Source: Lysobacterales bacterium
GTDB taxonomy: Bacteria > Pseudomonadota > Gammaproteobacteria > Xanthomonadales > SZUA-5
DNA length: 64,000 bases
Assembly (NCBI GenBank): GCA_022844165.1
Contig: JALHMH010000022.1
Location: 1-64,000, forward strand
Reading direction: 5' to 3'
The notes beneath the pieces are model-generated. The model was not told the DNA's origin. It was given only the letters and a program-made list of their open reading frames with translations, and searched no databases. The first letter of the stretch is position 1. Each line of letters begins with the position of its first letter. Shown here one piece after another: positions 1-64,000 of the stretch. The position numbers and the translations under genes are program-made.

Positions 1-118
1 CGACGCTGAAGGCGAAGGACATCGACAGCTTGCTGCCGATGAATTGGAAGCCAGCGGAATGACAAACGACTGCTTGATCCGTCGACGTCTGACTAGATGT
101 GCGGCGTCGGACGGATAC
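1..118 (+). mobile_element. Right end of an IS66-family insertion sequence (transposase C-terminus plus right terminal inverted repeat)
   Basis: Frame 3 from position 3 reads TLKAKDIDSLLPMNWKPAE* (stop 60-62), matching the IS66 TnpC C-terminal pattern IDxLLPWNW. It is followed by GGACGGATAC at 109-118, whose reverse complement GTATCCGTCC resembles an IS66 terminus. Confidence 0.75.
3..62 (+). CDS. IS66 transposase, last 19 residues (5'-partial)
   Basis: Manual translation TLKAKDIDSLLPMNWKPAE*. Confidence 0.7.
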   Translation, partial: TLKAKDIDSLLPMNWKPAE

Positions 119-237
119 GTTTTTCCACACGAAATCACACTGGGCCTCGCCTGTCTGGTTGGAATGGGAACTCCGGAATCAGAAAAAAACTCAGCGAACG
201 ACCTCGTACCTCGGCGGAGTAGAGCACGGAGGTACTT

Positions 238-522
238 TCAGAGTGGAGACCAGACCCCGGTCGCGGGCTCCCGCTCCGCAATAACAGTGATGATTCGTCC
301 GCGCCAAATGCCCTCATCCGAGGGAGCCACTACTTCGATAAAGGCTCGAAGATCACCGTCCGAAACGGGTAACCGTAGCCCTGCAAACAATGACACTTGG
401 AGAACCTGCAAGTCGCGGACCGTTCCCGCACAATTAAGGCGAATGCACCCGTCTCGATCAAAGTTATTGAAGTCCGCAAATATGACGGGCTGCCCAACCA
501 TTCCTTCATTGATCAATCCCAT
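238..522 (-). CDS. Small hypothetical protein, probable orphan immunity protein
   Basis: IFADFNNFDRDGCIRLNCAGTVRDL. It overlaps the stop of the toxin-tip remnant at 513-716 and lies in a low-GC array downstream of Rhs. Confidence 0.6.
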   Translation of the reverse strand: MGLINEGMVGQPVIFADFNNFDRDGCIRLNCAGTVRDLQVLQVSLFAGLRLPVSDGDLRAFIEVVAPSDEGIWRGRIITVIAEREPATGVWSPL

Positions 523-716
523 TGCGTACGCTCCGACTTAGGTACTGGATTTGCGCGGGATGGAGTCAAAAGGTCGCTTGCCTTCTGAGGCGACAACCCG
601 CTCACGGTTGCGTGTGTTGGGGACCTGCCGGCTGTAGCAGTAACTTCACCCCCAGCCGCGCGAATTGCACCTGCAGTTGTTACACCGACCTAGTTGTTTG
701 GGATGTTCTTACCCAT
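513..716 (-). pseudogene. Orphan polymorphic-toxin C-terminal remnant with an internal stop
   Basis: Manual translation MGKNIPNN*VGVTTAGAIRAAGGEVTATAGRSPTHATVSGLSPQKASDLLTPSRANPVPKSERTQWD*, with in-frame TAG at 690-692. Resembles Rhs/CDI toxin tips; the downstream gene overlaps its stop. Confidence 0.6.
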
Positions 717-728
717 ATCGCCAACAAA

Positions 729-1241
729 TTAGCGCTCGGCGAACCAATCAACGACTTCCAAAGCCATGTTCGGTGACGTCATCTCGAGAATTGCCTCCGC
801 AAGTGCGTGATGTCCCTTGGCCGCCGAAATCGCTGCTAACGCACAAGCTGCGTACTCAGGTGTCCAAGGTCTCGTCGCAGTCTTCGCCACGATCTCGGGT
901 AGTCGTCCAAGCGCTGCGAAGTACCCTTCTTTGAGATCGTCCGGAATCTCTTTCGCACTTCTCGCACGACAGATTTCTACCCACGCAGGGAACTGAAAGT
1001 ACGACTCGTCTACCAGTGTCGGAGCAGATGCGAGTGACGCAATCACATGTGGTACGGCTGCAAACGAGGCCGAATACACGTCACCCTGGTGTGCAAGTGC
1101 ACTCCAAAGCGTAAACCAAGGCTCATTGCGACCGCTTGATTCGGGACACTCGCGCAGCTGTAGCAGCAGTGCTGGTATGTCGCCCGCCCGGCCATAGGCA
1201 TGTTGGAGCTCATTCCATCGCGGACTTTGCAGACTTAACAT
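729..1241 (-). CDS. Hypothetical helical protein, probable orphan immunity protein
   Basis: 170 aa; WxxLxHAYGxAxDIPxLL...LAHQGDVYSASFAAVPH pattern; located in the Rhs downstream array. Confidence 0.7.
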   Translation of the reverse strand: MLSLQSPRWNELQHAYGRAGDIPALLLQLRECPESSGRNEPWFTLWSALAHQGDVYSASFAAVPHVIASLASAPTLVDESYFQFPAWVEICRARSAKEIPDDLKEGYFAALGRLPEIVAKTATRPWTPEYAACALAAISAAKGHHALAEAILEMTSPNMALEVVDWFAER

Positions 1242-1248
1242 GGTTGCG

Positions 1249-1416
1249 CTACCTGGCTTTCTGAAGGGGCTGCATTCGAATAGACCAGCAGATTACTTCA
1301 AGAACATCGTCTTGCAGCGGAACAACGAAGTGCTTCGCCGGTTCGAGAAATCGGGCGCCGTGATCGCCTTTTTTCGATGCCGCGCTCAGATCAAGATAGC
1401 CTTCGATTTCATTCAC
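1249..1416 (-). pseudogene. 3' fragment of an immunity-like gene
   Basis: Manual translation VNEIEGYLDLSAASKKGDHGARFLEPAKHFVVPLQDDVLEVICWSIRMQPLQKAR*. HFVVPLQDDVLEVIC resembles the ends of small immunity proteins; an in-frame stop lies just upstream. Confidence 0.35.
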
Positions 1417-1460
1417 TCCGAGACGACAACTCGCTTACGGTTGCCTGAGTTGGAGACCTA

Positions 1461-2069
1461 TCAATCCGCCACTCTCAGCGAGACCTTCGTCCCGTCCGGA
1501 AAATCCCTGATTTGATTTGCAAATGATGCGCGTTGCTTCATCCCCTGGACCGAATCAATGGCATAGAGATTCTCTAAGTCGAAGGCACCTCCAAGCACAA
1601 ACGGCGTTTTCGGCACTAGTCGCTCTTCCGGCCCAAGCGGCCCGTGTTCGGTTTGCCAAGCTCGCGCGATGGCATGGCCCGTGAGCACCCGCCAATCTTC
1701 AAGAATTTGGGTGGCGAGCGACTCAAGATTGTTGGCGACTTTGCTCAGTGTCCCAGTCTCCGGGTCCAAATTGACGATTTCTTCATTCAAGAATCCGAAC
1801 TGGCATCCGAATACGTCCTCGGCGAAGCAGAAAGGCGCAGTCTCAAACCCGTAGTCGCCAATCCATAACCCTGGCTCGTTCCACTCGATAATGCCAATGT
1901 GCTGGCCAGACGAACGTATCGGACGGAAGTACAATGCTGATTCGAAAGCATAGAACCCATTGCGCGCTTTGAGCAGCCGCTTGAGGTCCTCGGGAAACCG
2001 CCCGTCGAACTCGATTCCTTCGGAGATCTCGGGTGAGGCAATGGACAGCAGTTTTTCTAGGGCGATCAT
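1461..2069 (-). CDS. SMI1/KNR4 (SUKH)-type immunity protein with DUF1851/Tdi1-like C-terminus; cognate immunity of the Rhs nuclease
   Basis: PEDLKRLLKARNGFYAFE, FAEDVFGCQF, DPETG and LVPKTPFVLGG motifs; ATGA overlap with the Rhs stop (2066-2069). Confidence 0.85.
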   Translation of the reverse strand: MIALEKLLSIASPEISEGIEFDGRFPEDLKRLLKARNGFYAFESALYFRPIRSSGQHIGIIEWNEPGLWIGDYGFETAPFCFAEDVFGCQFGFLNEEIVNLDPETGTLSKVANNLESLATQILEDWRVLTGHAIARAWQTEHGPLGPEERLVPKTPFVLGGAFDLENLYAIDSVQGMKQRASFANQIRDFPDGTKVSLRVAD

Positions 2070-5000
2070 AGGTTCTTCTTGTCCTCAACGACTATTCTGA
2101 CCTTTGCGTCATCAGGGAGGTTACGACACTGGGCGCCTACGCAAGCCCCAGCGCCTCTGTTGTCGCTTGAGTCTATCAAGCGGACGCTCGCTCCTTTTCC
2201 ACCTTCCTCGAACATCGCAGGAGGATACTCATCTCGATCTTTACCACTTTCAGTCTTGATTCCTGCGAGAGACTCCTTCCGGTTGGACGCTGCTCCGTCC
2301 CGCTTTATCGTCAGAACATCTGGCTTTCCCGCCGCCTGGGCATCTGCAATATGCTTAGCGGCTTCAGGGTACTTCTCTGCCGAGACAGTTACCAACACGG
2401 GATCAGCTGCTTTGTCCAACTTGTTGGCAGAACTCGCAACATCCACCACCTTATCCGCAGCCCTCGCGGTCGCGATGGTGGTTGCGACGCCGCCGGGTAT
2501 ACCGGGAACAATGGCGGCGGCGGTATCGGCGATGACACCTACTGCATCGACCGCCGCGCCAGCGACGTTCCCGGCCATGACGTTGGTGCCAAAGCTGACA
2601 AGGCCAACGCCAATATTGAAGACGTCCCAGGGGGTATCGACGACTCTGCCATTCGGATCGGTGTACCGATACGGATTGTTTCTGGCGTAAGCGTAGCGGT
2701 TGAAATCGCTGCCATCGGACTGCGGTGGGGCGGGGTCCATGCTGAGGAATCGGCCGATATCGCCGTCGTAGTAGCGGCCCTGCATGTACACCAGCTCGGT
2801 TTCGCTGTCGTGGCGGTGGCCGGTGAAACCGGGGCCGCTTAAGTTCGCGTCGAGGCTGCCGAAGGGTTCGTAGCGATAACGTTTGACCACGGCTTGCGCG
2901 GCATCGCTTTCGGCGATGACGGTGCCCAACAAATCGGTGTGCAGGAAGGTGTTTTGCTGCACCAGCGGCGTCAGGCTTTGCGTGTCGCGCCGTGCGATCA
3001 GGGTGTTGCCGTGGTAGTGATAGCTGCTGGCGAATGCGCCTGTGCTGCCGCCCTGACTGACGCCGCTGCCGGCCTCGAAACCGTTGCCGAAAATGCTCTC
3101 GGCTTGCGGCGCAAAACTGCGTTGCTCGTAGAGCATCTGGCCGCTCTGAGCGTACATGGTGCGCACGCGATCGCCGTTGGCGTAGGTCATTGTGGTGCGC
3201 CGGCCGCGACCGTCGTACTCGTAGCGCGCAATCGCGGCGTTGCCCTGGCGAACCTCGACCAAACGATTGGCGCGATCGAAGAGGAACTGCTGGCCGGACT
3301 TCTGCGTTTGATTGCCGCGCGCGTCGTAAGCAAAGCCGATCAGCGGCGTGCAGTTGTTGCTGATCGATTGCAGCTTCTCTTGATCGTAGGTGTAGCTATA
3401 ACGTTTGACGATCCCGGTGCCGAGAAATTGTGTGCGCAGATTGTCGGCGCCATCGTAGGTGAGCGTGCCTGGGCCCCAGTGGCCGTTCGCTTGGGTGAGC
3501 CGATCTTGCGCGTCGTAGCCGAGCGTGCGCGAGTTCGCGGTATCGACAAGATCGCCGATGTTCGTGAGGTTGCCGTTGGCATCGAAACTGTAGCTTTCGT
3601 CACGCAGGCTTCCGACAACGCTGCTACCGCTCATGCGCTCGTCGAGTATGCGCTGTGGCAGGCGACGCAGGTTCTGCTGCAGGGTGCGTCGCGCACCGTT
3701 GCCATAACGCCATCGATGCGCTTCGCCATTGGCGTGGTAGGTGGCGTCGCTCAACAAGGCGCCATGCTGGCGCGGCTGGCCGAGCGCATTGGGGTTGAAC
3801 GCATAGCTTTCGCCGTTCGGATAGGTGAGTGCGCTGCGCGCGCCGTGCTGGTCATAATCGTGCGCAATGCTGAAAGTGGCGAACGCAGTGCTCAGCTGCT
3901 CGGTCTTGGGCTGGCGCAGACTGGTGTAGGTGTACGTCCAGTTGCCGCCTGCGCTCTGTACCGTGTGCTGCAGGCCGTCGCCGGTGTAGCTGAAGGTGAC
4001 GTCCGGACTCGGCAGGCCGGACACTTCCGGGTAGTTCACATCGATCAGGCGACCGCGTTTGTTGTAAGCACGGAAAATGCGCTCGGCGTTGGGCACGTCG
4101 CGCGCCAGCAAACAGGTGGGCTGCTCAGCCCGGCCCTCAGCGCTCCAGACCATGCGGCTGGCGCCATCGTATTGCATCACCAAGGCGCGGGATTCGGGCT
4201 CCGTGAGTTGGCACAGGCGCTGCTCGGTGTCGTAGAGATACCGGCGCTGCGCGCTGTGACCGTTGCCGCTGCGGATGATGCGCATCGGCTTGCCGTAGAC
4301 ATCGCGCTCGGTGCTGGTGGTCGATTGTTCGGCGGCGGGTGCACCAAAGCCGCGGATCACTTCGATCGGGTGCTCGGTGCCTGGTGTGTCGAAGGCCTGG
4401 AAGCGGCTGCGGGTAACGTTGCCATTGCCGTTGATCTCTTCCAGCACAAACGGCGACAAGTAGTTCCAGGTGTGGGTGATCGCGCCCAGTTCGCTATCCG
4501 CCTGGGTTCGACGCAGGCGGCGCAGCCCATCGTATAAGCTGCGGCGGCCCTGGGTGAACGCAGCGTAATTGGCGGCCGTTGTCTGTGCATAACTTTCGAA
4601 GCGCAGTTCGCCGCGCGCGTCATAGCCTCTGGCGGTGAGGCGCGCTGTGGTCGCTTCGTCCGTGGAATCCCATTCGCGCTCGAGCAGCGGCCGCCACAGG
4701 CCGTCGAACCAGATATGTTTGCGATAGTTGCCGGTGGCGATGGTTTGTTTCCAGCTACCGATTGGCAAACCGAATTCGCTACCGGCGATCGGCGCGAAGG
4801 TGCGCGTCGTCGGTGCATAGGCGCTACCGGGATCTTGCGGATACGTGGTCGATGTGATGCGGCCCATCGAATCGTAACTGTGCGATGTGCTGTCGTTTTC
4901 CTCATCGGTGATCGAGGTGATCCAACCAAAGTTGTTCACGGTGGCGCTGCGCACCTTGCTATCGGCAAACTCGATGTTGCGCGGAATGCCGCGGTGCCAA

Positions 5001-6757
5001 TCCGTGAGTGTCGTGATCGAACCGACGCCATCGGCAATGGTGTGGACTCGGCCCGCTTGCTCGCCGCTCAGGTGGTAGGTGTAGGTACGGTCGCGGCGGC
5101 CAAAACGATAACTGTGTTGCGGCAGCCCGTTGGCGTCATACTCGGTTCGGGATGCCTCCACCCCATCGACCAGGGTGCGTGTGGGCAGACCGACGACCCA
5201 GAGATTCAGGAGGTCCTGATACTCGAGCGTTTCGGTTCGCGAGAAACCGTGCTTGCTCAGACGCAAGACCTGCGATGGTCGATAAAAGAACGGGTCAAAA
5301 CCGCTTGCTGTGCTGCTGAACAAGGTGCCATCGCGAAACAGGTTATTGACCGTTTGTGGCCGCGGATGTTCGCTGGCAAAACCATCGCCGCGTTCGCGCA
5401 ACGAGCGACCAATGCGCAACGTTGTCGGCGGACTTTGCGTCGGTAACTGGTAGGCCATGATCGTGTCTTCGAGCACGATCGGCGTGCTGGCGAAATAACT
5501 GCCGCGTTCCAACCTCAGTTGCTTGTCTTCGTTGTATTGATAGCTGTTGCCGAAGGTGTAGTTGTGATACTCGCGGTGTGTTTCTCCGGATACGTCGAGA
5601 AACTCGGGACCCAGTATCTCCGCGGTTGCGGTGCCGGCGCAGGCGGCGGCGAAACAGCCGGTGGTGTTAAAACTGCCTATGCCACTGCCGAAGGCATCGT
5701 CCCATTGCATCGCCGGCAGGCTGGGTCCGGACAGGTTCTTTTGTTTGACGCGCAGCACCACCGCCGTACGAGGCCAGAGCGGAAACTCCTCAAGCACATT
5801 GCCCAGACCGTCGCGGTATGCCAGACATACCCTCGGTACGTTGGTACGGCTCTGGTAGCCGTAGTTGACAACAAACGTCCCAACCGCACCAGACGGGTGC
5901 GTCATGGTGCCCGTGACGCTGGGCTCTGGTGTAGCGCTCGCAGGCAGACGGATGCCTTTGACGATCGGAAATCCGTCGCACAATGCCGGCCCTTCTACAC
6001 CGTAGCTAAGGTCAGCGTCGATCAGATCTTTGAGCTGGAAGGTCCAAAGCGCGCCATCGGGCTGCTCCACCTCGTCCAGATAGCGTCGCCCCGGCGTGGT
6101 GGTGTACCGGTACGTCCACACGCGTAGACCTTCACTGATCGTACTGATGAATCCGTCCAGGTTGTACGTGAAGCTCAGAGAACGGCCATCGCTGGCGACG
6201 ATACTGGTCAGTCGCCCGCGCTGCCGCGGACCATTGGCATAGGTGTAGGTGACTGTGTTATTGAAACGATCGCGCACCTCGGTGGCATAAAGAACGACCC
6301 GCCGCCGATTCAGCTGGCCCTGCAGCGTCGAATTGCTGTCCATGGGCCGCGCCACCTGCGTTTCGTAGAACTCCGCCTTGTGCGTGAAGCGATATTTTGT
6401 ACCCTCTGGTGTGATCGCCAGAAAGCCATCGCCGCCGTCGTTCGCAGCGCCGGGCAAGCACGAGATATAGCTATAACCGGGCGTGACCCAAACGTAACCG
6501 CCGGGTACGGGCGTACTCGGCTGTGGTTGGCCGGGTTCCGCCACCAAGAGCTCTCCGCCAGCGGGCATTTTGGCGTGCACGCCGGCCCAGAAGTCGTGCG
6601 CCTGGAACACCTCGCCGCCGGGCAGACGGAGCCCAAGCAAACGCCGATTCGATCGGCTTCGCAACACGATTCTCGCTCTGAAATCTCGCAAATTCTGACT
6701 GAGCGGGTTTGCGGCGACGGGCGATTGCCCCAGACGCACTCTCGATGCGAAATTCAC
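2066..6757 (-). CDS. Rhs/YD-repeat polymorphic toxin with C-terminal NucA/NucB-type deoxyribonuclease; true start uncertain, possibly 5'-truncated
   Basis: Many YD repeats; Rhs core GFTGHRHDSETELVYMQGRYYDGDIGRFLSMDP...NPYRYTDPNG; tip KYPEAAKHI..NRKESL..DRDEYPPAMFEEGGKGASVR..DNRGAG. Confidence 0.9.
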   Translation of the reverse strand: MNFASRVRLGQSPVAANPLSQNLRDFRARIVLRSRSNRRLLGLRLPGGEVFQAHDFWAGVHAKMPAGGELLVAEPGQPQPSTPVPGGYVWVTPGYSYISCLPGAANDGGDGFLAITPEGTKYRFTHKAEFYETQVARPMDSNSTLQGQLNRRRVVLYATEVRDRFNNTVTYTYANGPRQRGRLTSIVASDGRSLSFTYNLDGFISTISEGLRVWTYRYTTTPGRRYLDEVEQPDGALWTFQLKDLIDADLSYGVEGPALCDGFPIVKGIRLPASATPEPSVTGTMTHPSGAVGTFVVNYGYQSRTNVPRVCLAYRDGLGNVLEEFPLWPRTAVVLRVKQKNLSGPSLPAMQWDDAFGSGIGSFNTTGCFAAACAGTATAEILGPEFLDVSGETHREYHNYTFGNSYQYNEDKQLRLERGSYFASTPIVLEDTIMAYQLPTQSPPTTLRIGRSLRERGDGFASEHPRPQTVNNLFRDGTLFSSTASGFDPFFYRPSQVLRLSKHGFSRTETLEYQDLLNLWVVGLPTRTLVDGVEASRTEYDANGLPQHSYRFGRRDRTYTYHLSGEQAGRVHTIADGVGSITTLTDWHRGIPRNIEFADSKVRSATVNNFGWITSITDEENDSTSHSYDSMGRITSTTYPQDPGSAYAPTTRTFAPIAGSEFGLPIGSWKQTIATGNYRKHIWFDGLWRPLLEREWDSTDEATTARLTARGYDARGELRFESYAQTTAANYAAFTQGRRSLYDGLRRLRRTQADSELGAITHTWNYLSPFVLEEINGNGNVTRSRFQAFDTPGTEHPIEVIRGFGAPAAEQSTTSTERDVYGKPMRIIRSGNGHSAQRRYLYDTEQRLCQLTEPESRALVMQYDGASRMVWSAEGRAEQPTCLLARDVPNAERIFRAYNKRGRLIDVNYPEVSGLPSPDVTFSYTGDGLQHTVQSAGGNWTYTYTSLRQPKTEQLSTAFATFSIAHDYDQHGARSALTYPNGESYAFNPNALGQPRQHGALLSDATYHANGEAHRWRYGNGARRTLQQNLRRLPQRILDERMSGSSVVGSLRDESYSFDANGNLTNIGDLVDTANSRTLGYDAQDRLTQANGHWGPGTLTYDGADNLRTQFLGTGIVKRYSYTYDQEKLQSISNNCTPLIGFAYDARGNQTQKSGQQFLFDRANRLVEVRQGNAAIARYEYDGRGRRTTMTYANGDRVRTMYAQSGQMLYEQRSFAPQAESIFGNGFEAGSGVSQGGSTGAFASSYHYHGNTLIARRDTQSLTPLVQQNTFLHTDLLGTVIAESDAAQAVVKRYRYEPFGSLDANLSGPGFTGHRHDSETELVYMQGRYYDGDIGRFLSMDPAPPQSDGSDFNRYAYARNNPYRYTDPNGRVVDTPWDVFNIGVGLVSFGTNVMAGNVAGAAVDAVGVIADTAAAIVPGIPGGVATTIATARAADKVVDVASSANKLDKAADPVLVTVSAEKYPEAAKHIADAQAAGKPDVLTIKRDGAASNRKESLAGIKTESGKDRDEYPPAMFEEGGKGASVRLIDSSDNRGAGACVGAQCRNLPDDAKVRIVVEDKKNL

Positions 6758-6810
6758 TCGTCGCTAACGCGAGTTGTCACCTACTCTGGGGTTTGCTCCT
6801 TTCGCACGCC

Positions 6811-7626
6811 ATGCCCGAAGGTCCAGAAATTCGCCGTGCGGCGGACAAACTTCAAGAAGCGATTGTTGGCCAGCCGTTGCGTGCGGTGGAGTTCGCGTTC
6901 GCGCGCCTGAAGCACTTTGAGGACGAGCTGTGTGCGTCCACGATCACCGAAGTGGAAACGCGGGGCAAGGCGATGCTCACACATTTCGCCAACGGCTTGA
7001 GCGTCTATTCGCACAATCAGCTGTATGGCCGATGGTATGTCATCAAAGCCGGCAGAACCGCCAACACCAGGCGCTCGTTGCGTTTCGCCGTGCGCGGCGA
7101 GTCGCGTGAGGTGTTGCTCTATAGCGCGTCGGACATCGAAGTGCTCGACGACATCGGAATCGCAACCCATCCGTTCCTGCAAAAGCTCGGCCCTGACGTA
7201 TTGTCGACCACACTGTCGGAAGCCAGGACGCAACAGCAACTGCGCGATCGACGATTCCAACGCAGACGTTTGGCGGACGTGCTCCTCGATCAAGCCTTTT
7301 TCGCCGGCATCGGCAATTACCTGCGCTCGGAAATCCTGTTCCAGGCGCGCCTGCTGCCAACGCGAAAACTGGGCGAGCTTCGCAACGACGAACAAAACGA
7401 CCTGGCACGCGCCATCTTGCTGATCTGTCGACGCGCCTACCAACATGGCGGCGTCACCAACGATCTACAGCGAGCGGCTGAGTTGAAAGCAGCAGGATTG
7501 AGCTTCGGACAGCGTCGGCACGCCGTATTTCAGCGCGGCGCACAAGCTTGCTATCTCTGCCAGTCCATCATCGAACACGCCGAACTCAATCGCCGCGTGT
7601 TCTGGTGCCCATCCTGCCAACGTTGA
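6811..7626 (+). CDS. nei: Endonuclease VIII (Fpg/Nei DNA glycosylase)
   Basis: N-terminal MPEGPE; SHNQLYGRW; H2TH LLDQAFFAGIGNYLRSEIL; C-terminal zinc finger CYLC...CPSCQ. Confidence 0.92.
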   Translation: MPEGPEIRRAADKLQEAIVGQPLRAVEFAFARLKHFEDELCASTITEVETRGKAMLTHFANGLSVYSHNQLYGRWYVIKAGRTANTRRSLRFAVRGESREVLLYSASDIEVLDDIGIATHPFLQKLGPDVLSTTLSEARTQQQLRDRRFQRRRLADVLLDQAFFAGIGNYLRSEILFQARLLPTRKLGELRNDEQNDLARAILLICRRAYQHGGVTNDLQRAAELKAAGLSFGQRRHAVFQRGAQACYLCQSIIEHAELNRRVFWCPSCQR

Positions 7627-7725
7627 AGGGCATTCGCTCGTTCCTGCCAATACGCGACACACCAGCAGCGAATCGGGCGCGCCCCGGCTATTCTCCGTGA
7701 CCTCCGATTGACCTGGATGCCAGCT

Positions 7726-10700
7726 ATGACCGATTCGGCCTTTACGCTCTTGCGCGATGCAGCTTCGGACGCGGACCACAACCTGTTGCGCCTCGCCGAC
7801 AGTTATGCGCGCGATGAAGCGGAGGTGATTGCAGAGTTGTTGCGCGTAGCAGAAATGAACCCCGACCTGAAAGCGAGGGTCTACGAAACGGCGGCTGATC
7901 TGGTACGGCGCACGCGAGCGAAAAAAGTCGAACAGGGCGCAGTGGAATCTTTCATGCGCCAGTACGATTTATCGAGCGAAGAAGGCGTGCTGCTGATGTG
8001 TGTCGCCGAGGCGCTGCTGCGGATTCCGGATGCCGATACCGCCGACAAATTGATCTCCGAAAAGTTGGGCGACGCCAACTGGGAGTCGCATGCTGGCAAG
8101 AGCGATAGCCTGTTGGTGAACGCCGGCACCTGGGGATTGATGCTGACCGGCAAGCTGGTCAAGATCGGCGAAGACACCAAGCGCAACTTTTTTGGTGCGT
8201 TCAAGCGTTTGATTGCGCGCTCCGGCGAACCCGTCGTGCGCCTCGCGGTGCGCCAGGCGATGCGCATCATGGGCCATCAGTTTGTGATGGGTCGGACCAT
8301 CGACGAAGCGCTGGCGCGCTCCAGAGACAAAGACCAGCGCGGTTATCGTCATTCCTTCGATATGCTCGGCGAATCGGCGCTGACCAGCAGCGATGCTGAG
8401 CGCTATCAGCAGAGCTATCGTGCGGCAATCCTGGCGATCGGCGCAGCTGGCCCCTACGCCGATTTGACCAGTGCGCCCAGCATTTCGGTGAAACTGTCGG
8501 CGTTGCATCCACGCTACGAGCGCGGCAAACGTGCGCGCGTTTTGGCAGAACTGACGCCGCGCGTGTTGGAGCTGGCGCAGTTGGCCAAAGCGCAAGGTAT
8601 TCCGATGACGATCGATGCAGAAGAAGCTGATCGCCTGGAGTTGTCTCTGGAGATTATCGCGCGAGTGCATCAGGATCCGAGCCTGGAAGGTTGGCAGGGA
8701 TTCGGACTCGCCGTACAGGCCTACCAAAAACGCGCGCTGGGTGCGATCGACTTTCTGGCAGACGTGGCGCGCAAAGCCGGGCGCCGCCTGAATGTGCGTC
8801 TGGTCAAAGGCGCCTATTGGGACAGCGAGGTCAAACGCGCGCAAATCGATGGTTTCGCCGGTTACCCGGTGTTTACGCGCAAGGCGAATACGGACTTATC
8901 TTATCTCGCGTGCGCACGCCGCCTGCTGGCGCACGGCGAAGTGTTTTACCCGCAGTTCGCCACGCACAATGCGCACACCATCGCAGCAATTTATCACTGC
9001 GCCGAAGGCCGTCCTTTCGAGTTCCAACGCTTGCACGGCATGGGCGCGGACTTGTACAGCGAAGTGATTCCGGCCGAGCGCCTCAACGCCGCGTGCCGTA
9101 TTTACGCGCCGGTGGGCAGCCATGAGGATTTGCTGCCGTATCTGGTGCGGCGGCTGCTCGAGAACGGTGCGAACAGCTCGTTCGTCAATCGTATTGTCGA
9201 TGAAAACGTCCCGGTCGATGCGCTCATTGCCCATCCCACCGAAGTGGTCGCGGCCACCGAACCCAAAGCACATCCTCGCATTCCGCTGCCGTTGAATCTG
9301 TACGGCAACGACCGGCAGAACTCGCGCGGCATCAATCTTGCTCGAGAACCAGATCTGCGCGCGCTGATCGCCGATACGGCGAAAGTCGGCTTCGGAGCGC
9401 TGAGCGCTGCACCGCTGGTGCCCGGCGCGCGCGAGAATGGACCGGCGTGGACGGTGACCGACCCGTCGGATCGACGTCGAATTCTGGGACAGGTTCTTCC
9501 GGCATCCGCAGCAACGGTCGAGCTGGCGCTGGCGCAGGCACACGCCGCCTGTACAGCGTGGGACGCGACACCCGTCGAGCGCCGCGCGGGCGCGCTCGAA
9601 CGCGCCGCGGAAATCATGGAACAGCAAACCGGCGAGTTGATCGCGTTGTGTACGCGCGAGGCCGGCAAGACCATCCCGGACGGCATCGCCGAAGTGCGCG
9701 AAGCGGTGGATTTCCTGCGTTACTACGCGCAGTGCGCGCGCCGCGAGTTTGCACCCAGGACACTTCCCGGACCCACCGGCGAATCGAACAAGTTGTTCCT
9801 TCACGGCCGCGGTGTGTTCGTCTGCATCAGCCCCTGGAATTTCCCACTCGCGATTTTTACCGGGCAAGTTGCCGCCGCGCTTGTCGCCGGGAACACAGTA
9901 CTCGCCAAACCCGCCGAGCAGACCAATCTCGTTGCGCATCGCGCCACGCAAATCCTGCATCAAGCCGGTATTCCGGAAGCCGTGTTGCAGCTGTTGCCGG
10001 GCGACGGCGCCAGCGTCGGTGCGGCGCTGACGCGCGATGCACGCGTAGCGGGTGTGTGCTTCACGGGGTCGACGGAAACCGCGCGCATCATCAACCGCTC
10101 GCTTGCTGCACGCGATGCCGCTATCGCAACGCTGATCGCCGAAACCGGGGGGCAAAACGCGCTGATCGCCGATTCGTCCGCGCTGCCGGAACAACTGGTC
10201 AAGGATGCTATCAGCGGCGCTTTTGGTTCTGCCGGTCAGCGCTGCTCGGCGACGCGCATCCTGTTCGTACAAGAGGATGTGGCAGATCGCACCATCAAAC
10301 TGCTCGCGGGCGCGATGGACGAATTGTCCATTGGCGATCCTGGATTGCTCGGCACTGATGTTGGCCCGGTGATCGACGACGAAGCGCGCAAGGTGCTGCT
10401 GGCGCATATCGGGCGTATGCAACGCGAAGCCAAACTGATCCGGGCGTTGACCATTCCAGAGGCCGCGCAGCACGGGTCCTTTGTCGCGCCGCAGGCCTTC
10501 GAACTGACCTCGCTCAAACAACTGCCGAGCGAAGTGTTCGGCCCGGTGCTGCACGTGATCCGCTACGCGGCCAAAGATCTCGATCAGGTCATCGACGAGA
10601 TCAACGCCACGGGTTATGGACTGACGCTTGGTATCCACAGCCGCATCGATGGCACCATCGAACATATCCAACGCCGCGTGCGCGCCGGCAACGCCTATGT

Positions 10701-10884
10701 CAACCGCAACATGATCGGCGCCGTGGTCGGCGTGCAACCGTTCGGTGGCGAGGGTTTATCCGGAACCGGCCCCAAAGCCGGCGGCCCGCACTACCTGCAT
10801 CGTTTCACCACCGAACGCACGCTCACCGTCAACACGGCGGCGGTGGGCGGTAATGCGTCGCTATTGGCGCTGGTCAGTGATTGA
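7726..10884 (+). CDS. putA: Bifunctional proline dehydrogenase / P5C dehydrogenase
   Basis: [49 protein letters not shown] and AGQRCSA motifs. Confidence 0.96.
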
Positions 10885-10900
10885 TCCGGGACCAAATTCA

Positions 10901-13177
10901 CTACCGGCTTCTCCACCAGCGCGCTTCCAACTCGCGCTGCCCAAAAACCAGTGGCGGTGAGCCCGCACGAAATTGCACGGTGATGGCGCCAGCCTGGCCG
11001 GTGTTTAACTGGCGTGCGCCGACACGGTCGACGCGGGCTCGCACTTCTGTGCGCGGGAAACCGAATCGGTTGCGCCACGCGGCGGAGTACAACACCCATT
11101 GCGGCGATACGGCCTCGAGAAATGCCGCAGAGCTCGAACCGGCGCTGCCATGATGGCCTGCGATCAGCACGTCAACATCGAGCGCGGCCGCCTGTTCGCG
11201 GATCAGACGACCTTCGACGACTTCGCCGATGTCGCCCGGAATCAAGGCACTACCGCTGGTACCGGCAATACGCACCACGCACGAGCTCTCGTTCCCCAAA
11301 TAGGGCATCAATTCCGGTGGATGCAAGACTTCGATGACGACTTTGTCGTAGTCCCAACGTTGGCCCGGCGCACAACGCTGGCCGCCCGGAATCTCCTCGG
11401 GTGCCGCGCCAAACCGCTCCGCGACGTCGATCCGTCGTAGCAAGCCCTCGGTGCCGCCGCTGTGATCGAGGTCGTTGTGACTGACAATGAGCGTATCGAG
11501 GTGGCGTACACCCAGGCGCGTCAGGCTTGGCACGAGAACGCGATCCGACAGATCACCGCCATCTGGAAAACCCGGGCCAGTATCGATGAGCAGAGCCCGA
11601 TTGGCCGTTCGAATCAACGTAGCCTGTCCCTGGCCGACGTCGAGCAAGTGCAGATCGAACGCGCCCTCCGGCAAGCGCTCGCGCTGCGGAAAGACCAGCG
11701 GCAACAGTGCGCACACGCCGACGAATCGCAATGGCCAGCCACGCGGCGCCAGCATCCAGAGTGTGCCCGCGATGGCCAACAGCCAGGCCCACCATGATGG
11801 CTCCGGCAGCGCGATACGTGCCGCAGGCCAGGTCGCGGCATGGGTCACGAGCCAATCGAATGGCACCAACAACCAGGCGGCGAATTGCAACAACATCGCA
11901 CTTATTGGCGCTAACGGCCATGTGACCAAAGACGCAATCAACACCGGCACGACAACAAAGGTGACGTAAGGAACCGCCAATACATTTACCAACGGTGCAC
12001 CGAGACTGGTCTGCTGAAACAACGCCAACCCCATTGGCAACAATGCCAAAGAAAGGCCCAGTTGCGGCAACACCCAAAGGCGCCAGCCACGCATCGGCCG
12101 CCAATGGCCGGAGTACGCCAGAATCAACCATGCTACGGCCCCGAAACTCAGCCAAAATCCCGCGCCAAGTGGCGCCAGCGGGTCGATCAACAGAACCGCA
12201 ACCAGCGCGATCGCATAGCGCACCCACCAACTCAGCTCGATTCGCAGCAGTACGCCGAGCAGCATCGCCGCAATGGTGATCAGTGTGCGCTGCGTCGGTA
12301 GCGAGAACCCGGCGATCTGGGCATACAAAAACGCGGTCCCCAGTGCGCCGATCGCCATCGCCTGCGATCTGGGCATGCGCAGGCCTAGAGTTGGCCACAA
12401 CCAATAGAGCACCCAAAGAAGTCCGCCACCAACCGCCGCTGCCAAGCCCACATGCAGGCCTGAAATTGCGATCAGATGTGAGGTTCCAGTCGCGCGGAAC
12501 GCGTCCCAGTCGGCTTCGACGAATTCACGGGTATCGCCGATGCCGAGCGCTTTGACCAGGGCTCGCACCCGGCCCGCAGCCAACGTTGCGTCAATGCGTT
12601 GAGCGATGGCGGCACGCGTGCGCAGCACCGGCTGACCCAGATTGCAGTCGATCGGCGTCGCTGCTGTGATGTAACCGGTCGCGCTCAAACCCTGCGAAGC
12701 TGCATAACGATCAAAATCGAATCCAGACACATTGACCAACCCACGCGGCGGTTTCAGGCGGACCGTTGCGCTGAGACATTCGTCCGCAGCGATCCGCGCG
12801 GCCGGGTCGTACCACGACAAACGCAAACGACGTCCGTCCTCGGTCGTCGCATCGAATCGCAGCGCACGATCCAGTCGCTGCGGCAGATTGACGATGCGCA
12901 GTTGCACTTGCACATCCAGGCCGGGGTCCCAGCGCGACTGCAAACTGGCATGCGCCGCCAACGTCGCATATCCGAGCCCGACGAGAAACAGCAAGAGGGC
13001 CCGCGCCGCTGGCGACCGCCAACGCCACCATATCGCGCCGGAAACCAGGATCGCCAGGCCGAGCCAACCGAAAAGCGGTAGCGCCGTGAGTCCAACCAAC
13101 AGCACGCATCCGAACGCAAAGGCGAATCCGTCGGGCAGACCCAACGGCGCCTCTTTGTCATTTGGCTTGATCAGCAA
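10901..13177 (-). CDS. comEC: DNA-uptake competence protein ComEC/Rec2
   Basis: TGTSHLIAISGLH competence motif; multiple TM helices; C-terminal metallo-beta-lactamase domain (LDVGQG, SHNDLDHSGG, HHGS). Confidence 0.93.
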   Translation of the reverse strand: MLIKPNDKEAPLGLPDGFAFAFGCVLLVGLTALPLFGWLGLAILVSGAIWWRWRSPAARALLLFLVGLGYATLAAHASLQSRWDPGLDVQVQLRIVNLPQRLDRALRFDATTEDGRRLRLSWYDPAARIAADECLSATVRLKPPRGLVNVSGFDFDRYAASQGLSATGYITAATPIDCNLGQPVLRTRAAIAQRIDATLAAGRVRALVKALGIGDTREFVEADWDAFRATGTSHLIAISGLHVGLAAAVGGGLLWVLYWLWPTLGLRMPRSQAMAIGALGTAFLYAQIAGFSLPTQRTLITIAAMLLGVLLRIELSWWVRYAIALVAVLLIDPLAPLGAGFWLSFGAVAWLILAYSGHWRPMRGWRLWVLPQLGLSLALLPMGLALFQQTSLGAPLVNVLAVPYVTFVVVPVLIASLVTWPLAPISAMLLQFAAWLLVPFDWLVTHAATWPAARIALPEPSWWAWLLAIAGTLWMLAPRGWPLRFVGVCALLPLVFPQRERLPEGAFDLHLLDVGQGQATLIRTANRALLIDTGPGFPDGGDLSDRVLVPSLTRLGVRHLDTLIVSHNDLDHSGGTEGLLRRIDVAERFGAAPEEIPGGQRCAPGQRWDYDKVVIEVLHPPELMPYLGNESSCVVRIAGTSGSALIPGDIGEVVEGRLIREQAAALDVDVLIAGHHGSAGSSSAAFLEAVSPQWVLYSAAWRNRFGFPRTEVRARVDRVGARQLNTGQAGAITVQFRAGSPPLVFGQRELEARWWRSR

Positions 13178-13382
13178 GATCGATCATCCGCACGTCGGAT
13201 AAATCGACACGGTCGCTTTTCGCGGCGCACCAGGCCGCTCGAGCGAGCGCAACGCGGGCTGTCATCGTGAAGACCCGGTCGTTGAACGGTCATGGCCCTA
13301 CCTTACGATTCTTCGCACAGCAGTTTAACCCGCTCGAAGATGCGCCGCGTATGCTCATCGAGCGTCATACGCTGGACAGGTA

Positions 13383-14489
13383 ATGCAGCTCACGAGTATC
13401 GACATCGCGTTTTTCAGCGCCGCGTTGATCAATTTCACCAGTGCAGTTATGTTGGCTGGGTTCGCGCCGGCGACACCGCTACGCAACGCGCTTTTTGTCT
13501 ACGCAGCAGGATTGGCGCTGGTGGCGATCTCACTGCTCACGGTGGCCTTTCGCGCATGGCTTGGGATTTCCGGCCAGGATTGGTTGATCACCAATACGAC
13601 CAGCGTGCTGTCTGCGGCCTGCCTGCTGATTTCGATCCATCTGGTTTTTGATCGAACACCCCCGTATTGGGTCATCGGAACAGTGGTTGCGATTCTCGTC
13701 GTGCTGTTGACGATATTCGATGGCGATGTCGACCAACGACCGTTGCGCAACCTGATTACCGTGGGTGCCATGATGGTGTCGATGTTCTGGCGGGCTTCCA
13801 TCGCGCTGCGCTATCAAGCGCGCGACGAACGCACGCCAGCGACCGCCATGGCGTTGTTATTGGCCATCAATGGGAGCGTCATGCTCGTGGCGATCGTCTG
13901 GTCATCGTTTGGCGCCAAGGATAATCCTGCCGTCGGCTTTGCCGCGTTCACCGGAACGGTCATTTCGGTCCCGGTGATCGTAACCCTCTTGATGATCATC
14001 AACCGCCGATCACAAGCGAATCTGCGCAAGCTCGCGGATACCGATTCGCTCAGCGGCGCGCTCAATCGTCGCGCGTTCTTCGAGCATGCAGAAGAACGCA
14101 TCGCAGGCGCGACGATTGCGATGATCGACTTCGACCACTTCAAGCAGATCAACGATCGGCATGGCCATCAGGCCGGAGACCGCGTCATTGCGACGAGCAT
14201 ACCGGCACTCAAGAAGCACCTGCCGCCGACGGCGATATTGGGCCGCTACGGCGGTGAGGAGTTTGTGGTCTTGCTGCCGGCGGGTACAGACGCAGACACT
14301 CGAATCGAACCGATGCGACTGGCGATCAACACCACCGCATCGACCGCTTTGGGTCGCCCGGTGACAGCATCGATTGGACATGCCCGGCACCAGTCGGGTG
14401 AAAACATCGACGCCACCATTGCCCGCGCAGACCAGGCGCTGTATCAGGCGAAAGCCCAAGGTCGCAATCGCTGCGTCGCGGACATCTAG
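13383..14489 (+). CDS. Membrane-anchored diguanylate cyclase
   Basis: Multi-TM N-terminus; DFDHFKQINDRHGHQAGD; RYGGEEF; ADQALYQAK..GRN. Confidence 0.92.
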   Translation: MQLTSIDIAFFSAALINFTSAVMLAGFAPATPLRNALFVYAAGLALVAISLLTVAFRAWLGISGQDWLITNTTSVLSAACLLISIHLVFDRTPPYWVIGTVVAILVVLLTIFDGDVDQRPLRNLITVGAMMVSMFWRASIALRYQARDERTPATAMALLLAINGSVMLVAIVWSSFGAKDNPAVGFAAFTGTVISVPVIVTLLMIINRRSQANLRKLADTDSLSGALNRRAFFEHAEERIAGATIAMIDFDHFKQINDRHGHQAGDRVIATSIPALKKHLPPTAILGRYGGEEFVVLLPAGTDADTRIEPMRLAINTTASTALGRPVTASIGHARHQSGENIDATIARADQALYQAKAQGRNRCVADI

Positions 14490-14537
14490 TGTTCCATTGC
14501 GACGACGAGCCCGCAGGCTGTATCTCAACAGCCTGCC

Positions 14538-14655
14538 AGCGAGGCTTCGCCCCGGACCGCCGAGCATTGTTGGATCAGCTCCGCACCGTAAAGCCAAAGC
14601 CGCTCCGAAGAAACAGACTCAAATCTACCGATGCGGCTCCGTCAAAGACGGTAGC
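14538..14655 (-). repeat. Dispersed intergenic repeat family, copy A (internally deleted)
   Basis: Reverse complement shares TTGACGGAGCCG..ATTTGAGTC..GGAGCGGCTTTGGCTTT and CCAACAATGCTC..GGCGAAGCCTCGCT with the copy at 30198; the latter two blocks are also in the 25154 copy. Confidence 0.85.
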
Positions 14656-14702
14656 GAGGCTCTGTTAGCATCCGCGGCCTCGCAACTCTGATCGCTGACC
14701 CG

Positions 14703-15845
14703 ATGCTCGCCAGCAAACTACCGAACGTCGGCACCACGATTTTCGCCGTCATGTCGCAGCTCGCCGCAGAACATCGCGCAGTGAATCTGGGACAGGGTTT
14801 CCCCGACTTCGAAGGGCCGGGTGCTTTGCATGAGGCCCTGGCGCGGCATGTGCGCGAGGGCAAGAATCAGTACGCGCCGATGACGGGTATCGCGCCGCTG
14901 CGCGCTGCCATCGCAAACAAAACCCAAAGGTTGTACGGTCGCGTGATCGACAGCGATACCGAAGTGACCGTCACCAGTGGCGCGACCGAGGCGCTTTTTG
15001 CGGCCATCCACGCGGTGGTGCGCCCCGGCGATGAAGTCATTGTGCTCGATCCGTGCTACGACAGCTACGAGCCGGCCATCGAACTGGCTGGGGGCCGCGC
15101 GGTGCATGTGCCGCTGACGCCGCCGCAGTTCGGCGTCGATTGGCAGCGCGTCAACGACGCGATTTCACCACGCACGCGGCTGATCATGATCAACTCACCG
15201 CACAACCCCAGTGGTGCCACACTTTCGCCGGAGGATCTCGACGCTCTGGCAGCACTGGTGCGCAACACGTCGATACTGGTGCTGTCCGATGAGGTTTATG
15301 AGCACATCATCTTCGATGGTCGCGCGCATTGCAGCGTTCTGCGACACGCAGAGCTTGCCGAACGTAGTTTTGCGGTGTCCAGCTTTGGCAAGACGTACCA
15401 TATCACTGGCTGGAAAGTCGGCTACTGCATCGCGCCACCGGCTTTGACGATCGAGTTTCGCAAAGTGCACCAGTATTTGACGTTCTGCACTTTCAACGCC
15501 GCCCAATGGGCCTTGGCCGAGGTGCTCGAATCCGATCCGCAGCACTATCTGGATCTACCCGGGTTTTACCAGCAAAAACGCGACCACTTCGCGGCGGCAC
15601 TGGCGCCGTCGAAGTTTCAGCTATTGCCCGTCGCTGGTGCCTATTTTCAGCTCGCGGACTACGCCGCCATCAGCGACGAAGACGATCAGGCCTTCTGCCG
15701 ACGCCTGGTCACCGAGCATGGTGTTGCAGCGATCCCGATATCGGCGTTCTATCAGTCGCCTCCGCGGCAATCGATCGTCCGCTTCTGTTTTGCCAAAACC
15801 ACGGCCACATTGGATGCAGCCGCGGAGCGCTTATGCGCGATTTGA
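14703..15845 (+). CDS. ybdL: PLP-dependent aminotransferase (YbdL/methionine aminotransferase type)
   Basis: SKLPNVGTTIF, NLGQGFPDF, NSPHNPSG, SDEVYEHI, SSFGKTYHITGWKVGY. Confidence 0.9.
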   Translation: MLASKLPNVGTTIFAVMSQLAAEHRAVNLGQGFPDFEGPGALHEALARHVREGKNQYAPMTGIAPLRAAIANKTQRLYGRVIDSDTEVTVTSGATEALFAAIHAVVRPGDEVIVLDPCYDSYEPAIELAGGRAVHVPLTPPQFGVDWQRVNDAISPRTRLIMINSPHNPSGATLSPEDLDALAALVRNTSILVLSDEVYEHIIFDGRAHCSVLRHAELAERSFAVSSFGKTYHITGWKVGYCIAPPALTIEFRKVHQYLTFCTFNAAQWALAEVLESDPQHYLDLPGFYQQKRDHFAAALAPSKFQLLPVAGAYFQLADYAAISDEDDQAFCRRLVTEHGVAAIPISAFYQSPPRQSIVRFCFAKTTATLDAAAERLCAI

Positions 15846-16615
15846 ACGTTACCCTGATTCAGGACGCCACCTTGTGGCATGACGCCGCTGCAAATCAGGC
15901 GCTGTATGGCGACCGCGTGCGCGCCGCACCGCCAAGCGATTTATTCGTATTGCCCGAAACCTTCTTGTCGGGCTTTTCGAATACGGCAGATGCCCAAACC
16001 ATGGACGGCGAATGCATTGCCTGGCTTCGCGACCTCAGCATCGAGCGACGCGCGGTCATCACCGGCAGCCTCGTGGTTCGCAGCGGCGAGCGCATCGTCA
16101 ATCGCCTGATCTGGGCGCGCCCGGATGGGACGCTGTCGGTCTACGACAAGCGACATCTTTTTCGGATGGCAAGGGAACACGAACGATATGCAGCAGGCGA
16201 CGAGCGCCTGATCGTCGAATTGCACGGTTGGCGAATCTGTCCGCAAGTTTGTTATGACCTGCGCTTCCCGGTATGGCTGCGCAATCGCATGAGCGATGGC
16301 CGCATGGACTACGATGCGTTGCTTTTCGTTGCCAATTGGCCTGCCCCGCGCCATCAGCATTGGCGCACGCTGTTGCAAGCACGCGCCATCGAAAATCTGG
16401 CTTATTGCATCGCTGTCAACCGCGTCGGGATGGACGGCAACCAGTTGCAGTACCTGGGCGGCAGCGCTGCGATCGATTTTCTGGGCGCACATTTGGCCGA
16501 ACTCGGGGCGCAACCTGGATCCGTCACAGTGACGCTCAGCGCCGAACAACTGGCCGCTCACCGTGAGCGCTTCCCGGCATGGATGGACGCAGACGATTTT
16601 TCGTTGCGCCCCTAA
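15833..16615 (+). CDS. yafV: Nitrilase-family omega-amidase (YafV type)
   Basis: Catalytic E-K-C motifs LPETF, YDKRHLF, VCYDLRFP; ARAIEN; overlaps the ybdL stop. Confidence 0.88.
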   Translation: MRDLNVTLIQDATLWHDAAANQALYGDRVRAAPPSDLFVLPETFLSGFSNTADAQTMDGECIAWLRDLSIERRAVITGSLVVRSGERIVNRLIWARPDGTLSVYDKRHLFRMAREHERYAAGDERLIVELHGWRICPQVCYDLRFPVWLRNRMSDGRMDYDALLFVANWPAPRHQHWRTLLQARAIENLAYCIAVNRVGMDGNQLQYLGGSAAIDFLGAHLAELGAQPGSVTVTLSAEQLAAHRERFPAWMDADDFSLRP

Positions 16616-16793
16616 GTTTCGCCCTGCGCCGAACAACTCGAACCACAGTCCGACTCCAAAGGCAAAGACGAGCGAGGGCCGAAACCGGGAGAAAATGGGG
16701 CAACCTGGAATGAGTATCGGCTCTCACTCGTCAGACGTTCGCCCAACACCGGATGGCGGCGCCGCGTAAGTCCGGAGGGCGGATTCTGACCAT

Positions 16794-16830
16794 CGAAGCC
16801 AACACTGCTCGGCCATCTGAGGCGAAGCTC
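16794..16830 (+). repeat. Dispersed repeat family, partial copy D
   Basis: CGAAGCCAACACTGCTCGGCCATCTGAGGCGAAGC matches the right arm of the 25154 and 30198 copies. Confidence 0.65.
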
Positions 16831-16836
16831 CGCAGC

Positions 16837-19023
16837 CTAACGCACGCTCCCCTTGAGGCCGCGACGCGCCAGAAAGTGCTTAACGTCCGGATTCTGCCCG
16901 CGCCACTTTAGGTACATCGCCATCGGGTCCTCGCTGTTGCCGCGGGACAGGATCGCTTCGCGATAGCGGCTGCCGACTTCGCTGTTCAGTCCGCCAAGCT
17001 GTTGCACATGGGCGAAGGCGTCGGCCGCCAGTACCTCGCTCCACAGGTAGGCGTAATAGCCGGCCGAATAGCCGCCTGGAAAGATGTGATCGAAGTAGGC
17101 ACTGCGATAGCGCGGCGGCACGGCCGTCAAGTCGACGCCATACCTGGCCAGTGCGGCTTGCTCGAAGGCTTCCACATCGTCGACTTTCGCATCAGCGGAC
17201 AGCATGTGCCACTCCAGATCGAGCAAACTGGCGGCGATGTACTCCAAGGTGTCGAAACCCTGGTTGAAGCCGCTGGCCGCGAGCACCTTCTGCAACAGCT
17301 CAGGCGGGATCGGTTCGCCAGTTGCGTGGTGCCTGGCGTAGTTGGCGATCACTTCCGGCGCCTTCGACCAGTCTTCCTCGAACTGGGAGGGGAACTCGAC
17401 GTAATCGCTGGGCACCGCGGTACCGGCCAGCGATGGATAGCGCACTGTCGAGAACAGGCCGTGCACGGCGTGCCCGACCTCGTGGTACAGGGTCACGACA
17501 TGATCGAAGCTCATCAGCGCGGGCGCGCCATCGACGGGCTTGGGAAGATTCATCACGTTGATCACCACCGGTTTGCGGCCCAGCAGGCCGCTCTGGCCCA
17601 CGAAGCTCGACATCCAGGCGCCACCGCGCTTTCCGGGCCGGGCGAAGTAGTCGGCGTAGAACAAGCCAATCAGGCTGTCATCACTGTCGATGACATCGAA
17701 CACGCGCACGTCGGGGTGGTACACCGGGAGATCGCTGCGCTCAACAAAGCGCACGCCGTAGAAGCGGTTCATGGTAAAAAACACGCCATCGCTCAGCACG
17801 CGGCCAAGTTCAAAGTAGTTTTTCACTTGCTCGCTGTCAAAGGCATATTTCGCCGCTCGCACCTGCTCGGCGTAAAATTCCCAGTCCCAGGGCTGCGGCT
17901 CGAAGTCGCCGCCTTGCTCGCGGAGCAACGCCCGGATATCGGCCGCTTCCTGCTCGGTGTTGCGGATCACGGTCGGCACGAGGTCGGTGAGCATCGTCAG
18001 CACCGCCTCGGGCTTGCCAGCCATCTGGCTTTCCAGGCGGTAGGCGGCATGGTTGGGAAAGCCCAGAAGGTTGGCGCGCTCGGCGCGTAGTCTGGCCAGG
18101 CGCAGCACCATGCTGCGCGTGTCGCCCGCGCCTTCCTGCAGGCCACGATTGGCCGAGGCTCGCCACACACGCTCGCGCAACGCGCGATCTTTGAGCGAGA
18201 TCAGCACCGGCTGGCGCGTGGTGTTGGTGATCGACAGCAGCCATTTGCCCGGCTGACCGGCGGCAGCGGCGGCCTGTGCGGCTGCGGCGATGCTGTCGCT
18301 GTCCAGACCATCGAGTTCGACCAAGCTCTCGACGATCACCGCAGCAGCCTCAGTCTGCGCGAGCAGCGCCTGTTCGAATGCGGTCGTGAGACCGGCCTCT
18401 TCCTCGTTAATGGTCCGCAGCCGCTGCCGGGCCTCTTCGGGCAGCTGCACGCCGGCGCGCACGAAGCGCTTGTAGGTCTGATCAACGAGGCGCAAGGCCT
18501 CGGCATCCGCCTGCAGCGAATCGCGCGCGTCGTACAGCGCCTTCACTCGCGCAAAGAGCTTGCCATTAAGCAGGATATTGTCGGCGTGCGCGGCGATTTT
18601 TGGCGCGATCTCTGACTGGATCCTGCGCAACTCCTCGGTGCTGTCGGTCGCGGTCAGATTGAAGAACACCGCTTGCACACGATCGAGGATCTCACCCGAG
18701 CGCTCCATGGCTTCCAGAGTATTCTCGATGCTGGGTGGATCGAGATTGTCGGCAATCGCCTGGATCTGCTTGAGCTGTTGTGCCATGCCTTCGTTGAACG
18801 CGGGCAGGTAATGCGCTTGCGCAATGAGGCGAAAGTCAGGCGCCAACAACGGCAGCTCACTGGGCCTGAAGAACGGATTGGACTCCTTCGCCGATGGTGA
18901 GCCGGAAGCCGGGCTGGCGCCGGCCGCGTCGGATGTTGGTTCACCGGGGGAGCAGGCGCCCAGCGCCAGAGCCAGGCCGGCGACGCCCAGCAGACGTCCG
19001 CTGCAATTAGAACTACGCTTCAT
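16837..19023 (-). CDS. dcp: M3-family metallopeptidase (Dcp-like), lipoprotein
   Basis: Lipobox LALGAC; KRGGAWMS; HEVGH zinc motif; DYVEFPSQ; GGYSAGYYAYLWSEVL. Confidence 0.9.
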   Translation of the reverse strand: MKRSSNCSGRLLGVAGLALALGACSPGEPTSDAAGASPASGSPSAKESNPFFRPSELPLLAPDFRLIAQAHYLPAFNEGMAQQLKQIQAIADNLDPPSIENTLEAMERSGEILDRVQAVFFNLTATDSTEELRRIQSEIAPKIAAHADNILLNGKLFARVKALYDARDSLQADAEALRLVDQTYKRFVRAGVQLPEEARQRLRTINEEEAGLTTAFEQALLAQTEAAAVIVESLVELDGLDSDSIAAAAQAAAAAGQPGKWLLSITNTTRQPVLISLKDRALRERVWRASANRGLQEGAGDTRSMVLRLARLRAERANLLGFPNHAAYRLESQMAGKPEAVLTMLTDLVPTVIRNTEQEAADIRALLREQGGDFEPQPWDWEFYAEQVRAAKYAFDSEQVKNYFELGRVLSDGVFFTMNRFYGVRFVERSDLPVYHPDVRVFDVIDSDDSLIGLFYADYFARPGKRGGAWMSSFVGQSGLLGRKPVVINVMNLPKPVDGAPALMSFDHVVTLYHEVGHAVHGLFSTVRYPSLAGTAVPSDYVEFPSQFEEDWSKAPEVIANYARHHATGEPIPPELLQKVLAASGFNQGFDTLEYIAASLLDLEWHMLSADAKVDDVEAFEQAALARYGVDLTAVPPRYRSAYFDHIFPGGYSAGYYAYLWSEVLAADAFAHVQQLGGLNSEVGSRYREAILSRGNSEDPMAMYLKWRGQNPDVKHFLARRGLKGSVR

Positions 19024-19321
19024 CGTGATTCCCTGGGTACGAATTTCCGCCGTTAGCGCAGCGCTCCAGCGGGTGGAAAGTTACGCTGTCGAACGCAATG
19101 GTCGGCTGCCTTATGGCGAGCCTCGATACTATACGGGCCTGAGCGATGCGCATCCCAACATCACAGCGCTGTCGTTTTCGCCAGCAATTTCCGATTCAAA
19201 CGGTCAGGGCAACTTTCTGCCCTGCACCGCGACGTCCGAGCCAGCGTCTGCGCGACTTGGGCTACCTGCCGCCAAGCCGCAGGCTGATGTTCGGGGCCGC
19301 CTCAGTTTAGGAGCCGCACAC

Positions 19322-20665
19322 ATGAACCTCCGATTTGGCACACAACGTCACTCCCCAGCCCGTCCGTGCAGCGCTGCACAGTGGCATTGGTCGGCTCTGC
19401 TGCTGTTCAGCCTGAGCGGCCTTAGCCATGCCCAGAGCGGACTGATCGGCCAGCCGCTGTTAACCACTGGTTTCGAGACCGACGCGAGCATCGGCGCCGA
19501 TGCCGAGGAACTGCGCAACTCCAGCCTGGAGGCCCTGGTCAACCTGCTCGGCGCGGATGCAGACGACATTGAAGTCGTCATCACGTACATCGGCAAGGGA
19601 AGTCTCGACACCGGCGTCGGCATCCAGCCGGTGGATTCGCAGCCGCCAGCGAGCACTTCGAACCCTTTTGCGCAGGGCTTCATCGCCTTCAATCCAGCGA
19701 CGCGCAACGAATTCCGGATCCAGATCGCGCGCGCCGATCTGCAAGTCATCGGCGACGCCGGTGCCCGCGCCCTTCTCGACGCCGGCGCCGGCAGGCTCGG
19801 GCAGCCCGTACCGCCAGACAACCCCGATGCGACCACAATTCAGTCGAAGTCCTGGAGCAATAACATCGACAACCGCGTGCGACTGTCTACCGTGGGCGTT
19901 GGAACCAGCCAGTGGCCATGGCGCACCATCGCCCAGCTGGGTGGGGGTTGCACCGGCACGCTGGTTGGCCCCCGTCATGTCGTGACGGCGGCGCACTGCA
20001 TCTACAGCCGGACCAGAAATCGTTGGAGCAGCGGCTTCAATGTGGTGCCTGGCCAGTCGGGCGGCGTGTCGCTCTATGGCACGTCGCTGATGCCGTCCGG
20101 AAGTTTCGCCTGGTACTTCACGCCCTGGCAGTGGCGGGTTGAGGAACCCGCCGGTGGCGCTCGCCAGTACGACATCGGCATCCTGGTGATTCCCGACCGG
20201 CTCGGAGACGCGAGCGGCTGGATGGGCTACACCTCGATCAATGATGCCAGCATGGCCAACAGTGCCATCTACAATCGCGGCTTTCCAAGCTGTAATGCCT
20301 TCACTGTGACTGGTTTGGCGCGTATCGATGACCCGGGCGATCCTGGCAGCAATGTGGTTTGTATCGCCAATCACCTGTATGGCGATCCGGCCACCTGCAG
20401 CACCGGGGAATCCAGCAATCTCGACTCACAAGGCTGGCCACGGCTGATCAACCACTCCTGCGACGCCAGTGCCGGTCAAAGCGGTTCCCCGATCTATCGC
20501 TACTCGAACGGACCGCGCGTGGTCGGTGTGCATGTCGCTTCCAGCTGCGGCTCGACCGCCTCGGCAACACCCTGCACCACCCAGAGCGCGCGTCCGCTCA
20601 CCGCAGTACGCTTGACGCCCGAATACCGCGACTGGGTCACCTATTTCCGCAGCTGGAAGCCCTGA
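19322..20665 (+). CDS. Secreted trypsin-like (S1, glutamyl-endopeptidase-like) serine protease with N-terminal propeptide
   Basis: Signal-like segment ending LSHA-Q; CTGTLVG..TAAHC; YDIG; GQSGSP; VVGVH. Confidence 0.85.
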   Translation: MNLRFGTQRHSPARPCSAAQWHWSALLLFSLSGLSHAQSGLIGQPLLTTGFETDASIGADAEELRNSSLEALVNLLGADADDIEVVITYIGKGSLDTGVGIQPVDSQPPASTSNPFAQGFIAFNPATRNEFRIQIARADLQVIGDAGARALLDAGAGRLGQPVPPDNPDATTIQSKSWSNNIDNRVRLSTVGVGTSQWPWRTIAQLGGGCTGTLVGPRHVVTAAHCIYSRTRNRWSSGFNVVPGQSGGVSLYGTSLMPSGSFAWYFTPWQWRVEEPAGGARQYDIGILVIPDRLGDASGWMGYTSINDASMANSAIYNRGFPSCNAFTVTGLARIDDPGDPGSNVVCIANHLYGDPATCSTGESSNLDSQGWPRLINHSCDASAGQSGSPIYRYSNGPRVVGVHVASSCGSTASATPCTTQSARPLTAVRLTPEYRDWVTYFRSWKP

Positions 20666-20851
20666 GCCGGGGTTTCCGATATGGGGCGATGGGTGCTGCT
20701 GACGACAGCGCAGGCAGCGCGCTGCCGTTGGCAGAATTCAGGCAAAAACGAATGCAGCAAAGGCAATCCCGGACGCAAGTCCGGGAGATGTCCACACTAC
20801 GCTCAATAGCCGTGACGCACTCACCGCGAGGGTCGGCGCGTCGGGATCCGG

Positions 20852-21405
20852 CCAGCCCGCATATTTCTTGAGGTCGCGATGAAATGGCCTCATTTCGTTG
20901 TAACGGCGCGGAACCTTTGAATTGGTTGGAATGACAGGCTGTCCGCTGCCATTTCCTCGCTAACACGGCTGCGCTTCCTGCTTCGCCCCTCCGGCCAGCG
21001 CATCCATGCGCTGGCGTTCGGCGGCGCGCCGCATGCGGCGGAAATCGCGCCTCACCCTCACTCGTTCTCTGCGCCGGACGACTCAAAGCTCGTCGTCGCA
21101 ATGGGCGAGGAGCATCGCTTGCGCGCGCAGCGCGCGATGCTCAGAGCGCCCGGCAGCTACGCTGACGGGCCGGGTCAACCATTCCGCCCGGTGCGGCGGC
21201 GCAGCCGCCGCCCGTTCGAGCGGGCGCGCCGCATGCGGCGCAAGCTTGCCCGCTCTCACCCTTCTCGCGCCTCGATTCCGGCGCAAAGGTCCGGCCTGGC
21301 GGCGCAGCCGCCAGTCGTTCGAGAGGGCGCATCGCATGCGATGCAAGCTCGCCCTTTCTCACCCTTCGCGATCTTCCGCGTTCCCTCATGAAATATGCGG
21401 GCTAG
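20852..21405. mobile_element. MITE-like non-coding element bounded by 22-bp terminal inverted repeats
   Basis: CCAGCCCGCATATTTCTTGAGG (20852-20873) and CCTCATGAAATATGCGGGCTAG (21384-21405) are reverse complements at 20/22 positions. The interior has repeated palindromes and no credible ORF. Confidence 0.75.
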
Positions 21406-21512
21406 AGCGCCCTTGAGGCCAACGATCTGAAGGTAAGCTGCCAACCGCTCATGCGCCCGACAAACCCAGCGGACGAACGCCCAGCGGTTGATCGCGCCGT
21501 GATCTTCGGTCC

Positions 21513-21950
21513 TCAGTTGACGCGATAAAATCCGTGGTCGCCGATAATGTGCAAGGGCTCGCCTGTCGCCCAATGCGCGTCGACGCGCTGGTAGGCCAGG
21601 AAGTGGTCGGCGCCCGGCACAACCAAGCGGCGATGAGATTCGGGCAGCGACCAGTTGATCATGGCTTTGGTTGTGATCCAAACCGACCCCAACAATGCAC
21701 CCCATTCATTCAGGCGTGTATTGGGGGAGCGTAGTGTCATCGCAAATTGTTTTGGTGCCATGAGCACCGCGCACAGGTTGTCGCCATAACGACCGCTATC
21801 GAGGCGTCGAAGCGCAACTTCTGCCACGGCCAGCTGCCCGTCGACCGACTGATTGCGCGCTTCCAGATAAATGGTTGTCGCCAGACAAAGGGGGTCGGCC
21901 ACCGGAGCAGGTGCCAACGAACTAATCCACATGACGAACGCAAGCTTCAT
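21513..21950 (-). CDS. Cell wall hydrolase (SleB/Hydrolase_2 family)
   Basis: CLATTIYLEARNQ..GQLAVAEV; C..PKQF; IGDHGFY. Confidence 0.88.
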   Translation of the reverse strand: MKLAFVMWISSLAPAPVADPLCLATTIYLEARNQSVDGQLAVAEVALRRLDSGRYGDNLCAVLMAPKQFAMTLRSPNTRLNEWGALLGSVWITTKAMINWSLPESHRRLVVPGADHFLAYQRVDAHWATGEPLHIIGDHGFYRVN

Positions 21951-22257
21951 TTGTTGTTTCCTGGTCGATTGGCCAGAGCGCGAAATGCGCTACCGCCCTG
22001 AGATCAAGACGGACCTTGAATGTCAAGGACCATTTCTACCGTCCTTATGGCAAAACCCTAGCGAACGCTCGCTAGAGCCCGCACTCCATTCAGCTGCCCG
22101 CAGATTGCCACAATTCAGAACAACGCAACCTGACCAGGACAAAGGCCATTAAACGCGACAAGACTGCTGCTTGCTTTGGCCAGCGCAAATTGTCACGACG
22201 ATGCAACTCGCACCGACGTATGCTCGGGCAGGTTTTCGAAGCAGCGCGAGTTGATCC

Positions 22258-25101
22258 ATGACATCCAGACTCTATCTTTGCCTGCCATTGTTGTGGGCAG
22301 TGCCTGCGTCGGCGCAGGTTTCCATCCCGGCAACCAACACGCCAGTTTCCGAATCCTTCGACACGCTGGCGACGAGCGGCACCAGTTCGGCGCTTCCAAC
22401 GGGTTGGGCCTTTGCCGAAACCGGCAGCGCAGCCAATACCACCTACACTGCGAACAACGGCGGGGCCAATACTGGCGACACTTACAGCTACGGCACCGGT
22501 ACGCAAAGCGATCGCGCTTTTGGCACTCTGCTCAGCGGCAGCCTGACAAGCACCATCGGCGCAGCGTTTGTGAATAACACCGGCACGGCCATTACCGCGC
22601 TTCAGATTGCCTACACCGGCGAACAGTGGCGTCTGGGCACCGCAAGCCGCGAGGATCGCCTGGATTTCGCTTACAGCGTCGATGCCACGAGCCTGAGTAC
22701 CGGCACCTACATCGATGTCAACAGCCTGGACTTCATTGCGCCGACCACCGTCACCCCAACCGGTGCTCTGGACGGCAATCTGGCGGCCAATCGCACCACC
22801 AGGCAGTTTACGATCACCGGCTTGTCGATCGCCAACGGCCAGACGTTCTGGGTGCGTTGGAGCGATTTCAATGCCAGCGGTGCCGACGATGGCCTGGCCG
22901 TCGATGACTTTTCGCTGGTCGCAAATCCCGCTGGTGGTGGCTTAACGCTCAGTGTTGCGGATGTGTCTTTGCCCGAAGGCAATGTGCCTGGCGACGTGAC
23001 CAACTTCGATTTCGTCGTCACCTTATCCGGTCCCGCACCGGTGATGGGCGTACGCTTCGATGCAGCCACCAGCGACGGCACCGCCACGGTCGCCAATTCG
23101 GACTACGTTGGCATTGCTTTGCAAGATATCGAAATCAGCGCCGGACAGACGTCGACCACGGTCACTGTGCTCGTCAATCACGACCTGATCGGTGAGCCGA
23201 ACGAGACCTTTACCCTCACCCTGAGCAACTTCGAGAACGTCACGCCCACCGACGCGATCGCCGTAGGCACGATCGTCAACGACGATCCGCTGGAAATTTT
23301 CCAGATTCAGGGCAGCGGCAATTCGTCGCCGGTGGCCAACAGTAACGTCGTCAGCATCGACAACGTGGTGACTGCCCTGGCGCCTAACGGCTTTTTCATG
23401 CAGACGCCAAGTAGCCGAGACGATGGAAATCTGGCCACATCGAACGGCATTTTTGTCTTCACCAGCACGGCACCAACCGTCGCCGTTGGCGATCGAGTCA
23501 GCGTTTCCGGCACCGTCGTCGAGTTCTTCGACTTCACCCAGATTTCCGCACCCACGGTGACCGTCACTGGCACCTTGCCGTTGCCACCGCCGGTGGCCCT
23601 GGATGCCACCTGGCCGTCGCCGTTGCGCACGGCGCCGGCTTGTTATGCCGACCCGAACATCGAGTTCGCCAACTTCGAGTGCATCGAAGGTATGCGCGTC
23701 AATCTGGCGTCTGGCATTGTCAACGGCCCCAGTCAGCGCTTTGCGTCTGATCCATTCGCCGAGCCGCAGATTGTTGCGCGCAGCACACGGGCTTTCCGCG
23801 AGCCCGGCATTCTCTTCCCCGGTCTCAGTGGCATCGCGCCGAGCATCCCGGTATTCGACAACAATCCAGAGATCTTCGAACTCGACCCGGACAAACTCGG
23901 CTTGCCCAACCGCGCGCTGACGGGTGGAACCACGTTCAGCGCCGAGGGTGTCATCGGCTACGATTTTGGCGACTTTGAGATCTGGCCGACGCAGTTGACG
24001 ACTGTCGATGCGCAAATGCCGCGACCCGTACCAGTCGCGCAGACGGGCAATTTGACCATCGCCAGCATCAACGTATTGCGACTGTACGATCCGAACGCAG
24101 CGAACAACAGCGCAACCACATGCAATAGCACCGCAACTTACACAGAACTCACAGAGGCAGCCGACTTCGATCGACGCATCGCCAAGCTCTCCAGTTATGT
24201 CCGCAACGTGCTGCGCGCGCCCGATGTGATTGCGTTCCAGGAAGTCGAGAACCTCGGCGTGCTGGAGACATTGGCGGCCAAGCTGTTGGTCGACGACCCG
24301 ACGTTGGCCTACACGGCACATCTGGCCGAAGGCAGCGATGTCGGCGGCATTGATGTCGGCTTCTTGGTGCGCGCCGGCCGCATTAATGCCGGATTCACGC
24401 TGACGCAACTCGGCAAAGCTGAGCTATTCACATTCGACGATCCGGATTCTTGCCTGCACGATCGTCCGCCTTTCCTGTTGGAGGGCGTTTTCAGTCAGGG
24501 TGACCGTCCGTTTGCAGTGATGGTCAATCATCTGCGCTCATTGAACGGTATCGGCGATTGCCGCAGCGGCAGTACCGAACGCGTCTGCCGCAAGCGCCTT
24601 GAACAGGCGCTGTCGATCGCCGCTTTCGTGCAATCCGCGCAAACGGCACAACCCACGCGCCCATTGGTGGTTCTGGGCGACTTCAACGCTTTCGAGTTTA
24701 GCGATGGTCATGTCGACGTGATCGGCATTGTCAAAGGAACGGCGCTGCTCGACGGCGCGGCTTCGCCAAACAGCCAACTCGCTCCGACGAACGATGTGAT
24801 CGAACCGAATTTGATCAACGCGATCGACAACCTGCCGAATGCGGAGCGCTATAGCTTCTTGTTCGACAGAAATGTCCAGGTACTGGACCATGCGCTGCTC
24901 AACACGGCGGGCGCCAATTCGCTGATCGAAGCCGCGTTCGCACGCGGCAATGTCGATGTACCAGAAGTATTCGAACGTACCGCCGCGAATGCGACGACCT
25001 ACGGCGAGGACCTGTTTCCCAGCGGCTTCGAGTCGCCGAACGAATATCGCGCGACTCGGATCTCGGATCACGACGGACTTTGGTTGCGGCTCTTTCCGTA
25101 G
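22258..25101 (+). CDS. Secreted ExeM/NucH-like endonuclease/exonuclease/phosphatase with N-terminal beta-sandwich, Calx-beta and OB domains
   Basis: Signal peptide; YTGEQWR..DDGLAVDDF; Calx-beta EPNETFTLTLS; IFQIQG..SP..GFFMQ..SNGIFVF; QEVEN, VNHLRS, LGDFN, LDH, SDHD. Confidence 0.88.
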   Translation: MTSRLYLCLPLLWAVPASAQVSIPATNTPVSESFDTLATSGTSSALPTGWAFAETGSAANTTYTANNGGANTGDTYSYGTGTQSDRAFGTLLSGSLTSTIGAAFVNNTGTAITALQIAYTGEQWRLGTASREDRLDFAYSVDATSLSTGTYIDVNSLDFIAPTTVTPTGALDGNLAANRTTRQFTITGLSIANGQTFWVRWSDFNASGADDGLAVDDFSLVANPAGGGLTLSVADVSLPEGNVPGDVTNFDFVVTLSGPAPVMGVRFDAATSDGTATVANSDYVGIALQDIEISAGQTSTTVTVLVNHDLIGEPNETFTLTLSNFENVTPTDAIAVGTIVNDDPLEIFQIQGSGNSSPVANSNVVSIDNVVTALAPNGFFMQTPSSRDDGNLATSNGIFVFTSTAPTVAVGDRVSVSGTVVEFFDFTQISAPTVTVTGTLPLPPPVALDATWPSPLRTAPACYADPNIEFANFECIEGMRVNLASGIVNGPSQRFASDPFAEPQIVARSTRAFREPGILFPGLSGIAPSIPVFDNNPEIFELDPDKLGLPNRALTGGTTFSAEGVIGYDFGDFEIWPTQLTTVDAQMPRPVPVAQTGNLTIASINVLRLYDPNAANNSATTCNSTATYTELTEAADFDRRIAKLSSYVRNVLRAPDVIAFQEVENLGVLETLAAKLLVDDPTLAYTAHLAEGSDVGGIDVGFLVRAGRINAGFTLTQLGKAELFTFDDPDSCLHDRPPFLLEGVFSQGDRPFAVMVNHLRSLNGIGDCRSGSTERVCRKRLEQALSIAAFVQSAQTAQPTRPLVVLGDFNAFEFSDGHVDVIGIVKGTALLDGAASPNSQLAPTNDVIEPNLINAIDNLPNAERYSFLFDRNVQVLDHALLNTAGANSLIEAAFARGNVDVPEVFERTAANATTYGEDLFPSGFESPNEYRATRISDHDGLWLRLFP

Positions 25102-25153
25102 CGCGTTTCGAATGAGCCCCAATGTGTCTGCATGGATGCAGGCGATGGGGCGG

Positions 25154-25368
25154 CTAGAGTCGAGTCGAATTTTCTTAGGAGCGGCTTTGGCTTTTGCAGC
25201 CCCTTAAGTGAAGGGGGTGAGACTCGGCGCTGACACGCCGCAGGCGTGTGCCGAGTCGAACGCCCGGCGGCTGCGCCGCTGGGCCGGAAACGCGAAGCGC
25301 GGGTTGTGGGAAATACGGTGTCTTGCGAAGCCAACAATGCTCGGCGGTCTGAGGCGGAGCCTCGTTAG
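25154..25368 (+). repeat. Dispersed repeat family, copy B (longest, with an extra hairpin module)
   Basis: Starts CTAGAGTC and shares blocks with the 30198 copy. Hairpins CCCCTT-AAGTG-AAGGGG and GACTCGGC..GCCGAGTC. Lies between convergent genes. Confidence 0.88.
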
Positions 25369-25396
25369 CGATGAGCTGACATCCTGTCCAATCTGG

Positions 25397-25981
25397 TTAG
25401 CTAAATCCGAACTCGCCACACAGAACATCGCGTACCGGGCGAAAGCTGCGGCGGTGGATCGAGCAAGGACCGAGGCGCTTCAAAGCTGCCAGATGCGCCG
25501 GCGTGGGGTAGCCCATATGCTCATCGAAACCGTACTCGGGAAACTGCGCGGCATAGGCGATCATCTGTTCGTCGCGATGCGTTTTTGCCAGGATCGATGC
25601 GGCAGAAATGCAGCTAAATCGGGCATCGCCTTTGACAAAGGCAGTGCTCGCACAGGGCATGTTTTTCGGTATTCGATTGCCGTCGATCCATGCTTCGTCG
25701 GCGGGTGGATCCAGGGCATGCACTGCTTGGCGCATGCCGTGCAATGTCGCCGCCAGGATGTTCATCCGATCGATGGTCGGCGCGTCGACTTCGATCACCG
25801 CGTAAATCGAGCTGGCCTTGATTGCGATCGCCAATTCGGCGCGGCGTTCTGGACTGAGCGTCTTGCTATCGGCCAGTCCAGCCACAGGTCGTAATGGATC
25901 GAGAATCACCGCCGCAACGACCACCGGTCCCGCCAGCGGGCCGCGTCCTGCTTCATCGACACCAGCGATTCGCGAACTCAT
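25397..25981 (-). CDS. rnhB: Ribonuclease HII
   Basis: GVDEAGRGPLAGPV, DSK, ISAASILAK, HRRSF. Confidence 0.96.
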   Translation of the reverse strand: MSSRIAGVDEAGRGPLAGPVVVAAVILDPLRPVAGLADSKTLSPERRAELAIAIKASSIYAVIEVDAPTIDRMNILAATLHGMRQAVHALDPPADEAWIDGNRIPKNMPCASTAFVKGDARFSCISAASILAKTHRDEQMIAYAAQFPEYGFDEHMGYPTPAHLAALKRLGPCSIHRRSFRPVRDVLCGEFGFS

Positions 25982-27102
25982 AACATCGATAGCACCGCGT
26001 CCGCCGCCCGCTCAGCCGCGCCTTGACGCAAGAGCAGATGCGTGTCGAGCGCGAGTTGTTCAAACCTTGCGGTCCGCACTTTGTCCCATGCGCTCAGATC
26101 CGCAAGCAACGCTTTGGGCGTCAAATCGTACTGCGCAAGCTCAGTCACCAGCGGTTGTTCGACCAACTTGTTCGGCAAGGAAAAAAATGGCGTTTTCAGC
26201 ACACCGAACATCTTGACGATCCAATAAGTTAGCGTGGCGACGCGATAGCCAACGACCATTGGCCGTTTCGCCAGGAACGCTTCCAATGCTGCCGTTCCGC
26301 TGGCGACAATGACCTGATCGCAAGCATAAAGGGCGTCACGCATTTGGCCATCCAGCACGCGTGTTCGCGATGCGAGTGCCGGCCGGGCCGCAACAGCGGC
26401 CTCGATCATTGAGCGAAGTTGCGCATTCGCCGCCGGGACCAGTACCAGGGCTTGCGAGGCTTCTGCCGCACCGAAGAAATCCGAAACCAATTTCGCGACC
26501 TCGCTGCGTCGGCTACCCGGCAAGACTGCCAGCACCCGCACGGCGTCGGGTATCGAAAGCCGTGCGCGCGCCACGGCCCTATCCGGCTTGAGCGGAATCT
26601 CATCCGCAAATGGGTGACCCACAAAGATCGCCCTGCCCCCGTAGCGTTCGTACAGCGCAGGCTCGAACGGAAACAAGCACAGGACGAGGTCTGTGGCCGC
26701 ACCGATGGACCTCGCTCGCGTCTGCCGCCAGGCCCAGATCGAAGGGGACACGTAATGCAAAGTGCGCATGCCACGTTTGTGCAGGCGCTTTTCGATCGGC
26801 AAATTGAAGTCGGGCGCGTCGATTCCGATGTATGCGCTTGCTTTGGCATCCAACACGCGAGCCACAAACTCCCGACGCAAGCGCAGCAATCGCGGCAAGT
26901 GTCTGAGCACTTCGACCAGACCCATGACCGCCAGTTGTTGCGCGTCGAACCAAACCTCCATACCGGCGGCGCGCATTTTCGGGCCACCGATGCCGGCAAA
27001 TCGCAACCTCGGATCCCTCGCGCTCAACGCCTCGATCAAGCTCGCGCCCAAGGCATCGCCGGAGGCCTCGCCTGCGCAGAGAATGATGGTGCGCGTTGTC
27101 AC
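25978..27102 (-). CDS. lpxB: Lipid-A-disaccharide synthase
   Basis: AGEASGD, IDAPDFN, YVSPSIWAWR, LPGSR, SGTAALE. Confidence 0.96.
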   Translation of the reverse strand: MTTRTIILCAGEASGDALGASLIEALSARDPRLRFAGIGGPKMRAAGMEVWFDAQQLAVMGLVEVLRHLPRLLRLRREFVARVLDAKASAYIGIDAPDFNLPIEKRLHKRGMRTLHYVSPSIWAWRQTRARSIGAATDLVLCLFPFEPALYERYGGRAIFVGHPFADEIPLKPDRAVARARLSIPDAVRVLAVLPGSRRSEVAKLVSDFFGAAEASQALVLVPAANAQLRSMIEAAVAARPALASRTRVLDGQMRDALYACDQVIVASGTAALEAFLAKRPMVVGYRVATLTYWIVKMFGVLKTPFFSLPNKLVEQPLVTELAQYDLTPKALLADLSAWDKVRTARFEQLALDTHLLLRQGAAERAADAVLSML

Positions 27103-27154
27103 AGCCAGTGCGACGATTCAAGCGCCGATACGAGAATTCCCGACGTCCTGGCAA

Positions 27155-27928
27155 TCAACGCAAAAGGCTCCGCTCACTGCGATCGATAAAGGCGACGAAC
27201 TCGGCGACAGCCGGTTCTGATTCCGCTTGCGCCAGCAACTTCTCTCGCGCCTCGTTCAACGACAGCCCGGACACATAAAGGGTTCGGTAGGCGCGCTTGA
27301 TCGCGGCGATGCGCTCGGGCGTAAATCCCCGGCGCTTCAATCCTTCGGTATTGATGCCCCGTGGCGCACTCATTTCGCTGCCTGCCACGACAAATGGCGG
27401 TACATCGGAGTTGATTTTGCTGCCCATGCCGGTGAATGCATGCGCACCGATCTTGCAGAACTGATGGATCAGCGAATAACCGCCAAGAATCGCGTAATCC
27501 TCAATCGTCACATGCCCGGCCAGCGCCACAGAATTCGCCAGGATGGTGTGATTGCCGACGATGCAGTCGTGTGCGATGTGGACGTACGCCATGATCCAGT
27601 TGTCGTTGCCGATGACTGTTTTGCCACCGCCCTGCACGGTTCCCCGATTGAGGGTTGTGAACTCGCGAATTGTATTGCCGTCGCCAATGATCAGTTGTGT
27701 CGGTTCCCCAGCGTACTTCTTATCCTGCGGTGCCCCACCGATGGCCGCGTGCGCAAATATCTGGTTGTTCAGACCGATGTGCGTTGGCCCCTCCAGTATG
27801 GCGTGCGCACCGATGCGCGACCCGGCACCAATGCGCACCGAAGCGCCGATGATGGCATAGGGCCCAACTTCCACATTGCTATCAAGCTCAGCGCTCGGGT
27901 CGATCACTGCCGTTTTGTGGACCGACAC
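27155..27928 (-). CDS. lpxA: UDP-N-acetylglucosamine acyltransferase
   Basis: Hexapeptide repeats, PQDKKY, HIAHDC; GTG start inferred. Confidence 0.95.
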
Positions 27929-27932
27929 GGCT

Positions 27933-28403
27933 TCAAGCCCCCCGCTCGGCACACAGCACTTCGGCACTGGCGACGACTTCGCCGTCCACCTTTGCCTGGC
28001 ACACGAATTGACCCATGCGCAGCATCATGCGTTTTTGCACCACTTCAAGATGCAGCTGATCGCCCGGCCGGACGATCTTGTTAAAGCGCGCCTTGTCGAT
28101 CTTGACAAGGTAATACAGCGGGTTCTGTTCCGGGGAGTGTGGTGCCGACATTTGTACGAGCACACCTGAGGCTTGCGCCAGGGCCTCCAAAATAAGCACG
28201 CCGGGCATCACAGGATTACCGGGAAAATGACCTTGGAAAAAAGGCTCGTTCAGCGTTACGTTCTTGATGGCAGTCAAGCGTTTGCCGGGCTCAAAAGCGA
28301 TGACACGATCGACCAGCAGAAATGGATAGCGATGCGGCAGCATCTCAAAGATGCGTCGTACATCAACCGGTAATGTCGGCAATGGGGCGGCGGTTTGCGT
28401 CAT
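27933..28403 (-). CDS. fabZ: 3-hydroxyacyl-ACP dehydratase
   Basis: [29 protein letters not shown]. Confidence 0.96.
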
Positions 28404-28497
28404 GGAGAACCTTCAATACGAGGAAAATCGGATGTTTGGCTGCGTCGGCTCTGATCGAACAGCAGCGGAATGATGAATGTCCGAACCGCTGCTCGCG

Positions 28498-29481
28498 TCA
28501 GCCTCGCCGCGCCAACTCATCGAGTTGTTTGAATCTGACTGCGCTCTTGCGCCACGCGCGATTATCCATCAGCGGCGTACCCGATGAGTACTCGCCAGGA
28601 CTCTTGATTGAATGGGTCACCAGGCTCATTGCTGTGATCGTGACTTTGTCGCAGATTTCAAGATGCCCCAACACACCCGCTCCGCCGCCGATCAAACACC
28701 ATCGGCCGATCCGCGCACTTCCCGCTACAGCCGAACATCCGGCCATTGCGGTGTGCGCTCCTATATGCACGTTGTGGGCAATCTGGATTTGATTGTCGAG
28801 CCGGACGTCGTTCTCAAGCACGGTATCACCCATGGCGCCGCGATCGATGGTCGTGTTGGCGCCGATCTCGCAATCGTCGCCGATCCGAACGCCGCCCAGT
28901 TGCGGCACCTTCAGCCAGCCGCCTTGATCGAACGCCAGTCCGAAACCATCGGCTCCTAACACAGCACCGGGATGAATCAGCACGCGCTTGCCGATTTGCA
29001 CGCGCACCACCAGCGTTACGCGCGCAACGAGTTCAGCGCCCTCGCCCACCACACAATCCTCGCCAATCACGCAACCGGGGCCCACAGTTGCACCCGGACC
29101 GATGATCGAGCGCGCGCCAATGAACACCAATGGCCCCACGTGCGCGCCCGCCCCTACAGTCGCGGATTCGTCGATCACCGCCGAGGCATGTATGCCGGGC
29201 GAGCGCTGCGGTCGATGCTCGAACATTGCCGCCGCTCGCGCAAAATCAGCGTACGGGTTGCGGCTCACGAGCACCGCGCAAGGTGCCCGTTCCGCGGCGT
29301 CGGCAGGCGCAATAACGGCGCCCGCAGATGTCGTCGATAGTTGCCCGCGGTACTTGGGGTTGGCAAGAAAACTCAGGTCTGTTGCTACCGCACGATCCAA
29401 TGGCGCTACGCCTCGGATGGTTGCTCGATCATCGCCCAAGACACCCAGGCCCAATCGTTCGGCAAGCTCGCGGACGATCAT
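28498..29481 (-). CDS. lpxD: UDP-3-O-acylglucosamine N-acyltransferase
   Basis: GADGFG, KVPQLG, IGANTTIDRGA, DNQIQIAHN. Confidence 0.96.
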   Translation of the reverse strand: MIVRELAERLGLGVLGDDRATIRGVAPLDRAVATDLSFLANPKYRGQLSTTSAGAVIAPADAAERAPCAVLVSRNPYADFARAAAMFEHRPQRSPGIHASAVIDESATVGAGAHVGPLVFIGARSIIGPGATVGPGCVIGEDCVVGEGAELVARVTLVVRVQIGKRVLIHPGAVLGADGFGLAFDQGGWLKVPQLGGVRIGDDCEIGANTTIDRGAMGDTVLENDVRLDNQIQIAHNVHIGAHTAMAGCSAVAGSARIGRWCLIGGGAGVLGHLEICDKVTITAMSLVTHSIKSPGEYSSGTPLMDNRAWRKSAVRFKQLDELARRG

Positions 29482-30005
29482 GGCGCCCTCTCGGCACGAT
29501 TCACCCGCGCCAAGACAGCGTCGGTGATATCCAGACGCGGATGCGCAAACCCAACGCTGTCGGTCAGCACCAGATCGAAAGCCTCGGCGCGGGCATAGGC
29601 GGCGATTTCCTCGCGAATCTGCTCGTCGATACGCTGGCGCGCTTCATTCAGGCGGCGATTGAGCGCCACATTAAGATCGTTGCGACGGCGTTCGAGATTG
29701 CGCATTTCGGCATCAACGCGCCGACGCAGCTCGAGCATTTCTGCGTCCGTTGCGGTTTGCGCGCGCCGATCGCGTTCTGCCTCCAGCTCGCGCAATCGTG
29801 CCTCATCCAGTTTCAGCGCATCGCTACGCGGCTTGAATTCGGCAGTAATCTGGTCACGCGTAACGCCAAAGATCGTCGCTTCGTCGATGATGCGCCGCAC
29901 ATCAACATAGCCGACTTTGAGCGGGGATTGCGCGAGCGCACCGAACGACAGCGCGGCCATGGCGCACAACAACGCAAGCCGAATGCTCTTGCTCAACCCG
30001 CGCAC
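29478..30005 (-). CDS. skp: Periplasmic chaperone Skp/OmpH
   Basis: Signal peptide, KVGYVD, coiled coil, FDLVL..DITDAVL; lies between bamA and lpxD. Confidence 0.88.
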   Translation of the reverse strand: MRGLSKSIRLALLCAMAALSFGALAQSPLKVGYVDVRRIIDEATIFGVTRDQITAEFKPRSDALKLDEARLRELEAERDRRAQTATDAEMLELRRRVDAEMRNLERRRNDLNVALNRRLNEARQRIDEQIREEIAAYARAEAFDLVLTDSVGFAHPRLDITDAVLARVNRAERAP

Positions 30006-30197
30006 AGCGAGGTCTCAACTGCAAGATTCGGACCGGCCAGCATTGTGCGTTTCGCCTGCCAAGAATCCATGCATCGCAACAGCTCCCGCTGATCCATTGA
30101 CGATCGGCCAAACCCCTGACCCGGCAGGGCGACGGAAGCCCGATCTGATTCACACGAAATTCGACTCAATCGACAGGATCCTGGCCTGCCAGGTACG

Positions 30198-30366
30198 CTA
30201 GAGTCCTTGACGGAGCCGGATCTGTACATTTGAGTCAAGTTTTCTGCGGAGCGGCTTTGGCTTTTACAGCCCCTTAAGTTAAGGGGCGCGCGAAGCGCGG
30301 GTTGTGGGCAATACGGTGTCTGGCGAAGCCAACAATGCTCTGCGGACTGAGGCGAAGCCTCGCTAG
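30198..30366 (+). repeat. Dispersed repeat family, copy C, bounded by CTAG at both ends
   Basis: CTAGAGTCCTTGACGGAGCCG...GGCGAAGCCTCGCTAG; the terminal CTAG includes the bamA stop codon. Confidence 0.88.
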
Positions 30367-32657
30367 AACTGATTGCCGAACGAGAACTGGATTCGCTCGA
30401 CGTCATCGCCTTCCTTGTCGTTAAGCGGATACGCGAGGTTGATGATAATCGGGCCCACGGGCGCCCGCCATTGCATCGTGAGGCCCGTCGAATAACGCAA
30501 CTCGCCCGCGTCGAAATCATCGATATCGCGATAGACATTGCCGACGTCCAGAAACCAGCCCAGGCGAATGGTATCAGCGCCTTTGGCAAAAGGTGTGGGA
30601 AACAGGAACTCGACGTTGCCGATCACGCTCATGGCGCCGCCAACAGGCAGCGGTTCGCCACCCGATAGTAAACGAGGGCCAAGCGTATTGTCGCGGAAGC
30701 CGCGCACAGATCGGACGCCACCTGAGTAGTAGTTCTCCCAAAATGGCAGGCCCAGGTCCTTTTTGTCGCCGCCATACGCATCGCCAAAGTTCAATTCGCT
30801 GTTGACCATCAGCGTGAACTTCTGCGTTAACGGGAAGTAACGTTGGTACTGCGCGCTGATTTTGTAGTACTCGATTTCGCTCGGTGGCAAGGTCACCTCA
30901 GCGGTCAATCGCATCAGCGAGCCGTCTGTGGGCGAGAAGAAGCGGTTGCGGCTGTCGCGGAACCACGAGGTCTCGAAGCGCAGGGAGTTGAAGGTCCGGT
31001 TGTCGAGGACAAATGGGATGTACTCGTCCGGCGTCAGCCCAGGGAAGATTTCGATCTTGGTGTGATCTGCCGCAAGTCTGAAGTTGACGCGATCAAACTC
31101 GCTCAACGGGATGCCATAGTTCACACCGATCTGACCCACATCGCTGGTGTAACTTGCGATGTTCGCCTGCCCAGAATCGAGTTCGCGGTAGCTCACATTG
31201 AAGCCGCGGCTCACGCCATCGTCTGTGTAGTACGGATTGAAATACGTCGCGTCGAAGCGTTTGAACACACTGTTGTTGCTCACCGCCAAACCGACCCGGT
31301 TGCCACTGCCCAGAAAGTTATCGAAGCTCAGGGCAACCGACAGGATGGCACCCTGTAGTTCCGAATAACCAACGCCGAACTGGAAGTTGCCGGTCTGTTG
31401 CTCATCGACTTTGATATTGACGTCGACCTGATCGTCGGTGCCGGCGACCTTGGGAGTTTCCACCTCTACGCTCTTGAAGAATCCGAGGCGCTCCAGGCGG
31501 ATTTTGGACCGATCGATCGCCGCCTGATTGAACCAGCCGCCCTCGAACTGACGCATTTCGCGACGCAAGACTTCATCCACCGTCTTGCTGTTGCCCTCGA
31601 AGTTGATGCGCCGCACATACACCCGCTTGCCCGGTTCGACCAGCAGTGTGATATCGACAGTGCGTTTTTCCCGATTCACCTGCGGCAATGGATTGACTTC
31701 AGCAAATGCATAGCCAAAGTTGCCCAGCAGGCGTTTGATGTATTCGGAACTCTGTTCCAGATTCCGGCGCGAAAAGGTCTCGCCTTTGTTGATCACAACG
31801 AGGCTCCGCAGCGTTTCCTCGTCGACGATGAACTCGCCGGTCAGGCGCACATCGCCCACCTGGTACACCTCGCCCTCGTTGACGTTCGCCGTCACGTAAA
31901 CGTTGCGCCGGTCTGGGCTGACGCTGACCTGGGTCGATTCGATATCGAAATCGACATAGCCGCGATCCAGATAAAAGGCTCGCAGTTTTTCGAGATCGCC
32001 GGAGAGTTTCTCACGGCTGTATTGGTCGTCGCGGCGGTACCAGGACAACCAGTTAGTGGTATCGAGCTCAAATCCGTCGCGGATTTCTTCGTCGGTGAAC
32101 GTGGTGTTGCCGACCACATTCAGATGGCGAATCTTCGCCGCCTTGCCTTCGGCAATCGTCAATGTCACGTTCACCCGGTTGCGGTCGAGCGTTGTTACAG
32201 ACGGCGATATCTTGACGTTGTATTTGCCGCGGTTGTTGTACTGACGCGTCAACTCCTGCGTCACGCGCTCGAGATTCAAGCGGTCGAATGTCTCGCCTTC
32301 GGCCAAGCCGATGTTCGTCAGGCCTTTTTGCAGCTCTTCGGTCTTGATGTCCTTATTGCCGATCAACTCGACTTTGGCGATCGCCGGCCGCTCGCGAACT
32401 GTGATGACCAGAATGTTACCCTGCCGGTCGAGGCGAACATCGTTGAAAAAGCCAGTGCGGTACAAGGCCCGCAATGCTTCGGCCGAGCGCGCGCGATTGA
32501 GTTGATCGCCCTTCTGCAAAGGCAGGTACGTGAACACAGTACCAGCCGAAATACGTTCGAGGCCATCGACGCGAATATCGGAAATTGTGAAATCTTCGAA
32601 CGCGAAAGCGGTCTGTCCGATGAGCGCCAGGATGAGCGCGGCGAGAGGTTTCTTCAT
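30363..32657 (-). CDS. bamA: Outer membrane protein assembly factor BamA
   Basis: POTRA domains (DIRVDGLERIS, VLRREMRQ), VRGF motif, C-terminal F. Confidence 0.97.
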   Translation of the reverse strand: MKKPLAALILALIGQTAFAFEDFTISDIRVDGLERISAGTVFTYLPLQKGDQLNRARSAEALRALYRTGFFNDVRLDRQGNILVITVRERPAIAKVELIGNKDIKTEELQKGLTNIGLAEGETFDRLNLERVTQELTRQYNNRGKYNVKISPSVTTLDRNRVNVTLTIAEGKAAKIRHLNVVGNTTFTDEEIRDGFELDTTNWLSWYRRDDQYSREKLSGDLEKLRAFYLDRGYVDFDIESTQVSVSPDRRNVYVTANVNEGEVYQVGDVRLTGEFIVDEETLRSLVVINKGETFSRRNLEQSSEYIKRLLGNFGYAFAEVNPLPQVNREKRTVDITLLVEPGKRVYVRRINFEGNSKTVDEVLRREMRQFEGGWFNQAAIDRSKIRLERLGFFKSVEVETPKVAGTDDQVDVNIKVDEQQTGNFQFGVGYSELQGAILSVALSFDNFLGSGNRVGLAVSNNSVFKRFDATYFNPYYTDDGVSRGFNVSYRELDSGQANIASYTSDVGQIGVNYGIPLSEFDRVNFRLAADHTKIEIFPGLTPDEYIPFVLDNRTFNSLRFETSWFRDSRNRFFSPTDGSLMRLTAEVTLPPSEIEYYKISAQYQRYFPLTQKFTLMVNSELNFGDAYGGDKKDLGLPFWENYYSGGVRSVRGFRDNTLGPRLLSGGEPLPVGGAMSVIGNVEFLFPTPFAKGADTIRLGWFLDVGNVYRDIDDFDAGELRYSTGLTMQWRAPVGPIIINLAYPLNDKEGDDVERIQFSFGNQF

Positions 32658-32759
32658 GCCGATGTAGCCTTTTGGGCGAGGTTTTGATCAATGCCGCGCC
32701 TCAAAGGGCGCGGTTCGTTGTGTGTTACTGGCGTCGTCGAGGCCGCGGAATGCTAACGC

Positions 32760-34103
32760 TTAGGATGCCACGAGGCGCGATATGTCGTTAAAGAATGCCA
32801 AACTCATCAGCGCCAATATGGCCGCCAGTCCGAAGTATTGCCCAATCAACTGGGTACGGTCGCTGACTGGCGAACCTTTCAACCACTCAGCCGTGCAATA
32901 GACCAGATGCCCGCCGTCAAGTACGGGAATCGGGAGCAGGTTCATGATGCACAGGCTCAGACTGATCAGGCCCAGGAACTCGAGGTACTTGGCGAGACCG
33001 CCTTCCGCCGAATAATTGGCGAACTGCGCAATGCTGATTGGGCCAGAGATGTTCTTCAGCTGCGCATTGCCCGCGATCATGTGCCAGATCACCTTGAAGC
33101 TGCCGACCGTCATGCGCCAGGCTTCGCTGACCGCAGCCGGCAAGGCCGCAATCGGCCCATAGGAGCGGGTTGTCGCGCGAACTTCAGGTGAGATGCCAAT
33201 TTGATATCGGATTTCGCCTTCGGCCTGCACTACGTCCGGCTTAATCAGTATCGATTCCTGCAGCGCTCCGCGGTTGAGCGTCAGACGCACGGTTCCGCCG
33301 CCAGCCTTCGCTGCCGCCTGCAGCGCATCGCGCATCTCGACAAAATTCTCGACCTTGGTCGCGTCGACTGCGGCAATCAAATCGCCCACCCGAAGACCCG
33401 CTTTCTCCGCCGGCGAATTCGGCGCTACCCAACCCACCTGGGCCGGCGGGTTCCAATGCCAGGGCTGGACACCTAGTTGCTCAAAAAAGCGCGACTCATC
33501 GACTGCGCCGATATCGCCTAAATTCAGCCGTCGGGTTGTCAGGTTGCCATTGGCCTGTTCGACTTCAATCGCAACGCTGGCATCACGATACGCTTTCGTC
33601 GTCAATTCGACGAGCACGTGTGTCCAGTTGCTCATGGGTTGTTCGTCGATGGCAATGATGCGATCACCGGCCAGCAAACCGGCGCGCTGCGCCAAACCTT
33701 CGGACTGGCCAACAACGGGCTGAAAGTCGCGCACGCCGACCATCAGCATGACCCAGAAAACCGCCAGCGCGAGCACCAGGTTGAACATCGGCCCAGCCAG
33801 CACGATCAGAAATCGCTGCCCCACCGGTTTGGCGTTAAAGGCCATGTGCCGCTGATGGACCGGTACGTCTTGATCGCGCTCATCGAGAAACTTGACGTAA
33901 CCGCCGAGCGGCACAGCTGCGACGACAAACTCGGTGCCATTGGCGGCCACCTTGCGCCAAAGCGGCTTGCCCAAGCCAATCGAAAAACGTTGTACATGCA
34001 CTCCAAATCGGCGCGCAACCCAAAAGTGGCCGAACTCATGAAACGTGATCAGCACGCTGGTTGCAACCAGAAACCAAAACACCGATCCAATAATTTCACC
34101 CAC
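32760..34103 (-). CDS. rseP: RIP metalloprotease RseP
   Basis: [13 protein letters not shown], two PDZ domains, [11 protein letters not shown]; GTG start inferred. Confidence 0.95.
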
Positions 34104-35274
34104 AGACTGCCCCTTTGACGACCTGCATGGCCATATCGCGCGCCGCTCGATCCGCATCAAGCACGGCAGCGATGGAATGCGCCGATGATGTACCCAGACG
34201 ATTTAAGACCTCGTTAACTACATCGGCAATCGCAACAAAGCTAAGGTCGCCGTTCAGGAAGCCGTCAACCGCCACCTCGTTGGCCGCGTTCAAAATCGCT
34301 GGTGCCGTGCCGCCGGCGTCGAGCGCCGCAAATGCCAGGCGCAGGCACGGAAACGCATCCAGATCTGGTTCTGCGAAGTCAAGTCTCGCCAGCGCCAACA
34401 AGTCGAGCGATGGTGCGCCCGAGTCGATGCGTTCTGGCCAGCCTAACGCATGCGCAATTGGAATACGCATGTCGGCCGAGCCCAATTGCGCCAAAAAACT
34501 GCCGTCGATGTATTCGACAAGGCTATGCACTGTGCTTTGCGGGTGCACAAGCACACGAATCGCGGCACCCGGAAGCCCGAATAAATGATGCGCCTCGATG
34601 ACTTCAAGACCCTTGTTCATCAACGTTGCGGAATCGATGCTGATCTTTGGACCCATTTGCCAGTTCGGGTGCTTTAGCGCCTGGGCAGTCGTCACGTTCG
34701 CAAGCGCCCGGCGACTCATGCCACGAAACGGGCCGCCGGACGCCGTCAACCAGAGCCGACGCACGCCGCGCGGCGGCCGAGTGTGATCCTGTGGCAAGCA
34801 TTGAAAGATGGCATTGTGTTCGCTGTCGAGCGGCAACAGTGTTGCGCCGCTGCCCGCTGCCGCCGCGATAAGCAGTTCGCCGGCACAAACCAGTGCTTCT
34901 TTATTCGCCAGCAGCACGCGCTTGCCGGCCGCCACGGCGGCCATCGTCGATGGCAATCCGGCCGCACCAACGATGGCTGCAACAACCGTATCCACAGCGC
35001 CATCGGCAACGGCAGCGACGAGCGCATCGGCGCCACTTAGCACTTCTGTTTCGAGGCCAAGTTCGGTCAGTCGCGTTCGCAACCGCGCGGCGGCGCTCGC
35101 ATCGACCAGGATGGCACGCGCCGGCGCAAATCGTTGGCAAATTTCTGTCATTCCAACATCGTCTTGTCTTGCCGCCGCAACCGTGAGGACAAATCGGTCC
35201 GGGGATCGCGCCATGACATCCAGTGTATTGCGACCGATCGAGCCGGTTGCGCCGATGAGAGCGATGCGCTTCAT
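34096..35274 (-). CDS. dxr: 1-deoxy-D-xylulose-5-phosphate reductoisomerase
   Basis: GATGSIG, LANKE, DSEH, TASGGPF, HPNWQMG, NKGLE. Confidence 0.96.
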
Positions 35275-36125
35275 AAGCCAATCACCGTTCGGCCGCACAA
35301 GAAAATCGGCATTGCAGCAAGCACGCTATCGATGCGATCGAGCATGCCGCCGTGGCCCGGCAGCAAACTGCCCGAGTCCTTCACCTTCGATTGCCGCTTG
35401 ATCAGGCTCTCGAACAAGTCGCCGACAATCGAAAACAACACCGTGACGAGCGCGAGTACGATCAACAGCCCATCGGCGATCGGGATGGCCGGCAACAGCC
35501 ATCCAGCTGCAGCGGCGAACAGCGCCGATCCGATCAGCGCGCCGATGACGCCTTCGATGGTCTTGCCAGGACTGATTCGTGGCGCCAGCTTGTGCTGACC
35601 GAATTGGCGGCCGGCGAAGTACGCCGACGAATCGGCGACCCAAATGAGTACAAGCACAAACAAAATCCACCAAGGCCCGCCAGCTGGGTCGCGGTGCATC
35701 AACCACGCTGCAACGAACGTGGGCACCACCATCATGCTGCCGACGATCACTTTGATTTCGCGATTGCGCAGGGTGGGTTCCTGGGCAAACTCAAAAGCAC
35801 GCAGCCAGACGATGGCTACGCACCACCAGATCGCACCGGCCCAGACGATCGGCATCAACAGGGCCTTGGGTTCTGCCCACCATAACCACAACATCAGCGC
35901 GGCGTTCGCAAGCACGATTAGCGAACGCAATCGCCGCAAGTTCAAACCGATGACGCGCGTCCATTCCCAAAGCGCAAAGCACAGAATCGCACCGAACAGC
36001 AGCGTGAACCACTCGGTGCGCAGATACAACACCCCGAGAACGGCGATCGGCGCCAGCACCAGAGCCGTCGCGATTCGCGTCATCACGCCACTTCCTTGCC
36101 AGCGGTTGAGCGCCTTATCCATCAT
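35271..36125 (-). CDS. cdsA: Phosphatidate cytidylyltransferase
   Basis: [35 protein letters not shown]. Confidence 0.95.
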
Positions 36126-36877
36126 GGCTGACCTTGTGCAAGTTGTTCGCTTGTATGACCAAATCGCCTTTCGCGCCGCGCAAACTCGGCCAGCGCGGTC
36201 TGAAAGCACGCGGCGTCGAAATCTGGCCACAGCACCGGCGTGAAGTACAGCTCGGTGTAAGCCAGATGCCACAAAAGAAAGTTACTGATCCGCGCTTCGC
36301 CGCCTGTGCGAATGAAGAGATCTGGTTCGGGCAGCGGCGCCAGCGACAGGTGACTCTCCAGCGCAGCTTGATCGATATCGTCGATCTCGATACGCCCGGC
36401 CTTGACATCGGCCGCCAACGCCCGCGTCGCGGCGAGAATGTCCCAACGACCACCGTAGTTGACCGCAATGTTCAGGGTCAGTCGGTGGCTCGCCACCGTG
36501 GCCGACTCACTCTCACCCATCGCACGCTGCAAATCGCTGGAAAAACGCGTGCGGTCTCCGATGAATCGCAGGCGCACGCCGTTCTCCGCCAACTCTCGTG
36601 TTTCTTTGCGCAGAGCCCGCAAGAACAGCTCGAGCAAGTGTTGCACCTCACCCGGCGGGCGCGACCAGTTCTCGCTGCTGAAAGCGAACAATGTGAGCAC
36701 GTCGACACCGGCGCGAAGCGCCGCCTCAATGACATTGCGAACCGCGTGCACCCCGGCGCGATGCCCGAACGCGCGCGGACGCTTGCGCAGTTTCGCCCAA
36801 CGGCCATTGCCATCCATAACGATGGCAATGTGCCGTGGAACCCTGGGCGCAGACGCGGGCGAAACCGCCAAGGTCAA
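36122..36877 (-). CDS. uppS: Undecaprenyl diphosphate synthase
   Basis: HIAIVMDGNGRWA, FSSENW, IRTGGEARISNFLLW. Confidence 0.96.
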   Translation of the reverse strand: MTLAVSPASAPRVPRHIAIVMDGNGRWAKLRKRPRAFGHRAGVHAVRNVIEAALRAGVDVLTLFAFSSENWSRPPGEVQHLLELFLRALRKETRELAENGVRLRFIGDRTRFSSDLQRAMGESESATVASHRLTLNIAVNYGGRWDILAATRALAADVKAGRIEIDDIDQAALESHLSLAPLPEPDLFIRTGGEARISNFLLWHLAYTELYFTPVLWPDFDAACFQTALAEFARRERRFGHTSEQLAQGQP

Positions 36878-37440
36878 AGCTGCATCAACTCGTCTTCTTT
36901 TTGCCTGGTGACCGCATCGACTTCCTTCACCATGCGATCTGTCAGCTTTTGGATGTCTTCCTCTGCTCTTCGATCGTCGTCTTCCGTGATCGCTTTGGCT
37001 TTGAGCAGCTCTTTACAATGGTGATTCGCATCGCGGCGCACGTTGCGAATCGCCACTTTCGTGTTTTCGCCCTCGTGCGAAACCACTTTCGCCAGGTCTT
37101 TGCGCCGCTGCTCGGTCAGCGGCGGCAAAACGATGCGTATGGTCTGGCCGGCGGTATTCGGGGTCAGCCCCAGATCCGACGTCATGATGGCACGCTCAAC
37201 GGCGACTACCATCGGTTTTTCCCATGGCACCACTGTTATGGTGCGCGCGTCGGTAACGGTCACATTGGCGACCTGGCTGATGGGCACGTCGCTGCCGTAG
37301 TAGTCCACGCGCAAATGGTCGAGCAACTGTGCCGATGCGCGCCCTGTGCGCAACTTCATCAATTCGTTTTTCAGTACCTCAATACATTTTTTCATCCGCG
37401 TTTCGGCATCGGCCTTGATAGCCGGGATCGTCGTCGCCAT
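36874..37440 (-). CDS. frr: Ribosome recycling factor
   Basis: LRTGRA, VDYYG, PPLTEQRRKDL, IRNVRRDAN. Confidence 0.97.
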   Translation of the reverse strand: MATTIPAIKADAETRMKKCIEVLKNELMKLRTGRASAQLLDHLRVDYYGSDVPISQVANVTVTDARTITVVPWEKPMVVAVERAIMTSDLGLTPNTAGQTIRIVLPPLTEQRRKDLAKVVSHEGENTKVAIRNVRRDANHHCKELLKAKAITEDDDRRAEEDIQKLTDRMVKEVDAVTRQKEDELMQL

Positions 37441-37573
37441 GGCTGGATTTCCTTAACTGTTGCAGACGGCGGCGGAGTATAGGCGGTTGCGGCATGCGGG
37501 CGGGCACCTGGGCGCGAAGGCTCAGGGCACAAAACCGAACCGTGCGCACCGATAGCGATCTGGCAAGGATCGC

Positions 37574-38362
37574 TTAGGCCGCCGTCCAGCCGCCGTCCAT
37601 GCTGATATTGCTGCCGGTCATCTGCGCGGCAGCCGGGCTGATCAGGAACATCGCCATCGCAGCGACCTGATCGACGGTGACAAATTCTTTGGTCGGCTGC
37701 GCAGCCAGCAGCACATCACGCTTGACCTGCTCTTCGGTCATACCACGCGCTTTCATCGTGTCGGGGATCTGCTTTTCGACCAGTGGCGTCCAAACATAAC
37801 CCGGACAAATCGAGTTGACCGTGATGCCAAAGGTTGCCAGTTCCAGCGCCACCGACTTGGTGAAGCCGGCGATACCATGTTTGGCCGCTACGTAGGCGCT
37901 CTTGAACGGTGAAGCGACAAGCGCATGCGCGCTCGCAGTGTTGATGATCCGCCCCCATCGGCGCAATTTCATCTGCGGCACTACAGCGCGCGTGGCATGG
38001 AATGCCGCAGACAAGTTGATCGCGATGATCTGATCCCACTTCTCCGGTGGAAAATCCTCTACCGGCGAGACGAACTGAACTCCCGCGTTGTTCACCAGGA
38101 CATCCACGCCACCCATCCAATCGATGGCGTCTTTAACCATCGCCCCGATCGCGGCACCGTCACGCATATCGGCATTGGAGTAAAAAGCGCGCACGCCGAA
38201 GTCACGCTCAATCGCTGTACGCTGGGCTTCGATTTCGACCAGGTCCCCAAGTCCGTTGAGCGTGACATGCAAACCCTCCCGCGCACAAGCACGGGCGATC
38301 GCCAGGCCAATGCCGCTGGTTGAGCCCGTAATCAGTGCGTTGCGCGGCGAGTAGATGCTCAT
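37574..38362 (-). CDS. 3-hydroxybutyrate dehydrogenase (SDR)
   Basis: TGSTSGIG, NNAGVQ, SAHALVASPFKSAYVAAKHG, DGGW. Confidence 0.92.
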   Translation of the reverse strand: MSIYSPRNALITGSTSGIGLAIARACAREGLHVTLNGLGDLVEIEAQRTAIERDFGVRAFYSNADMRDGAAIGAMVKDAIDWMGGVDVLVNNAGVQFVSPVEDFPPEKWDQIIAINLSAAFHATRAVVPQMKLRRWGRIINTASAHALVASPFKSAYVAAKHGIAGFTKSVALELATFGITVNSICPGYVWTPLVEKQIPDTMKARGMTEEQVKRDVLLAAQPTKEFVTVDQVAAMAMFLISPAAAQMTGSNISMDGGWTAA

Positions 38363-38504
38363 ATTCAGATCAGACTCTCGGAATCCCATTCCAGCATGCC
38401 AACGAAGCGGTTCAACGAATGCTGGTCATTAGGACGATGGCGCAGATGGCAATCAGCCAGAACAACCGATCGGCGATGTCACCACTATGCCCCCGGAAAA
38501 CCGG

Positions 38505-39515
38505 TCAGACCGCCGCCCACACCTTGGCGGTATCCAGCATGCGATTGCTAAAACCCCACTCATTGTCGTACCACGCGAGCACTTTGACCAGCGTGCCACC
38601 CATGACCTTGGTCAACGTCGCGTCGTAAACGCTCGACCGTGGATCGTGGTTGAAGTCGACCGATACAAGTGGTTTCTTGTTGACCCCGAGTATGCCTTTG
38701 AGCGGACCGTCGGCGGCGGCTTGCACCGCGGCGGTGATCTCGTCCGCGCTGGTGGCGCGCGCAGCAACGAACGACAGGTCGACCACCGACACGTTGATCG
38801 TCGGCACACGCATTGCAAAACCATCGAGTTTGCCGTTCAACTCCGGCAGCACCAGGCCGACCGCGGCGGCAGCGCCGGTCTTGGTCGGGATCTGCGACAT
38901 CGTCGCCGAGCGGGCGCGGCGCAGATCGGAGTGATAGACATCGGTCAACACCTGATCGTTGGTGTAGGCATGGATCGTCGTCATGACGCCCTGCTGGATG
39001 CCGATCGTATCGTGCAGCACCTTGGCCAACGGCGCCAGGCAGTTGGTGGTGCACGATGCGTTCGAGACCACCGTGTGCGCACTCGACAGCACGTTGTGGT
39101 TCACGCCATACACCACGGTTGCATCGACATCGTTGCCGCCCGGCGCACTGATCAGCACGCGTTTGGCGCCTCCGGTCAAATGCGCGCCGGCTTTGGCTTT
39201 GCTGGTGAAGAGGCCTGTGCATTCGAAAACCATCTCGACACCCAACTCACCCCAAGGCAGCCTGGCCGGATCGCGCTCGGCCAACACACGAATGCGATCG
39301 TCACCGACCGTCAGATAGTTGCCATCGACGCCGACTGGCGTGGCGAAGCGGCCATGCGCGGTGTCGTATTGCGTCAAATGGGCATTGGTTGCCGCATCGC
39401 CCAAGTCATTGATTGCGACGATCTCGAATTCGCTGGTGCGGCCCGACTCGTAGAGCGCGCGAAGAATATTGCGCCCGATCCGTCCGTAGCCGTTGATGCC
39501 TACGCGCAATGCCAT
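38505..39515 (-). CDS. gap: Glyceraldehyde-3-phosphate dehydrogenase, type I
   Basis: [28 protein letters not shown]. Confidence 0.96.
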
Positions 39516-40003
39516 GGGTCCACTCCTGATCGATCGAAGAAAACACGCGAGAATAGCGACAGATCAGCGCGCCGGGAAATGACCTGGCAAGGTGTGGATA
39601 TGCTCAAACGCTGACAAAACAAGCAGCAGCACATGCAGCGCGGTACGCGCGCCGAGGAACGGCCCCGGACCGATCGGTGCCTCGTGCGCTTGCAATGGCA
39701 CCGTGAACCGGTGCTTGAGCGGCGGTGACGGCGCGATTGTCGCTGCCGCTGACGAAGCTGATCGATACGTATGGCGCATCCGGCAGTGGGCCCCAGCGCT
39801 GGCGCAAGTTGCTTGGCGATCTGCATAGCAGTGCGCACTATTCACGCGGATTGCCGAAATTCAAGAGCTCATTGTTGACCGCGACAATTGCAACTTGTTA
39901 CCTTTCGCGCCGCTTCTGATAGGAAGCACGGCAGCTCTCGGCCAGTCGGCAACGCGATGGGGATCGCGGAGGGCTCTCAATCACTTTAGATGGGGATACT
40001 TGC

Positions 40004-41683
40004 ATGCGTATGCGTTTGCGCGCGATTGCTTCAGCGATCGCTTTGTCGTTGGCCTTTTCCTCCCATGCGGCGAACACCGAGGACGCTTTTGCGGCCGGTT
40101 CGCTGCTGGTCTTGCCGTCGCCCGATGTCGCGAAGTTGCGCATGGACGATGCGAAGTCCACCGGCCCGTATCGCTATGGCGTCGGCATTCCGGTCGCAGA
40201 CTTTGCGATCAACGACAAGTCCGTGAGCAACTGGACGCGGGATGCCAACGGCGATTGGCAATGGCGCTTCGATCTGTCCTCGCCCGGCGCACGGACACTG
40301 GATTTCCACTTCGAGAAACTGAAGTTGCCGGCCGGCGCGAGGCTCACGATCAGTGGCGATGGCAAAGACAATGTGCGCCTGATCGATGCCAGTCAGTTGA
40401 ACTCGGAGCGCTATTCGTCGCCTTACATCGCAGGAGATCGCGCGACGTTGCAACTGTTCGTACCCAAAGGCGCGCGCGAGGAAGTCGCACTGTCGTTGGC
40501 CTCAGTCACGCACGGTTATCGCGGACTATTCGAAAGCGCCGAGACCACGCAGAAATCGGGTTCGTGCAATGTCGATGCAGCGTGTTCGGCCGGCAACGGC
40601 TGGCACGATCAGATGGCGTCCGTGGGGCAATACACCTTCAGCAGCGGCGGCAGCAGTTTCGTGTGTACCGGCACGCTGATGGCCAATACCGGCAACTCGA
40701 CAACGCCGTACTTCTTGACAGCCAATCACTGCATGAGCACGCAGACGGTTGCCAATACCATTGTCGTCTATTGGAACTACCAGAGCGCCAACTGCCGTGC
40801 GCCGGGATCCTCGTCGAGCGGCACGTCGCTCTCGCGCACCATTGCCAGCCATAACCAATCGGGCTCGACGCTGCGCGCAACCAATGCCGCCAGCGATTTT
40901 ACGCTGCTGCAGCTGTCAACCAATGTCCCGGTGGGCGCAAGTCCCTTCTTCTCGGGCTGGAGCCGCAGCACCACGGCGCCGACTTCCGCGCGCGGCATCC
41001 ACCATCCGGCCGGTCATGAGAAACGTTTCTCGACCGACAACAATGCGTTGACCGTGGCGAGTTATCTCGGCGCCGCTGGCTCAGGTTCCTCGCACTGGCG
41101 TGTCGGCAACTGGGAAGGTGGCACGACCGAGGGCGGCTCCTCCGGTTCGGGCCTGTGGGACCAGAACAGGCGTCTGGTTGGGCAGCTGCATGGTGGTTAC
41201 GCCGCGTGCGGCAACACCCAGGCCGATTGGTACGGGCGTTTATCGCAATCCTGGACAGGCGGTGGATCGAATGCAACGCGATTGTCGAATTGGCTGGACC
41301 CTGGCAATACGGGTGCCACAACCAAAGATGGCTATCGCTTGAGTGGCTTCTTTCAGACCACCACCGACGTCACCGTGAGCGACAACGCTACCGTGGAAAG
41401 TTCACTGACGGTCAGCGGTCGCAGCGGCAATGCACCGACAACACTGCGCGTGAACGCACGCATCATGCATACCTACATCGGTGATTTGAAAGTCGATCTG
41501 GTGGCGCCGAATGGCAGCGTCTTCACGCTGCACAATCGAACCGGCGCTGGGGCAGATAACTTGTATCAAACCTACCAGGTCAACGCCTCGGCTTCTGTCG
41601 CGAACGGCACTTGGCGGTTGCGCGTGAACGACAACGCGAATGGCGATGTCGGTTTCATCGACGTATTTAGTCTCCAGTTCTGA
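40004..41683 (+). CDS. Secreted lysyl endopeptidase (Achromobacter/Lysobacter protease I type) with C-terminal proprotein-convertase P domain
   Basis: Signal peptide plus propeptide; SGSCNVD; CTGTL..TANHC; SDFTLL; EGGSSGS; GQLHGG; DWYG; tail HTYIGDLKVDLVAPNG..NGTWRLRVND. Confidence 0.9.
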   Translation: MRMRLRAIASAIALSLAFSSHAANTEDAFAAGSLLVLPSPDVAKLRMDDAKSTGPYRYGVGIPVADFAINDKSVSNWTRDANGDWQWRFDLSSPGARTLDFHFEKLKLPAGARLTISGDGKDNVRLIDASQLNSERYSSPYIAGDRATLQLFVPKGAREEVALSLASVTHGYRGLFESAETTQKSGSCNVDAACSAGNGWHDQMASVGQYTFSSGGSSFVCTGTLMANTGNSTTPYFLTANHCMSTQTVANTIVVYWNYQSANCRAPGSSSSGTSLSRTIASHNQSGSTLRATNAASDFTLLQLSTNVPVGASPFFSGWSRSTTAPTSARGIHHPAGHEKRFSTDNNALTVASYLGAAGSGSSHWRVGNWEGGTTEGGSSGSGLWDQNRRLVGQLHGGYAACGNTQADWYGRLSQSWTGGGSNATRLSNWLDPGNTGATTKDGYRLSGFFQTTTDVTVSDNATVESSLTVSGRSGNAPTTLRVNARIMHTYIGDLKVDLVAPNGSVFTLHNRTGAGADNLYQTYQVNASASVANGTWRLRVNDNANGDVGFIDVFSLQF

Positions 41684-41705
41684 GCGTTACCCTCGGTGGG
41701 CCGCA

Positions 41706-42090
41706 TGAGCGGCCCACCGCAGAGCGCAGCCTTGTCTTACGATCTGAGCTTCGATCGCACGCGTTTCGATTTCGATGTCATCCATGGTTTTTTGACAAAA
41801 TCGTACTGGTCGCCGGGCATTTCGAAAGAGATCCTGGTTCGCGCCATCGCACATTCGCTTTGCATCGGCATGTTTGCCAGCGACGCCCAGGTGGGATTTG
41901 CGCGCCTCGTCACGGATCGCGCCACTTTCGCGTAGCTGGCCGATGTTTTCGTATTGCCGGATCACCGCCGCCAGGGCCTGACCGGGAGAATGGTCGCTGC
42001 GCAGCTGGCCGAGCCCGAGGTACTGGGCGTGCGCCATAATCTGTTGGCCACGCGCGATACAGGCACTTTATGCGCGAGTCGTGCACCCTA
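41706..42090 (+). pseudogene. GNAT acetyltransferase interrupted by an in-frame amber stop
   Basis: ..IHGFLTKSYW..SLCIG..QVGFARLVTDRATFA*LADVFVLPDHRRQGL..LLATRD. TAG at 41933-41935 replaces the usual Tyr of TFAYLADVFV; the 3' end is degenerate. Confidence 0.75.
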
Positions 42091-43548
42091 TTCGAAACCA
42101 TTGGCGAATACGTTGGCCGTCAGCTCAAATGCTCCGACATCGGCGCCAATACCGGGACGCGGCGTACCGAGGATATCGGTGGCTGGAACATCTGAGCCGG
42201 GGGTAGCGGCATCGATCAGCGAGCTGTTGGCGCCAATGCGTCCATAGCTTTGCGCCAGGAACACGAACGCATCGTTGATGCTCGCAAAACCGCCGTTGAA
42301 GTTGTTGCTCGCCGGCACCCAGTGCGGCGTTGCGATGGTGCCGATGGAGACCACCGCCGGATCGTCTTCGATGCGCGTTTTGTCATTATCGATATTGAGC
42401 ACATCGCCCGGATCGTTCGGCAGCGCCGCGCCGTTGTTCCAGTAAGCGTTGCGCTCCAAAGTCGAAGGCCGGGTGGTCGATAAATCGGCTGGCAGCGTGT
42501 CGGAAAAGTCCTCCATCGTGCCAGTGGTATCGGCAAAAACGTTATGCACAAAGCGGATCGCTTCGATCGGTGGATTACTGCCCTCACGGTTGATGCGCGT
42601 TGCGTATGCGTTCGCCGGAAGATTGCCAATCACGGTGTTGTGGCGAAACGTAATGTCGCGAGAGCCCTTGACGCCGAGCGGCGAGCGCATCGTCACAGCG
42701 CTGTTGCCGATGAACAGGTTGTTCTCCGCAAGGCAATTGAAGGCCTCGAAGTTTGCTGTGCCATCCTCGCCAAACAAGATGAAACCGCTGCCATTAGAAC
42801 CTTGCCAGTTGAGGAACACGTTGCGCCGCAGGATCACGTTGCGCGCACCCAGAAATCCGTCGCTGCTGCCGTTGGAGTCTTTGACGACGACAAAACTTGA
42901 GGTATCGGTCGGCACCGGGCGACCGCTGGCGGCGAAGTTGTTGAAGAACACATTGCCATCGACGATGACGTCGTCGACGCTGTTGATATCGATGTGCTCG
43001 TCGGAACCTTGTTGGTTGTAGAACATATTGCCGATCACGCGGATTTCGGTGGCGCCGTTGTTGATCTTCAGAATGTCGTTATTGAAGCTGTCGTGCAAAA
43101 TGTTGTCGCGCAGCGTAATGCGGCTGGTATTGGCCGCTGTTCCGCTCTGGATTTGCACCACCAGTGCGCTGGCGCCCGCACCGGTGTGTGCAATATCGAA
43201 ACCCTCGATGTTGATCCCCTGAATATCGGTGTCGCCGTAAATCGTCAGGACTGTTTCGTTAGCACGGAGCCGCGCCTGATACGGCACCTCCGATCGTACC
43301 GTGACGCCGTTGACGAAGTTGCCACGAATGCGAATGCGCCCGGTGTAGGTCCCGGGCCTGACCAACACCGTGCTACCGTCCGGCACTCGATCCAGCGCAT
43401 AGGTGATCGTTGCCCAAGGCGCCGCCAACGTGCCGCCTGCGGGCGCATCGACGCCATTGGTGGCAACATAAAAAGTCTGCGCCGAAACCGCCGCACCATA
43501 ACATCCGATGGCGAACGCCAGCCATCGTATCCTCCATCGCATGCTCAT
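42088..43548 (-). CDS. Secreted right-handed parallel beta-helix protein (pectin-lyase-like fold)
   Basis: Signal peptide; TFYVATNG.D..GT.AAPWATI; Asn-ladder repeats; DILGTPRP..DVGAFE; ends ANVFANGFE. Confidence 0.85.
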   Translation of the reverse strand: MSMRWRIRWLAFAIGCYGAAVSAQTFYVATNGVDAPAGGTLAAPWATITYALDRVPDGSTVLVRPGTYTGRIRIRGNFVNGVTVRSEVPYQARLRANETVLTIYGDTDIQGINIEGFDIAHTGAGASALVVQIQSGTAANTSRITLRDNILHDSFNNDILKINNGATEIRVIGNMFYNQQGSDEHIDINSVDDVIVDGNVFFNNFAASGRPVPTDTSSFVVVKDSNGSSDGFLGARNVILRRNVFLNWQGSNGSGFILFGEDGTANFEAFNCLAENNLFIGNSAVTMRSPLGVKGSRDITFRHNTVIGNLPANAYATRINREGSNPPIEAIRFVHNVFADTTGTMEDFSDTLPADLSTTRPSTLERNAYWNNGAALPNDPGDVLNIDNDKTRIEDDPAVVSIGTIATPHWVPASNNFNGGFASINDAFVFLAQSYGRIGANSSLIDAATPGSDVPATDILGTPRPGIGADVGAFELTANVFANGFE

Positions 43549-44831
43549 TTCGTCTCCTCGGCGGGCTCGCCGCGTGCCACCACCACCGCACCGACAAGAT
43601 CGCCCGTCACGTTCACCGTGGTGCGACACATATCGAGAAACCGGTCCACGCCCAAGATCAGGCCGATGCCCTCGGGCGGAATACCGAACATCACCAGAAT
43701 CGATGCAATCACGGGCAAGGATCCGCCCGGCACGCCGGCCGCACCGATGCCGCCGAGAATGCACACGAACAGAATCAGGATCTGTTGCCCGAGTCCCAAC
43801 TCGACACCAAAAAACTGCGCCAGAAATAGCACCGTGACGCCCTCGAACAAGGCCGTGCCATTCATGTTCGCCGTCGCACCCAAGGTGCAGACAAAACGTC
43901 CGACGCGCCGCGGCACGCCGAGACGTTCTTCGGCAACCATGAGTGTTGTGGGCAGCGTGGCGGAGCTGGAAGATGTGGAAAACGCCGTCAGGATTGCCGG
44001 CTCGGCGCGTCTGAAAAAATCGATCGGCGAACGCCCGCCGACGTATTTGATCAGCAGCGGAAAGACGACGAAGAAGTGGATCGCCAGCGCCAGCACCACC
44101 GTGCCGACGAAACGCGCCAATTGCGACAGCACATCGAAGCCGAGCCTGGCCGTGATTGCAAACAGCAGCGCCGCGACCGCATACGGCGCCAATCGAATGA
44201 CCCAGCCGATCAGCGTCAGGCAGATGTCATAGACGCCTTGGACTGCACCCAGGAAACTGCGCGTACCATCGCTGCGAATCACGGTGGCGGCGACACCGAA
44301 CATCAAAGCGAAAAACATCACCGCGATCAGTTCGCCATTGGCCGCCGCCTGGATCGGGTTTTTCGGCACGATGTTGAGCAATAGATCGATGCCGCTGATC
44401 GCTTGCTGCTTTTCGACAATCGCCGCAGAGTTCGCTTGCGACGACGCGAGCAGAGCCTGACCTGTCTCCGGAGGCAGACCTGTGCCAGGCTGTAGAACAT
44501 TGACGGCGACGAGCCCGATCAGCACAGCGACGCCGGTGACGACCATGATGTAAGTCAAGGTCCGCAACCCGATCCGCCCTAAGGCCGAGGGTTGACCGAT
44601 TTCGACCACGCCCAATACCAGTGCCGAAAACACCAGGGGCACGACGAGCATGAAGAGCAACCGAAGAAACAACTGCCCGACCGGATTGGCAACGTAGGTC
44701 ACCACCCAGTTCAACCACTCCTGGCCGCCGGCGAAGACATTCGCTGACAAACCAGCAACGATGCCGACGATGAAGCCGATCAACATCTTGGTATGTAGCG
44801 ACATACCGCCTGGCGCATCGGTTCCGCTCAT
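43545..44831 (-). CDS. Dicarboxylate/amino acid:cation symporter (DAACS, GltP-like)
   Basis: AFSTSSSSATLP, GATANMNGTALFEG, GAAGVPGG, DRFLDMCRTTVNVTGD. Confidence 0.93.
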   Translation of the reverse strand: MSGTDAPGGMSLHTKMLIGFIVGIVAGLSANVFAGGQEWLNWVVTYVANPVGQLFLRLLFMLVVPLVFSALVLGVVEIGQPSALGRIGLRTLTYIMVVTGVAVLIGLVAVNVLQPGTGLPPETGQALLASSQANSAAIVEKQQAISGIDLLLNIVPKNPIQAAANGELIAVMFFALMFGVAATVIRSDGTRSFLGAVQGVYDICLTLIGWVIRLAPYAVAALLFAITARLGFDVLSQLARFVGTVVLALAIHFFVVFPLLIKYVGGRSPIDFFRRAEPAILTAFSTSSSSATLPTTLMVAEERLGVPRRVGRFVCTLGATANMNGTALFEGVTVLFLAQFFGVELGLGQQILILFVCILGGIGAAGVPGGSLPVIASILVMFGIPPEGIGLILGVDRFLDMCRTTVNVTGDLVGAVVVARGEPAEETK

Positions 44832-44998
44832 GTGCCTGATCCAGTTGTGAAGTCCGCGCGAAGAATAGACGTTGCGGAGTGCTTGCGTCGCGGCTTGGTG
44901 CGTTGCAGCATCAGAACAGCGATCGCAAGCACGGACTTTAACGCCTGATCGCCGATCGCCCTGCACATTCAGACAATTCCCAACTGCCAGCAAATCGA

Positions 44999-46510
44999 AT
45001 GGACTACCTGCGCGCCATCCTCACTTCTCGCGTTTACGATGTCGCGATCGAATCGCCGTTGACCCACGCGAAGCGCCTGAGCGCACGCATCGGCCATCGC
45101 GTGCTGCTCAAGCGCGAGGACTTGCAACCGGTGTTTTCGTTCAAGTTGCGCGGCGCCTACAACAAAATGGCAGCATTGACGGACGCAGAGCGCAACGCGG
45201 GCGTGCTTGCGGTTTCAGCCGGCAATCATGCGCAAGGTGTTGCGCTGGCGGCACGCGAGCTGAAGTGCGCGGCGACGATTGTCATGCCAGGCACGACGCC
45301 CTCGATCAAAGTCGATGCTGTGCAGGCGCTCGGCGCCACGGTGGTATTGGAAGGCGATAGTTACGATGCCGCGGCGGCGGTCGGCAAAAAAATTGCGGCC
45401 GAACGTGGACTGACGTTCATCCACCCGTTCGACGATCCGCTGATCATCGCGGGACAAGGCACCGTGGGCATGGAGTTGCTACGCCAACATTCGGGTCGAC
45501 TCGATGCGGTGTTCATCCCGGTGGGCGGCGGCGGCCTTGCCGCCGGCATGGCGGCCTACATCAAAGCACTCCGGCCGGAGATTAGAGTCATCGGTGTTGA
45601 GCCGGACGATGCCGCCTGTCTTAAGGCCGCGCTCGACAAGGGCGAGCCAACGACACTCGAGCAAGTGGGATTGTTCGTCGACGGCGTAGCGGTCAAGCGC
45701 GTCGGCGACCATACCTTCGCGGTCTTGAAAGACCACATCGATCAAATGGTGCTGGTCAACACCGACGAGATTTGTGCGGCGATCAAAGACGTCTTCGACG
45801 ACACCCGCGTGATGCTGGAACCGGCCGGCGCGCTGGCGGTGGCGGGCCTGAAACGCTACGCCGAATCGCTGCCGCCCGGTGCGGTCCTGTGCGCTGTCGC
45901 CAGCGGCGCTAACGTCAACTTTGATCGGTTGCGCCATGTCGCCGAGCGCGCCGAGATCGGCGAGTCGTTTGAGGCGGTGTTTGGCGTAACGATCCCAGAG
46001 CAGCCCGGTAGCTTTCTGAACTTCTGCCGCACGCTGGGTCCGCGCAGCATCACCGAGTTCAACTATCGCTATGCGACCAATGGTCCGGCGCAGATCTTTG
46101 TCGGTCTGGCGCTTCGCCGCGGCGCGGCCGAACGCGCTGAGATTGCCGATGCGTTGTCGGGGGCCGGCTACGGCGCGCACGATTACACCGACAACGAACT
46201 GGCGAAACTGCACGTGCGCCATCTGGTCGGCGGCCGCGCGCCGGTGCAAGGCGTGGAGCGCGTGTACCGTTTCGAATTCCCCGAGCGTCCCGGGGCGCTG
46301 CTGCGTTTCCTGGAAACGCTCGGCACACATTGGAACATCACGCTATTCCATTACCGCAGTCACGGCGCTGCATATGGCCGCGTGTTCGCTGGCATCGAGA
46401 TGCGTTCGCCGGAGGAACGATCTGCGTTGGAAGCAGACCTGCGCGCGATCGGCTACGATGCTTTCGATGAGACGGATAATCCGGTGGTAGAGCAGTTCTT
46501 GCGGGGATGA
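44999..46510 (+). CDS. ilvA: Biosynthetic threonine ammonia-lyase
   Basis: KREDLQPVFSFKLRGAYN, SAGNHAQG, SGANVNFDRLRHV; two regulatory domains (FPERPGAL). Confidence 0.96.
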   Translation: MDYLRAILTSRVYDVAIESPLTHAKRLSARIGHRVLLKREDLQPVFSFKLRGAYNKMAALTDAERNAGVLAVSAGNHAQGVALAARELKCAATIVMPGTTPSIKVDAVQALGATVVLEGDSYDAAAAVGKKIAAERGLTFIHPFDDPLIIAGQGTVGMELLRQHSGRLDAVFIPVGGGGLAAGMAAYIKALRPEIRVIGVEPDDAACLKAALDKGEPTTLEQVGLFVDGVAVKRVGDHTFAVLKDHIDQMVLVNTDEICAAIKDVFDDTRVMLEPAGALAVAGLKRYAESLPPGAVLCAVASGANVNFDRLRHVAERAEIGESFEAVFGVTIPEQPGSFLNFCRTLGPRSITEFNYRYATNGPAQIFVGLALRRGAAERAEIADALSGAGYGAHDYTDNELAKLHVRHLVGGRAPVQGVERVYRFEFPERPGALLRFLETLGTHWNITLFHYRSHGAAYGRVFAGIEMRSPEERSALEADLRAIGYDAFDETDNPVVEQFLRG

Positions 46511-46592
46511 GTGTGAGTCCACGCAAAACGATCGACTTCGTTTCGGACCGGACGGCATCTCGGCGGACGCTTGATAGGACTGGGTGAGATTG

Positions 46593-47759
46593 ATGTCTGA
46601 AACCGCAACTTCCATCCACATTGCCGGTGCCGGGCTGGTCGGCCTGTCGCTGGCGCTGGCACTCAAGTCTCGCGGTATCGCGGTTACGCTCTCCGAGCGC
46701 GGCCCAGACCCGGCAACAACAAACGGACCCGATGAGCGCCATCTGGCCCTCGCCGAACGCAGTGCTCAATTTCTGGCGAGCCTGGGTCTTAAGCGCTTCT
46801 TCGAGGAGCACGGCGAAGTAATCGCTCGCATCCACGTCAGCAGCGCAGGCGAATTTGGCGTCACGCGGCTGGTCGCCCATGATCAGGGGCTCAAGCGCTT
46901 CGGCGTGGTGGTGCCGGCGCGTAAGCTGCTGCTCGCGTTGCGCGATGCGGCAGCGCAACCCGGCATTGAACTGCGCTTCGGCGATGGCGTGACGAGCGCC
47001 GAAGACAGTGAAACAGACATCGCCGCGACGACAGCGACCGGCTCGCGCATTCACTCGCGTTTGCTGGTCATCGCCGACGGCGCGGAATCGAGCTTGCGCT
47101 CGGCAAGCGGCATTGACGCTGAGGTTTTCGATTATGAGCAAGATGCCGTCGTTGCTGCGATCGATACCGAGCGGGCAGCCAACGGTGAAGCCTTCGAACG
47201 ACTGCTGCGAAACGGCCTCGTCGCCTTGTTGCCCCAGCGCGGAACGCGCGCGGGCGTGGTGTTTGTTCAGCCCCGCGAGCGCGCGTCCGAGTTGATGGCT
47301 CTGGGCGATGACGACTATCTCTCCGAGCTGCAAACGACATTCGGTTACCGCCTTGGGCGCCTGCGGCGCATCGGGCCGCGCGTGCGCTGGCCGCTGCGCC
47401 GAGTGATGGCACAGGCGCTGATCGCTCCGCGGCGCGTCGTCATCGGCAACGCCGCTCAGTCGGTCCACCCGATCGGCGCGCAGGGACTCAATCTCGGTCT
47501 ACGCGATGTGGCCGATCTGGTCGACTCGCTGGGCCACGATCCAGGCGATGCCGATGCGTTGGCGCGCTACGCGCTGCAACGGATGCCCGACCGACTCGGG
47601 GTCTGTCGTCAAACGCATCTGCTCGCGCTGGGAACCCAACTGCGCTCCCCGCTGGCGGCATTGGCGCGAAGTGCGGCATTGGCTGCAGCGGATCGGTTGC
47701 TGCCACTTCGAGATCACTTGACACTGCGCGGCATGGGCTGGGGTGGAGCAGCCGTATGA
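46593..47759 (+). CDS. ubiH: FAD-dependent ubiquinone-biosynthesis hydroxylase, UbiH type
   Basis: GAGLVG, ADGAES, GNAAQSVHPIGAQGLNLGLRD. Confidence 0.8.
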   Translation: MSETATSIHIAGAGLVGLSLALALKSRGIAVTLSERGPDPATTNGPDERHLALAERSAQFLASLGLKRFFEEHGEVIARIHVSSAGEFGVTRLVAHDQGLKRFGVVVPARKLLLALRDAAAQPGIELRFGDGVTSAEDSETDIAATTATGSRIHSRLLVIADGAESSLRSASGIDAEVFDYEQDAVVAAIDTERAANGEAFERLLRNGLVALLPQRGTRAGVVFVQPRERASELMALGDDDYLSELQTTFGYRLGRLRRIGPRVRWPLRRVMAQALIAPRRVVIGNAAQSVHPIGAQGLNLGLRDVADLVDSLGHDPGDADALARYALQRMPDRLGVCRQTHLLALGTQLRSPLAALARSAALAAADRLLPLRDHLTLRGMGWGGAAV

Positions 47760-48919
47760 GCAAACGGATCAAGACCGATGTGCTGGTCGTTGGCGCCGGC
47801 ATGGTGGGCTCGGCGCTGGCGCTCGGTCTGGTGCAGCGTGGCCTTGATGTTCGCATCGTCGATCAGCGTTGGCCGCCGCTGCCGGAGGGCGAATTCGACT
47901 TGCGCGTTGTGGCGCTCTCGGGGCAGTCGATCGCCCTGCTCGACCGGCTCGGAGTCTGGTCGCAGATCGCGGCTTCGCGCACCGCAGCGTATCGCCGCAT
48001 GCACGTCATCGATGGCACGAGCGAGGCGTTTATCGAGTTCGACGCGCGCGAGTACGGCTGGCCGCAGCTCGGGGTCATCGTCGAAAACCAACGCATCGCG
48101 GCGCTGCTCGCTGAGCGCCTCGGCGTGCAACGGCTCGACGACGGCCTGAGCGAGATCGATGGCACGCGCTGCACGCTTGCCAGCGGCGACCGCGTCGACG
48201 CGCAACTGGTGATCGCGGCGGATGGCGCCGCATCGCCGCTGCGCGAACGCCTGCTGATCGATAGCGATGGGCGCAGTTACGCGCAATCCGCCCTGGTCGC
48301 GCATGTGCGCTGCGAACGCCCGCGAAGCGGCCTCGCCTGGCAACGCTTCCTGGACGGCGGCCCGCTGGCTCTGTTGCCATTGCCCGACGGGCGGGCATCG
48401 ATGGTGTGGAGTGTTCCGATCGAGCGTGCGACTCGACTGATGGCGGCAACCGGCACAGAGGTCGAGCGCGCGCTCGCGACCGCCAGCGGTCGCCAGTTCG
48501 GCGCCATCGCGCTGACCACACCCTTGGCCCAATTTCCGCTGCGCTGGCATGTGGCACGAACATTCGCGACCGAAAACGTGGTGTTGGTCGGCGATGCCGC
48601 CCATACCGTGCACCCACTTGCCGGCCAGGGCGTGAATCTGGGCTTTGCCGATGTCGACTGCTTGTTGGCATATGCCGATCGTGCCCTGAAAACCGGTCGG
48701 CGCATGCCGTCGCCCGGTGAGTTGCTTCGCTACAGTCGCGAACGGCGCAGTGAGACAATGCTCGCCGCACGCGCCTTCGATGCTCTGAATGGGTTGTATG
48801 CAGCCGGTGGACCCTGGGTTGCGCTGCGCAGTGCCGGCCTGTCGGCGGTCAATCGTATTGCGCCGCTCAAGCGCAAGTTTGCACAAATCGCAGCAGGGGT
48901 TCGATCCGCAGCCAGCTGA
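47756..48919 (+). CDS. FAD-dependent ubiquinone-biosynthesis hydroxylase, UbiF/UbiI type
   Basis: GAGMVG, DLRVVAL, GDAAHTVHPLAGQGVNLG; coupled to ubiH. Confidence 0.85.
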   Translation: MSKRIKTDVLVVGAGMVGSALALGLVQRGLDVRIVDQRWPPLPEGEFDLRVVALSGQSIALLDRLGVWSQIAASRTAAYRRMHVIDGTSEAFIEFDAREYGWPQLGVIVENQRIAALLAERLGVQRLDDGLSEIDGTRCTLASGDRVDAQLVIAADGAASPLRERLLIDSDGRSYAQSALVAHVRCERPRSGLAWQRFLDGGPLALLPLPDGRASMVWSVPIERATRLMAATGTEVERALATASGRQFGAIALTTPLAQFPLRWHVARTFATENVVLVGDAAHTVHPLAGQGVNLGFADVDCLLAYADRALKTGRRMPSPGELLRYSRERRSETMLAARAFDALNGLYAAGGPWVALRSAGLSAVNRIAPLKRKFAQIAAGVRSAAS

Positions 48920-48930
48920 AGCAGCGACCG

Positions 48931-51099
48931 TCAATCCTCAGTCCACACTTGACCTTTCAGGTAAAGCGCCAGGCGCCGCTCGAATGCCGAACGCTGGGCG
49001 TCGGTTATGTCTTCGTTGCCTGGTGTGCCGGCAATCGCCGCCCGCTGAGTTTCGATCGCTTGATCGAATAATCCCGATGCGGCCAAACATGCGGCCAGTG
49101 TGTCCTGGTGGTTTGGGCTCGGCGCTTTGCCGAGCACATCGGAGATGCGTCGGGTGCCGGCTTGCAAATCGCGCACCGCAGGATCGGTGCTGCTGCATTG
49201 CACCCACGCCAGCGAATTGGCCGCTGGCCGCCAGCCAGCGTCTGCCGCCTGTTGCCACCAGCGCAATGCAGCCTGGCGATCCCTGGGCCCGCCGCGGCCA
49301 GCGTAAAGCAGGCGTGCCAGATAGTCGCGCGCTGCGGCGTGTCCGGCCTCAGCAGCTCGCAGGTAATAGGAGCGCGCCAGCGAGAGGTCGATGGTTTGTC
49401 CCGCGTGGCCAAATTGTGCTATCTGGCCCAGGCGAAAACTCGCTGTGGTCTGCCCCTCTTCGTCGAGCTTACGCATCAACGTCATGCCGCGATCGATATC
49501 GGTTTGGCTTCCGCCCTGAACCAGCACGCTCGCCAGGCGCAGTCGTGCACCGAGCATTCCTCCGCCAGCCAATTCCTCGATGATCGACTTGCCGTCGTCC
49601 GCATCGCCGCGCAGCCCCGCGTGACCATCGAGATACAACTCGCCGAGCGCTAGCGCGGCCGCCTGATTGCCACGCGCCGACGCGCTCAGCAACCAGCCCT
49701 CAGCTTCGACCAGGTCGATCTTCTGGCCTAATTCGCCCTTTAAAAAAGCACGCCCCAGGCGTCGCATCGCGCCAGCATTGCCGGCATCCGCTGCGCGCAG
49801 AAAGTAGCGATAGGCACGCTCAGGATCGGGCGGCACTTGATTCGAACCGACTTCGGCAACCAGGGCCATCAACGCCAAACCTGCAGGATCTCCTGCCTCA
49901 GAAGCAAGTTGCATCCAGCGCCGCGCCGTCGCCGCATCTTTGCCGCGCCACGCTGCAAGTGCCAGCTGCGCCGACGCGGCGGCAGATCCAGCTTTGGCCG
50001 CGCGCTCCAGCCAGTATCGCAGCCGGTTCGGGGCGACGACTTGCGCTTGCAGAAACGCCGCATCGGGCGAGCCGGCGCGCGCGGCGCGCTCGAGCCGTTG
50101 CCTGGCCAGCGGCGTGCGCCCATCCTGGCCAAGGCTAAAAGCCAGTTGTGCATAGGCAAAATCGGCTTGCGCTTTGCCCAGGCGTTTCGCCGCGTGATCG
50201 ACATGCCGCGCAGCCGCGCGTGATTGACCGTCGCGATCCTGCGCCAGCGCCAGCACCAGATGCGCCTCCGACAGCCCACGTTCGGCCAGCGGCTCGATCA
50301 ATGCGCGAGCCGACTTCAAGCATGCGCTGTCGTCAGCCACCAGACAGAGTGGCAACAATTCGAAGGCTGCGGGTAGATGTCCATCTAAGGCCAGCCGTTC
50401 GATGGCGACGCTGGCGTCGTCGAGCTCGATCTTTCCCGAACCCAATCGATCACTGATGTCTGCCAGTTCCGCTGCGGCATTGCGCGCGTTGTTCGCACCC
50501 CGCAAGAACTGCGCAGTGAGCGCATCCAGATAGGCCGGAAATCGCGCGTCGCGCTGGTCACGATCAAGTCGCTGCCAAACGCGCATAAAGTCGAAATAGA
50601 GCTGCCGTTCGACGCCATCGTGATCCAGGAATATCGCCACAAAGGGCAAACTGCCACCTGCGGCGCCGACTTTGTACCGCCCATACAAGGGCGTCCACCC
50701 GGCGCCCTCAACGAGTGCCGCCGCGTCGGATTCGGTGACGACCTCAATCGGCTTTAGCGCCGACCGCCCGCGCCCGTCGCGTAGCAAAAACTCGCGCTGC
50801 GCTTGCAGCAGTGCCATGGCCTGAGCGCGCGCCGTATCACCTGCAGCGCAACCCGCCATGGCCAACTGCAACGCCGGACTGAACGGCAGAGAATCGCGCG
50901 CCCGGCGCAGGCCCGCACCGTGCTGTGCACAGGCAGCATCGCGATCGCCGCCTGCCGCAAGCGCATCCAGGATCCGGTACTGCGCCAGCACGCCCGGCAA
51001 CTCAGCGCTGACCAGAAACTGACCCCAACGCTCAGCCCAAGGATCGGCGTACGCAGGCCTCGCCAGCAACGCGCAGCCAAACGCCAGCCACCGGATCAC
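48931..51099 (-). CDS. Exported Sel1/TPR-repeat protein
   Basis: Signal peptide ending AYA-D; repeated AAxAG..A..LG..Y..G Sel1 units; GTG start overlaps the upstream peptidase stop. Confidence 0.82.
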   Translation of the reverse strand: MIRWLAFGCALLARPAYADPWAERWGQFLVSAELPGVLAQYRILDALAAGGDRDAACAQHGAGLRRARDSLPFSPALQLAMAGCAAGDTARAQAMALLQAQREFLLRDGRGRSALKPIEVVTESDAAALVEGAGWTPLYGRYKVGAAGGSLPFVAIFLDHDGVERQLYFDFMRVWQRLDRDQRDARFPAYLDALTAQFLRGANNARNAAAELADISDRLGSGKIELDDASVAIERLALDGHLPAAFELLPLCLVADDSACLKSARALIEPLAERGLSEAHLVLALAQDRDGQSRAAARHVDHAAKRLGKAQADFAYAQLAFSLGQDGRTPLARQRLERAARAGSPDAAFLQAQVVAPNRLRYWLERAAKAGSAAASAQLALAAWRGKDAATARRWMQLASEAGDPAGLALMALVAEVGSNQVPPDPERAYRYFLRAADAGNAGAMRRLGRAFLKGELGQKIDLVEAEGWLLSASARGNQAAALALGELYLDGHAGLRGDADDGKSIIEELAGGGMLGARLRLASVLVQGGSQTDIDRGMTLMRKLDEEGQTTASFRLGQIAQFGHAGQTIDLSLARSYYLRAAEAGHAAARDYLARLLYAGRGGPRDRQAALRWWQQAADAGWRPAANSLAWVQCSSTDPAVRDLQAGTRRISDVLGKAPSPNHQDTLAACLAASGLFDQAIETQRAAIAGTPGNEDITDAQRSAFERRLALYLKGQVWTED

Positions 51100-53138
51100 G
51101 GTGCTTTTTTCTCCGCGGTATGGCGCAATAACCACGCCTCTACGGTGCGATGCCACTGCACCGAGTTATGCGGCTTCAAGATCCAGTGATTTTCATCCGG
51201 GAACCACAAAAACTGGCTGTCGATGCCGCGACGTTGCAAAGCCGTAAATGCCGCAATACCCTGCTCAAACGGAACACGGAAATCGAGCATGCCGTGTGTC
51301 ACCAACATCGGCGTGCGCCAGTCTTTGACCAGATTGACCGGATTCTGCTTCTCGAAATCGCCTGGGCGATCGAACGCCGTGCCTTCGAATTCCCACTCAT
51401 CGAACCACAGCTCTTCGGTGCTATAGCTCATGAAACGGTTGTCGAGAATGCCGGCATGATTGACGATGCACTGGAACCCATCGTTCCAGGCGCCAGCAAT
51501 CCAGTTCATCATGTAACCGCCGTAACTCGCGCCGAGCGCGCACGCCCGCGAACCATCGAGAAAACTGTATTTCGACAGTGCCGCGGCCATGCCTTTTTTC
51601 AGATCGTCCAGCGGCTTGCCGCCCCAGTCGCCGCGGATCGAGTCAGTGAATGCCTGCCCGTAGCCCGTGGAGCCATGGAAATCGACGAACACCGCTGCGA
51701 AACCCTTGCCCGCATAAGTCTGCGGGTTCCATCGATAGTGGAAGGAATTGCCCATGCTGCCCTGCGGTCCGCCGTGAACGACGAATGCGATCGGGTACTT
51801 CTTGGCTGGATCGAAATCGACCGGTTTGACCACCCACGCGTACACCGTTTCTCCGTTCCAACCGGAAAACGAGAACTGCTCGAAAGCACCGAATTTAAGC
51901 TGCGCCAGAACGTCGCGGTTGACGTTCGTCAGTTGTGTGGTTGCACCACCCTTCAAAGCGAGCGAATGGATGTCTGCTGGCGAATCCAGATCGTCGAGCA
52001 CCACATAGATGCGATCTTTGCCCACCGCGAAGCCACTCACCGCACCGGACTCGGTCAAGCGCGTGGTTTTGCCACTCTTGACGTCGATGGCGAAGAGTCG
52101 CCGCTGACCGAGATCGTCGGCATAGCTGTAAATCGTGCGACCGTCGTTCGATAACGTCAGTCCGTCGGGCGATCGATCCCAAGCCGGCGCGACTTCGCGT
52201 GTGGCGCCGGTGGCGAGCACACGCTCCATGATGCGATTGCGGTCGGCCTCATACCCAGCGCGCGCCATCGAACGCCAATACAAGCGCTTACCATCCGCCG
52301 AATACACTGGGGTGTTGTCGTAGCCAGGGAATTCGGCCGTCAGGTTCTTCGGCTCGCCACCCGACAGCGAGACGTTGTACAAATCGGTATTGGTCGACCA
52401 CGGCTCACTCTTGCCGGCGATGCGCAGCGTGAACGTAATACTGGCGCTGTCTGGCGTGAAAGCGACCTCACCCAGATCGCCGAACGGTTTCGTCGGCGCG
52501 TCGCCATCCAGACCCTTGCTCACCCAGCGCGGATTCGCCGCGCCCTCGTCCGTGACATCGAACACAAACAGTTGCGAGCGCGTACCAGTTTTCCAGGTGT
52601 CCCAGTGCCGAATGAACAGCTTGTCGTGCAGCGTGCCGGTGTGTTTCTCTTCCGTGTCCGCCGCAGCTTTCTGCTTCGTGCAATCGAAGTCCGCGCCGCA
52701 TTCTGGATACACATCGAGCGCTACCGCCAGCTTCTTGCCATCCGGCGACAGCAAGAAACCGCCTACGTCGAGTGGCAAAGAGGTGATCGGCTGCGCTTCC
52801 CCGGGGCCATTGAATGCCCACACCTGCATCGATCCCGATCGCGAAGACAAGAAGTACAGCGCACCGCCCGCATAGCGCGGATGCATCGAACTCGATCCGG
52901 TTTGCGTCAAGCGCCGCGGCACGGCGCCAGCCTTCAGGTCCAACTCGAAAATGCCCTGCGTAGCCTTGTTCGCGTCGTAGTCCGTTTCACGCAGGACAAA
53001 CGCGAGCGCTTTGCCATCTGGTTTGAGCTGTGCATCCGATACGCGCTTGAGGCGCACCAGATCGTCGACATCGAAGGCCTTCTGCGAAGCGGCCAAGGCC
53101 GGCAACGCGAACAGCAGAGACAGGGCAAGTAGACGCAT
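51096..53138 (-). CDS. S9 family (prolyl oligopeptidase / acylaminoacyl) peptidase
   Basis: Signal peptide; beta-propeller; HGGPQG; GASYGG; DFRVP; DENHW. Confidence 0.93.
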   Translation of the reverse strand: MRLLALSLLFALPALAASQKAFDVDDLVRLKRVSDAQLKPDGKALAFVLRETDYDANKATQGIFELDLKAGAVPRRLTQTGSSSMHPRYAGGALYFLSSRSGSMQVWAFNGPGEAQPITSLPLDVGGFLLSPDGKKLAVALDVYPECGADFDCTKQKAAADTEEKHTGTLHDKLFIRHWDTWKTGTRSQLFVFDVTDEGAANPRWVSKGLDGDAPTKPFGDLGEVAFTPDSASITFTLRIAGKSEPWSTNTDLYNVSLSGGEPKNLTAEFPGYDNTPVYSADGKRLYWRSMARAGYEADRNRIMERVLATGATREVAPAWDRSPDGLTLSNDGRTIYSYADDLGQRRLFAIDVKSGKTTRLTESGAVSGFAVGKDRIYVVLDDLDSPADIHSLALKGGATTQLTNVNRDVLAQLKFGAFEQFSFSGWNGETVYAWVVKPVDFDPAKKYPIAFVVHGGPQGSMGNSFHYRWNPQTYAGKGFAAVFVDFHGSTGYGQAFTDSIRGDWGGKPLDDLKKGMAAALSKYSFLDGSRACALGASYGGYMMNWIAGAWNDGFQCIVNHAGILDNRFMSYSTEELWFDEWEFEGTAFDRPGDFEKQNPVNLVKDWRTPMLVTHGMLDFRVPFEQGIAAFTALQRRGIDSQFLWFPDENHWILKPHNSVQWHRTVEAWLLRHTAEKKAP

Positions 53139-53273
53139 GGCAGACCCGTAGTCATAAGAGGGGTACTAAGTCTGCCATGTCCCGATTCGCGAACGGGAAT
53201 GGATCCGCTCATTCACGGTGACGAGTTCACGCTTTGCTGCGCGAGCTTCGAACGCGTGAGACCTTTGTCGGCC

Positions 53274-53552
53274 TCACACGTCCGGGCACTGGTGTTTGTC
53301 TCTTAGGTTTGCGTAGCAGAAGTCGCAGACCACGGCAAAGTTATTGAACTGCCGAAACCGCTCTGTCATGTCGCCTTCGGCGAGAAAAAGAGATTCGCAA
53401 GCATCGCACCAGGCCTGAAGATTCTCCGGGTCTGAGCTGTTTTCCACGAACCCCACCCTCCCATCCCTAGACTGAATCAAGTGGCAACAAACGACGGCCG
53501 CTACGCGGGTTCCGTGCGTGCCGCAGCGGATTGTGGAAGGCGCGCTGCTCAA
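53274..53552 (-). CDS. Small Cys/His-rich hypothetical protein (putative metal-binding)
   Basis: CGTHG, VCCHL, AWCDACE, VCDFCY; co-oriented just downstream of hflC. Confidence 0.65.
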   Translation of the reverse strand: MSSAPSTIRCGTHGTRVAAVVCCHLIQSRDGRVGFVENSSDPENLQAWCDACESLFLAEGDMTERFRQFNNFAVVCDFCYANLRDKHQCPDV

Positions 53553-53570
53553 CGATCTGCCTCGCCGCTC

Positions 53571-54512
53571 TCAGCGTCGCCGTGTCGACTGCAAATAGCG
53601 ATAGAACTCCGAGTCGGCATCCAGCATCAGCGTGGTATTCGGCCCCATCGCGCTGTAGCTCTCCAGCGTGCGCATGAAGGCGTAGAACTCCGGATCTGCG
53701 CCATATGCCTGGCCGTAGATCTGGGTTGCTTCCGCGTCCGCTTTGCCGCGAATTTCGGCGGCCTGGCGTTCGGCTTCCGAGCGGATTTCGCGCAACTCGC
53801 GCTGCATTTCGCCCAAAATCTCCTGGCTGCGCCCCTGGCCTTCGGAGCGGAAGCGTTCGGCAATCGACTGACGTTCGCTGACCATGCGATTCTCAACCTG
53901 AGCGCGCACGCTATCGATATAGTTGATGCGCTTGAGGCGCACGTCTACCAGTTCGATGCCCAGCTCTGGCGTCTGTTTGGCCGCTGCGACACGAATCTCC
54001 TGCTCCAACCGCTCACGACCCTTCTTCGGTTTGTCCAGATCGACCTCGCCAACTGGCACACCTTCTTCGGCGATCACTTTGGCGTCGACGCTCCAATCGG
54101 CCGAGCGCACGATCTCCTCCAGATCGGTCCCGGAAATGATGTCGCGCACGACGGAGTCGATAATGTCGTCCAGCCGAGTACGCGCACCCTGTTCGTCACG
54201 CACCGACTGCATGAATTTGAGCGGATCGGCGATGCGCCAACGCGCTGTGGCATCAACCAATATGAACTCGCGTCCCAACGTAGGCACCTGGCTGACATCA
54301 CCGTCCCACGGCAGAATGCGCTTATCGAAGCGTCGCACATCCTGTACAAACGGCAACTTGAAATGCAGCCCCGGCTCGGTAATGACGTCACCCACCGGCT
54401 CACCAAACTGCACCTTGATACCCTGCTCAGATTGATCGATGACAAAAGTGGCCGGTCTCAGGGCAACAAACGCGATCAGGGCAATCACGACGATAGCGAT
54501 CAGACGATTCAT
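53571..54512 (-). CDS. hflC: FtsH protease modulator HflC
   Basis: N-terminal TM, PGLHFKLPF, RMVSER..RSEG, PEFYAFMRTLESY. Confidence 0.93.
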   Translation of the reverse strand: MNRLIAIVVIALIAFVALRPATFVIDQSEQGIKVQFGEPVGDVITEPGLHFKLPFVQDVRRFDKRILPWDGDVSQVPTLGREFILVDATARWRIADPLKFMQSVRDEQGARTRLDDIIDSVVRDIISGTDLEEIVRSADWSVDAKVIAEEGVPVGEVDLDKPKKGRERLEQEIRVAAAKQTPELGIELVDVRLKRINYIDSVRAQVENRMVSERQSIAERFRSEGQGRSQEILGEMQRELREIRSEAERQAAEIRGKADAEATQIYGQAYGADPEFYAFMRTLESYSAMGPNTTLMLDADSEFYRYLQSTRRR

Positions 54513-55516
54513 TGCGCGGCTCCTTGTGCTTGAGCGGGACGCCGTAAGTCAACGATAGGCAACGGCGAGGTTGCGCCATCCTTGACCACATACACCGCCC
54601 CAACATTGGGCAACACCTGGTACAGCGTTTCCAGATACATGCGGGTCCGTGTCACATCGGGCGCGCTGCGGTATTCGGCGAGGATCGCATTGAATCGCGC
54701 CGTCTCGCCACGCGCATAGTTGACACGTTCGGCGGCATAACCCTGCGCCTCGGAGAGCACGCGGTTGGCTTCGCCTCTGGCTTTCGGGATTTCCTGGTTC
54801 GCCTGTTTGGTCGCCTCGTTGATCATGCGTTCGCGTTCCTGGCGGGCTTCATTGACTTCGTTGAACGCAGGTTGCACCGCCGCAGGCGGCACGACGTCCT
54901 GCAATTCCACGGTGACCACATGGATACCGTTGTCGTACGACTCCATGGCTGCCTGGATTTCTTCGCGCGCCAGCGCCGAAATCGCGACGCGCGCCGTGGT
55001 CAGCACTTCGCTGCCGAGCCGGTTGCCGACGACTCGCCGCATCACGGATTCGGAGATATCGCGCAACGTGCGCTCGGCGTCGCGCTGCTGGTAGAGAAAC
55101 TTCATCGGATCGGCAATTCGGTACTGCACCACCCACTCGACATCAATGATGTTGAGATCGCCAGAGAGCATCAGCGACTCGTCTGGAAAGTCCTCCATCG
55201 AGTACTCGGTGCGCTCGCCATCCGAGCCCGCCGAGCGAAAGCCAAACTCCTGCTTCATCACGCGCTCAGTGGCAACTTTTTGTACGGTATCGACACCGAA
55301 CGGCAACTTGAAGTGCAGCCCTGGATCGTTGATCGAAACCACTTTACCGAAGCGTTTGACCACAGCGCGCTCTTCGGGCTGGACCGTGTAATAACTCGAC
55401 ATCACACCCCAGGCGATCACGCCCAGAACGATGATCGCCATCACAGGCAGGGCGCTCTTGGCAGCATTTTTCGCGGCGTTCTTGGCGTTGGGTCCAGACA
55501 TCGTATTCGTCCCCAT
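54509..55516 (-). CDS. hflK: FtsH protease modulator HflK
   Basis: MLSGDLNII, VQYRI, VQPAFNEV..A, PDVTRTRMYLET. Confidence 0.93.
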   Translation of the reverse strand: MGTNTMSGPNAKNAAKNAAKSALPVMAIIVLGVIAWGVMSSYYTVQPEERAVVKRFGKVVSINDPGLHFKLPFGVDTVQKVATERVMKQEFGFRSAGSDGERTEYSMEDFPDESLMLSGDLNIIDVEWVVQYRIADPMKFLYQQRDAERTLRDISESVMRRVVGNRLGSEVLTTARVAISALAREEIQAAMESYDNGIHVVTVELQDVVPPAAVQPAFNEVNEARQERERMINEATKQANQEIPKARGEANRVLSEAQGYAAERVNYARGETARFNAILAEYRSAPDVTRTRMYLETLYQVLPNVGAVYVVKDGATSPLPIVDLRRPAQAQGAAQ

Positions 55517-55577
55517 TGGAAGTCAGGTGTTAATCATGGCACGCCGTGGCGCGCTTAGCATCGACTGAAGGCCACAC

Positions 55578-55955
55578 TCACCTTCGAACCAAACCAAAAG
55601 CCAGCGTCGCCGCCGCAATCGACAACACTACGCTGGCAATGACATAAAACATCGCCCATTTCACCTGCCCGGCCCGCCACAGCGAGAACGCCTCAAGCGA
55701 AAAACTCGAAAACGTGGTCAATCCGCCGAGGAACCCGATCATCACCAGGGCGTGCAGGCCAGCCACATCGCCGCGTCCTATGGTGCGCGCCAACAGCGCA
55801 CCCGCAAGTCCGCAGCCCACCACATTGACCATCAACGTTGCCAACGGGGCCGGCCCGCCCGCCAGGCGCACGACCAGTTGCGCGACCCAAAAGCGGGTCA
55901 CGGCGCCAGCGGCGCCACCCAGTGCGACGAGCAGAGATTGCGAGAGCAGATTCAT
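55578..55955 (-). CDS. crcB: Fluoride channel Fluc/CrcB
   Basis: GGAAGAVTRF, TLMVNVVGC, GFLGGLTTFSSF. Confidence 0.92.
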   Translation of the reverse strand: MNLLSQSLLVALGGAAGAVTRFWVAQLVVRLAGGPAPLATLMVNVVGCGLAGALLARTIGRGDVAGLHALVMIGFLGGLTTFSSFSLEAFSLWRAGQVKWAMFYVIASVVLSIAAATLAFGLVRR

Positions 55956-55992
55956 GGCTGGCAGGTCATTTGAGTTCCTCAACGAACGATGG

Positions 55993-57282
55993 TCAACGCT
56001 TTGCGGCGGCGCGGCGTTCGCGGATCCACACCAGCCGATCGCGAATCTTCGCTTCCAGGCCACGATCCGTGGGGGTGTAGAGCTCGCGCTCGCCAAGGCT
56101 CTCGGGAAAGCCGCGCTGCTCATAAGCGACGCCATCTTCGTGTTCGTGATCGTATTGATAACCTTTGCCGTAGCCCAGTCCCTTCATCAGTTTGGTCGGT
56201 GCATTGCGCAGTTCGAGCGGCACCTCATCGCTGCCGCTTTGCTGCACCAACGCGACGGCGTTCTTGTAGGCGCGATAGCAGGCGTTGCTCTTAGGCGCCA
56301 CGGCCAGATAGATGACTAACTGCGCAAGTGCGACCTCGCCTTCGGGCGATCCTAAGCGCTCATAGCTTTGCCATGCGTCCAGCGCCAGCGCCAAGGCGCG
56401 CGGATCGGCATTGCCGATGTCCTCGGAAGCAAAACGCGTCAGGCGCCGCGCCAGGTAGTTCGGATCGGTGCCGCCATCCAGCATGCGGCAGAACCAATAC
56501 AAGGCGGCATCGGGATTGGAGCTACGCAGCGTCTTGTGTAACGCTGAAATCTGGTCGTAAAACGCCTCGCCGCCTTTATCGAAACGGCGACGCTTGTCGC
56601 CAGCCGCAGCGAGCACGTGCGCTTCGGTCAACGCATCGCCGGTGGCCATACTGTCGGCGATCACTTCGAGCAAGGTCAAAGCCCGCCGCACATCGCCATC
56701 GGCAAACTCTGCGATGGTTGCCAGTGCCTCGGACTCGGCGCGCAAGTCCAAGTGGGCCAAACCGCGAGAATCGCTCAGCGCCCGCCGCAACGCAGCCACA
56801 ATGTCCTCCACAGTGAGCGGCTTCAGCACATGCACTCGGCAGCGCGACAACAGCGCTCCGACCACCTCGAACGACGGATTCTCGGTGGTCGCACCAATGA
56901 GCGTGATCATGCCGCTCTCGACGTGCGGCAAAAATGCGTCCTGCTGCGCTTTGTTAAAGCGATGCACCTCATCGACGAACAGCACGGTGCGACCACCCAG
57001 ATCACGACGCGCCTGCGCTTCGGCAACTGCGCGGCGCACATCGGCGACGCCCGCAAGCACTGCCGAAATCTGCAAAAACGCGGCACTGGTGGACTGCGCG
57101 CAAAGCCTTGCCAAAGTGGTTTTGCCGCACCCGGGCGGTCCCCACAGGATCATCGAATGCAGATGTCCCTGCTCGATGGCGCGGCGTAGCGGCCTGGCCG
57201 TCGCCAGAAGGTGCGCCTGCCCGACCACTTCATCCAGCGAGGCCGGGCGCATGCGCTCGGCCAGCGGGCGGCTGTCGTTCAT
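55993..57282 (-). CDS. rarA: Replication-associated recombination protein A
   Basis: [47 protein letters not shown]. Confidence 0.96.
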
Positions 57283-57328
57283 CGCACTCACTGGTAGAAT
57301 CCCGGCCCCGTTTTCCATTGGCACTGTC

Positions 57329-58663
57329 ATGTCGGGCAAACTCTTCATCAAAACGCACGGCTGTCAGATGAACGAGTATGACTCGGCGAAGATCGTCGAT
57401 GTGCTTGCAGCCAACGAAGGCCTGACACTGACCGAAAACGAGTCTGAGGCGGACGTGATTCTGGTCAACACCTGCGCGATTCGTGAGAAAGCGCAAGAGA
57501 AGGTGTTCAGCCAGCTCGGGCGCTGGAGGCAGCTCAAAGTGGACAAACCGAACCTGGTGATCGGCGTTGGCGGTTGCGTCGCCAGCCAGGAGGGCGAAGC
57601 CATCGTCAAGCGCGCGCCCTATGTGGATCTGGTCTTTGGCCCACAGACCTTGCATCGACTGCCCGCGATGCTCAAACAGTTGCGCGAAGAGCGTCGCCCA
57701 CAGGTCGACATCTCGTTTCCGGAAATCGAAAAGTTCGATCGTTTACCGGAACCACGCGCGATCGGTCCGACGGCCTTCGTCTCGATCATGGAAGGCTGTA
57801 GCAAATACTGCTCGTTTTGCGTTGTGCCCTACACGCGTGGCGAAGAGGTCAGCCGACCGTTCGATGATGTGATTGCCGAAGTCGCATCGCTGGCCGATCA
57901 GGGCGTGCGCGAAGTCAATCTGCTCGGCCAGAACGTCAATGCGTATCGCGGCGCAATGCACGACGGCACGGTCTGCGATCTGGGCTTGCTGATCCAGTAC
58001 ATTGCACAGCTCGATGGCATCGGCCGCATTCGCTTCACCACTTCGCACCCGGTGGAGTTCAACGACAGCCTGATTGCCGCCTACGCGCAGTGCGACAAGC
58101 TTGCGAACTATCTGCATCTCCCCGTTCAAGCGGGTTCTGATCGCATCCTGGCGGCGATGAAACGTGGCCACACCACGATCGAATACAAACAGAAGATCCG
58201 CAAATTGCGTGCCGTCCGACCGGACATCTCGATCTCGACCGATATCATCGTAGGCTTTCCCGGCGAGACCGAGGCCGATTTCGAGGCGACGATGAAGCTG
58301 GTCGAGGACATCCACTTCGATCAGAGCTTCTCGTTTATCTACAGCCGCCGCCCCGGCACGCCGGCCGCCAATTTGCCTGACGAAACACCCGAGCAGGTCA
58401 AAAAAGAACGCTTGTACCGTCTGCAGGCGCGCATCAACGAATTTGCACGCGAGATCAGTCGGAACATGATCGGCACCACGCAACGCGTGCTGGTCGAAGG
58501 CATTAGCCGCAAGAACCCAGGCGAACTGACGGGCCGCACCGAGAACATGCGCTACGTCAACTTCCCCGCGCCCGCGCGTCTGATCGGCCAGTTCGTCGAC
58601 ATCGAAATCACCGCAGCGATGGCCAATAGCCTGCGTGGAGAAGTGGCCGCAGCGATGGCCTAG
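57329..58663 (+). CDS. miaB: tRNA methylthiotransferase MiaB
   Basis: [16 protein letters not shown], radical [15 protein letters not shown] domain. Confidence 0.96.
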
Positions 58664-58760
58664 CGTGGTCAGCATGTTGCAGGCTTGATCGCTCTGCGTG
58701 CGGGGCGTCCCTTGCGCAGCCAAATCGGCGCCACATCTTAGCTGTACCAGGACCCACCCA

Positions 58761-59717
58761 ATGCCCATTTCCCAAACCCTGACTCTGTCTCCTGAGAACA
58801 ACGAACAGCTTGCAAACTTCTGCGGGCCTTTCGATGAGCATGTGCGCGAAATCGAACGACGCGTCGGCGTTGAGATCGCCAATCGTGGTTACGTATTTCA
58901 GATCACAGGCGACGACGCGCCGGTGCGTGTGGCGTTGCGTTTGCTTCAAGCGCTCTACGAACAAGCGGGCGAAGCCATACTGACACGCGAAGCCGTGTTC
59001 ATGGCGATCAAAGACCACGACGCCGAAAGTGCCAGCCTCGCTGCTGCAGAACGAGCGCATGAAGTGGTGATCCGCACCAAACGCGGCGTGGTGCGCGGGC
59101 GTGGCGCCAATCAGGTGCGCTACCTGCACTCGATCGCGACGCACGACATCAACTTCGGCATTGGACCCGCTGGCACCGGCAAGACCTATCTGGCCGTCGC
59201 CAGCGCGGTCGAAGCACTCGATCACAACAAGGTGCAACGCTTGCTACTGGTGCGCCCGGCGGTAGAAGCCGGCGAAAAACTCGGCTTTCTCCCCGGTGAT
59301 TTGACGCAAAAGGTCGATCCCTACCTGCGCCCGCTGTACGACGCGCTTTACGAGATGATGGGCGTAGAAAAAGTCACGCGCTTGCTGGAACGCAACGTCA
59401 TCGAAATCGCGCCGCTCGCGTTCATGCGAGGTCGCACCCTGAACGATGCGTACGTCATCCTTGATGAAGCGCAGAACACCACCATCGAGCAGATGAAGAT
59501 GTTCCTGACGCGCCTGGGCTTTGGTTCCACGGCGATCATCACTGGCGACGTCACGCAGATCGATTTGCCGCGTAAGGACCTAAGTGGCCTTCGCCACGCA
59601 ATTGAAGTGCTGAAAGACGTCGAAGGCATCAGCTTCACGTTTTTCCAGAGCCAGGACATCGTCCGCCATCCGCTGGTGGCGCGCATCGTGCGGGCCTATG
59701 AGCGCCATGAAGGCTGA
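58761..59717 (+). CDS. ybeZ: PhoH-like ATPase (YbeZ)
   Basis: [39 protein letters not shown]. Confidence 0.95.
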
Positions 59718-60189
59718 GTCAAGAGCGACGGCAACCGCCAACACAACCAAAGACGCTATTGCGATCGACCTTCACCTGAGCCTCGGCCTCCGCCGCGGTG
59801 TTCCATCGCGAGCCCGTTTCTTGAAATGGATCGAAGCCGCCCTGCGCGTTGCGAAACGACGCTCGGCGCAACTCAACATCCGCGTGATGGATAGCAACGA
59901 AGCCCGCTTGCTCAACCGAGAATTTCGCGGCCGCGACTACGCGACCAACGTGCTGTCGTTTCCAGCGGACGCGTCGTTTTTGGGCGATATCGCCATCTGC
60001 AGCGAAGTTGTGATCGGCGAAGCAAAGGAGCAAGGCAAAACTGCCCACGATCACTTTGCGCATCTCACGATCCATGGTGTGTTGCACCTGCTCGGCCATG
60101 ACCACGAGCGCGATGCAGATGCGCAAGTCATGGAAGCTCTGGAAAGAAAGGCACTGGCGCGCCTCGGCATCCCGGACCCGTACCTCTGA
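59707..60189 (+). CDS. ybeY: rRNA maturation endoribonuclease YbeY
   Basis: ATNVLSF, HGVLHLLGHDH. Confidence 0.95.
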   Translation: MKAESRATATANTTKDAIAIDLHLSLGLRRGVPSRARFLKWIEAALRVAKRRSAQLNIRVMDSNEARLLNREFRGRDYATNVLSFPADASFLGDIAICSEVVIGEAKEQGKTAHDHFAHLTIHGVLHLLGHDHERDADAQVMEALERKALARLGIPDPYL

Positions 60190-60233
60190 GCGTCGGCCAG
60201 ATCCATCTTGGCCTCAGACGTACCTTCTATTGG

Positions 60234-60259
60234 GGCTTCGCCTCAGACGGCCGAGGCAT
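60234..60259 (-). repeat. Dispersed repeat family, short partial copy E
   Basis: Reverse complement ATGCCTCGGCCGTCTGAGGCGAAGCC matches the right arm of the other copies; lies between convergent genes. Confidence 0.55.
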
Positions 60260-61050
60260 CAATTGCGATAGCCATAGAAGTTCTTCAACATCGCCTCCGA
60301 GCCACGGTATTCGGCAGAGGTGGCTTCGACAAATTGCGGTGTGCCGAGCTCGTTGAGAACTTCGTAAAGCGACTCGTCTTCATGTAGGACCAACATCGCG
60401 TCTTTGAGTTTGGTCTTGACTTCCGCAGGCACATCGGGATGCGCCGAAATTGCCGCGCCCGGAAACTCGCGGGTGGTGATGACCGGGATCAAGTTTGGAT
60501 ATTGATCTTTGAGCCAGGACGGCACCATCGCGGCATCGGCTTCACCGGCAAACACAATCTCGACGGTATCGCGCCAGGACGCGGCCAACGACCGTACATC
60601 CGGCTGTTGCATCGGATTGGGGAAATATTCGAGCAACAACGCGAATCCCAGGTTCGGAGCCGGCATCGTCACCAGACTGCGCGCTACCAGCGCTTGCGTA
60701 TCTCCCTCGGCGATGTTCTCCTGGGTGAGTAACGAATAACTGGACGCAACCGCGGATTTCACCAACGGTTCGTATTTCGAGCGTTGGATTCGGAAGTCTG
60801 TGAAGTGGGCTTCGTCGAACACAAAGTGCAGGTCCGTGCGTTTTCGCAGGTCGTTCCAATAAAGCGCGTAATTGCGCGCAACGACCAGCTTGAACGTGTG
60901 ACCCGTACTCTTGTTCAAATAGGCGATCAGCGGCTCATAAACCTCCTTCGCGCGTTCTGGCGCATATGTCGGCTCGACCGCAAAGTTGAACTCGGCGCCG
61001 AATACCGCCGAGCTGAATGTGAATGCCACCACCGCCAACGTCTTTTGCAT
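60259..61050 (-). CDS. PhnD/SsuA/transferrin-family periplasmic binding protein (orphan)
   Basis: Signal peptide, YEPLIAYL..TG, VFAGEADAA, FP..ISAHPDVP; no adjacent permease or ATPase. Confidence 0.82.
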   Translation of the reverse strand: MQKTLAVVAFTFSSAVFGAEFNFAVEPTYAPERAKEVYEPLIAYLNKSTGHTFKLVVARNYALYWNDLRKRTDLHFVFDEAHFTDFRIQRSKYEPLVKSAVASSYSLLTQENIAEGDTQALVARSLVTMPAPNLGFALLLEYFPNPMQQPDVRSLAASWRDTVEIVFAGEADAAMVPSWLKDQYPNLIPVITTREFPGAAISAHPDVPAEVKTKLKDAMLVLHEDESLYEVLNELGTPQFVEATSAEYRGSEAMLKNFYGYRN

Positions 61051-61163
61051 GTGCTGACCCCCCTCTCTGGGCACGCGATACGGTCATACCACTTCTGCAA
61101 GCGAAAGGCTATGCGGCAAAGGCTTAAAGGTTGCAGAACTTAGTCAACATTGCCGACCGGCCA

Positions 61164-62627
61164 TCACGACGCGTCAATTCTGACAAAACCTTTCGTCAGA
61201 TTTTCTGCCAGAAGCTGTTCCGCAATCGCCGCAGCGCGAACATCATTGGTCGCGATATCGGTCGTGATCTTCAGGGGCTCAGCCCGCTTGGCCGAATAGT
61301 CGGTCCAGTAGATCAAGTAGGGAAACGGTACGTCGCCACCTTTGCGGACAACCACCAGCTTGCGCAACATTTCGCCTTTGGCATAAAGCTCGCGGCGCAC
61401 GATCTGTGTGTTTGCGCTGGCCTCGGCCGGTGTCGGCGGTTCGGCGCGATCGAGAATCTGCTCAATACGCGCGCCGCCGCTTTTCCATTCTTTGTCGTCG
61501 CGGAGTTTTTCGAATCGCGCGAACGACAGTCGCGGGCAGGGCGTCAAACCCAAAAATCGATAGCTGCCCTGATTCTCGTCCCAGGCGATCAGCTGCGTGC
61601 GCTGCTCGCGCCCACCTTCGGCCGCAATCAGATCTTCGCCGTGGATTTCGGCGATCAGCTTCGGTCGGACGAATTGTACGGCCCGGCCGGACGAGTCGGT
61701 CATGGCCAGCGGCGCATCTACCTTCAGCGGCCGCAGTTTGTCGAGCAAGGCGATGCGTTCTGCGTCGGTCAAACCCGAGCCCACGCGCACAAAGGTCTGC
61801 ACCAGCGCTTCGACCTCCGCACCGGGATACAGGAGCCCGGTCAGCATTGAGGTAACGCCATACTGGCCCTCGAACTCGCCCTCGACAAAGCCCATGACCA
61901 GCGCATCGACACTGCGATGCGGTTTGATTTTGAAGATCTCGGCGCGTGTCAACCGGCGAACGACAACGCCTTCGCCACCGGTATCCACGGCATGCGCAAA
62001 CGCCGCAGCCACACCGGTTTCGGGAACGACCTCCGCTGCTTGCGCGTGCACCGGCGCTGCACCATCCGTGCCGAATACCGATCGCAGTTTGTCAAGCGTT
62101 GTCTTGAAATCCGCCTGCTGCGCGCGCAGGTCTTTGCCATCGAGCATCACAATATCCAGCAGCGCGAGTTTGAGGCGTGCGATGTCCTCGTCGTTGCTGC
62201 CGAAACTGATGCGAATCACTTCGCTGACGCCGGAGCGGCGTGTGCTGTCGCCGCTTCGAGTCGTGTCCAAATACAGCTCGCAACGCAGTAGCGTGCGTTG
62301 AACACCAGCGGACTGAAGCTTCTGGGCGAGCGCATCCAGCGCAGGGAACCCTAAACGCACACGCCCGCCGGGGGCCGAAAAAGCGAAGGGCTCCTGGCCA
62401 TGCTGGTAATAAACGAACACGCCTTCGCCATCGTATTTGTGCGCCACCACCACCGGATCGCTGCCAGCAAAGCGTATCGGCAACTCTGCTGGCGACAGCG
62501 CCTGAATCTTGCGCATCACCTGATTCTCGAAATCGGTAGCGACAGCCATCAGCACATGGTCGCCGACGGCCCCGCCCGTGGCGATGCCATAGCGGCCACG
62601 CATGCTCAACTTGCTGCGATCGATCAT
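61164..62627 (-). CDS. Divergent ATP-dependent DNA ligase with WGR-like C-terminal domain
   Basis: Nucleotidyltransferase motifs I HKYDGEG, III LRCELY, IIIa LLDIVMLDG, IV EGVVVR, V FKIKP; OB fold VRVGSGLTD..VRPKLIAEI; motif VI SFARFEKLRDDK; AGGA RBS before the ATG at 62627. Confidence 0.85.
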   Translation of the reverse strand: MIDRSKLSMRGRYGIATGGAVGDHVLMAVATDFENQVMRKIQALSPAELPIRFAGSDPVVVAHKYDGEGVFVYYQHGQEPFAFSAPGGRVRLGFPALDALAQKLQSAGVQRTLLRCELYLDTTRSGDSTRRSGVSEVIRISFGSNDEDIARLKLALLDIVMLDGKDLRAQQADFKTTLDKLRSVFGTDGAAPVHAQAAEVVPETGVAAAFAHAVDTGGEGVVVRRLTRAEIFKIKPHRSVDALVMGFVEGEFEGQYGVTSMLTGLLYPGAEVEALVQTFVRVGSGLTDAERIALLDKLRPLKVDAPLAMTDSSGRAVQFVRPKLIAEIHGEDLIAAEGGREQRTQLIAWDENQGSYRFLGLTPCPRLSFARFEKLRDDKEWKSGGARIEQILDRAEPPTPAEASANTQIVRRELYAKGEMLRKLVVVRKGGDVPFPYLIYWTDYSAKRAEPLKITTDIATNDVRAAAIAEQLLAENLTKGFVRIDAS

Positions 62628-62674
62628 GTCTTGATTCCTGGTTCTTGTCTCAGACCATAGTCGCAATCTGTGGT

Positions 62675-63382
62675 CTATTCGATTTCCGCGGTGCTTCGCT
62701 CTGGCAGCTTCAATTCCTGATCCGACAGCAGCAGTAACAGCCGATAGCGTCCTTCGTGGTCGACCTCGCCGTGCAGAAATGCGCGATAGGCGGTCCCAGC
62801 CTCGCGAATGACGAGCGGCTGATTGCCCTTCGGTCCGGCCCCGAGCACCGCTACTTCACTCTTCTGCGCCAGGTCACGCGCCAGTGTTTGAAGAAATTCG
62901 TGCGTCAGTCCATCAACGTGCGCCAACTGCAGCGTTTGTTTGAACGCAAACTGCGTTAGCGCTTCGACGGCCGGCAGACGCTTGCCGAGTTTGACCGGAT
63001 GCAGCTCGTTCAAATTCGAATGTCGAACGAGATGAGGCCTCCTGACCTTTTCCTGATCGGACGCATCGTAGACGATATCGACGTCAGCGAAATCGCCGAT
63101 CGGTTTGGGCGCCGGATCCGCTGGATCAAACCATGCGGGCGTCACGCTATCGGCATCGATCGGCGTGCCCGCGAGCGCCAAATCCAGCTCCGGATCCCCA
63201 GCCACAAGCGCGGCAAAGTCAACCGCCGCGTTCTTGCGCGCACCGGTCACAAGGCGCGAAGTCGACACCTCTCCTGCGCTGGTGAAATTGCGGGCCAGCA
63301 CTTTGGGCTTTTCCGGCGGCAACCCGTGCAGATCAACGCGCGCGCTCTTGCCTTGGTATTCGAGGTGCAGAGTAATAGGCAT
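62675..63382 (-). CDS. Hypothetical protein, possible Ku-like beta-barrel protein (B)
   Basis: Co-oriented between two clustered genes. The C-terminal half (FAFKQTLQL..THEFLQTLARDLAQKSEVAVL..LVIR..YRAFL..YRLLLLLSDQELKLP) follows the Ku-core pattern by eye. Confidence 0.65.
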   Translation of the reverse strand: MPITLHLEYQGKSARVDLHGLPPEKPKVLARNFTSAGEVSTSRLVTGARKNAAVDFAALVAGDPELDLALAGTPIDADSVTPAWFDPADPAPKPIGDFADVDIVYDASDQEKVRRPHLVRHSNLNELHPVKLGKRLPAVEALTQFAFKQTLQLAHVDGLTHEFLQTLARDLAQKSEVAVLGAGPKGNQPLVIREAGTAYRAFLHGEVDHEGRYRLLLLLSDQELKLPERSTAEIE

Positions 63383-63472
63383 AAATGTGGGTCCGTTTGG
63401 TACCTTTGACTGACGATCGGGAACGTCAGACGCCGGTCTTGAAGTCATCGCTACGAGCGCAAAATCAGGCCG

Positions 63473-64000
63473 TTACACCATCGAAAAATCCAGATCATCG
63501 GCGTCATCGCTTTCGCCTTCGGCGTCGAAGAAATCGTATGCAACGGACAGGCTCAAGAAGGTGCTGCGCTTGCCGATGCCAGTAAGCAGAAACGCCTGAT
63601 CGCTGCGCACCAGCAGCAGAGCGTCCTTCGGGCTATGGCTCTTCCGATAGTTGAACGTGGTTCGGTACAGCCCAGGACCCAATCCGGAACCTGTCAACGG
63701 ATACACATCGGTGACCTGGAACGTGGCCAGCTCACTCATCGACACGGCTTCCAAGGGCGATTCGACATCGAAGGAACTGGGCTTCAGTTCGGCGGGCTGA
63801 TCGTCGATCAGTGTTCGCACTTCTTCAACCGGCGAGCCGTCGGGATCGGCCTTCAATGTCGATACAGCATTCGTGGGCAGGAGCCGCCCGTCGGCCAATA
63901 AAATGCCGCGACTGAGCGGCTTGCCGTCCTTTTCGGCGATGCGTTTTGCGTAACCGTACAGCGCCTTCTTATCGACTTTCGCGCCGATTTCGAAGCAGAT
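63473..64000 (-). CDS. Hypothetical protein, possible Ku-like protein (A), 5'-partial, with an acidic C-terminal tail
   Basis: The frame stays open to the window edge: ICFEIGAKVDKKALYGYAKRIAEKDGKPLSRGILLADG...DVYPL..GLYRTTFNYRKS..ALLL..AFLLTG...DDADDLDFSMV. Confidence 0.65.
   Translation of the reverse strand: MCFEIGAKVDKKALYGYAKRIAEKDGKPLSRGILLADGRLLPTNAVSTLKADPDGSPVEEVRTLIDDQPAELKPSSFDVESPLEAVSMSELATFQVTDVYPLTGSGLGPGLYRTTFNYRKSHSPKDALLLVRSDQAFLLTGIGKRSTFLSLSVAYDFFDAEGESDDADDLDFSMV

Follow-up and report, generated by a model that had tools for sequence, protein, structure and literature searches.

The end of the window, that is the whole 64,000 nucleotide stretch analysed, carries three co-oriented open reading frames on the minus strand, identified by ORF calling and referred to here as A, B and the ligase. 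Gene A encodes 188 amino acids; in contig coordinates the full gene spans 63473-64039 (63473..64000 in the window, minus strand), so that it overruns the window by 39 nt and its first 13 codons lie outside. An intergenic spacer of 90 nt (63383..63472) separates it from gene B (62675..63382, minus strand, 235 amino acids), predicted to encode a second Ku-fold subunit. The open reading frame of B reaches 63448 (62675-63448), and the start was placed at 63382 because homologues begin at MPITLHLEY. The third gene (61164..62666, minus strand) encodes a divergent ATP-dependent DNA ligase of 500 amino acids when read from a TTG; a start at the ATG at 62627, which gives 487 amino acids, is more probable in view of its homologues and of the ribosome-binding context. 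With the chosen starts the gaps measure 90 nt (A to B) and 47 nt (B to ligase), in agreement with an earlier note made from the sequence of this DNA, which described three co-oriented minus-strand genes with gaps of about 90 and 47. The same note supposed that the cluster may extend beyond the window, and this did not hold: the sequence past 64000 contains the first 13 codons of A and then, directly upstream of the cassette in the host genome, an FHA-PP2C phosphatase gene which adjoins the cassette in none of 32 other genome loci. A, B and the ligase are best read as a self-contained operon, with no continuation of the cluster past A.

At the sequence level A and B are inconspicuous. Neither has a Pfam match at E<=1; A has no NCBIfam match and B a single one, NF006564, which at 14.3 bits against a cut-off of 257 (E 0.015) is far below threshold and a chance match. 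All homologues of A (n = 89) and of B (n = 336) are unnamed or called hypothetical, as expected in the earlier note for proteins without canonical Ku signatures. The two proteins are also unlike each other, as had been claimed, with no profile similarity between them (hhalign probability 0.5%). The motif-by-motif match of both to a Ku core layout, on which the earlier identification was built, could not be reproduced: when hhalign compared A and B to a profile built from 22 canonical Ku proteins of the same order, neither probability exceeded 0.23%, and hmmsearch of the A and B profiles against PDB sequences returned no Ku and nothing relevant. By sequence neither protein belongs to the Ku family PF02735 / COG1273. 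As there is no sequence similarity, common descent with Ku is left unproven for A and B, and it is the predicted structures that carry the argument.

AlphaFold2 models were obtained for B (pLDDT 80.4) and A (pLDDT 76.5), with the inserted arms of both modelled at low confidence. Foldseek against the PDB gave for B 84 matches at E<=1e-3, all Ku chains among the matches listed, the best being Ku80 (E 3.1e-6) and M. tuberculosis Ku (E 6.3e-6); for A it gave 4 matches at E<=1e-3, again all Ku among the matches listed, with B. subtilis Ku as the best (E 2.2e-4). Against the viral library BFVD, B had only two matches at E<=1e-3, both phage Ku, the next being at E 0.07. VIA, a structure search independent of Foldseek run over 48,161 chains, placed M. 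tuberculosis Ku, Ku80 and B. subtilis Ku within the top four for both proteins. For B the Z scores were 13.2 for M. tuberculosis Ku (rmsd 2.6 Å, 113 residues), 13.1 for Ku80, 12.7 for Ku80 in 6erf and 12.4 for B. subtilis Ku; for A they were 8.9 for M. tuberculosis Ku (162 residues, rmsd 9.1 Å), 8.8 for B. subtilis Ku, 8.1 for Ku80 (101 residues, rmsd 3.3 Å) and 7.9 for 6erf. Ku chains came first in all five structure searches, carried out on A and B with two aligners and three libraries. In the predicted models both small proteins contain the Ku core beta-barrel, and each is predicted to be a Ku/SPOC beta-barrel in which a long inserted arm follows the first hairpin, which bears out, at the level of models, the Ku-type barrel proposed for them earlier.

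The best Z values of A (8.1-8.9) barely exceed the range that VIA calls common.

A and B are predicted to pair as an intertwined heterodimer. The complex prediction reached an ipSAE of 0.79, compared to 0.00 for the best of three controls; among solved complexes 58 of 80 attain this mark, among mismatched pairs 2 of 110. The high score may in part be the model's memory of Ku dimers. At least 79% of the contacts are common to the prediction runs, the partner pLDDT is at least 79, and the interface comprises 302-358 contacts, to which the inserted arms of both proteins contribute (residues 22-79 of A; 21-46 and 75-107 of B). The Ku70/80-like pairing suggested earlier is thereby upheld in the prediction.

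The extreme C-terminus of A (DDADDLDFSMV, 63476..63508, minus strand) is an acidic tail with a conserved D-F-x-M-hydrophobic tip. Across 42 sequences D184 and F185 never vary and M187 is kept in at least 90%; a strict regular expression for the tail motif matched the A ORF at 27 of 32 in the near branch and at 60 of 72 in the distant one. Residues 173-188 are disordered in the AlphaFold2 model (pLDDT <50), and the tail is a candidate partner-recruiting peptide. Ku80, too, has an acidic C-terminal tail, hydrophobic at its tip, through which DNA-PKcs is recruited; since phmmer with the last 30 residues of A gave 0 matches among PDB sequences, the likeness is a tentative analogy. Bacterial Ku differs in having a basic C-terminus where A ends in the conserved acidic peptide.

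The third protein belongs to the ATP-dependent DNA ligase superfamily, having both an adenylation domain with the motif I lysine and an OB domain. It matches PF01068 at 26.2 bits, exactly the cut-off (28.4 bits in the genome-wide profile search), PF04679 at 43.8 bits (cut-off 27.5) and no other Pfam family. The presumed adenylation site is K77 of the 500 amino acid ORF (AHKYDGEG; codon at 62436..62438, minus strand), and K77, D79, G80 and E81 (K-x-D-G-E) are invariant in 28 aligned cassette ligases. The positions which we take to be motifs III, IV, V and VI, the names being our own assignment after the ligase literature, are also conserved across the 28 sequences; together with the PF04679 match this agrees with motifs I, III, IV, V and VI and the OB fold as claimed at first reading. 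No NCBIfam ligase equivalog cut-off is reached and the scores are far below each: the best match is TIGR02779 (49.4 bits, cut-off 227.75), and TIGR02776 scores 36.3 bits (cut-off 373.2). The closest solved chain is the M. tuberculosis LigD ligase domain 1vs0 (E 2e-6). A fused Prim-Pol or 3'-phosphoesterase domain is absent in Pfam and NCBIfam searches, so that the description as a ligase without the LigD polymerase and phosphoesterase domains was correct.

In the ligase a nucleotidyltransferase domain is followed by an OB domain and then by a private C-terminal domain (61167..61469, minus strand), about 100 amino acids long, which matches no known family. For this last domain there were 0 Pfam matches at E<=0.05 and no match to PF05406 (WGR) at E<=1, and hhalign of its alignment against five WGR-bearing ligases gave a probability of 0.25%. 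The domain recurs fused to a B-family protein, P0294 (38% identity over 107 aligned columns, E 1e-14). The cassette ligase resembles LigC, LigB and LigE in its nucleotidyltransferase and OB core with motifs I-VI, and differs from them in the lack of an NCBIfam equivalog match and in the extra C-terminal domain; LigD, unlike the cassette enzyme, has polymerase and phosphoesterase domains and lacks this private domain.

The cassette was followed in 32 genome loci from Lysobacterales, Verrucomicrobiota, Myxococcota, Burkholderiales, Bacteroidota, Cyanobacteria, Acidobacteriota and one archaeal MAG. The order A-B-ligase is kept in 30 of these independent loci, an arrangement far beyond chance; the gap between A and B is at most 200 nt in 28 of the 30 loci holding A, and the ligase is directly 3' of B in 31/32. 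In 23 of the 32 the stop codon of B overlaps the start of the ligase, implying coupled expression. At one near-branch locus, L024, A is missing while B and the ligase are present. In a sample of 80 loci from a distant metagenomic branch A is upstream in 62/64 assessable loci and the ligase downstream in 43/58, the other 15 of the 58 having no ligase after the A-B pair, and all three genes are present in 39 of 50. The conserved three-gene unit for which the earlier note proposed to look is thus confirmed in both branches. B is present in 13 of 22 other genomes of the host family, all 13 of which also hold the ligase, and in 0/400 other genomes of the phylum sample. The GC content of the locus ranges from 33% to 70% and tracks that of the host, suggesting long residence.

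No additional conserved neighbour gene was found beside the cassette in the genome loci, and among 111 flanking proteins a second ligase was the sole recurrent family. A second ligase with a WGR domain is added at five loci and a PNKP-type kinase/3'-phosphatase at one, and a divergent cassette copy has a PNKP-like gene as its neighbour, the contig being assigned to a MAG of the Promethearchaeota (Asgard). Several long B-family members have basic tails rich in lysine, alanine and proline, one of which (P0236) matches the histone-H1-like HC2. The basic tails, the extra WGR-ligases and the PNKP-type enzyme are a context consistent with DNA ends.

In the host genome, which is 99.97% complete, profile searches found no Ku (PF02735), no LigD phosphoesterase (PF13298) and no LigD Prim-Pol (PF21686). 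The other ATP-dependent ligase of the host, on contig C17, is of LigB type with a DNA_ligase_A_N domain and differs from the cassette ligase. Canonical Ku co-occurs in 3/14 cassette-bearing genomes of the host family, and the cassette is therefore not simply a Ku replacement.

Comparison to known end-joining systems showed likenesses and differences. As in bacterial NHEJ by Ku with LigD or LigC, a small protein of predicted Ku fold is encoded beside an ATP-dependent DNA ligase, and the best structural matches are the Ku proteins of M. tuberculosis and B. subtilis and, for the ligase, the M. tuberculosis LigD domain. Bacterial Ku is a homodimer of the PF02735/COG1273 family, whereas the cassette has two different subunits without detectable PF02735 similarity. 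The basic, lysine-rich tails of some B-family proteins resemble the C-terminus of M. smegmatis canonical Ku, for which lysine-rich C-terminal repeats are described (PMC3553676). With Ku70/Ku80 the cassette would share two dissimilar Ku-fold subunits, and Ku80 chains are the top Foldseek matches of the B model; A and B are, in distinction to Ku70/Ku80 with DNA ligase IV, much smaller, devoid of vWA or SAP domains and without detectable sequence relation. The nearest bacterial parallel to a two-subunit Ku is Ku3-Ku4 of Sinorhizobium meliloti, reported as two ku genes in one operon, both needed in one pathway and proposed by the authors to act as a heterodimer (PMC6379672); these are canonical Ku paralogues acting together with full LigD enzymes, while A and B are outside the recognisable Ku proteins and have their own ligase-only enzyme. 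In the literature searched we found no description of the A/B family, in line with the initial designation of the system as undescribed.

Taken together, the models and the gene order make it fairly probable that A and B form a heterodimeric Ku-fold end-binding factor, cryptic at the sequence level, with a dedicated ligase. The three-gene operon would then amount to a minimal Ku-plus-ligase module for end joining: the A:B heterodimer would bind broken double-stranded DNA ends by analogy with Ku, it may close as a ring around the DNA, and the co-translated ligase, which has the full catalytic motif set, would seal the bound ends. The tail of A with its DFSMV end is the best candidate for a peptide that would recruit the ligase or some other partner, and the module would serve double-strand-break repair. 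Since no polymerase or nuclease partner is linked to the cassette, only compatible or clean ends would be joinable. More tentatively, and with somewhat less confidence than an even call would need, the cassette may represent a second prokaryotic end-joining pathway, invisible to annotation and independent of Ku/LigD, made of an obligate A:B Ku-fold heterodimer with an acidic recruiting tail and its own ligase.

The alternative that survives best, although we consider it unlikely, is that the A:B Ku-fold heterodimer binds DNA without classical end joining, acting in protection or tethering of ends, in the sealing of nicks or gaps left by other repair or as a nucleoid-associated factor, with the ligase as an accessory confined to some lineages. 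The absence of polymerase and nuclease genes among the flanking genes would fit such a role, as would the histone-H1-like basic tails, the three genomes in which the cassette stands alongside canonical Ku, and the distant branch, where the A-B pair is steadier than the ligase (62/64 against 43/58). In the near branch, however, the ligase follows B directly in all but one locus, frequently with overlapping stop and start, and the neighbours added at some loci are end-repair enzymes (WGR-ligase, PNKP-like).

A and B might also be SPOC-like protein or phosphopeptide adaptors which regulate or localise the ligase and do not bind DNA ends themselves, a reading we regard as distinctly improbable. 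The barrel core is shared by SPOC domains (PHF3, SHARP, FPA, SPOCD1), INTS14 and the MED25 ACID domain, with VIA Z scores of 8.7-11.7 for B and 5.0-7.1 for A. SPOC domains, whose ligands are phosphopeptides rather than DNA, are the next best matches of both proteins, for B close behind Ku (PHF3 Z 11.7, SPOCD1 11.3 and FPA 10.7, against 13.2), and in the host an FHA-PP2C phosphatase gene is found directly upstream. Yet the SPOC scores (11.7-8.7 for B, 6.2-5.0 for A) all rank below Ku, which leads every structure search; neither protein has a Pfam SPOC match; the phosphatase gene adjoins the cassette in the host alone among the loci compared; A aligns with bacterial Ku in VIA over 150-162 residues, arm included; and the large predicted heterodimer interface passes through the arms. 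SPOC, INTS14 and MED25 barrels are eukaryotic modules that are monomeric, bind proteins or phosphopeptides and lack the long arm, and they are not known to be linked to ligases.

A role in anti-phage defence, counter-defence or mobile-element maintenance, for example by resealing self DNA that restriction has cut or by protecting linear ends, has in our view a similarly slim chance. The patchy distribution across phyla, with B frequent in the host family and absent from the 400 genomes of the phylum sample, speaks for it, as do conflict-type neighbours at single loci: PLD-SNF2 at L024, a caspase and NYN at L034 and a type IIG restriction-modification enzyme at one locus. The anti-phage function put forward in the earlier note is nevertheless not supported, as A, B and the ligase have 0 matches at E<=0.1 in PADLOC-DB 2.0, the flanks are not defence islands (defence matches are sporadic among the 111 proteins), no conserved integrase or transposase is nearby, no viral contig carries the family (0/11 pattern matches confirmed in an IMG/VR scan), and the GC content suggests long residence. 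Finally, that the fold predictions mislead and A and B are unrelated small beta-barrels merely neighbouring a ligase is highly improbable: the moderate pLDDT, the low-confidence arms and the absent Ku sequence signal would allow it, but two independent aligners and three libraries reach Ku for two unrelated sequences whose gene order is strictly conserved across phyla.

If the Ku-fold and ligase cassette is functional, there are consequences for how end joining is counted. Surveys of bacterial NHEJ count genomes by Ku and LigD profiles. They would miss a whole class, including genomes like that of the host without a recognisable NHEJ gene; a survey of Ku evolution (PMC11936186) likewise reports only recognisable Ku proteins. 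A functional cassette would also serve as a prokaryotic model for Ku heterodimers that recruit by a tail peptide and, being compact at three genes, might be useful to genome engineers as an end-joining kit. It would further provide a data point on Ku fold divergence relevant to the origin of Ku70/80. Should the second-pathway reading be true, eukaryotes would not have invented the heterodimeric Ku whose tail mediates contact to a partner, and the lineage could bear on the source of Ku70/80. For the earlier reading as a whole, the motif alignment to Ku failed while the structural and functional inference largely stood, an instance of how gene order can lead to a correct guess at function despite a wrong motif alignment. 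The B family is common in environmental bacteria, an exhaustive search giving 351 clusters at 50% identity, and one of its sub-branches alone was found in at least 596 metagenomic stretches.

At the right end of the window, three genes lie head-to-tail on the minus strand of a contig of 77,909 bases (JALHMH010000022.1), which belongs to a 4.68 Mb genome with a completeness of 99.97%. They encode the small proteins A (63473-64039, 188 aa, with the first 13 codons beyond the window) and B (62675-63382, 235 aa, within an ORF spanning 62675-63448), and a divergent ATP-dependent DNA ligase (61164-62666, 500 aa from a TTG start, or alternatively 487 aa from the ATG at 62627). The start of B was placed at the second methionine, since all 336 homologues begin there. 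With starts based on homologues, A and B are 90 nt apart and B and the ligase 47 nt, which confirms the cluster of three co-oriented genes, with gaps of about 90 and 47 bp, described in the earlier note.

A and B are real, conserved families. A word-indexed search returned 89 homologues of A and 336 of B, all unnamed or annotated as 'hypothetical', and in an exhaustive search the B family comprised 351 clusters at 50% identity. Pfam and PADLOC scans of both proteins gave no match, nor did the PADLOC models match the ligase; the NCBIfam scan gave nothing for A and for B only NF006564, a chance match at 14.3 bits against a cut-off of 257. An Atlas search with a B-family member gave no usable match. 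The two proteins are as dissimilar as the earlier note had stated, hhalign giving a probability of 0.5% and no detectable relation. Compared by hhalign with a canonical Ku profile, built from 22 proteins that PF02735 had identified within the host order, each scored a probability of at most 0.23%, and hmmsearch of the A and B profiles against all PDB sequences found no Ku and nothing else relevant. Since all these comparisons with Ku were negative, the motif-by-motif Ku core layout that had been drawn for the two proteins is without support at the sequence level. A and B are outside the Ku family as defined by sequence, and their likeness to Ku is structural only.

AlphaFold2 models of the two proteins, each based on an alignment of 42 sequences, have a mean pLDDT of 80.4 (B) and 76.5 (A). 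Each is predicted to be a beta-barrel with a long, lower-confidence insertion following the first hairpin, and A has a disordered acidic tail in addition. With Foldseek against the PDB, the B model had 84 matches at E<=1e-3, all those listed being Ku chains (best Ku80, 3.1e-6, and Mycobacterium tuberculosis Ku, 6.3e-6), and the A model had 4, all those listed again Ku (best Bacillus subtilis Ku, 2.2e-4). VIA, a search independent of Foldseek over 48,161 representative chains, aligned B with M. tuberculosis Ku at Z 13.2 (rmsd 2.6 Å, 113 residues), with Ku80 at Z 13.1 and 12.7 and with B. subtilis Ku at Z 12.4, followed by SPOC domains from Z 11.7 downward, so that the lead of Ku over SPOC is modest for the B model. 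For A the values barely exceed the range that the tool calls common: Z 8.9 with M. tuberculosis Ku (rmsd 9.1 Å, 162 residues), 8.8 with B. subtilis Ku (150 residues), 8.1 (101 residues, rmsd 3.3 Å) and 7.9 with Ku80, then INTS14 (7.1), the MED25 ACID domain (7.0) and SPOC (5.0-6.2). Among predicted viral structures only two matched B at E<=1e-3, one a mycobacteriophage Ku and the other named 'COG1273 Ku-homolog'; the third-ranking match had E 0.07. The models of both A and B thus have the barrel shared by Ku and SPOC and match Ku best in every search, as had been anticipated in the earlier note.

A heterodimer of A and B, also proposed there, is predicted. In three runs the complex reached an ipSAE of 0.79, 0.80 and 0.79, against 0.00 for the best of 3 controls. 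In the calibration of the tool, 58 of 80 solved complexes score this high, as do 2 of 110 mismatched pairs; for A:B these rates are only approximate, since custom alignments served as input. Contact agreement between runs was at least 79% and partner pLDDT at least 79. The predicted interface is very large (302-358 residue pairs), takes in the arms inserted in A (residues 22-79) and in B (21-46 and 75-107), and pairs equivalent helix-strand elements of the barrels (A 104-112 with B 142-148), a contact pattern that would be expected of an intertwined, pseudo-symmetric Ku-like dimer. Such a pass can also arise when the model has memorised solved Ku dimers, and it speaks for likeness and not for binding. 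If A and B do pair as predicted, we infer that they would form a closed ring around DNA.

The ligase matches two Pfam families and no other, PF01068 (adenylation) at 26.2 bits, which is exactly the cut-off, and PF04679 (OB) at 43.8 bits, above its cut-off. Among NCBIfam models TIGR02779, the NHEJ ligase domain, scores highest, but its 49.4 bits fall so far under the cut-off of 227.75 that the enzyme is an equivalog of no named ligase class. Of the solved chains, the M. tuberculosis LigD ligase domain (1vs0, E 2e-6) is the closest. Across 28 aligned full-length cassette ligases, K77, D79, G80 and E81 of motif I are invariant, and so are the positions that we take to be motifs III, IV, V and VI. 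The C-terminal 100 residues or so are conserved and match no Pfam family; their identification as a WGR domain was supported neither by Pfam nor by hhalign, and a feature search of the Atlas with this domain returned unnamed clusters only. Seven unnamed short proteins are homologous to it and are probably fragments. One B-family representative, P0294, has the domain as a C-terminal fusion (E 1e-14, with 38% identity in 107 aligned columns), which hints that it is a module of the A/B-ligase partnership; the fusion may instead be a deletion artefact. The only other ATP-dependent ligase of the host genome is a LigB-type enzyme of 525 aa with DNA_ligase_A_N, A_M and A_C domains, on another contig (C17:47509-49086; L036:1120-2697), whose upstream neighbour encodes 292 aa without a Pfam match.

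A pattern scan of one genome per species in 185,579 species gave 32 loci with relatives of B, here called the near branch. By record title, 14 are from Lysobacterales or other Gammaproteobacteria, about nine from Verrucomicrobiota, and one each from Haliangiales, Burkholderiales, Cytophagaceae, a cyanobacterium, an acidobacterium and a Promethearchaeota MAG. Several of the automatic MAG labels look doubtful, seeming at odds with the Verrucomicrobia-like sequences of their records (for example locus L022, labelled Klebsiella, and L030, labelled Bifidobacteriaceae). The GC content of the loci ranges from 33% to 70% and tracks the host. The order A-B-ligase on one strand is found in 30 of the 32 loci, so the three-gene unit does recur in other genomes. 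At locus L009 the available stretch begins just 308 nt before B, and the presence of A is not judgeable. In a cyanobacterial MAG contig (L024:2930-8382) B and the ligase occur without A, whose place is taken by an ABC permease gene; after this ligase comes a 1081-aa PLD-nuclease/SNF2-helicase protein matching the PADLOC 'HKD+Snf2' candidate.

The ligase gene directly follows B in 31 of the 32 loci, and the stop of B overlaps the start of the ligase in 23, by the 4-nt ATGA type in 21. The exception is the closest relative, a genome of the same genus (G419, contig C40), in which about 7 kb separate B from the ligase (L004:8705-15697), coding for a family-2 glycosyltransferase, a teneurin-TTR-like/CarboxypepD_reg protein and unknowns; either a true insertion or a join made in assembling the MAG may account for it. 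A broken cassette was seen in L032, from a record labelled as an Akkermansia muciniphila MAG, with A and B in two ORFs each and a ligase of 373 aa. Clustering of all flanking ORFs revealed no further family widely common to the loci, and among 111 flanking proteins (two per side, 33 loci) the sole recurrent Pfam set was that of a second ligase, OB_2 plus WGR. This ATP-dependent enzyme is about 440 aa long and has a DNA_ligase_OB_2 domain, with WGR at its C-terminus. Its gene comes directly after the cassette ligase or one gene beyond in L022, L025, L030, L031 and L033, five loci that are related to each other (for example L031:10314-11645).

A distant sub-branch of B, 25-40% identical internally, is present on at least 596 confirmed metagenomic stretches, and its neighbourhoods were assessed in 80 loci. 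Among loci with enough flanking sequence, an A-family gene lies just upstream of B in 62 of 64 and a cassette-type ligase just downstream in 43 of 58, while 39 of 50 have the full trio. Where no ligase is adjacent (15 loci), the gene that comes next is varied or missing (DUF2779, caspase-FGE, HEAT repeats, unknowns). By these counts the A-B pair is the invariant core, and the ligase is usual but not universal. One metagenome contig (L121:5699-8869) carries a 1056-aa fusion of a cassette-type ligase with a C-terminal AAA+ ATPase (PF00004), with no A-family gene detected upstream.

Closer to the host, 13 of the 22 other family genomes have B, each of them together with the ligase, and B was found in none of 16 genomes from other families of the order; two further incomplete family genomes have ligase fragments at contig ends. 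In an even sample of the phylum, none of 400 other genomes had B. Profile searches of the host genome for PF02735 Ku and for the phosphoesterase and Prim-Pol domains of LigD were all negative. Of the other genomes sampled, canonical Ku is present in 21 of 78 from the order and in 3 of the 22 from the family. A complementary distribution of cassette and canonical Ku was rejected because all three of these family genomes carry both, and the cassette is therefore no clean substitute for Ku.

The likeness of A, B and the ligase to Ku systems is strong in fold, pairing and gene context. The idea of a Ku-like pair with a dedicated ligase, put forward in the earlier note, largely stands in structure and function; its sequence-motif argument does not. 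In the likeliest mechanism, in which we place somewhat more belief than doubt, A and B would form a heterodimer of Ku fold, bind DNA ends and act together with the dedicated ligase. The tail of A may recruit this ligase. The C-terminus of A has an acidic run and a fixed tip (DDADDLDFSMV in the host, with D184 and F185 invariant); a strict regular expression for the tip matches 27 of 32 A ORFs in the near branch and 60 of 72 in the distant one, the misses being mostly single-residue variants. A disordered acidic tail with a hydrophobic end is reminiscent of the recruiting tails of SSB and Ku80; the last 30 residues of A had 0 matches to PDB sequences by phmmer. Several long B-family representatives have lysine-, alanine- and proline-rich C-terminal tails whose net charge reaches +48, and among the tailed representatives one matches the histone-H1-like HC2 and one has a SAM domain. 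The canonical Ku of M. smegmatis is described as having lysine-rich C-terminal repeats that modulate DNA binding (PMC3553676). A very divergent cassette on a contig labelled as a Promethearchaeota MAG (L034:2364-6318, GC 33%; E 5.9e-11 for A, 1.1e-29 for B and 1.8e-34 for the ligase) is followed after the ligase by a gene for a P-loop kinase with a PNK3P 3'-phosphatase (PNKP-like), an end-healing enzyme; NYN and caspase-domain genes are nearby.

Among the results that speak against the end-joining reading are the co-occurrence of Ku and cassette, the lack of any linked polymerase or nuclease in the flanks, and the lack of LexA-box-like patterns before A; a look for RNA runs containing the stretch also listed none. 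As to LexA, five patterns were absent upstream of A in 31 loci, where no 8-mer was common to more than five, and SOS control was rejected. A defence-island context was likewise discarded, defence-type neighbours of the cassette being sporadic only. Phage origin was rejected too, as none of 11 pattern matches in an IMG/VR scan was confirmed and, within the limits of that pattern scan, the family was not found on viral contigs.

We found no description of the A/B-ligase family in the literature; supplements and subscription journals were outside the search, so an earlier description is possible. A 2025 survey of Ku evolution appears to treat recognisable Ku proteins only (PMC11936186), and a metagenomic survey that sorts ligases by Pfam architecture appears to leave partners of the A/B type unmentioned (PMC10140301). 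The closest precedent for a bacterial Ku heterodimer is Ku3-Ku4 of Sinorhizobium meliloti, proposed from genetics, which differs in that both are canonical Ku paralogues acting with LigD (PMC6379672). The cassette would be a new version of end joining by Ku and ligase, one that is cryptic at the sequence level and widespread among environmental bacteria.

In the surroundings of the host locus, a minus-strand gene for a 540-aa protein with FHA and PP2C (SpoIIE) phosphatase domains lies 191 nt upstream of A (contig positions 64231-65853, just beyond the window; L002:4231-5853), with a terminator-like hairpin between the two. It was rejected as a fourth cassette member because in none of the other 32 genome loci is it a neighbour of the cassette. 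At 66226-68145 two overlapping opposite-strand ORFs (L002:6397-8145 and L002:6226-7746; 582 and 506 aa) are both without a Pfam match. A promoter scan did not find a sigma-70-like site, and terminator-like hairpins showed no excess (7 against 4.3 +/- 2.1 in shuffles). Downstream of the ligase are a gene for a phosphonate-binding protein and ORFs that we take to be putative housekeeping genes. Six sequencing runs, all of DNA and from 3 studies, contain part of the stretch.
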